UHGV virus genome: UHGV-0327156
Strand: one strand, 5' to 3'
Source: a virus
Length of the DNA stretch: 13,007 nt
In this document: piece after piece, positions 1-13,007 of the stretch
Layout of the letters: every line of letters begins with the position of its first letter
How positions within the stretch are numbered: position 1 is the first letter of the stretch
Notes under the pieces: model-generated
Databases searched by the model: none
Told to the model about the DNA's origin: nothing
The model's input: the letters and a program-made list of their open reading frames with translations, nothing else
Program-made: the position numbers and the translations under genes

Positions 1-1
1 T

Positions 2-4
2 CAT
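2..4 (-). CDS. Start codon only of the next lysis gene (lysB-like) leaving the window
   Basis: ATG at 4..2 overlapping the lysA TGA stop (TGATG); by P2 gene order lysB follows lysA. Only the start codon is in the window. Confidence 0.2.
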
Positions 5-429
5 CAGCTTTGACATAATTCCCGCCCCTCAAGACGCTGACGACAGGCTTTACGTATCAGCCGGAAAAACAGCGACGCCACAAGATAAATCAGCGCGGTA
101 AAAATCCATCCGGCGGCGACCAGCGAGATAAATGTCGCCACCATCGCCACCAGAGCCACTGCCCGTCTGCACCACGGCACCGGCTGCAAAAACAGCGACG
201 TGACAATCTTCACGGCCAGCGATTCCGGTGGCAGCTCCCGCCCGTAGCGTTCCAGCACATACTCAGTGGCATACACGCCGACACCACCGGCAACCACACA
301 GATAACCGTCGCCAGAATCGCCCAGGCGGCGACAAAATTGACGGCCACGCTCTGCGGGTAAATCAGGGACAGTGCCAGCATCAGCGCCAGCGACACATTC
401 AGCATCAGTGAAAGGGATAATTTCTTCAT
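4..429 (-). CDS. lysA: LysA-like lysis accessory membrane protein (141 aa)
   Basis: ATG at 429..427 with GGAG about 12 nt upstream; 141 aa, strongly hydrophobic with several predicted TM stretches; follows K as in P2. Its TGA stop (6..4) overlaps an ATG at 4..2 that would start the next lysis gene (lysB), which runs off the window. Confidence 0.8.
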   Translation of the reverse strand: MKKLSLSLMLNVSLALMLALSLIYPQSVAVNFVAAWAILATVICVVAGGVGVYATEYVLERYGRELPPESLAVKIVTSLFLQPVPWCRRAVALVAMVATFISLVAAGWIFTALIYLVASLFFRLIRKACRQRLEGRELCQS

Positions 430-443
430 GGTGTTTACTCCGT

Positions 444-941
444 TTAAGCTGGTACACCGCCGGCGGTACGCCAGACGGTGACCAGTTTTTCCAGTGAATG
501 CTCACGCTGACCGTAACCGGCACCCGGCAGGGACGCCCAGATATTGCGACAGCGTGAAATGGCGCGCTCAATGCGTCCCGCCCGGATGTCATCCAGTGCA
601 CCGCGTTCGCGGATCAACTGAATGGCGAGCCTGTCCTGTGACAACGGACTGAAATCCGGCAGGGCAAGCTGTTTGCGGTAGTGCGGCCAGAACAGGTAAA
701 GCTGCTGATAGCGACCGGAGGCCGTGGACTTTTCACCGCGACGGTTAAACACCTTCGCCGGTCGGCCATGCGCGAACGGGTGGTCACTGTAGTCGGTGAA
801 AATTTCCGGCTTCCCGTCCAGTCCGGTGACTATCACGTCATAGCCCCGGTTTTTCGTCAGCGGATGATTCGCCGTCCCTTCGGACACGGCCAGCATGTCG
901 AGAAAGGCGGCGATATTCTGATGCGTGTTAATTACCGGCAT
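444..941 (-). CDS. K: Phage endolysin (lysozyme), gpK-like, 165 aa
   Basis: ATG at 941..939 overlaps the TAA stop of the upstream holin (TAATG). Length and sequence match my recall of P2 gpK. Confidence 0.85.
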   Translation of the reverse strand: MPVINTHQNIAAFLDMLAVSEGTANHPLTKNRGYDVIVTGLDGKPEIFTDYSDHPFAHGRPAKVFNRRGEKSTASGRYQQLYLFWPHYRKQLALPDFSPLSQDRLAIQLIRERGALDDIRAGRIERAISRCRNIWASLPGAGYGQREHSLEKLVTVWRTAGGVPA

Positions 942-1222
942 TACGGTTTCCCCCTGCCCTTAAAGCGGCGCTGAATGGCAATCTCAATCACCTGATAACC
1001 GGCGATACCCAGCATGGAGCCGATGCCGCACACCGCAGGCAGTGACAGGTCAGGAAACTGCACCAGAACAACACCGGCAACCATCGAGACAAAACCACCG
1101 AGCAACATGCGCCCGATAAACAGACGCGGGGTGATGGGTTCACCACCGGCAAGCACCTTGCCGACAACAATCAGCACCCCAATCATGAAAAGCGACAGGA
1201 CGCTTTTTTCTTCTGCTGTCAT
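941..1222 (-). CDS. Y: Holin, gpY-like, 93 aa
   Basis: Small protein with hydrophobic TM segments and a charged C-terminus (RRFKGRGKP), directly upstream of the endolysin; 93 aa as in P2 Y. Confidence 0.85.
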   Translation of the reverse strand: MTAEEKSVLSLFMIGVLIVVGKVLAGGEPITPRLFIGRMLLGGFVSMVAGVVLVQFPDLSLPAVCGIGSMLGIAGYQVIEIAIQRRFKGRGKP

Positions 1223-1225
1223 GCG

Positions 1226-1429
1226 TTACTCCCACAGATTGACAGTTTCAGCCACGGGCGCGGTCTGAACATCGGGCAGTTCGACGGCGGTGCCGTGTGG
1301 CAGCACCACACCCAGTTCAGCCAGTCCCGGATTTGCGGCGAGCACGGTCTCAACCACGCCCTCAGTGCGCCCGTAATACCGGACACAAATGGCGTCGAGC
1401 GTGTCGCCCTGTAGCGCAAAGGTCTTCAT
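1226..1429 (-). CDS. X: gpX-like small tail protein, 67 aa
   Basis: The ORF track gives 90 aa from an upstream start; the internal ATG at 1429..1427 overlaps the L stop (TGATG) and gives 67 aa (MKTFALQGDTLDAICVRYYGRTEGV...), the length I recall for P2 gpX. Confidence 0.8.
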   Translation of the reverse strand: MKTFALQGDTLDAICVRYYGRTEGVVETVLAANPGLAELGVVLPHGTAVELPDVQTAPVAETVNLWE

Positions 1430-1938
1430 CAGATTTGACTCACGATGCAGCGCGGCTTGTCCTGGATACGCGCCACCGCCCAGCGCATATCCCGCCACAG
1501 TTCATCGATGGTGCTGTCAATGCTGTCAGCCTTCTTGTCGCCTTTCGCACTGGCATCCACGCCGCGGTAACGCTCATAAAGCGACGCGGTCGCCATCGCA
1601 CACACGGCGCGCTCGTAGTAAAAAACCTTGATGCTTTCACCGTCGATGTCGTCCGCCGGGACGTCCGCCAGACGCGTAAAACCGGCGGCAATTTTCTGTT
1701 CGCGGTACTCGTACAGCTCCGCATTCGTCTCCGCCATGCCTGACTTGATGGCCTCACGCAGACGGGCGGGGGCGACGGTCTGCTCAAGGCGCATACGTTC
1801 CCGGACGCGCTTCGGGTCGATATCGGGAAAAAAGAACGTGTTTTTAATCACCGGCTCGTCGCCTGCCGGTTGCGGGATGACCACCGTACCCTCACCGGAC
1901 ACGGGAGCCTCCTTTCGCGGAATAATCAGCGTCATCAT
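1429..1938 (-). CDS. L: Capsid completion protein gpL-like, 169 aa
   Basis: ORF track gives 189 aa; the ATGATG at 1938..1933 is preceded by GAGG and gives 169 aa (MMTLIIPRKEAPVSGEG...), matching recalled P2 gpL. Confidence 0.85.
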   Translation of the reverse strand: MMTLIIPRKEAPVSGEGTVVIPQPAGDEPVIKNTFFFPDIDPKRVRERMRLEQTVAPARLREAIKSGMAETNAELYEYREQKIAAGFTRLADVPADDIDGESIKVFYYERAVCAMATASLYERYRGVDASAKGDKKADSIDSTIDELWRDMRWAVARIQDKPRCIVSQI

Positions 1939-2037
1939 GACTACCTCTGAAAAGTCGGGCGGTGGACGCCGGTGCAGTGTCAGGTGATTCACCCTCACTG
2001 ACCGGCGTGCCGCCCTGGCGCGGGGCGCATTCGGTTG

Positions 2038-2781
2038 TTAACTGGCTTTCTTTTTCGGGCGTCCACGTTTTGCCGGTGTCACGCTCCGGGTCTTACGCGG
2101 GGTACGGGTGGCCGCTTTTGGCTGCGGCTCCGGCTTCGGTTTCAGCTCCCGCTCCAGTCGTTCAATCTCTTTTTTGACGCCTGCCTGACAGTCGAGCTGT
2201 GTCGCACGTTGCAGGTGAGCCAGCGCACCGGCGGCATCTCCACCGTCACGCAGAAACAGACCGGTGATTTTGTGCAGCTTTGCGCGCACTTCATCAGGCA
2301 TGTCAGCAACGGCGGTCAGTTCAAGGGTCTCCGTCAGCAGGCGGGTATCCACAGACTCACCGGCAGCATGAGCGCGCATGGCCGCGAGCGCCACCTCCTC
2401 GGTGAACATGTACGGCGGGGTGCGGCGGTGTTTCCCCGGCATGGTCAGACCGTACTTCAGGGCATAACGGGCAATCTCCAGCGCACCGGCAATATCGCCG
2501 GTATCCAGACGCCACAGCATGACCGTCATCAGAATGTCATCCTGTGCACCTTTGCCCTGCTCCAGCACGCCGTTCACCCACGGCAACCAGAACGGCAGCA
2601 GTTCGCGCTTTTTCGCGGCCTTCAGCTCTTTTGAATAAATCGCTTTCAGTGTGCGCTGGTCTGCGGCCAGCTTGACCAGCATCTGCTCATAGACAGTTGC
2701 ATGTCGCAGCGGGGCGGCTTCCCGCTGCGCGGTCATCGCTGCCGAGACCCGCATCATGTGGCGCTGTGCGGGACTCGTCAT
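2038..2781 (-). CDS. M: Terminase endonuclease (small) subunit gpM-like, 247 aa
   Basis: 247 aa with a basic, Lys/Pro-rich C-terminal tail; position between N and L; length as recalled for P2 gpM. Confidence 0.85.
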   Translation of the reverse strand: MTSPAQRHMMRVSAAMTAQREAAPLRHATVYEQMLVKLAADQRTLKAIYSKELKAAKKRELLPFWLPWVNGVLEQGKGAQDDILMTVMLWRLDTGDIAGALEIARYALKYGLTMPGKHRRTPPYMFTEEVALAAMRAHAAGESVDTRLLTETLELTAVADMPDEVRAKLHKITGLFLRDGGDAAGALAHLQRATQLDCQAGVKKEIERLERELKPKPEPQPKAATRTPRKTRSVTPAKRGRPKKKAS

Positions 2782-2784
2782 CGG

Positions 2785-3858
2785 TTACGCTCCCGGCTCT
2801 GCGGTCGCTTTAGCCAGCGTGGAGAAATCACCGACCTTAATTTTTTCCACCAGACAACCGGCGGCGTAGTCTTCCACCACGTAATCAATGTTCATTGACT
2901 CGTAGTTCTCCACGCGGTCGAGTTTCGGGTTTTCCTCAATCACGCGGCGATGGCTGTCATCCATGTAGTAGATGGACAGGTTTTCCAGCTTCGTGATGAG
3001 CATCGCATCCGCCGGGAAGTACGGGACGCGTACCGCTGGCAGGTTACCGATGCGTTTCTGGCTGATGATGACGTCAGCGGCCAGCATTTCGCTGTTGTCC
3101 TGCTCCTTGTTGACGATGGGGAAATACTTGTCCGCCAGTAGCTGACGCCCCACAATCACCACAAGGTCAGGGTCTTCCTGATACCACGGCTCAATCAGGT
3201 TGTTGGTCGCATCCATCACCAGTGCGTCAAGGCTGGCATAATCACCGCCCTTACCCACGCGGATGACCTCAGAGGTCGTGTGCCCTTCCTCGTCAGTGAC
3301 CTTGCTCATCACGCGCGCCGGGGCTTCATTGCGGTATTTCTGCAGCCAGCCGACCGCCACATCCTGCAACATCGGATTGCTGCTGCGGTCAGAGGTTTCG
3401 GCACGCCTCACGCCGTTAAAACCGGCCATGATGAAATCAAGGGACTGGCGTTTGATAATGGCGTTACGGACACGGAGCTGGAAATCCTGATAACGCGCCC
3501 ACAGGTCAAGCGTTTTGTAGCGGATATAAAAATCGAAGTTAATCTGGTCGCATTCGTACTTGTTTGACGCCAGCTTCGAGAAGTCCTTCGGCTGACGCTC
3601 GGTGCCACCGGCGGTGTCGCTGGTGCTGGCGATGGAGCCGGTGACACCAATACCAATTTTTTCCCCTTTCATTTCGCTGACCGGCACAATGTTGATGCGG
3701 GTCAGAAAGTCAGAGGACTCCTGCATGGTGTTCATCAGGGTCTGGGTGACCGACGGTTCAACGGTGAATTTTTTCGACACATCACCGGCGTCGATGCCGT
3801 TCAGTTCGGCAACACGGGACAGGTAGGCATTAAATTTAAAGCGGGTTTCCTGGCGCAT
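2785..3858 (-). CDS. N: Major capsid protein precursor gpN-like, 357 aa
   Basis: ATG at 3858..3856 with AGGA upstream; 357 aa; sequence recognised as P2 gpN (MRQETRFKFNAYLSRVAELNGIDAGDV...). Confidence 0.9.
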   Translation of the reverse strand: MRQETRFKFNAYLSRVAELNGIDAGDVSKKFTVEPSVTQTLMNTMQESSDFLTRINIVPVSEMKGEKIGIGVTGSIASTSDTAGGTERQPKDFSKLASNKYECDQINFDFYIRYKTLDLWARYQDFQLRVRNAIIKRQSLDFIMAGFNGVRRAETSDRSSNPMLQDVAVGWLQKYRNEAPARVMSKVTDEEGHTTSEVIRVGKGGDYASLDALVMDATNNLIEPWYQEDPDLVVIVGRQLLADKYFPIVNKEQDNSEMLAADVIISQKRIGNLPAVRVPYFPADAMLITKLENLSIYYMDDSHRRVIEENPKLDRVENYESMNIDYVVEDYAAGCLVEKIKVGDFSTLAKATAEPGA

Positions 3859-3915
3859 AGTTTTTCCTGAAATTAAGGGTTAATCGTGAAGGTTTTCCCG
3901 GATGACTGATGCCGG

Positions 3916-4770
3916 TCAGCAGTTCGTCATCAGGGCGTCACCGCCACCACCGGTGGCCTTGCTGCGGCGCTGCTGGGTCAGACTTTCGGTGTGGTCGAGA
4001 CTGTTTTTCAGGCGGGTGAATGCCTGGCTGGTTTCATCCGCCCTGTCAGTCACCTCCTGCTTAAGAGCGGAAAAGGCGGTTTCCATCTCAGCGAGGCGCT
4101 GCTCAGTGGCGCTCAGTTTTTCCTGCACATGTTCAGCAACAGCGGTCACCGCTTCATGCACATCATTCAGACGGGCGTCATCGCTGGCCTGTTTGCGGCC
4201 AAAAATGGATTTCACCTTTTCGGTCAGGGCGGTGAACACGGTTTCAGGCAGGTCTTCAAATTCCAGCTCAACAGGCGTTGCCACTGAAATCAGGTTTTCA
4301 GGGCTTAATTTAAAGCGGTTCAGGGGGTTGTGTTTTGCCGTGCGGCAGAATTCCAGGTATTCCGTGCCGAGGCTTGCCGGGTCATCGGTGACGGCCAGCC
4401 CCACCAGATAACACTTGCCGGTGTTGGCAAAGTTCGGCTGAATTTCCATTGAGGTATAGACCTTCTGCGCGGCCTTGTTCATCGCGATAAGGTCATCGGT
4501 CGGGGTGATTTTCGCAAACAGCGCCCATTTGCCTTTCAGCGCCGAATCGTCGTCAATCTTTTCGGCCTTCAGTTCGGCCACATCGCCATAACGTTTAAAA
4601 ATACCGTCAGGCAGGATGCCGCGCAGATGTTCCAGGTTAATGCGGCAACCATAGACACGCGGGTCAAAGGTTTCGGCCATTTCCTGAATATCCTGCGCAC
4701 TGATGACACGCCCGTCACAGGTGTCACCCTCAACGCCGATACGAAAGAATTTTGAGACTTTTTTTGCCAT
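3916..4770 (-). CDS. O: Capsid scaffolding protein gpO-like, 284 aa
   Basis: ORF track extends to 4836 (306 aa); the internal ATG at 4770..4768 gives 284 aa starting MAKKVSKFFRIGVEGDTCDGRVI..., matching recalled P2 gpO; coiled-coil-like C-terminal region. Confidence 0.85.
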   Translation of the reverse strand: MAKKVSKFFRIGVEGDTCDGRVISAQDIQEMAETFDPRVYGCRINLEHLRGILPDGIFKRYGDVAELKAEKIDDDSALKGKWALFAKITPTDDLIAMNKAAQKVYTSMEIQPNFANTGKCYLVGLAVTDDPASLGTEYLEFCRTAKHNPLNRFKLSPENLISVATPVELEFEDLPETVFTALTEKVKSIFGRKQASDDARLNDVHEAVTAVAEHVQEKLSATEQRLAEMETAFSALKQEVTDRADETSQAFTRLKNSLDHTESLTQQRRSKATGGGGDALMTNC

Positions 4771-4943
4771 TGTCAGGAGTCCTGAATAGTGATTAGAGGA
4801 GTCACATGTCGGCATCAGTTTCCCGACGATGCGCATCCTCCGCCATCAGTCCCGGATGGCTTATCACTGACACAACAGCACCTTAGCGAATCGCGGGGCG
4901 CGACTCAGTAGCCTTGCCGTGTATTCATCACGGCGAGGTATTC
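4771..4943. promoter_or_regulatory. Divergent late promoter region between O (leftward) and P (rightward), with repeated dyad elements
   Basis: 173-bp intergenic between divergent late operons. Contains GTCGG-N10-CCGAC (4808..4827) and CCATC-N7-GATGG (4843..4859), which share a CATCAGT core 31 bp apart, plus a 6-bp perfect inverted repeat GCCGTG-N7-CACGGC (4917..4935) just upstream of the P RBS. Position of the P2 late promoters is established; exact promoter elements were not resolved. Confidence 0.55.
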
Positions 4944-6716
4944 ATGACCATCACCACAGACACCACTCTTTTACACGACCCGCGTCGTCAGGCGGCGCTG
5001 CTGTACTGGCAGGGATTTTCCGTGCCGCAGATTGCCGCCATGTTGCAGATGAAACGCCCGACGGTGCAGAGCTGGAAACAGCGCGACGGCTGGGACAGCG
5101 TTGCCCCCATCAGCCGTGTCGAAATGAGTCTGGAAGCGCGGCTGACCCAGCTCATCATCAAACCGCAGAAAACCGGCGGTGACTTCAAGGAAATTGACCT
5201 GCTCGGACGCCAGATTGAACGGCTGGCACGGGTCAACCGTTACAGCCAGACCGGCAACGAGGCAGACCTTAATCCGAACGTCGCTAACCGCAACAAAGGC
5301 GGGCGTCGCAAACCGAAAAAGAATTTTTTCAGTGACGAGGCCATCGAAAAGCTGGAGCAGATTTTCTTTGAGCAGTCTTTCGAGTATCAGTTGCACTGGT
5401 ATCGCGCCGGGCTTGAGCACCGCATCCGCGATATCCTGAAATCCCGCCAGATTGGCGCGACGTTTTATTTTTCCCGCGAGGCGCTGCTGCGCGCCCTGAA
5501 AACCGGTCATAACCAGATTTTTCTGTCGGCCAGTAAAACGCAGGCGTATGTGTTCCGCGAATACATCATCGCCTTTGCCCGGCTGGTTGACGTTGACCTG
5601 ACCGGTGACCCGATTGTCCTGGGCAATAACGGCGCAAAACTGATTTTTCTCGGCACCAACTCCAACACCGCGCAGAGCCATAACGGCGACCTGTACGTCG
5701 ATGAGATTTTCTGGATCCCGAATTTTCAGGTACTGCGTAAGGTGGCATCAGGTATGGCCTCACAGAGTCACCTGCGATCGACCTATTTCTCCACTCCGTC
5801 CACGCTGGCGCACGACGCCTACCCGTTCTGGTCGGGTGAACTGTTCAACCGGGGACGCGCCAGCGCCGCCGAACGCGTGGAAATCGACGTCAGTCATAAC
5901 GCCCTTGCCGATGGGCTTCTCTGTGCAGACGGCCAGTGGCGGCAGATTGTCACCATTGAGGACGCCCTGAAAGGTGGCTGCACGCTGTTCGACATTGAGC
6001 AGCTCAAACGCGAAAACAGCGCCGACGATTTTAAAAACCTGTTCATGTGTGAATTTGTTGACGACAAGGCGTCGGTGTTCCCGTTCGAGGAGTTGCAACG
6101 CTGCATGGTCGACACGCTGGAAGAATGGGAAGACTATGCACCCTTTGCCGCCAATCCGTTCGGCTCCCGCCCGGTATGGATTGGTTACGACCCGTCACAC
6201 CGTGGCGACAGCGCCGGATGCGTGGTGCTGGCACCGCCGGTGGTGGCCGGTGGCAAATTCAGAATACTTGAGCGTCACCAGTGGAAAGGCATGGACTTTG
6301 CCACTCAGGCTGAATCCATCCGCAAACTCACCGAAAAATATAACGTCGAATACATCGGTATTGATGCCACCGGCCTCGGTGTCGGCGTGTTCCAGCTCGT
6401 GCGCTCGTTCTATCCCGCCGCGCGCGACATCCGCTACACGCCGGAAATGAAAACCGCAATGGTGCTCAAGGCAAAAGACGTCATCCGCCGTGGCTGTCTG
6501 GAATATGACGTCAGCGCCACCGACATCACCAGCTCGTTTATGGCTATCCGCAAGACCATGACCAGCAGCGGACGCAGTGCCACCTATGAGGCCAGCCGCA
6601 GCGAGGAAGCCAGCCACGCCGACCTCGCCTGGGCGACCATGCACGCCCTGTTAAATGAGCCACTCACCGCCGGTATCAGCACCCCGCTGACATCCACCAT
6701 TCTGGAGTTTTACTGA
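4944..6716 (+). CDS. P: Terminase large (ATPase) subunit gpP-like, 590 aa
   Basis: ORF track starts at 4914 (non-ATG); the ATG at 4944 is preceded by GAGG with 5-nt spacing and gives 590 aa (MTITTDTTLLHDPRRQAALLYWQGF...). Its TGA stop overlaps the Q start (TGATG). Confidence 0.9.
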   Translation: MTITTDTTLLHDPRRQAALLYWQGFSVPQIAAMLQMKRPTVQSWKQRDGWDSVAPISRVEMSLEARLTQLIIKPQKTGGDFKEIDLLGRQIERLARVNRYSQTGNEADLNPNVANRNKGGRRKPKKNFFSDEAIEKLEQIFFEQSFEYQLHWYRAGLEHRIRDILKSRQIGATFYFSREALLRALKTGHNQIFLSASKTQAYVFREYIIAFARLVDVDLTGDPIVLGNNGAKLIFLGTNSNTAQSHNGDLYVDEIFWIPNFQVLRKVASGMASQSHLRSTYFSTPSTLAHDAYPFWSGELFNRGRASAAERVEIDVSHNALADGLLCADGQWRQIVTIEDALKGGCTLFDIEQLKRENSADDFKNLFMCEFVDDKASVFPFEELQRCMVDTLEEWEDYAPFAANPFGSRPVWIGYDPSHRGDSAGCVVLAPPVVAGGKFRILERHQWKGMDFATQAESIRKLTEKYNVEYIGIDATGLGVGVFQLVRSFYPAARDIRYTPEMKTAMVLKAKDVIRRGCLEYDVSATDITSSFMAIRKTMTSSGRSATYEASRSEEASHADLAWATMHALLNEPLTAGISTPLTSTILEFY

Positions 6717-7750
6717 TGAGCAAGAAAAAAGGGAAAACACCGCAACCTGCGGCAAAAAAAATGACCGCCAGCGCCCCGAAAATGGAGGCATTCACCTTTG
6801 GTGAGCCGGTGCCGGTACTCGACCGCCGTGACATTCTGGATTACGTCGAGTGCATCAGTAACGGCAGATGGTATGAGCCACCGGTCAGCTTTACCGGTCT
6901 GGCAAAAAGCCTGCGTGCTGCCGTACATCACAGCTCACCGATTTACGTTAAACGCAATATTCTGGCCTCGACATTTATCCCGCATCCGTGGCTTTCGCAA
7001 CAGGATTTCAGCCGCTTTGTGCTGGATTTTCTGGTGTTCGGTAATGCGTTTCTGGAAAAGCGTTACAGCACCACCTGTAAGGTCATCAGACTGGAAACCT
7101 CACCGGCCAAATATACCCGTCGTGGCGTGGAGGAGGATGTTTACTGGTGGGTGCCGTCCTTCAACGAGCCGACAGCCTTCGCGCCCGGCTCCGTGTTTCA
7201 CCTGCTGGAGCCGGATATTAATCAGGAGCTGTACGGCCTGCCGGAATATCTCAGCGCCCTTAACTCTGCCTGGCTGAATGAGTCAGCCACGCTGTTCCGC
7301 CGCAAGTATTACGAAAACGGCGCTCATGCCGGATACATCATGTACGTCACCGATGCCGTGCAGGACCGCAACGATATCGAAATGCTTCGCGAAAACATGG
7401 TGAAGTCAAAAGGCCGCAACAACTTTAAAAATCTGTTTCTCTATGCCCCGCAGGGGAAAGCTGACGGCATTAAAATTATCCCGCTCAGTGAAGTGGCAAC
7501 GAAGGACGATTTTTTTAATATCAAAAAAGCCAGCGCCGCTGACCTGCTGGACGCGCACCGCATCCCCTTTCAGTTGATGGGCGGCAAGCCGGAGAACGTC
7601 GGGTCGCTGGGTGATATTGAGAAAGTGGCAAAGGTCTTTGTCCGCAATGAGCTTATCCCGTTACAGGACAGGATTCGGGAAATAAACGGCTGGCTCGGTC
7701 AGGAGGTCATCCGCTTTAAAAACTACTCACTGGACACAGACAACGGCTGA
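6716..7750 (+). CDS. Q: Portal protein gpQ-like, 344 aa
   Basis: ATG at 6716 overlapping the P stop; 344 aa as recalled for P2 gpQ; last late gene before cos. Confidence 0.9.
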   Translation: MSKKKGKTPQPAAKKMTASAPKMEAFTFGEPVPVLDRRDILDYVECISNGRWYEPPVSFTGLAKSLRAAVHHSSPIYVKRNILASTFIPHPWLSQQDFSRFVLDFLVFGNAFLEKRYSTTCKVIRLETSPAKYTRRGVEEDVYWWVPSFNEPTAFAPGSVFHLLEPDINQELYGLPEYLSALNSAWLNESATLFRRKYYENGAHAGYIMYVTDAVQDRNDIEMLRENMVKSKGRNNFKNLFLYAPQGKADGIKIIPLSEVATKDDFFNIKKASAADLLDAHRIPFQLMGGKPENVGSLGDIEKVAKVFVRNELIPLQDRIREINGWLGQEVIRFKNYSLDTDNG

Positions 7751-7755
7751 ACATC

Positions 7756-7777
7756 GCCGCCTGCGGGCGGCTTTTTT
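7756..7777 (+). terminator. Rho-independent terminator after Q
   Basis: GCCGCC-TGCG-GGCGGC stem-loop followed by TTTTTT, starting 6 nt after the Q stop. Confidence 0.75.
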
Positions 7778-7919
7778 ACACCCCGCCATCACGCCCTCAC
7801 ACGCTCATCACCGCACAAAAAATCCCGCAGACACACCAACGCCTCAACGGGCAGACTAAGCGCCGTCACGACGCGCTCAGACGCTGAAAAAATAAAATCA
7901 GCACCACCGCCAGCGCGCA

Positions 7920-7938
7920 GTGCTTTCCCCGCCTCGCC
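7920..7938. other. cos site (19-nt cohesive end, P2-type)
   Basis: Plus strand reads GTGCTTTCCCCGCCTCGCC, the reverse complement of GGCGAGGCGGGGAAAGCAC, which I recall as the P2 cohesive-end sequence; it lies next to the portal gene as in P2. Confidence 0.8.
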
Positions 7939-8039
7939 CGCCCGCTTCATGGAGCGCTTTTAATGCAGTTGCAATAACACATCAAAACATCGTCAATACA
8001 GGCGATTATAAACAATAAAAAACGATCGCTGCCGCATGC

Positions 8040-8061
8040 AAAATCATGCACTAAATGCATG
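8040..8061 (-). terminator. Putative terminator of the cargo gene
   Basis: CATGCA(8045..8050)/TGCATG(8056..8061) stem with a 5-nt loop, followed on the minus strand by AUUUUG; about 40 nt downstream of the 8102 stop. Short stem, so moderate confidence. Confidence 0.4.
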
Positions 8062-8101
8062 TATTGAAGGGAAATTAGGAACGTGCTCGTTTGGGTCTAA
8101 A

Positions 8102-8998
8102 CTATGATTTCGACACAACTATTTTCCCCAAATCAAAACTAAATTCGACATCCCCATTTACGATATTTTCATTTGTCACATGCTCATCAAAAAGGTCACT
8201 AACATCATACCCCGACTGAAACACTGGGCTCATGATAGCCACGTCGGTGAATGGCTCTTTTTCATGTGTTATATAATATTGACCATAAACATTTGCAGAT
8301 TTATCTGCATCATTAAGACTAAGGACTGTTTTTGCTTTGACTTCAGGCATCAGAGAAAAATCAATATTATTCAACAAACACAGTAAGATGCCTGCTATTG
8401 CTCTCCTGTTATTATCAAGCGGCATCAAGTCCACCCCTGGAATCTCCTTCCGAAGCAATATTTTCAGCTCATTAAATAAAGAGTCGAACTTAATTGCGTC
8501 AGAACAATTGAGTAACGACAAAGCTTCATTAATCATTCGCCCTTCATTGGAACCAATTTCTGGTGTTAACTTACAAACACCATCATTAACAATATACGAT
8601 TTCTTGTTATTAAGCTTCTTCCTCGCTGTAATTACCTGCCCCCCCTTTAAGTTTAACTTCTCCTTTAAAAACTCATCACTGAACATTCTTAATTGCAGTC
8701 TGATTAATGTAGGTAAGTATTTCGGGTATTCATTTAACTCTGGTTTAACAGCATGCTTATCGCGTCCAAATTTTAAACTTAATAACAAATGATTCCTCAG
8801 CATGATATCCTTTATCTCGCCTTGATCTCTCCGATGATTATGGGCAACAAAACTCCCAATTTCAAAAATACACTTGGGCGCACTCGGCAACTCACGGGCC
8901 GTAACAAAAAGAACATCAATATCACTATCAGTGAAACTCCCATCCTTTAATCTTCTCAACACTCTCTCTATTCTTGAGATTGCTTTACTTTTATTCAT
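8102..8998 (-). CDS. Hypothetical protein, 298 aa; AT-rich accessory cargo at the P2 old/tin hotspot; candidate anti-phage defence or exclusion protein
   Basis: Clean ATG at 8998..8996, uninterrupted 298 codons, GC about mid-30s % by eye against more than 50 % in flanking phage genes. Same orientation as the early operon. No Walker A, HNH, nucleotidyltransferase or HEPN motif that I can recognise. Confidence 0.8.
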   Translation of the reverse strand: MNKSKAISRIERVLRRLKDGSFTDSDIDVLFVTARELPSAPKCIFEIGSFVAHNHRRDQGEIKDIMLRNHLLLSLKFGRDKHAVKPELNEYPKYLPTLIRLQLRMFSDEFLKEKLNLKGGQVITARKKLNNKKSYIVNDGVCKLTPEIGSNEGRMINEALSLLNCSDAIKFDSLFNELKILLRKEIPGVDLMPLDNNRRAIAGILLCLLNNIDFSLMPEVKAKTVLSLNDADKSANVYGQYYITHEKEPFTDVAIMSPVFQSGYDVSDLFDEHVTNENIVNGDVEFSFDLGKIVVSKS

Positions 8999-9026
8999 GA
9001 CATTCTTTCAACCTTAATCAATATTT

Positions 9027-9055
9027 AATTTAAATAAACCATTCTCATACGCCAA
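9027..9055 (-). promoter_or_regulatory. Candidate sigma70 promoter for the cargo gene
   Basis: Minus strand TTGGCG (9055..9050), 17-nt spacer, TAAATT (9032..9027), about 30 nt upstream of the ATG. Weak matches in AT-rich DNA; could be chance. Confidence 0.25.
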
Positions 9056-9280
9056 CCATACCTGTGACACCTGACAAACCAAATAAAAACAAAGGTACAG
9101 CGGATATTGGTATGTACAGCTATATTACACATAAACTCATGTTAGTAACATAAGATCTTCTTGTGAATATTTGTAATTTATTAGTTCACCAACATTAATC
9201 TTTCCAACCGTTATAAATCCAATCATATGCTGATACTCAAATGATGGCCAACTACCACCTCTCGCTGTTCGTTGTTCCCT

Positions 9281-9315
9281 CCAGCAGCACTGGAAGCATG
9301 TTTCAGTACTGCTGG
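9281..9315 (+). terminator. Strong stem-loop (12-bp stem, one mismatch, 11-nt loop) followed by GGTTTTCT on the plus strand
   Basis: CCAGCAGCACTG / CAGTACTGCTGG inverted repeat at 9281..9292 and 9304..9315. The U-tract is only on the plus strand, so it looks like a terminator facing against the early operon, at the junction between the conserved early genes and the AT-rich cargo. Confidence 0.35.
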
Positions 9316-9324
9316 GGTTTTCTA

Positions 9325-9528
9325 TCAACAACGTGGTAGCAGTGCAATTTTAGACTGTTCTATATCGTTAAACCGCACGTAATTATCCCGGACTATTTCG
9401 GCACACCCGACCAACTCGTCGGGCGTCAGATTTTCGTTGACCATAATCTGCTGTAGACGGTGAACAATAGCCATCAGCTTGATATTTTTAGTGTTATGTT
9501 GCGGTATCTCGCCTGGTATTCTGTGCAT
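9325..9528 (-). CDS. Small hypothetical protein, 67 aa, translationally coupled to the upstream gene
   Basis: ATG at 9528..9526 overlaps the TAA stop of the DUF3850 gene (TAATG). The ORF track's 71-aa version begins at a GTG. No recognisable motif. Confidence 0.55.
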   Translation of the reverse strand: MHRIPGEIPQHNTKNIKLMAIVHRLQQIMVNENLTPDELVGCAEIVRDNYVRFNDIEQSKIALLPRC

Positions 9529-9983
9529 TATCCAAGCCACCCGTTTTGCTTTGCACGCTCAATCTGTTCATCTGAATAGTTCCATGCTCCATCCGTGGCA
9601 ACCATTGCCCCGCCAGACATCCCCGTCTCTGGTTCATACATAACAGCAAGGCCGAGCTGATGCATAATTTCATGATTAATTCTGAATACCAGACCACGCT
9701 CACTAAGTTCTTTCCAGTTCACAATCTCATATGCGCCTGTATTAAGCAGCTCAATACTTAGCAAGACATAATCTTCCAGCCAGTCTGACAGGTCAGTAAC
9801 ATCTGTTATCCGGGCTTCAACCTTTCGCCCCGTATACACACCCTGCCCCCATTCATGCAAAATCAACGTGTCTCCGCGCTCATAATTACGGTCATTTTTC
9901 CGAAACTCTGCGCGTTTCTTTCCTTCCAGCACAAGGTCGAAATATTTTGCGTGCAGCTTTACCTCGTGAATTTTTGCCATCAT
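9528..9983 (-). CDS. DUF3850/ASCH-like (PUA-fold) protein with a C-terminal HExxH-containing extension, 151 aa
   Basis: ATG at 9983..9981 overlaps the A stop (ATGA). The N-terminus KIHEVKLHAKYFDLVLEGKKRAEFRKNDRNYERGDTLILHEW matches the DUF3850 signature I recall (HElKi...yF..vl.G.K.fE.RkNDR....GD.L.L.E). The C-terminal part contains HEIMH. Confidence 0.7.
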   Translation of the reverse strand: MMAKIHEVKLHAKYFDLVLEGKKRAEFRKNDRNYERGDTLILHEWGQGVYTGRKVEARITDVTDLSDWLEDYVLLSIELLNTGAYEIVNWKELSERGLVFRINHEIMHQLGLAVMYEPETGMSGGAMVATDGAWNYSDEQIERAKQNGWLG

Positions 9984-12265
9984 GTCCACTCCATTACTGT
10001 TGAGAATCCCGGCCACTCATCAGCGACCGGATATGTGAATTTTTTCCCGTCATAATTTACAGTCGCGCCACGCGCCAACGCCTCAAGCTCCCATCGCTGC
10101 GGCCTTATACCGTTCTGAGCAAGGTCAACGCGGATACGGGTAATTTGCATTCTTTCCGACCGGGTCAGTCTGGCCGATGGTGCAATTTCATGTGGTTTTA
10201 ACGGGCTTCCGTTTCTTTGCTGACGATTTGGCGTTCTCAGGCCGTGTTTTAATGCGCCCCTGAGCGCCCTCACAACCTCCGGGTCATTCCATTCGATAAC
10301 ACCGTCATCAACCAGATTAAGCACTGCTGCGGCGTGCTCAGAAGGTGTGGGAGCCGGTAACGAAGTATCACAACCGGTGACCTTTCCACAGTTATTGACA
10401 GGACTCCGAGGCGCGGCGATGCCGCTTTTTAAAGTCAAAGGCTCAACGACCGGAACTTTCGGCACAATGCGCCAGTCCGTCGTTCTGGTGATATGAATAT
10501 GACGCGCGCCGAGATGCGGCGCGTAAATGCCGACCACTCTCTCGACTTCTTCCTCGTACTCGTTAACGTCATCCGACGGGCTACGGGCAACCCTGACAGT
10601 CTGACAATCGCGTGGGACATTTGCCCCGCCCTGCGCGCTGATATACAACGCAAAATCACCACTGTCTGCGGCGGCGCGTGCAGCCTCGACGCGTTCGTCA
10701 AACTCATCAGCAATGCTGACGCCGCGAGGCAATTTGCGTAGTTCACGGTAAGCCCCCATTGTCGGCAGACCAACCGTTTTAAATTGCGGGATACGCCACG
10801 TTGACGCCCATGCGGTAACAGCCGCTGCAGTGTCTTTCAGCGGTCTGCCGGTATCGTTATCGAGCTGCCCATCCAGTGCATAGCCGTCGATATTTTTTGA
10901 GATGTATTTCGCGATATACCCCGCAGCACCGCCCCGATTAAGATGTTTTGCCTGAAAACGGTTTCGCGCAGCTCCTCTTTCGTCGCCATCCTCTTTGAGC
11001 GCGTAGCGACGCATGATTTCGATAATCTGGTTACGCTGGCGTGGATTACAAAAAAGCATCATATGCCAGTGCGGCGTTCCGTCGTGGTGTGGCTCGACGA
11101 CTCGCAAACCGTAGACCTGTAAATCATTATCCTTGAATGCCGTGCGCATCAGGCTCCAGATACGGCAGAGATAACGCTGCGCATCCTTTGGATTAAATGC
11201 CTCATCGTTCCAGCCGTGATTTAGCTGGACGGTTTTACTTTCGCCTTTTCCAACCTGACGTGTCGGGTGATACTTTGACGGCGCGGTCAGCGTGATAAAC
11301 ATCCCCACATCACCCTCTGCAGCGGCGTAACGCTCAATACCGGCAATGGTGTTCATCAGCTCCATCCGGCGAATTTCAGGATTAGAAATACTGCCCATCA
11401 CCTTACTGATAAGGTCGATGCGCTCGCCTGTTTCCCTGTTTTCGAGATCACACGATTTAAGAAATTCCAGATTTGCCTGGCGGCGTGCACGCACATCACG
11501 AATGGCATGTTTACTGGCATAAGGAGAACGGTCTTTATTGACCTCCCCGACAGCAATCAGTAACGCCTCATGCCAGCGCATACGCTGGCCTTTAAGCTGA
11601 CTAATCCACCACTCATCGTTAAACAGACGGGCAATGGCAGAATATGCCTGCCTCGTGGTCATCTGTCCTTTACGGTATTTTTTCCAGTAGAGAGGGGAAA
11701 TATTGAAAGCTCGTGCAGCGCCAGCAACATGACCATACAGGTGATCCTGAGCCTCATCCGTAAACAGTGATTCTTTCTCGCCATGCGCATCCACCCAGGC
11801 ATCGCTGAGTTCCTCATACATCATGAAAAGCTGCGATGAGATACGGGCGGCAAACTTTTTCAGCTCCTTGTCATTCATTCCCGGCAGGCGCGCATAGTGG
11901 TCACGCTCAGCCAGAAACAGCATCGACGCGTCGGTGTTCATTTCATGGCGCTGATTCACACGCTCAATGCGCGGCCATAAACGACGCTGAAAAGTGGATG
12001 TGAGGAAATAAAACCCGTGCACCGGGCTTTTATTGCGCCGGATGTAGTCATAGCGTGACGTAAACAGCGAGCGCAAAAAGTAAGGCAGGCGGTTAATCGT
12101 GGATAAAACACCTTGCACCTGACGCATCTCGTCACGTGTAAGGGGTCTTTCGCGCCCGACAGCCTCGCGTGGCGCGTTCCATGCATAAGCACCGGTAAAC
12201 GTCTTACCGGTGCCTGCGGCAAATGCTGACGGAGGGACAAAACGCCCGGAGGCTTTAACGGCCAT
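9980..12265 (-). CDS. A: Rolling-circle replication initiator endonuclease gpA-like, 761 aa
   Basis: The ORF track's 775 aa start at a TTG (12307); the internal ATG at 12265..12263 gives 761 aa starting MAVKASGRFVPPSAFAAGTGK..., the P2 gpA length and N-terminus I recall. Confidence 0.9.
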   Translation of the reverse strand: MAVKASGRFVPPSAFAAGTGKTFTGAYAWNAPREAVGRERPLTRDEMRQVQGVLSTINRLPYFLRSLFTSRYDYIRRNKSPVHGFYFLTSTFQRRLWPRIERVNQRHEMNTDASMLFLAERDHYARLPGMNDKELKKFAARISSQLFMMYEELSDAWVDAHGEKESLFTDEAQDHLYGHVAGAARAFNISPLYWKKYRKGQMTTRQAYSAIARLFNDEWWISQLKGQRMRWHEALLIAVGEVNKDRSPYASKHAIRDVRARRQANLEFLKSCDLENRETGERIDLISKVMGSISNPEIRRMELMNTIAGIERYAAAEGDVGMFITLTAPSKYHPTRQVGKGESKTVQLNHGWNDEAFNPKDAQRYLCRIWSLMRTAFKDNDLQVYGLRVVEPHHDGTPHWHMMLFCNPRQRNQIIEIMRRYALKEDGDERGAARNRFQAKHLNRGGAAGYIAKYISKNIDGYALDGQLDNDTGRPLKDTAAAVTAWASTWRIPQFKTVGLPTMGAYRELRKLPRGVSIADEFDERVEAARAAADSGDFALYISAQGGANVPRDCQTVRVARSPSDDVNEYEEEVERVVGIYAPHLGARHIHITRTTDWRIVPKVPVVEPLTLKSGIAAPRSPVNNCGKVTGCDTSLPAPTPSEHAAAVLNLVDDGVIEWNDPEVVRALRGALKHGLRTPNRQQRNGSPLKPHEIAPSARLTRSERMQITRIRVDLAQNGIRPQRWELEALARGATVNYDGKKFTYPVADEWPGFSTVMEWT

Positions 12266-12530
12266 ATGAGCCAAAAGCCTCTGAACAACGCTTGCTGAGT
12301 TGCTCAACCTGCGCGTTTAAATCAGCAAAAGACTTTGCGCTTCCGGTCAGAATATCGTGATGCATCAGGCCGGAAACGAGCTGGCTTAATTTCGGGTAAT
12401 AACCAACCACCGCCAGCCATTCCTGACCGGCGTTTTTACCGCTTTCCGCTCTCTTTTTCTCGTGGAGAATAAACTGGAAGCTGTCACTGGTAACGACATA
12501 ACGTTCGCCAATTTCAATACGAATACTCAT
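12255..12530 (-). CDS. Small early-operon protein, 91 aa, function unknown (P2 orf8x-like position)
   Basis: ATG at 12530..12528 with GGAGAA 6 nt upstream; overlaps the A start by 11 nt. Composition like the phage backbone. Confidence 0.7.
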   Translation of the reverse strand: MSIRIEIGERYVVTSDSFQFILHEKKRAESGKNAGQEWLAVVGYYPKLSQLVSGLMHHDILTGSAKSFADLNAQVEQLSKRCSEAFGSYGR

Positions 12531-12697
12531 GCCGTTCTCCGGTAATGTTTGTTTTTTGCTTCAAAAACTGACTGACAGGAAACACAACGCGTGGCTGACG
12601 GATAAGCCGCACGACGGGCAGCAGGTATTGGCGCGTCACACTCTTCGCAAACGATCGCAGAAGCACCGCAATGTGTGCTTTGATGTCCTGTTCTCGT
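12527..12697 (-). pseudogene. TraR/DksA-family C4 zinc-finger ORF lacking a start codon (5' truncated or frameshifted)
   Basis: Minus-strand frame encodes ...IVCEECDAPIPAARRAAYPSATRCVSCQSVFEAKNKHYRRTA*, closely resembling the TraR/DksA zinc ribbon (CEACGNPIPEARR...CVECQ...RKHY). Its TGA overlaps the ATG of the 91-aa gene (ATGA). There is no ATG/GTG/TTG between the upstream in-frame TGA (12700..12698) and the zinc finger, and the frame opens where GC content drops. Confidence 0.55.
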
Positions 12698-12736
12698 TCA
12701 GTTGTATTACTGAATAACGCCTTAAAAATCGCCGTT

Positions 12737-12985
12737 ATGAAAAATGGCGATTTGTCTCTTATTCAACTTGGTCTTGATAAAGAAAAACGCGAAATAACTG
12801 AGTCTGTTATCGCGATTTATCAGAACGAATTAAACCTCCTGTCTGATGTGGTCAATTTGCTTGTTAAACGCGCTGTGTTTCACAAGCAAATCTCCTCCGT
12901 GGATGAACTGACGAAATTAACGACAGAAATCGCCAGCTATTGCGCTGATGAATTTAAAAACCTTAACGACAAAAGGAACTGGTAA
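12737..12985 (+). CDS. Hypothetical protein, 82 aa, first gene of an AT-rich plus-strand module
   Basis: ORF track gives 12671..12985, but its first 22 codons lie in the GC-rich TraR-like remnant. The ATG at 12737 begins the AT-rich segment (MKNGDLSLIQLGLDKEKREITESV...). Weak RBS. A possible TTGTAT/TAAAAAT promoter pair lies at 12702..12729. Start uncertain. Confidence 0.45.
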   Translation: MKNGDLSLIQLGLDKEKREITESVIAIYQNELNLLSDVVNLLVKRAVFHKQISSVDELTKLTTEIASYCADEFKNLNDKRNW

Positions 12986-13007
12986 TGCCGGACAACGTAG
13001 ATTTTAT
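12985..13007 (+). CDS. 5' end of a second plus-strand gene (MPDNVDF...), truncated by the window edge
   Basis: ATG at 12985 overlaps the TAA of the preceding ORF (TAATG), suggesting an operon; only 7 codons are visible. Confidence 0.3.

Follow-up and report, generated by a model that had tools for sequence, protein, structure and literature searches.

A low-GC cassette at the cos-proximal hotspot of a P2-like Escherichia coli prophage and its candidate anti-phage protein

The window analyzed here, a stretch of 13,007 nucleotides from the virus genome UHGV-0327156, is a P2-like (Peduovirus) prophage of E. coli, and the short AT-rich block within it is almost certainly the exchangeable cargo of the hotspot that lies beside cos, between gpA and gpQ. 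The block holds one gene, encoding a protein of 298 amino acids, whose function is, on balance, probably anti-phage; we infer this assignment from location (guilt by location), conservation and analogy. For the whole statement, that is, hotspot cargo with an anti-phage role of its gene, we put the probability at roughly 0.6. The locus itself is already known, as the old/tin position of P2 is now a recognized defense hotspot, and the island adds nothing new on genome architecture. Its value lies in the cargo protein as a new candidate: a compact single gene under selection, annotated in none of the libraries up to 2026, and with a confident structure model unlike solved structures. It offers an inexpensive, clearly defined candidate for a novel defense mechanism.

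Position, composition and distribution of the block

In an identical E. coli prophage, the portal, terminase and capsid genes lie on one side of the block, and gpA, cox and the integrase gene on the other. The conserved left flank of the hotspot is formed by the portal gene gpQ (6716..7750, + strand), an open reading frame of 344 amino acids annotated as 'phage portal protein' in the identical prophage. It is followed on the same strand by an intrinsic-terminator-like hairpin (7756..7771; six G-C pairs and then TTTTTT; −14.4 kcal/mol, z = −2.6), and then by the 19-nt P2 cohesive-end sequence (7920..7938, − strand), an exact match to GGCGAGGCGGGGAAAGCAC, which is cosR as annotated in NC_001895, and which none of 200 shuffled sequences matched. 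The cassette proper, a unique low-GC segment of 1153 bp at 7980..9132, has no homology to other P2-like phages. Beyond it lie a diverged spacer (9133..9324, GC 0.38) and three genes on the − strand. These are a 67-aa gene (9325..9528; WP_021517479.1, phrog_11386 by annotation and PHROG match), which forms a semi-conserved shoulder of the hotspot, a P2 orf91-like gene with Pfam matches to DUF3850/ASCH and DUF7415 (9528..10016), which is the conserved right flank, and the replication endonuclease gene gpA (9980..12307; open reading frame and annotation), which is the right anchor. The block therefore sits between cos/gpQ and the gpA early replication operon, which is the position of the hotspot.

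This hotspot was defined between gpA and gpQ, adjoining cos, from 18,150 loci with 1650 arrangements, and old-tin as well as three of eight further systems cloned from it were active against phages (Rousset et al. 2022, PMC9122126). Its prototype old/tin occupies the same position, after the DUF3850 (orf91-like) gene (PMC9122126; Moura de Sousa et al. 2026 preprint, doi 10.64898/2026.02.27.708500), and, as here, the flanks are conserved while the content is variable and the cargo is short and AT-rich. One difference is orientation, since P2 old-tin is convergent with gpA, whereas the cargo gene here is co-directional with it. The arrangement DUF3850/ASCH, WP_001043197 and WP_021517479 is itself catalogued in the supplement of PMC9122126 (Table S5, supplementary file 6); a literature search for the accession WP_001043197 returned this supplementary table only, and no text of any paper. 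A 64-aa open reading frame at 9137..9331 was considered as a second cargo gene and treated as non-coding, as it is not annotated by PGAP, overlaps a conserved hairpin, and has a sole PHROG match at E = 0.089.

The composition of the block is distinct from that of the rest of the window. GC content is 0.366 in the cassette, while 9358 equal-sized windows elsewhere have a mean of 0.556 (sd 0.03) and a minimum of 0.484, and in 300-bp windows the value passes from 0.50–0.58 to 0.35–0.40 across approximately 7950 to 9300. The sliding-window analysis thus bears out the drop that was originally predicted by eye. The same bias is present in third codon positions, with GC3 of 0.37 in the 298-aa reading frame versus 0.54–0.72 in the backbone genes. 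The recovery that had been placed at the 67-aa gene is only partial there, at 0.45, and values above 0.5 are regained only near 10,000.

The block is also rare. It was found in 25 of 5426 E. coli genomes, at 99% identity or more, and was absent from all 50,697 phage records, the phage collection giving neither a DNA nor a tblastn match. Within the same 5426 genomes, full-length matches numbered 1533 for the left flank and 345 for the right flank, and the left flank at 7600..7979 occurred in 2156 genomes. Eight other P2-like phages carry the same flanks around unrelated cargo. The original prediction of a cassette swapped into a fixed P2-like locus is well supported by this combination of a rare block, conserved flanks and a place between cos/gpQ and gpA.

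Low GC may, however, be an intrinsic property of such genes or of this locus, whether selected or driven by mutation, rather than the mark of a foreign donor. We give this explanation a minority share of belief, and it is compatible with the block being hotspot cargo. In its favor, the other cargo in all eight further P2-like phages has a GC content of 0.365–0.393, whatever genes it holds, and members of the cargo family are 2.5–21 points GC-poorer than their surroundings in 22 of 22 loci, in hosts of 38–69% GC. On the other hand, the block is found in few genomes, hardly varies among the 25 that have it, and is missing from most prophages with the same flanks, which argues that it is horizontally exchanged, whatever the cause of its composition.

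The cargo gene, its family and its possible roles

The cargo gene lies at 8102..8998 on the − strand, an open reading frame that also has a RefSeq annotation (WP_001043197.1), and belongs to phrog_29586, which it matches over its full length; this unannotated family is its only PHROG match. The protein has no match in PADLOC (2023), Pfam (2025) or NCBIfam (2026), so that these libraries contain no catalogued defense protein homologous to it. The same three libraries gave nothing for ten distant relatives; for 76 members of the family alignment, Pfam and NCBIfam had no match and PADLOC had nothing recurrent. Its structure model is confident (pLDDT 90.7), and neither the PDB nor the viral structure library searched contains a match to it. 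Several candidate relationships were rejected. The ATPase and TOPRIM domains of P2 Old are absent (no Pfam match), and a relation to P2 Tin is rejected at an hhalign probability of 0.3%. An HEPN-domain RNase is likewise dismissed, as the R-x4-6-H motif is not made up by the conserved residues and the fold matched no HEPN domain; the HEPN idea had arisen from a weak Cas13b match in one relative.

The gene is nevertheless widespread and intact. Homologs in Enterobacterales form 34 clusters at 42–99% identity, dN/dS is 0.11–0.17 where dS is estimable, and the exact 298-aa protein is encoded by an intact reading frame on at least 986 contigs, or roughly one thousand in E. coli. These sequence comparisons strongly indicate a real gene under purifying selection. 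Homologs from Dickeya and Klebsiella, at 45–73% identity, occupy the same slot between gpA and the portal gene, and a decayed prophage remnant still retains the gene intact, with fragments of gpA and of the portal gene on either side. Overall, P2-like and 186-like phages from several genera carry it as a lone gene that can be replaced. The wider family comprises 419 representatives at E≤0.001, with relatives across Proteobacteria and Bacteroidota. It keeps R35, A52, H53, G60 and P92, and nearly always E46 and R57. Conservation is highest in the N-terminal helical domain of the protein, and the C-terminal beta domain is more variable. Relatives are scattered beside integrases and Fic and Schlafen-like genes. 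One lies in an integron-like cassette array: in Colwellia, a repeat of ~100 bp follows the gene of a distant relative and recurs after each next reading frame on the same strand, a putative attC-like array.

No partner gene recurs among 97 neighbors in 18 loci, and this absence of a conserved neighbor suggests that the gene acts alone. A toxin-antitoxin or other two-gene system is rejected, as the neighbors share no recurrent family and there is no small-RNA or tandem-repeat signal. Specifically for a type III toxin-antitoxin or RNA cassette, no tandem array was present and no Rfam family reached its gathering score. The AT-rich leader of the gene (8999..9132, − strand; GC 0.33) has no structure beyond chance (z = +1.3).

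In context and architecture, the protein resembles single-gene abortive-infection and other defense proteins, for example the DUF4238 protein that was validated in this hotspot, which are also ~300 aa long, partnerless and found in a mobile slot, and its conserved N-terminal and variable C-terminal parts fit the common pattern of effector plus sensor. The resemblance ends there, since it has no sequence or structure likeness to the catalogued ones. Defense-encoding integron cassettes (Darracq et al. 2024 preprint, doi 10.1101/2024.07.02.601686) embody the same concept of a compact, single-gene, swappable unit; the cassette here differs in having no attC-like repeat or integron integrase, and is apparently exchanged via homologous flanks.

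The principal rival on function is that the gene is accessory with a role other than defense, either serving the prophage as a regulator or a factor that binds nucleic acid (in lysogeny, in interaction with the P4 satellite, or in maintenance), or as an anti-defense or host-fitness factor. We consider this rather unlikely. Against the defense assignment stands the fact that the same hotspot also houses non-defense cargo, namely partition systems, seen in roughly one locus in four, and a cytolethal distending toxin in about 2% (PMC9122126). Three observations count against the rival. Wherever P2-like or 186-like phages of the several genera carry the gene, it is a single gene that can be exchanged, and is thus not part of the conserved life cycle. 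Its intact copy in a remnant that has lost the integrity of gpA and portal suggests a benefit to the host rather than to the phage. The third is the scattered neighborhoods of its relatives, with integrases, Fic and Schlafen-like genes and, in one case, the integron-like array.

On the anti-phage reading, the cargo is most likely a stand-alone lysogenic-conversion protein that would protect the lysogen against other phages. Speculatively, the N-terminal helical domain would be its likely active or ligand-binding part, given that it is the most conserved and keeps R35, E46, H53 and R57 family-wide. In the same vein, a basic helix-turn-helix-like segment at about residues 108–144 may bind nucleic acid, and the variable C-terminal beta domain may set specificity. 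A further and tentative step, to which we assign somewhat less than an even chance, is that WP_001043197.1/phrog_29586 founds a new stand-alone anti-phage family, with a fold outside the PDB and viral library searched and a site formed by R35/E46/H53/R57, that moves between at least two kinds of slot. These would be the P2/186 cos-proximal hotspot in Enterobacterales, and integron-like arrays or other variable regions in marine and soil bacteria.

Expression of the cargo

AT-rich DNA of GC 0.33–0.38 over 1.3 kb is of the kind preferred by H-NS, and the contrast between a backbone of 0.50–0.57 and a cassette of 0.366 is that expected of an H-NS-silenced island. The block could be silent xenogeneic DNA, bound by H-NS until induction as the original prediction had proposed, and of little function in the lysogen. 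A scan for promoters returned no more candidates than shuffled sequence, which agrees with silencing, and the gene points the same way as the early operon, which would permit read-through upon induction if the hairpin at 9281..9315 fails to terminate. We regard silencing as improbable all the same, because the gene is under strong purifying selection with its frame intact on at least 986 contigs, because it is kept in a prophage remnant that is no longer inducible, and because old-tin of P2, at the same locus, acts from the prophage. The P2 genes old and tin are lysogenic-conversion genes with their own mapped transcript starts adjoining cos (annotation of the NC_001895 record).

For the cargo gene, the spacer offers a sigma-70-like candidate promoter at 9139..9167 on the − strand (TTCACA, 17 nt, TAACAT; nine of twelve consensus matches), proposed from its sequence. 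P22H4 and P24A7b share this conserved stretch, and homology to them stops ~6 nt after the −10 hexamer. It is a possibility that the spacer 9133..9324 supplies a promoter together with an insulating hairpin, both moving along with the cassette, which would make the whole a portable expression unit.

Edges of the cassette and the two hairpins

Alignment against other P2-like phages, which the original prediction had called for in order to place the breakpoints, shows that the block is not common to them: homology to eight such phages stops at 7952–7989 on the left and restarts at 9133 or beyond on the right, up to 9343. The two edges differ in kind. On the cos side the edge is sharp, near 7980, probably as a result of constraint on the packaging signal, and the early-operon side is a graded junction. 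On the right, identity to other P2-like phages rises from 65–75% in the spacer 9133..9324 to 85–95% in the 67-aa gene and 97–99% in the DUF3850 gene, and the breakpoints are scattered, at 9133, 9250, 9269 and 9343, as expected from homologous recombination in diverging flanks. The spacer travels with the cassette: copies with at least 95% identity are confined to the 25 island-carrying genomes, and copies at ~70% are found in 27 other genomes with different cargo. Recombination inside the conserved flanks is the most likely way in which the cassette was swapped in. As to other insertion signatures, direct repeats flanking the block amount to short matches at chance level, and the locus has no dedicated recombinase gene.

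The original prediction had described the block as bracketed by two stem-loops, and this is not supported in that form, since the left one lies within the cassette and the right one in conserved DNA derived from the phage backbone. The left hairpin (8045..8061, − strand), 41 nt past the stop of the cargo gene, was predicted to be terminator-like. The pattern is indeed there, with a 7-bp stem (three G-C pairs), a 3-nt loop and AUUUUG following on the − strand, and it may be a terminator; the stability is not, as its energy of −8.3 kcal/mol (z = −0.33) was equaled by 62 of 200 shuffles. Downstream of homologs in two loci (L002 and L004), neither an equivalent of it nor a conserved terminator was present.

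The right hairpin (9281..9315) is confirmed as a strong structure. Its 15-nt arms are 87% complementary, its energy is −24 kcal/mol (z = −5.9 on the − strand and −4.1 on the + strand), and none of 200 shuffles folds equally well. It is present at the same position in nine of nine aligned phages, with 97% of cells paired and three pairs showing compensatory change, a covariation score reached by none of 500 shuffles. It is therefore a conserved element of the phage backbone and stands outside the unique cassette.

That stem-loops serve as recombination sites for cassette exchange, integron attC-like or otherwise structure-specific, is very unlikely: breakpoints with five phages do fall at 9250–9269, 12–31 nt from the base of the strong hairpin, which keeps its structure while its sequence drifts, and one distantly related gene is part of an attC-like array, but the cos side has no equivalent conserved hairpin (the left one being weak, cassette-specific and missing downstream of homologs), the right edge is an identity gradient with several breakpoints rather than one fixed junction, and the locus contains no recombinase gene and the block no flanking direct repeats. 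The boundary hairpin and the graded right junction are useful landmarks for studying how P2-like phages exchange cargo.

The right hairpin instead probably insulates the early operon from + strand transcription of cargo. A simple terminator scan did not include it in its output. It starts 10 nt past the stop of the last early-operon gene, which is on the − strand, and its T-run, GGTTTTCT, is on the + strand only. From this sequence it would terminate + strand transcripts efficiently and − strand transcripts at best weakly, because the U-tract is missing on the − strand. Compared with Rho-independent terminators, it differs in lacking a U-tract on the − strand of the preceding operon, and is alike in being strong, conserved in structure, placed at an operon end, and followed by a T-run on the + strand.

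Position and composition of the low-GC block

The window is E. coli prophage DNA of the P2-like (Peduovirus) type. The stretch 7950..9350 is 100% identical to a prophage of E. coli strain 13P477T, in whose annotation the low-GC block separates the lysis, head, terminase and portal genes from a group made up of a DUF3850 gene, gpA (replication endonuclease), cox, repressor and integrase. Since, in addition, the 19-nt cohesive-end sequence of P2 (cosR annotation of NC_001895) has its single exact match in the window at 7920..7938, the block sits between cos/gpQ (portal, 6716..7750) and gpA (9980..12307), where P2 carries old and tin. This locus is already known as an anti-phage system hotspot, with 1650 arrangements among 18,150 E. 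coli loci, and old-tin as well as three of eight further systems cloned from it were active (Rousset et al. 2022, PMC9122126). It was later confirmed that P2-like prophages have their main defence hotspot here (Moura de Sousa et al. 2026 preprint, doi 10.64898/2026.02.27.708500). The present arrangement is likewise already catalogued, exactly as 'DUF3850/ASCH + hypothetical + hypothetical' with WP_001043197 and WP_021517479, in a supplementary table, and it is absent from the systems described there as tested (Rousset et al. 2022, PMC9122126).

Several minor features surround the block. In the 13P477T record (NZ_CP019273.1) the island query and both flanks each match in two places, and judging from these matches the strain may carry two P2-like prophages. 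A clean intrinsic terminator of six G-C pairs followed by TTTTTT lies at 7756-7771 (+), 6 nt past the portal stop. The 53-aa ORF spanning cos at 7789-7950 (-), whose counterpart is annotated as hypothetical in vB_EcoM-720R8 and left unannotated by PGAP, is probably a non-gene. The orf91-like gene at 9528-10016 (-) encodes 162 aa with DUF3850/ASCH and a C-terminal DUF7415; as the versions in P2 (Orf91, 330 bp), Wphi (282 bp) and a Klebsiella prophage (93-aa product) are shorter, the DUF7415 part is a variable addition at the hotspot edge.

In 300-bp sliding windows, GC content is 0.50-0.58 up to ~7950, 0.35-0.40 across 7951-9300, 0.42-0.47 from the right end of the island to ~10,000, and above 0.5 beyond. 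The compositional island of the original prediction is thus real, and its expected recovery at the 67-aa gene (9325..9528, -) is present as a partial rise, to 0.45. The unique cassette, 7980..9132, has a GC content of 0.366; for the 9358 equally long segments in the rest of the 13-kb window the mean is 0.556 (sd 0.03, minimum 0.484). GC3 is 0.37 in the 298-aa ORF of the cassette, whereas the portal, terminase, capsid and gpA genes have values of 0.54-0.72. Since the other cargo is also low in GC in all eight comparison phages (0.365-0.393), low GC is a property of the hotspot and not peculiar to this cassette. A second, milder dip (0.44-0.47) at the right end, 12300-13007, corresponds by position in the identical prophage to small early genes downstream of cox.

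Cassette boundaries and stem-loops

The edges of the block were mapped by BLAST of the window against eight P2-like phages with other cargo. On the left, homology with these eight stops between 7952 and 7989, for most of them in the range 7973-7979, some 40-50 bp beyond cos. On the right it resumes at 9133/9136 in P22H4 and P24A7b, at 9250/9251 in YpM_50, a P2 isolate and Wphi, at 9269 in YpM_46 and 720R8, and at 9343 in P37. In place of a single junction, the block has an identity gradient at its right edge, identity to other P2-like phages being 65-70% in 9133..9250, 69-75% in 9251..9324, 85-95% in the 67-aa gene and 97-99% in the DUF3850 gene. Flanking direct repeats were looked for around the block and not found. 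With junctions this scattered and identity this graded, cassettes would probably be exchanged by homologous recombination within the flanks.

In the 5426 complete E. coli genomes searched, the left flank (7600..7979) has a match in 2156 (1533 at ≥80% coverage) and the right flank (9325..10016) in 418 (345 at ≥80% coverage), whereas the island is found in 25, always at ≥99% identity and ≥80% coverage, and in none of 50,697 phage records searched as DNA and translated protein. The block is therefore not conserved across P2-like phages, and the common flanks, the rarity of the block and the other cargo of the eight phages support the proposal of a cassette swapped into a fixed P2-like locus. At ≥95% identity the spacer 9133..9330 occurs only in the same 25 genomes as the island, so that the co-travelling unit is ~7980..9324, near the 8040..9320 first suggested, with 7980..9132 as its unique part. 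At ~70% identity the spacer occurs in 27 further genomes, and all four of those inspected have different cargo, consisting of a 243-aa protein and a variable second gene. In these four (E. coli H10, USDA5905, IHE3034 and DG342-2; L047-L050) the conserved 243-aa hypothetical protein adjoins the spacer in the same slot, and its companion has 193, 232, 260 and 224 aa, respectively, which looks like nested swapping within the hotspot.

The claim that two stem-loops bracket the block is half right, since the right one is an element of the backbone and the left one lies inside the cassette. The right hairpin (9281..9315), which begins 10 nt past the stop of the 67-aa gene, is real and strong, with 15-nt arms that are 87% complementary and a stability of -24 kcal/mol (z = -5.9 on the - strand, -4.1 on the + strand). 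It occupies the same place in all nine aligned phages, including P37, where it lies to the left of the point at which BLAST homology resumes. In this alignment its 13 pairs are 97% paired with two-sided changes at three pairs, none of 500 shuffles matched its covariation score, and sliding the partners by 1-3 columns left just 22-42% of cells paired. These data are moderate evidence, from a small sample of mostly close relatives, that the structure is conserved. Its T-run, GGTTTTCT, is present on the + strand only, which is the strand corresponding here to P2 old-tin transcription (from near cos towards gpA, by record annotation), and on these grounds the hairpin is best read as a backbone insulator, which would halt convergent cargo transcription before the early operon and would cap the early transcript. 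A role as a cassette border that serves as a recombination site was rejected, even though it has five of the eight breakpoints at a distance of only 12-31 nt. As for the left hairpin (8045..8061), it does exist, as a 7-bp stem with a 3-nt loop followed by AUUUUG on the - strand, but its stability is at chance level compared with shuffled sequence (z = -0.33). Situated 41 nt past the stop of the 298-aa ORF, it may be a weak terminator of the cargo gene; no counterpart was seen downstream of homologues elsewhere. Two genomes, E. coli EC9952 (L045:1703-2671) and 23CRST029, carry an IS903B copy near the position of this hairpin, in the interval from cos to the cargo gene's 3' end, and the gene is intact.

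The cargo gene, its family and its expression

The sole convincing gene of the block, 8102..8998 (-), encodes a 298-aa protein (WP_001043197.1) that is a hypothetical protein in RefSeq, has no match in Pfam, NCBIfam or PADLOC, and aligns along its whole length with the unannotated phrog_29586. The exact protein occurs on at least 986 contigs, always named 'hypothetical'. Close homologues form only 34 clusters (42-99% identity), all in Enterobacterales (Citrobacter, Klebsiella, Salmonella, Cronobacter, Serratia and Dickeya). All three contexts looked up, in a 186-like prophage of Dickeya, in Klebsiella prophages and in a decayed P2-like remnant, have the gene in the same gpA-portal slot and on the gpA strand. 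The remnant, amid ordinary chromosomal genes (L003:4916-7855; GCA_964063365.1, OZ061329.1), holds an intact 295-aa homologue between fragments of gpA (276 aa) and of the portal gene (131 aa), which suggests that the cargo was retained after the death of the phage. Where dS could be estimated, dN/dS was 0.11-0.17; elsewhere dS was saturated.

An exhaustive profile search extended the family to 419 representatives at E≤0.001, mostly of 290-340 aa, with hosts in marine Gammaproteobacteria, Pseudomonas, Burkholderiales and Bacteroidota. The 76 aligned members, with identity down to 16%, all keep R35, A52, H53, G60 and P92, and almost all keep F22, E46 and R57; conservation declines from the N-terminus to the C-terminus. 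Members were poorer in GC than their own surroundings at all 22 loci examined. Among 97 neighbouring ORFs at 18 loci, which include integrases and Fic, Schlafen-like and GNAT genes, no partner gene recurred. In an uncultured Colwellia MAG (CAXBEX010000025; L010:8983-13340), a ~100-bp repeat comes directly after a distant homologue. Further copies, spaced 490-1084 bp apart, stand behind the five or six same-strand ORFs that follow, one to each ORF. The repeat has GGCGTTAG or GTTGG at its end and resembles attC sites, as in an integron's cassette array.

Sigma-70 promoter candidates were not more frequent than in shuffled sequence. One candidate, TTCACA-17 nt-TAACAT at 9167..9139 (-), lies in the block conserved with P22H4 and P24A7b, and homology to these two phages of other cargo stops ~6 nt beyond the candidate -10 hexamer, where a transcript would start. 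From these two cargo types, the spacer may supply the promoter for cargo on the - strand. The 134-nt leader showed no structure beyond chance, and no Rfam family or tandem repeat was found in it. The AT-richness is compatible with H-NS binding; the proposed silencing by H-NS until induction would be at odds with how old-tin work, by analogy, as well as with the retention of the gene in the non-inducible remnant.

Predicted structure and possible anti-phage role

The AlphaFold2 model, built from a 31-sequence alignment, is confident (pLDDT 90.7, pTM 0.83). Its N-terminal part (1-210) is helical, and its C-terminal part (213-295) is rich in beta structure. Foldseek of the model against PDB and BFVD gave no significant match, and profile searches against PDB sequences gave none. 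The conserved residues cluster round the junction of helices 3 and 4, with the motif FVAH-N-x-x-R-D-x-G. A HEPN assignment was rejected, as the motif is H-x3-R and that of HEPN R-x4-6-H, and the protein is likewise unrelated to P2 Tin. The interest of the locus lies in this cargo, an unannotated, widespread single-gene family under purifying selection, with a confidently predicted fold and no detectable solved relative.

[quoted passage not shown] The cargo thus qualifies well as a candidate new anti-phage protein, one that would protect the lysogen from other phages. It would be a stand-alone protein with the conserved N-terminal pocket as its putative active or ligand-binding site. A basic helix-turn-helix-like segment (residues ~108-144), in which K112, K118, G119 and R126 are conserved, may contact nucleic acid, and the variable C-terminal domain may determine specificity.

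Follow-up and report, generated by a model that had tools for sequence, protein, structure and literature searches.

A lone AT-rich cargo gene in the old/tin hotspot of a P2-like Escherichia coli prophage and its possible role in anti-phage defence

The interval of phage P2 between the replication gene gpA and cos is occupied by old and tin. Tin, in whose 252 aa no enzymatic domain has been recognised, is a lysogenic-conversion exclusion factor, and Old has an anti-phage function that is expressed in the lysogen. The hotspot formed by this interval is enriched in defence functions: three of eight further P2 systems that were tested gave protection (PMC9122126), and defence-associated genes are present in 49-81% of P2 elements (bioRxiv 10.64898/2026.02.27.708500). 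Non-defence cargo is also found there, including partition systems in ~25% of loci and a cytolethal distending toxin (PMC9122126). Rst_DUF4238 and other validated single-gene systems of the hotspot are AT-rich, encode proteins of ~290-300 aa and were formerly of unknown function, features that the gene described here shares with them.

The window, which is the whole stretch of 13,007 nucleotides that was analysed, belongs to a P2-like (Peduovirus) prophage of E. coli, in which capsid, scaffold, terminase and portal genes were annotated with PHROG and RefSeq. The hotspot is bordered on one side by the portal gene gpQ (6716-7750, plus strand; PHROG 68, RefSeq) and on the other by the gene for the gpA replication endonuclease (9980-12307, minus strand; PHROG 91, RefSeq). 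The cohesive-end sequence cos was located at 7920-7938 (minus strand) by an exact 19/19 match to the reverse complement of the annotated P2 cosR (AF063097). Next to gpA lies a DUF3850/ASCH orf91-like gene (9528-10016, minus strand), assigned to the backbone by PHROG, RefSeq and comparison with P2. It is followed by a gp92-like small ORF (WP_021517479.1; 9325-9540, minus strand; PHROG 11386), which adjoins other cargo in Wphi (gp92) and 9W and is semi-conserved backbone, not cargo. These positions bear out the initial annotation, which had placed the gene of interest in the P2 old/tin hotspot between cos and the replication operon. The similarity of sequenced P2-like phages to the window ended at ~7979 and returned at 9133-9250; the foreign segment was thus delimited to ~1.15 kb (~7980-9133, no strand assigned), with a GC content of 0.366, P2-like backbone at both sides and a single gene.

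That gene is a 298-codon ORF on the minus strand (8102-8998), whose ATG was the first start past the upstream stop in the ORF list and translation, and is preceded by the purine runs AAGG/GAAAG. An identical CDS is present in RefSeq as WP_001043197.1, 'hypothetical protein', in agreement with the earlier description of a single 298-aa ORF with a clean ATG, and the product matched PHROG 29586 over its full length. An open run of 298 codons would arise by chance with a probability of ~1e-9 (stops making up ~6.8% of codons at 37% GC), and the frame was kept at full length in 34 homologue clusters. The GC content of the gene was 0.369 and its GC3 0.368, against GC contents of 0.529 for the portal, 0.573 for the terminase and 0.532 for the gpA gene and a backbone GC3 of 0.54-0.71, so the initial claim of a GC content far below that of the phage backbone was upheld by calculation. 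The ORF is a real gene, foreign to the prophage and AT-rich.

Among 5,426 complete E. coli genomes, the flanks of the segment matched in 2,140 and the cargo was present in only 25, where it was intact at 99.5-100% identity. Different cargo was found at the same place in related phages: a cytosine methylase gene in Wphi, other genes in 9W, P24A7b and vB_YpM_50, and old/tin in P2. Homologues down to 45-49% identity, from Dickeya and one other genome, stood alone between gpA (or DinI) and portal in P2/186-like prophages. The three tests applied for hotspot cargo, namely position between gpA/orf91 and cos/portal, variable content of the interval and a composition unlike the backbone, all fitted the gene, which entered the P2 gpA-cos-portal (old/tin) hotspot as cargo by horizontal transfer. 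It is co-directional with gpA, as is the cargo of Wphi, 9W, vB_YpM_50 and P24A7b, whereas old/tin of P2 (2185-4881 in locus L021) run in the opposite direction, from a promoter adjoining cos towards gpA. The hotspot therefore takes cargo in both orientations. In E. coli EC9952 (L025, 753-1721) and 23CRST029, a copy of IS903B was observed between the stop of the ORF and the portal gene, ~50 bp 3' of the stop in the terminator-like region, and the ORF was intact.

The cargo protein resembles Tin in size, in the lack of a recognised enzymatic domain and in its location, but the two show no sequence relation, and Tin travels with old whereas the cargo gene is alone. A relationship to Tin was rejected at an hhalign probability of 0.14%. 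Old shares the hotspot, but the cargo protein is half its size, has neither an ATPase nor a TOPRIM domain, and had no Pfam or PADLOC match; membership of the OLD nuclease family (ABC ATPase plus TOPRIM) was rejected in the absence of a match in Pfam, NCBIfam or PADLOC. There was likewise no DUF4238 match, and DUF4238 is a protective system, whereas the cargo protein is catalogued only, as 'System #75' (PMC9122126). One distant member of its family was located ~2.6 kb from a DUF4238 gene.

The initial annotation had proposed an undescribed family. This does not hold, as the cargo protein is the single-protein 'System #75' in Table S5B of Rousset et al. 2022, recorded in 53 of 18,150 P2 loci, with no Pfam domain, signal peptide or TM segment, and it also appears in Table S5A within loci of the type 'DUF3850/ASCH + hypothetical + hypothetical' (PMC9122126). 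WP_001043197.1 is furthermore a 'predicted novel defense gene' in Table S10 of DefensePredictor 2026 (DeWeirdt, Mahoney and Laub; PMC13092281), with a mean log-odds of 4.64 (range 3.29-5.42) relative to a strict cutoff of 4, and with the HHblits and Foldseek columns empty and no known defence homologue. In that study 42 of 94 cloned high-scoring units (45%) were validated, and the rate climbed with the score (PMC13092281). From these two listings, the gene is an already known candidate and not an unnoticed one. The cargo protein was not found in the tables of cloned or tested systems of PMC9122126 or PMC13092281, or in the supplements of Vassallo et al. 2022 (PMC9519451). Motif strings retrieved no tested homologue from the DefensePredictor supplements, a weak negative as these files may lack sequences. 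The DefensePredictor entry, whose cluster WP_001043197.1 is the cargo protein itself, is a machine-learning prediction and gives no structure, family extent or conserved site. The present analysis adds exact boundaries for the cargo, shows how far the superfamily extends and that its members live alone on mobile elements, and supplies two confident models and a set of invariant residues.

The cargo protein had no match in Pfam, NCBIfam or PADLOC at E ≤ 10 (0 families in PADLOC-DB 2.0), and PHROG 29586, to which no function is assigned, was its only match. When 45-47 diverse superfamily members were compared with Pfam, NCBIfam and PADLOC, scattered single matches were obtained at E = 0.003-0.009, with nothing consistent in PADLOC-DB 2.0 among 47 members. 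These matches were treated as chance because each was confined to one member. A sequence search of the PDB with two profiles returned nothing below E = 0.4. The earlier view that no common defence domain can be recognised in the protein is consistent with these empty searches, in which no confident homology to a phage structural or replication protein, or to a characterised defence protein, was found either.

The protein is soluble, without a transmembrane segment, and has a pI of 7.7. AlphaFold2, run on a 25-sequence alignment, gave a model with a pLDDT of 91.5 and a pTM of 0.85, in which an all-helical region of ~210 residues is followed by a beta-sheet domain. The model of a distant homologue, P0051 (23% identical), had a pLDDT of 95.8 and the same order of helices and strands. 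Both models were confident and neither had a fold match. In the middle of the protein, three helices and a beta-hairpin (codons 95-145; 8564-8716, minus strand), with the basic segment KGGQVITARKKLNNKKS, follow an order like that of a winged helix-turn-helix (DSSP: helices 95-103, 108-115 and 119-129, strands 135-138 and 141-144), which was the same in P0051. We infer from secondary-structure order alone that residues 95-145 may be winged-helix-like; the order fitted in the two models, yet no significant fold or profile match was obtained and the Foldseek probability for MarR was ≤ ~0.15.

This helix-helix-helix-hairpin order, together with the basic helix KGGQVITARKKL, would suit a non-defence accessory protein of mobile elements, such as a DNA-binding regulator or a maintenance or stability factor that alters the physiology of the host or of the element. 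Partition and virulence genes are also cargo of the P2 hotspot, members of the family occur on small plasmids with very few genes, and the neighbours of chromosomal members are largely housekeeping genes. Nevertheless, we consider such a role rather unlikely. No HTH or regulator family was matched in Pfam or NCBIfam by the 45-47 members, the low MarR probability from Foldseek argues against it, and the invariant residues are in an N-terminal loop, outside the putative recognition helix. No conserved target gene or neighbour was found, and the DefensePredictor score is over its cutoff.

Conservation was assessed over 139 sequences, comprising the window protein and 138 matches from the representative library. 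A superfamily signature, R35...E46...A52-H53...R57..G60, was located at codons 35-60 (8819-8896, minus strand), with the consensus LR-x10-E-[IV]-x-x-F-V-A-H-N-x-x-R-[DN]-x-G. R35, H53 and G60 were conserved in 100% of the sequences, A52 in 99%, R57 in 96%, F22 in 95%, E46 in 91% and P92 in 90%. The invariant polar residues were all within 35-60, and residues 52-60, the AH...R..G part, form a loop with a dip in pLDDT. On the basis of this conservation, codons 35-60 are proposed to be an active or ligand-binding site; for the His/Arg/Glu cluster, a role in binding or in the structure of the protein is equally possible. The all-helical fold, the invariant Arg and His, and an '...AH' at a helix end that recalls 'RNxxAH' are shared with HEPN-type RNases (Rx4-6H), and in single-protein Abi systems a HEPN module frequently acts as the effector. 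A HEPN identity, defined by an Rx4-6H motif within a four-helix fold and suggested by 'FVAH' and by one Cas13b match (E = 0.0087) in a single member, was rejected for its wrong motif order and lack of a fold match. The C-terminal beta-sheet domain (codons 211-298; 8105-8368, minus strand), delimited from DSSP strands, entropy and homologue coverage, was the most variable part of the protein. Column entropy in the close family rose from 0.86 for residues 1-60 to 1.71 for residues 211-298, and this domain is proposed to be a specificity or sensor module.

An exhaustive profile search of 1.84 billion representatives, clustered at 50% identity, yielded at least 438 superfamily clusters at E ≤ 1e-3, 128 of them at E ≤ 1e-10; a word-indexed protein search with the broad profile A2 largely recovered the close family again. 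Judged by these profile matches, the cargo protein is part of an unannotated superfamily that extends across the Proteobacteria and lies outside Pfam. Nearly all members were of 280-345 aa, and most of the distant ones aligned only over ~residues 8-230. In one clade, of ~327 aa, 238 clusters were counted at 90% identity; its genera include Vibrio, Acinetobacter, Aeromonas and Marinobacter. A protein of 6,164 aa, P0133, had 34 separate stretches that matched profile positions 249-287; P0133 is probably not a true relative but a protein whose beta-strand repeat imitates a portion of the C-terminal domain. No homologue was found by tblastn, with the window protein and its Klebsiella relative, in 50,697 sequenced-phage records.

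Each family member stood as a single gene, and the surroundings were diverse. The GC content of the member was below that of its flanks in 13 of 13 family loci. A member from Vibrio parahaemolyticus was in an islet of ~5 kb with an integrase and a resolvase, one from Marinobacter was ~400 bp from a tRNA-Leu gene, one on a Pseudoalteromonas megaplasmid was between IS elements, and members from Pseudomonas and Limnohabitans adjoined a baseplate gene and a Fic gene, respectively. Many others stood by themselves in chromosomal islets that lack the backbone of a mobile element. Single cases were near genes for DUF4238, a KAP NTPase, AbiU, and a type II cytosine methyltransferase with HNH endonucleases; housekeeping genes made up most of the 93 neighbours scanned at distant loci, and the link of the family to defence genes was modest. 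A conserved neighbour was sought across more than 12 family loci and none was found, as the immediate neighbours shared no similarity, and a two-gene system or TA pair was rejected on this result. Overall, the family behaves like a small accessory gene, self-sufficient and horizontally mobile.

Two loci gave side observations on neighbouring genes. In a Rhizobiales locus (L017, 6634-7992), a 452-aa protein with a MauJ-like domain is encoded by a gene that overlaps the start of the member by 4 nt, which suggests an operon and was the sole hint of a possible partner. At the end of a lambdoid prophage of Klebsiella, a distant homologue was found beside other unknown cargo: a DUF6236 protein and a 220-aa protein without a Pfam match (L005, 9186-10752) adjoin it. 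Both are encoded in the stretch that separates the tail-fibre genes from the end of the prophage, and they may represent additional cargo that is still uncharacterised.

Two plasmids bear on a further reading, in which the gene is an orphan toxin, an addiction module, or an initiator of plasmid replication that belongs to no recognised type. Besides a family member, the Psychrobacter plasmid pA21BP1 (L022; 5,342 bp) encodes MobA/MobL and has two small ORFs without a known function, with no recognisable Rep domain among its annotated genes, and Rep_3 initiators are proteins of ~300 aa with winged helices. On an 11-kb plasmid of Acinetobacter pittii, the member is flanked by BrnTA and MqsA-like toxin-antitoxin pairs. 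The Acinetobacter plasmid has Rep genes of its own, however, and P2 replicates by means of gpA. Neither a Rep_3 nor a toxin match was obtained by sequence or fold, and a Rep_3-type initiator was rejected after neither a Rep_3 profile match nor a RepE/pi-like fold was found. With no conserved adjacent partner of antitoxin size, and with intact copies at 99-100% identity in 25 E. coli genomes, a toxin or an initiator is highly improbable.

The carriage of the family by prophages and plasmids alike would be consistent with a counter-defence (anti-immune) protein, which inhibits host defence and helps the mobile element to establish itself, and unknown folds are common among anti-defence proteins. 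Most known anti-defence inhibitors are smaller than a 298-aa protein with an enzyme-like cluster, however, and the many members in chromosomal islets without a mobile-element backbone also argue against this function. Anti-defence genes do occur in some P2 elements, but in only 28 of 1,511 (bioRxiv 10.64898/2026.02.27.708500), and a counter-defence role was judged improbable.

Our preferred reading, to which a probability of about 0.4 is given, is that the gene encodes a standalone single-polypeptide anti-phage protein of the sensor-effector type, acting by exclusion or abortive infection. Expression of the cargo protein by the prophage would guard the host against unrelated phages. The C-terminal beta-domain, perhaps together with the winged-helix-like middle, would recognise a component of the infecting phage (protein or nucleic acid), and this recognition would turn on the conserved N-terminal all-helical module. 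The Arg35/Glu46/His53/Arg57 cluster might then bind or cleave a phosphate-bearing target (RNA, DNA or nucleotide), for which metal-independent His/Arg/Glu chemistry would be the simplest reading, and phage replication would be blocked. We infer this mechanism as a whole; immune proteins of a single polypeptide commonly couple a conserved effector to a variable sensor. It can be argued that the protein is harmless until triggered, because there is no partner gene and an intact copy is stably carried.

An anti-phage function is favoured by the hotspot position, the turnover of cargo there, the enrichment of the hotspot in defence and the DefensePredictor score. It is also favoured by superfamily behaviour that is typical of mobile defence genes (presence on mobile elements, low GC, no fixed neighbour), and by the same structural order in two models, the invariant polar residues, and a variability that rises from the N- to the C-terminus. 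Against it, the log-odds of 4.64 is barely over the cutoff and the validation rate drops at lower scores, the hotspot also takes non-defence cargo, the association with defence genes is modest, and no catalytic fold or motif was recognised. The promoter and terminator signals at chance level, and the 50,697 phage records without a homologue, weigh on the same side. The wider proposal, that the superfamily of at least 438 clusters consists of single-gene mobile anti-phage proteins with a fold absent from the PDB, combining a new all-helical effector, catalytic or ligand-binding and built on the invariant R...E...AH...R..G loop, with a fast-evolving beta sensor, is possible but doubtful. If the cargo protein does turn out to be protective, it would provide a new single-gene immune family, a new fold and four or five residues to mutate, as well as hundreds of natural variants for specificity mapping from E. 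coli, Klebsiella, Vibrio and Acinetobacter, which are clinically relevant. It would also put a DefensePredictor call barely over the cutoff cleanly to the test. Should it not be protective, it would illustrate that the most-cited hotspot of phage defence also takes up cargo of other kinds, and would advise caution in assigning function from position alone.

The signals around the cargo gene were also inspected. A scan found a promoter-like TTCACA-17-TAACAT (9139-9167, minus strand; 9/12 matches), a candidate cargo promoter right at the cargo junction, and a second promoter-like hexamer pair upstream of the gene (9222-9251, minus strand). A pattern scan found a terminator-like hairpin, CAUGCAU-UUA-GUGCAUG, with a 7-bp stem followed by AUUUUG, 41 nt past the stop (8045-8061, minus strand). 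The candidate promoter and downstream hairpin of the initial annotation are thus present, but the promoter-like sites were not in excess of those in shuffled sequences (6 versus 4.9 ± 2.4), and the 3' region of the gene folded no better than shuffles (z = -0.33).

In the 325-nt gap upstream of the gene, Rfam matches were sub-threshold and chance-like only, and a non-coding RNA was rejected. A 64-codon ORF with a TTG start (9137-9331) was taken as non-coding because it is absent from the RefSeq and 9W annotations and its alignment with 9W contains indels. The AT-rich, non-coding stretch of ~190 bp at 9133-9325, within which the TTCACA-17-TAACAT site falls, was common to phages 9W, P22H4 and P24A7b, each of which has unrelated cargo. 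It may serve as a promoter for whatever cargo is present, or as a junction at which recombination exchanges one cargo for another. Where the replication genes give way to the cargo, just 3' of the gp92-like ORF, RNAalifold on five P2-like sequences gave a conserved stem-loop (9278-9319, minus strand), with no U-run after it in the window. It has 17 pairs, three of them preserved by double changes, is kept in 9W, Wphi, vB_YpM_50 and P24A7b, and might terminate transcripts of the early operon, or regulate them, ahead of the cargo.

Follow-up and report, generated by a model that had tools for sequence, protein, structure and literature searches.

What is a gene of 67 codons doing at the edge of the most changeable part of a P2-like phage genome: is it a core function of the phage, a partner of whatever cargo happens to lie beside it, or neither of the two? 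The question is raised by the window, the whole stretch of 13,007 nt that was analysed, which is a segment of a P2-like (Peduovirus) phage genome in reverse orientation. The replication initiator gene A (9980..12307, minus strand) heads a coupled chain A-orf91-orf92, in which it is followed by a long form of the orf91-like gene (9528..9983, minus strand; 151 aa, DUF3850/ASCH plus DUF7415, with a match to phrog_1812) and then by the small gene itself (9325..9528, minus strand), placed in the Wphi orf92 / PSP3 gp37 family (phrog_11386) by its reading frame, a profile match and an AF2 model. Beyond the small gene come a conserved non-coding element of ~70 nt that we call E (9252..9321, minus strand), recognised by alignment, covariation and a covariance-model match, and a 298-aa cargo gene (8102..8998, minus strand; an open reading frame with a profile match to phrog_29586), and on the opposite strand lie the portal gene Q (6716..7750, plus strand) and the large terminase gene (4914..6716, plus strand). 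The gpA-gpQ hotspot of P2 is a major reservoir of anti-phage systems. An exact copy of the 19-mer GGCGAGGCGGGGAAAGCAC, which we take to be the P2 cohesive-end (cos) sequence, lies between cargo and Q (7920..7938, minus strand; 0.01 copies expected by chance), and because cos sits between the cargo and the portal gene, the hotspot here extends from 9252 down to ~7940. This A-Q (gpA-gpQ) interval is the cos-proximal hotspot of P2-like phages, the one that holds old and tin in P2 (Rousset et al. 2022, PMC9122126).

The minus-strand frame 9325..9528 encodes 67 aa (MHRIPGEIPQHNTK...ALLPRC); its ATG (9528-9526) has A9528 in common with the TAA of orf91 (9530-9528), and its stop is the TGA at 9327-9325. 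An earlier note, made from the letters of the window, had described this start as overlapping the stop of the DUF3850 gene (TAATG, 9526..9530, minus strand), and the sequence bears it out. Upstream, the ATG of the orf91-like gene overlaps the stop of gene A in the same manner (ATGA at 9983-9980) and, because both junctions are stop/start overlaps, the frames of A, orf91 and the small gene are coupled one to the next. A Shine-Dalgarno-like GGGTGG lies 9-14 nt upstream of the small-gene start overlap, and the TAATG-type junction (GGATAATG) recurs in 55 of the 87 listed loci and is the start context of P2-type phages; the PSP3-type start context is GAGGGnGATAATATG, with a clear Shine-Dalgarno sequence. 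A promoter scan of the minus strand from 9528 to 10100 found no promoter-like site that could serve the small gene, which, with its ATG inside the orf91 stop overlap, is not organised as a moron with an upstream promoter of its own. In P2-type phages, then, the gene is placed last in the A-orf91 replication operon and translated by coupling, and its position at the end of that operon means that its product would belong to lytic growth and not to the lysogen. The proposal that it is the last early-operon gene before the hotspot is correct in that the A-orf91 operon ends with it, ahead of the variable region. The statement that it directly abuts the cargo island is not quite right, as the ~70-nt element at 9252..9321 separates its stop codon from the place where phages cease to be homologous.

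The gene had also been taken for unannotated. It is instead a hypothetical protein already on record, a member of the Wphi orf92 / PSP3 gp37 family, and not a new one: PGAP labels it 'hypothetical protein' in every sampled E. coli genome, it is called the same in many Peduovirus records, and it corresponds to gp92/orf92 of Wphi (NP_878239.1) and gp37 of PSP3 (NP_958096.1), with 68-78% identity by tblastn. Residues 1-60 match positions 1-60 of the 69-position phrog_11386 profile with E = 3.4e-39, and the family comprises 195 protein clusters at 90% identity from Escherichia, Salmonella, Citrobacter, Enterobacter, Klebsiella and Buttiauxella; the exact protein sequence of the window occurs on at least 999 contigs. 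In the AF2 model two helices (residues 10-31 and 36-63), with pLDDT of 90-95 for residues 20-50, are followed by a floppy tail, and alignment of the family leaves 22 invariant columns in the protein core; codons 1-50 are a conserved two-helix core and codons 51-67 a variable tail, as a rule basic and rich in proline. No match to the 67-aa protein was returned by Pfam, NCBIfam or PADLOC, nor by a sequence-profile search of the PDB, and a Foldseek search of the AF2 model against the PDB and BFVD gave no fold relative. Kinship to the Tum antirepressor of phage 186 was considered and dropped, as comparison showed no similarity. Two E. coli genomes in our set (H66 and H68; NZ_CP184048.1 and NZ_CM129873.1) carry divergent copies labelled 'meiotically up-regulated 80 protein', an evident annotation artefact.

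Selection on the protein is strong. In 55 distinct sequences of codons 1-50, drawn from 85 loci, mean dN is 0.044 and mean dS 0.90 (dN/dS 0.05), and pairs with dS > 0.3 give a dN/dS of 0.04; over 1117 sequence pairs the ratio is 0.04-0.05, at dS of 0.9-1.4, and the variable sites are distributed 21/13/45 over first, second and third codon positions. The earlier note had regarded conservation of the frame in related phages as decisive for its reality, and the frame is indeed kept across genera, together with the start context and the length (67-81 aa), with a dN/dS of 0.04-0.05 and the match to phrog_11386. That no functional protein is made and the frame survives merely as a recombination flank or as the 5' part of a structured RNA, for which one might point to the recombination hotspot that the gene borders and to the structured element downstream, has next to no chance of being right, being refuted by the way substitutions are distributed (variation affects 45 of the 50 third codon positions but 13 of the 50 second ones, and dN/dS is 0.04 at saturating dS), by a frame, start context and length (67-81 aa) that are preserved from genus to genus, and by the occurrence of the homologous domain within longer fusion proteins. 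Decayed or rearranged versions (…QIMVKENLTLYELVGGTEIVSDNCSRMG…), with a foreign N-terminus and element E still after them, were seen in locus L197 and in the proteins P0145, P0149 and P0150 and suggest occasional pseudogenisation.

If the gene is real, does it belong to the phage or to the cargo? We compared 87 loci with a homologue, 84 of which have a measurable hotspot. In all 87 the homologue has the orientation of A, and no conserved gene separates it from the variable region; its distance from the Q end is 0.5-5.2 kb. The loci fall into two backbones, a P2 type (A ~98% identical, long orf91) and a PSP3/186 type (A 38% identical), across both of which the small protein is 73-83% identical, with residues 1-50 almost invariant. 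Within the 84 loci the same core stands beside at least 38 unrelated cargo clusters, including nearly empty hotspots in which it lies 490-520 bp from Q, and the usual tail, …GQSRVAPPPRRR, is likewise common to many cargo clusters. The gene is nevertheless not found in every viable member of the group: the P2 reference passes from a short orf91 directly to tin with no small gene between them, phage 186 has no copy, and the gene is missing from 44 of 92 informative loci that carry element E. It is present in 372 of 5426 complete E. coli genomes, 623 of which have the P2-type A/orf91 junction, so that roughly half of P2-type E. coli prophages have it, lower-identity PSP3-type matches being set aside. 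Homology to the P2 reference stops within orf91, near 9760, and the DUF7415 C-terminal extension of orf91 (9528..9760 in the window, minus strand) occurs in P2-type loci with orf92 but not in P2; it may be that the extension, orf92 and E are gained or lost as a single block. The choice that the earlier note had offered, between an invariant core gene and one that co-varies with the cargo, is answered by synteny with neither outcome, as the gene is optional and its conserved part does not co-vary. We consider it very probable that this is a genuine, strongly conserved, optional and cargo-independent gene.

These comparisons bear directly on the first idea about its function, namely that it is a sensor, regulator, antidote or antagonist paired with the adjacent cargo. 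The gene does adjoin a defence hotspot, and the allele in the window is in part linked to its cargo. The tail of the window protein, …VRFNDIEQSKIALLPRC, ends in ALLPRC and not in the usual PPPRR[R/P], its pI is 6.8 compared with 10.8 for the common allele, and from about codon 51 onwards the whole of the window allele, including tail, hairpin and downstream flank, is divergent. Among the loci that were fetched this tail occurs solely in those with the 298-aa cargo, and the allele (at ≥99%) and the cargo are found in 25 genomes each out of 5426 E. coli genomes, a match between counts and not between lists of genomes. This is most simply read as the mark of a recombination junction near codons 50-57, with tail, hairpin and cargo arriving together, which would explain the linkage of tail and hairpin to the cargo and give the matching counts without any functional partnership. 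Only the tail allele is linked to a cargo; the core is unchanged beside at least 38 cargos and beside empty hotspots, which is not what would be expected of a sensor or antagonist working with its neighbour, and the usual tail (…SRVAPPPRRR) spans many cargo clusters. Moreover, the gene is in a lytic operon, whereas hotspot cargo is normally expressed in the lysogen from its own promoter (as illustrated by the annotated transcript starts of P2 old and tin). Pairing with the cargo is therefore largely refuted by synteny and we regard it as very improbable; a regulator in a more general sense is possible.

The cargo itself offers little to go by. The 298-aa protein has no match in Pfam, NCBIfam or PADLOC, its sole family assignment being phrog_29586, and with a presence at ≥99% identity in 25 of 5426 complete E. 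coli genomes it is a candidate for the defence hotspot. A weak sigma-70-like site, TTGGCC-18-TATGAT (9222..9251, minus strand; 9 of 12 consensus matches), which directly follows E, is a candidate promoter for the cargo gene as judged from its letters. The cassettes of the P2 gpA-gpQ hotspot were reportedly treated by Odegrip and colleagues in 2006. The small gene resembles such morons and cassettes in lying inside the gpA-gpQ interval and in being present or absent among near-identical phages, but differs from them in having no promoter of its own in P2-type phages, where it is coupled to orf91, in being far more widespread and conserved, and in belonging to the lytic rather than the lysogenic programme. 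Its closest known counterparts, Wphi gp92 and PSP3 gp37, share its family, its length and its place after A/orf91 (Wphi) or tumB (PSP3) and before the variable cos-proximal region. In Wphi, however, a 39-nt gap separates the gene from a short orf91, whereas in the window it is stop-start coupled to a long DUF3850+DUF7415 orf91, and both relatives have the usual tail …PPPRR[R/P] in place of the …SKIALLPRC of the window.

What separates the gene from the cargo is element E, defined from an alignment of many loci that took in the 3' end of the gene and a further 110 nt. Its consensus is AAACGCCGCCAGnnCTGAAACTTGyTTTCAGnnCTGGCGGGGTTGAACAACGAGCnnnGCGAGGCGTTAG, that is, a long hairpin followed by a conserved single-stranded stretch that runs to ...GGTGGTAG in the window (consensus GGGGTTGAACAACGAGCnnnGCGAGGCGTTAG). 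The earlier claim of a hairpin at 9281..9315 shortly after the stop stands as far as its core is concerned, and folding adds outer pairs to give a full stem at 9278..9317 (minus strand) that begins 8-10 nt past the stop codon. E is kept in both backbones whatever the cargo, and homology between phages ends right after its …GTTAG, at 9252 in the window. The window hairpin (9278..9317) folds with -31.3 kcal/mol (z = -4.1), and covariation is clear: 15 pairs, of which 8 show compensatory double changes, with 96.7% of cells paired, a result that none of 500 column shuffles reached on any of five measures and to which structures slid by 1-3 columns (30-53% paired) do not come close. The covariance-model match in the window (9241..9334) scores 82 bits, as against ~105-110 bits for typical copies. 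The gene strand has frequent G-U pairs and folds 6-15 kcal/mol better than the other, signs that the structure forms in RNA, or in single-stranded DNA, of the sense strand; selection of the hairpin on the opposite strand was rejected on the same grounds, the G-U pairs there becoming A-C mismatches.

Several more familiar identities for E were tried. The hairpin is a GC-rich stem-loop, as in an intrinsic terminator, but the stem is followed by AGGGAACAACG (consensus GGGGUUGAACAACG) with no U-tract on its 3' side, the terminator scan did not call it, and it is separate from the annotated terminators of phage 186, so that it is not a canonical terminator. A second helix in the 3' half of E shows no compensatory changes, and a pseudoknot between loop and tail that the alignment had suggested was dropped as sterically implausible. 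Variation in a Chi-like site (GCTGGCGG) is compensated in the opposite arm, which indicates a constraint on pairing and not on the octamer; a mimic of the gene A nick site was discarded for want of convincing similarity to the ori sequences of P2 or 186, and an antisense seed against another site found no match within the window. A scan of E against Rfam returned nothing but a chance match to mir-15 (23.8 bits, against a gathering score of 57.3).

E is not confined to the small gene. In viral contigs a pattern scan located E 129 times, in 118 loci, preceded by orf92 in 67 cases, by an orf97-like gene in ~29, by a dinI-like gene in ~23 and by the gene for a 66-aa membrane protein in 5. With the covariance model, second copies come to light: in PSP3-type phages on the upstream side of the small gene, following the dinI/tumB-like gene, and in some of the P2 type on its downstream side, following the orf97-like membrane-protein gene. 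E often stands as two direct copies, for example in L069 (5805..5881 and 6210..6286) and in L031 (6207..6283 and 7174..7250). Where orf92 is lacking the order may be, for example, A - dinI - E - cos - Q. Overall E is found in 66 phage records, all of them P2/186-type phages of Enterobacterales and usually without annotation, and searches of the P2 reference and of the phages with fusion-type relatives (described below) found no copy. In phage 186 (NC_001317) an unannotated E lies directly after orf97 (30341..30412), as it does after orf92 elsewhere, although 186 has no orf92 homologue; its terminators t95a and t95b are distinct from E, t95b lying ~25 nt downstream and having the U-tract that E lacks. 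The small gene belongs to an optional 'gene + element E' unit, the first in the cos-proximal hotspot and independent of the cargo after it, and is best seen as the first and by far the commonest such unit. E may have a part in processing or stabilising RNA, may bring about partial termination, or may be a repeat that recombines with other copies.

The most specific clue to what the protein does comes from its distant relatives. A profile search of 1.84e9 representative proteins with the small-protein family found 31 relatives, six of which (101-122 aa) consist of the N-domain followed by a C-terminal CxxC…CxxC module. This module is Pfam zf-C4_ClpX (43-68 bits against a cut-off of 27) and shares ~75% of its residues with the E. 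coli ClpX zinc-binding domain (PDB 2DS5, 1OVX). The hosts of the fusions are Serratia, Pectobacterium, Yersinia, Cedecea, Yokenella and Citrobacter. Those on viral contigs sit in distant Peduoviridae between A (28-37% identical) and Q (~44-53%), the position of the window gene (loci L088-L167; for example 7001..7369 in L088, 6977..7321 in L094 and 6980..7309 in L150). These 'ClpX C4-type zinc finger proteins' share with the window protein the position between A and Q and the N-terminal two-helix domain (xLKLxGIxxRLQxxMxNENITPxELVxCAxxVR) and differ from it in the zf-C4_ClpX finger at the C-terminus: the window protein has no Pfam match to PF06689 and only two cysteines in all (C42, C67), so that its homology to the fusions is that of the N-domain alone. 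The N-domain of the Pectobacterium-type fusion is 66% identical to the window protein, compared with 36-47% for A, Q and terminase of the same phage, a degree of conservation that, between phages so far diverged, suggests a partner in the host that is itself conserved. The AF2 model of a fusion shows a helical hairpin, a disordered linker (pLDDT < 50) and a finger domain, with no predicted contact between the domains (pTM 0.33). More divergent versions are gp19 of P88 (Xuanwuvirus; YP_009113062, NC_026014 10195..10527), whose type of N-domain has weak similarity to the window protein, and orf93 of the P1-like phage D6 (NC_050154 78777..79097); both are named 'carboxylate--amine ligase' in RefSeq, which looks like a misnomer. 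Our searches of the literature on ClpX-finger phage proteins and on orf92 returned nothing relevant, and described no phage mimicry of the ClpX zinc-binding domain.

The zinc-binding domain of ClpX is a dimerising module on which adaptors and substrates dock. In SspB a folded domain for binding is followed by a flexible linker and then by a short element at the C-terminus, which docks on this domain of ClpX. Because homologues in the same position in Serratia, Yersinia and Pectobacterium phages have the two-helix domain linked to a module that nearly copies the zinc-binding domain of ClpX, we infer a link to ClpX: the two-helix domain would bind a highly conserved host target and act through the ClpX/ClpXP machinery. 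An arrangement of domain, flexible linker and docking module would resemble that of a ClpX adaptor or anti-adaptor, which could either tether the partner to ClpX or hold it off, and in the finger-less form of E. coli and Salmonella phages the conserved C-terminal PPPRR tail could take over the docking role, a tail that the window allele would have lost. The likeness to SspB-type adaptors is one of overall layout, an analogy in the way of working; the window protein has no similarity to them in sequence or fold, and its tail, whether ALLPRC or the common PPPRR[R/P], contains no XB motif of the LRVVK type.

How far the fusions speak for ClpX itself depends on what the finger does. ClpX-type fingers are also fused to MerR and to HTH_17 (excisionase-type HTH) domains in other proteins, and the finger may be merely a dimeriser for a DNA- or protein-binding domain. 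A second possibility is accordingly a small nucleic-acid-binding regulator, in which the two-helix domain dimerises through the finger or by itself and binds DNA or RNA, for example element E, and controls either read-through from the early/SOS operon into the cargo or the processing of the transcript. The bona fide DNA-binding partners MerR and HTH_17 suggest a generic dimeriser, the common allele is very basic (pI 10.8), and ~80 of 87 loci have E after the gene, whereas those with the fused form have none. Pairing of gene and element is, however, not obligate, as 44 of 92 informative loci have E but lack the gene, and E also stands after other genes, and the co-occurrence of E with the finger-less form may reflect shared ancestry alone. 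Furthermore, Pfam, Foldseek and PDB profile searches revealed no HTH, RHH or other recognisable nucleic-acid-binding motif in the core, and the window allele is near neutral (pI 6.8). On balance we consider such a regulator unlikely.

A somewhat better prospect, if still a doubtful one, is an accessory protein for host takeover or anti-defence with a target unrelated to ClpX, such as replication, the SOS/RecA machinery or a host defence system. In its favour, the gene is a small and optional one of the early, lytic programme on which purifying selection is strong, the fused relative in P1-like D6 lies among early accessory genes of the ead/Ea22 type, and the neighbours in PSP3-type phages, tumA and tumB/DinI, are SOS-related. 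In these phages the homologue is downstream of the LexA-controlled tumA/tumB(dinI); in PSP3 (L290, NC_005340) a perfect LexA box (CTGTATAAATATACAG, locus 2697..2712) lies upstream of tumA-tumB-E-gp37-E-gp38, and SOS-induced transcription may reach the orf92 homologue. There is no match to PADLOC or to a known anti-defence family, and a target outside ClpX leaves unexplained why the C-terminal module of the alternative form should so closely copy the zinc-binding domain of ClpX in particular.

We therefore return to ClpX, without claiming that the case is strong. A ClpX-directed early accessory protein (adaptor, anti-adaptor or decoy) is the reading that we put forward tentatively, on the evidence of domain fusion and genomic context, and it may well prove wrong. 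Against it, the window allele lacks the basic tail and yet occurs on at least 999 contigs; the finger-less protein has neither a zinc finger nor an XB motif; a domain fusion is a hint that falls short of proof; and a two-helix hairpin with no fold relatives (Foldseek, PDB) says little about function. P2, for its part, grows normally without the gene. More speculative still, and a long shot in its full form, is a scheme in which the orf92 N-domain would be a ClpX-aimed phage module, fitted in some relatives with a stolen zinc-binding domain that serves as dock or decoy and in the finger-less forms with the PPPRR tail, that would reprogramme the choice of ClpXP substrates (SOS or replication factors, for example) at induction; separately, E would be the junction of 'gene + E' cassettes, and recombination between E copies would drive turnover of the hotspot cargo.

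As found, the gene is an ordinary one, a catalogued hypothetical protein, and its context is more useful than the gene by itself. First, few proteins of the P2/186 early region are as strongly constrained as its product, which surpasses the replication initiator in conservation and is yet dispensable, and relatives of it have captured the zinc-binding domain of ClpX. These fusions provide a concrete and cheap hypothesis for an uncharacterised family that is present in ~7% of complete E. coli genomes. Second, surveys that take all of gpA-gpQ as the hotspot count orf91 and orf92 in each 'system', and both should be masked. Third, with its place exactly at the junction of backbone and cargo and its copies behind one gene after another, E is a candidate handle on cassette exchange in the hotspot. 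The fusions with a ClpX-type zinc finger and the junction element with its repeats, neither of which turned up in the literature that we searched, are worthwhile leads into the biology of this family and of the hotspot that it borders.

Follow-up and report, generated by a model that had tools for sequence, protein, structure and literature searches.

A start-less TraR/DksA-type zinc-finger frame near the end of a P2-like phage sequence: a probable 3' remnant of the orf82 homologue at an inversion-type junction

The DNA described here, referred to throughout as the window, is a stretch of 13,007 nucleotides representing the virus genome UHGV-0327156. Close to its end lies a minus-strand open reading frame of 56 codons that encodes a zinc-finger motif and has no start codon. 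As judged from its sequence, the frame is a gene fragment of the TraR/DksA zinc-finger family, specifically of P2 orf82. In our best reading, to which we assign a probability of about 0.9, it is what is left of the 3' part of the P2 orf82 homologue, codons 27-74 of 74, without function and located at an inversion-type junction. The junction, at 12674|12675, separates the 3' part of orf82 from its own 5' end. The DNA that follows it is the normal upstream sequence of the phage, namely orf81 and the initial 23 nt of orf82, in reversed orientation. The join itself most likely arose as a chimera or fold-back where a short-read contig ended and would not, on this reading, be a structure existing in the phage population. 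Relevant features of the window are provided in Table 1.

Table 1 Features of the window and their coordinates
Feature	Position	Strand	Description
298-aa cargo protein	8102..8998	-	without Pfam or PADLOC match
Small cargo ORFs	9325..9540 and 9528..10016	-	ORF of ~67 aa and protein of ~150 aa
Gene A, replication (gpA; 761 aa, ATG at 12265)	9980..12265	-	intact, colinear with P2
orf83 homologue (DUF5405, 91 aa)	12255..12530	-	intact; ATG overlaps the orf82 stop; GGAG six nt upstream; DUF5405 at 51 bits
3' fragment of P2 orf82 homologue	12527..12674	-	third base of codon 26, codons 27-74 (HCGAS...HYRRTA), TGA stop at 12529..12527
Private substitution, orf82 codon 33	12653 (codon 12655..12653)	-	ATC in the window; ATG in the closest relatives, CTG in most
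Inversion-type breakpoint	12674..12675	.	complement of P2 27625 joined bluntly to P2 27238
Pseudo-extension	12675..12700	-	eight sense codons, the eighth of which shares only its third base (12674) with orf82, and an in-frame TGA; antisense of the orf81 start region, not orf82
Flipped segment	12675..13007	+	complete orf81 with the 8 nt preceding it and the initial 23 nt of orf82; truncated at the window end
orf81 (100 aa, DUF5405)	12683..12985	+	Pfam DUF5405, 117 bits
First 23 nt of orf82	12985..13007	+	ATGCCGGACAACGTAGATTTTAT, encodes MPDNVDFI

The frame begins directly after a TGA at 12700..12698, extends over 56 sense codons (12697..12530), and terminates with a second TGA at 12529..12527. 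Its translation is TRTGHQSTHCGASAIVCEECDAPIPAARRAAYPSATRCVSCQSVFEAKNKHYRRTA. The absence of a start codon had been pointed out in an earlier, sequence-only reading of this DNA, and indeed neither ATG, GTG, and TTG nor CTG is found in frame back to the upstream TGA. The only near-cognate codons are ATC at codon 15 and ATA at codon 24. Two further observations of that reading, an intact TraR/DksA-type C4 zinc ribbon and a coupling to the next gene, were likewise confirmed. The ribbon is formed by CEEC, 17 intervening residues, and CVSC (CxxC-x17-CxxC), and the fragment matches the Pfam family PF01258, zf-dskA_traR, with a score of 44.3 bits (E = 1.7e-11). As the gathering score for this family is 24.9, the match is not a chance one. 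The stop codon overlaps the ATG of the downstream gene as ATGA at 12530..12527. Beyond the ribbon lies the C-terminal helix, QSVFEAKNKHYRRTA, which is identical to that of P2 Orf82. Missing from the frame is the N-terminal helix with its DxxDxA-type acidic tip (D3 and D6), residues 1-26 not being encoded upstream of the fragment.

Intact homologues contain 74 amino acids, 34 of which precede the CEEC motif. The sequence-only reading had set about eight codons ahead of the zinc finger against about 35 in a full-length gene; of the codons ahead of the zinc finger, only those from 12674 downstream belong to the gene. Nucleotides 12527..12674 display 98-99.6% identity to P2 27625..27772 and to relatives, and I33 in place of L33 is the sole difference from P2 Orf82 within residues 27-74. 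The plus strand of the pseudo-extension matches the P2 27238.. region (GTGCTTTGATGTCC...).

Alignment to intact homologues places the break in homology at 12674, such that codons 27-74 of 74 are kept. Window positions 12674..12202 on the minus strand correspond to P2 27625..28097 on the plus strand, and window positions 12675..13007 on the plus strand correspond to P2 27238..27570, also on the plus strand; that is, the terminal segment is flipped relative to the rest of the window. There are neither microhomologous nor filler bases at the 12674|12675 join. The abruptness of the break is evident from a set of 141 fetched P2-like loci. In all of them (141/141) the colinear match stops at exactly 12674, and in 116 of the 141 it restarts at exactly 12675 on the other strand. 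None (0/141) spans the junction.

In P2 and in every intact relative examined, the genes are arranged in the order orf80, orf81, orf82, orf83, A on one strand, with products of 74 (orf80, DUF2732), 100 (orf81, DUF5405), 74 (orf82, zf-dskA_traR), and 91 (orf83, DUF5405) amino acids. In the window the downstream half of this Pe early operon, orf83 and A, is kept, and the upstream orf81 is flipped. Codons 1-8 of orf82 are found, flipped, at 12985..13007, and codons 8-26 lie outside the window. When window positions 12985..13007, 54 nt taken from the relative L004, and window positions 12674..12527 are placed end to end, a perfect 74-residue Orf82 results. The proposal of the sequence-only reading that an early gene of a P2-like phage had lost its 5' end was thus sound, the gene being P2 orf82 with its intact homologues of 74 residues, but the 5' end was not simply removed, given that its beginning is still present on the plus strand. 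The missing start codon is accounted for by the junction, which parts the fragment from its 5' end.

No inverted repeats pairing the two breakpoints (9993 and 10380 in L004) are present in the intact relative. A 6-bp AAGCAC/GTGCTT pair does occur at the junction; it is a mere reflection of a direct GTGCTT 6-mer found at both P2 sites. Template-switch scenarios built on this 6-mer were dropped, as they did not reproduce the observed product. It can also be noted that orf81 and orf83 flank orf82 in all P2-like phages and, both belonging to DUF5405 (117 and 51 bits, respectively), are diverged paralogues. In intact phages they form direct repeats around the TraR homologue, and here they face each other.

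The junction was not found in any of the sequence collections searched. It is covered by none of 50,697 phage records and none of 5,426 complete E. coli genomes; both halves occur in the standard arrangement in 75 of these phage records and in about 1,600 of the E. coli genomes. As a 28-mer and as a 22-mer it is absent from IMG/VR, the GTDB representative genomes, and the JGI metagenome contigs, and the second junction predicted for a simple 387-bp inversion is absent from the same three collections. The intact breakpoint 23-mer, which served as a positive control, was detected in at least 120 IMG/VR contigs, and the scans therefore do detect this phage group. No exact match to the junction-specific ORF of 104 amino acids is on record.

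Several explanations that would dispense with a rearrangement, or that would leave the frame functional, were considered. Past position 12700 the GC content declines to 0.38-0.42, with a gene encoded on the opposite strand. The sequence-only reading had correctly noted that the break coincides with the start of this AT-rich plus-strand stretch, and had attributed the truncation to the insertion of a foreign module that deleted the 5' end of the gene. This explanation is refuted. The supposed module is the phage's own orf81 (DUF5405) in flipped orientation, followed by the true beginning of orf82. Over its 333 nt the segment is 100% identical to P24C9 and several prophages, in which it is the normal upstream neighbour, and 97% identical to P2. 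Moreover, orf81 is equally AT-rich across all relatives, and the gene collection contains 13,054 blocks with an identical product, only in intact prophages. Since the DNA past the junction corresponds to the phage's own orf81 and orf82 start, nothing foreign was inserted. A sequencing frameshift or base error concealing a full-length ORF, a possibility raised in that reading, is likewise refuted. Nothing speaks for it beyond the absent start codon, whereas the alignments to 141 relatives extend without gaps to 12674 and end abruptly there. In addition, codons 1-26 of orf82 show no similarity upstream in any minus-strand frame and are assigned instead to the plus strand at the window end. Finally, initiation at a non-canonical codon, for example the ATC at 12655..12653, might be thought to yield a functional mini-protein made up of zinc ribbon and C-terminal helix. 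Both elements are indeed intact, and the frame is still coupled to orf83 through ATGA. No Shine-Dalgarno sequence is found ahead of either the ATC or the ATA, however, and the fragment lacks the N-terminal DxxDxA helix, on which activity depends (PMC9239242). Equally short homologues or homologues with non-canonical starts, which the sequence-only reading had entertained, were not encountered among the relatives, all of which encode 74 residues and start with ATG. The arrangement is a singleton, and hence there is no sign of selection. Such a mini-protein is considered highly improbable.

The origin of the junction is a question of finer balance. A technical artefact at the contig end is regarded as the most likely explanation, at slightly better than even odds, and is favored over a real inversion private to this phage. 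The absence of both the junction and the predicted second junction from the collections, together with a unique substitution only 21 nt away and a window end only 333 nt away, argues that the join is artefactual or else very recent. The 0 gaps over 12,674 nt relative to the nearest relative, which resemble sequence of short-read quality, point in the same direction. A singleton join at a sequence end, accompanied by a private base change nearby, has the look of a chimeric or fold-back contig end. The window resembles such joins in its strand switch to sequence 387 bp away at its extreme end, in its singleton status, and in the adjacent private base change. It differs from them in the lack of microhomology at the join, a few bases of which are usual in chimeras formed by fold-back or amplification. 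Also weighing against an artefact is the finding that the nearest matches on either side of the junction come from one lineage, of the H31/L004 type, with 0/333 and 1/144 mismatches, a pattern that a genuine in-place inversion would also give. A chimera of two co-resident prophages was set aside, the mismatch patterns, at few informative sites, placing both sides in the same lineage. A contig broken at a polymorphic base is not supported, given that the base following the window end is invariant in 21 relatives. The main competitor of the artefact is a genuine private 387-bp inversion in a prophage (P2 27238..27624), in which two breaks and a flipped rejoining would have split orf82 and placed orf81 antisense to the early operon, the remnant being a pseudogene starting to decay. 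The geometry fits a simple inversion with its second junction, ...CGCGGGGAG|TTTACCCTTGCC..., about 54 nt past the window end. The derivation of both sides from one lineage and a blunt join without microhomology, which is atypical of template-switch chimeras, are in keeping with this explanation. The substitution at 12653 could then be drift in a dead gene, and the early replication genes could still be expressed, orf83 and A keeping their own ribosome-binding sites. Against these points, neither junction was observed in any searched collection even though the phage group is very heavily sampled, the breakpoints show no inverted repeats that might drive the flipping, and, for an arbitrary window end, a junction lying within 333 nt of it would be expected by chance in roughly 5% of cases. 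A private inversion is accordingly a tentative alternative, possible but clearly less probable than an artefact. What probability remains is shared between an inverted duplication that is a real fold-back and minor rivals. The structures differ in the sequence expected past 13007. An inversion predicts 54 nt (TCAGG[A/C]ACAACAGGCTGAATTACTGGAGCGCCAGATTAACGCGGCAAGGGTAAA) and then the complement of the orf80 3' end, with the junction ...GGCAAGGGTAAA|CTCCCCGCGAGA..., whereas in a fold-back these 54 nt would lead into ACATTGCGGTGCTT..., i.e. a second copy of orf82-orf83-A. Among the minor rivals, a programmed invertible DNA switch turning orf81 and orf82 on and off would be in accord with the flipping of only this discrete segment, but it is very unlikely. 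Contrary to what is expected for a switch of the Hin/Gin/Cin or Fim type, the segment ends carry no inverted repeats in intact relatives, and there is zero microhomology. No invertase or recombinase gene is present in the window, and the only one nearby in relatives is the phage integrase, about 2 kb upstream. The flipped orientation occurs only in this window, the standard one being that of the E. coli genomes, phage records, and IMG/VR contigs counted above. Furthermore, one breakpoint interrupts a coding sequence and the other parts a ribosome-binding site from its start codon. A real, reversible or recurrent flip in the P2 early operon that switches off Orf82 and orf81, by which a prophage might, for example, silence a toxic early gene, gained no positive support and is scarcely more probable.

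The substitution at 12653, a change from G to C as read on the minus strand, is the only base within 12200..13007 that differs from both the closest relative and every other sequence. Among 135 fetched loci, codon 33 is CTG in 129, ATG in five, and TTG in one; ATC occurs in none. A 27-mer carrying the 12653 allele is absent from IMG/VR, and an exact 60-mer carrying it has no match in the 1,338 complete E. coli genomes that contain this stretch. Drift in a dead gene, mutation associated with repair, or an error in a read could each account for the change. Downstream of the breakpoint the closest relatives have a single in-frame ATG, which is lost here through the substitution; a CGATCG palindrome arises at the same time.

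The known counterpart of the fragment is P2 Orf82 (AAD03304.1), a TraR-type ligand of the RNA polymerase secondary channel, which is annotated in Peduovirus genomes as 'DksA-like zinc-finger protein' or 'TraR/YbiI family protein'. The purified P2 protein competes with DksA for RNA polymerase and inhibits rrnB P1 with an IC50 of about 250 nM (PMC9239242). A critical element in this family is the N-terminal helix, which bears the DxxDxA motif and makes contact with the region of the active site; indeed, either of the substitutions D3N and D6N cripples lambda Orf73 (PMC9239242). The fragment and P2 Orf82 have in common the C4 ribbon, the C-terminal helix, the ATGA overlap with orf83, and the location upstream of orf83 and gene A. 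They differ in that the fragment lacks codons 1-26 upstream, a start codon, and a ribosome-binding site, and carries the private I33 codon. The RNA polymerase secondary-channel regulators TraR of the F plasmid and Orf73 of phage lambda belong to the same Pfam family, PF01258, and the intact P2 protein shares their three-element architecture. In contrast, the fragment is without the N-terminal helix, the element with the DxxDxA motif that extends to the active site, and thus could not work like TraR even if it were translated. Considering the missing start codon, ribosome-binding site, and N-terminal helix, we infer that the fragment makes no active protein and is a dead remnant. If the structure is real, the downstream replication functions could still be expressed from Pe, in that orf83 keeps its GGAG and gene A is intact. 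The flipped orf81, severed from its GGAG and antisense to Pe, would not be expressed.

The biological weight of these results is small, in that the gene is the already characterised TraR homologue Orf82 of P2 and this copy is a broken singleton. There is no new biology here. The value lies in annotation: the 56-codon frame is the 3' piece of a gene, lying where a rearrangement or a misassembly has joined two segments, and not a novel start-less gene or the mark of a foreign insertion. The terminal 333 nt may be misassembled and are suspect in downstream analyses.

With respect to its overall map, the window is a phage or prophage of the P2-like kind (Peduovirus), and its minus strand follows the P2 map. 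Colinearity with P2-like genomes is kept all the way to window position 1, through gene A, the orf83 homologue, the cargo region, cos, genes Q, P, O, N, M, and L, and the lysis genes. For gpA, no record with an exact match to the 761 residues was found. The nearest fetched relative is L014, an E. coli prophage, with 99.48% identity over 12,674 nt. The 66 mismatches between the two are clustered as in natural mosaic recombination and include no indels, and random sequencing error was therefore rejected as the source of the divergence. The window is itself a mosaic. Its bulk is 99.5% identical to the L014 type, whereas the orf81 of L014 is only 92.8% identical to that of the window. The orf81-orf82 stretch matches another prophage type (L004/L005/L008 and H31) perfectly, and the recombination boundary lies approximately at orf82/orf83.

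The cargo slot between gene A and cos/Q, which is occupied by tin and old in P2, contains three ORFs here. The product of ~150 amino acids carries DUF3850/ASCH and DUF7415 domains, and the ORF of ~67 codons sits between its gene and that of the 298-residue protein. Identical copies of the latter are recorded in 1,787 blocks of the gene collection, in the same slot in all loci shown and only in intact prophages. The 298-residue protein is uncharacterised and represents a candidate anti-phage or accessory gene product. Two related prophages show rearrangements of their own. In L019 (about 14654..15247) a resolvase/invertase gene and tail genes directly follow the terminase gene, and in L015 (about 11140..12633) the portal gene is absent and the terminase gene is shortened. 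As can be seen from these two examples, P2-like prophages of complete genomes do bear real structural lesions.
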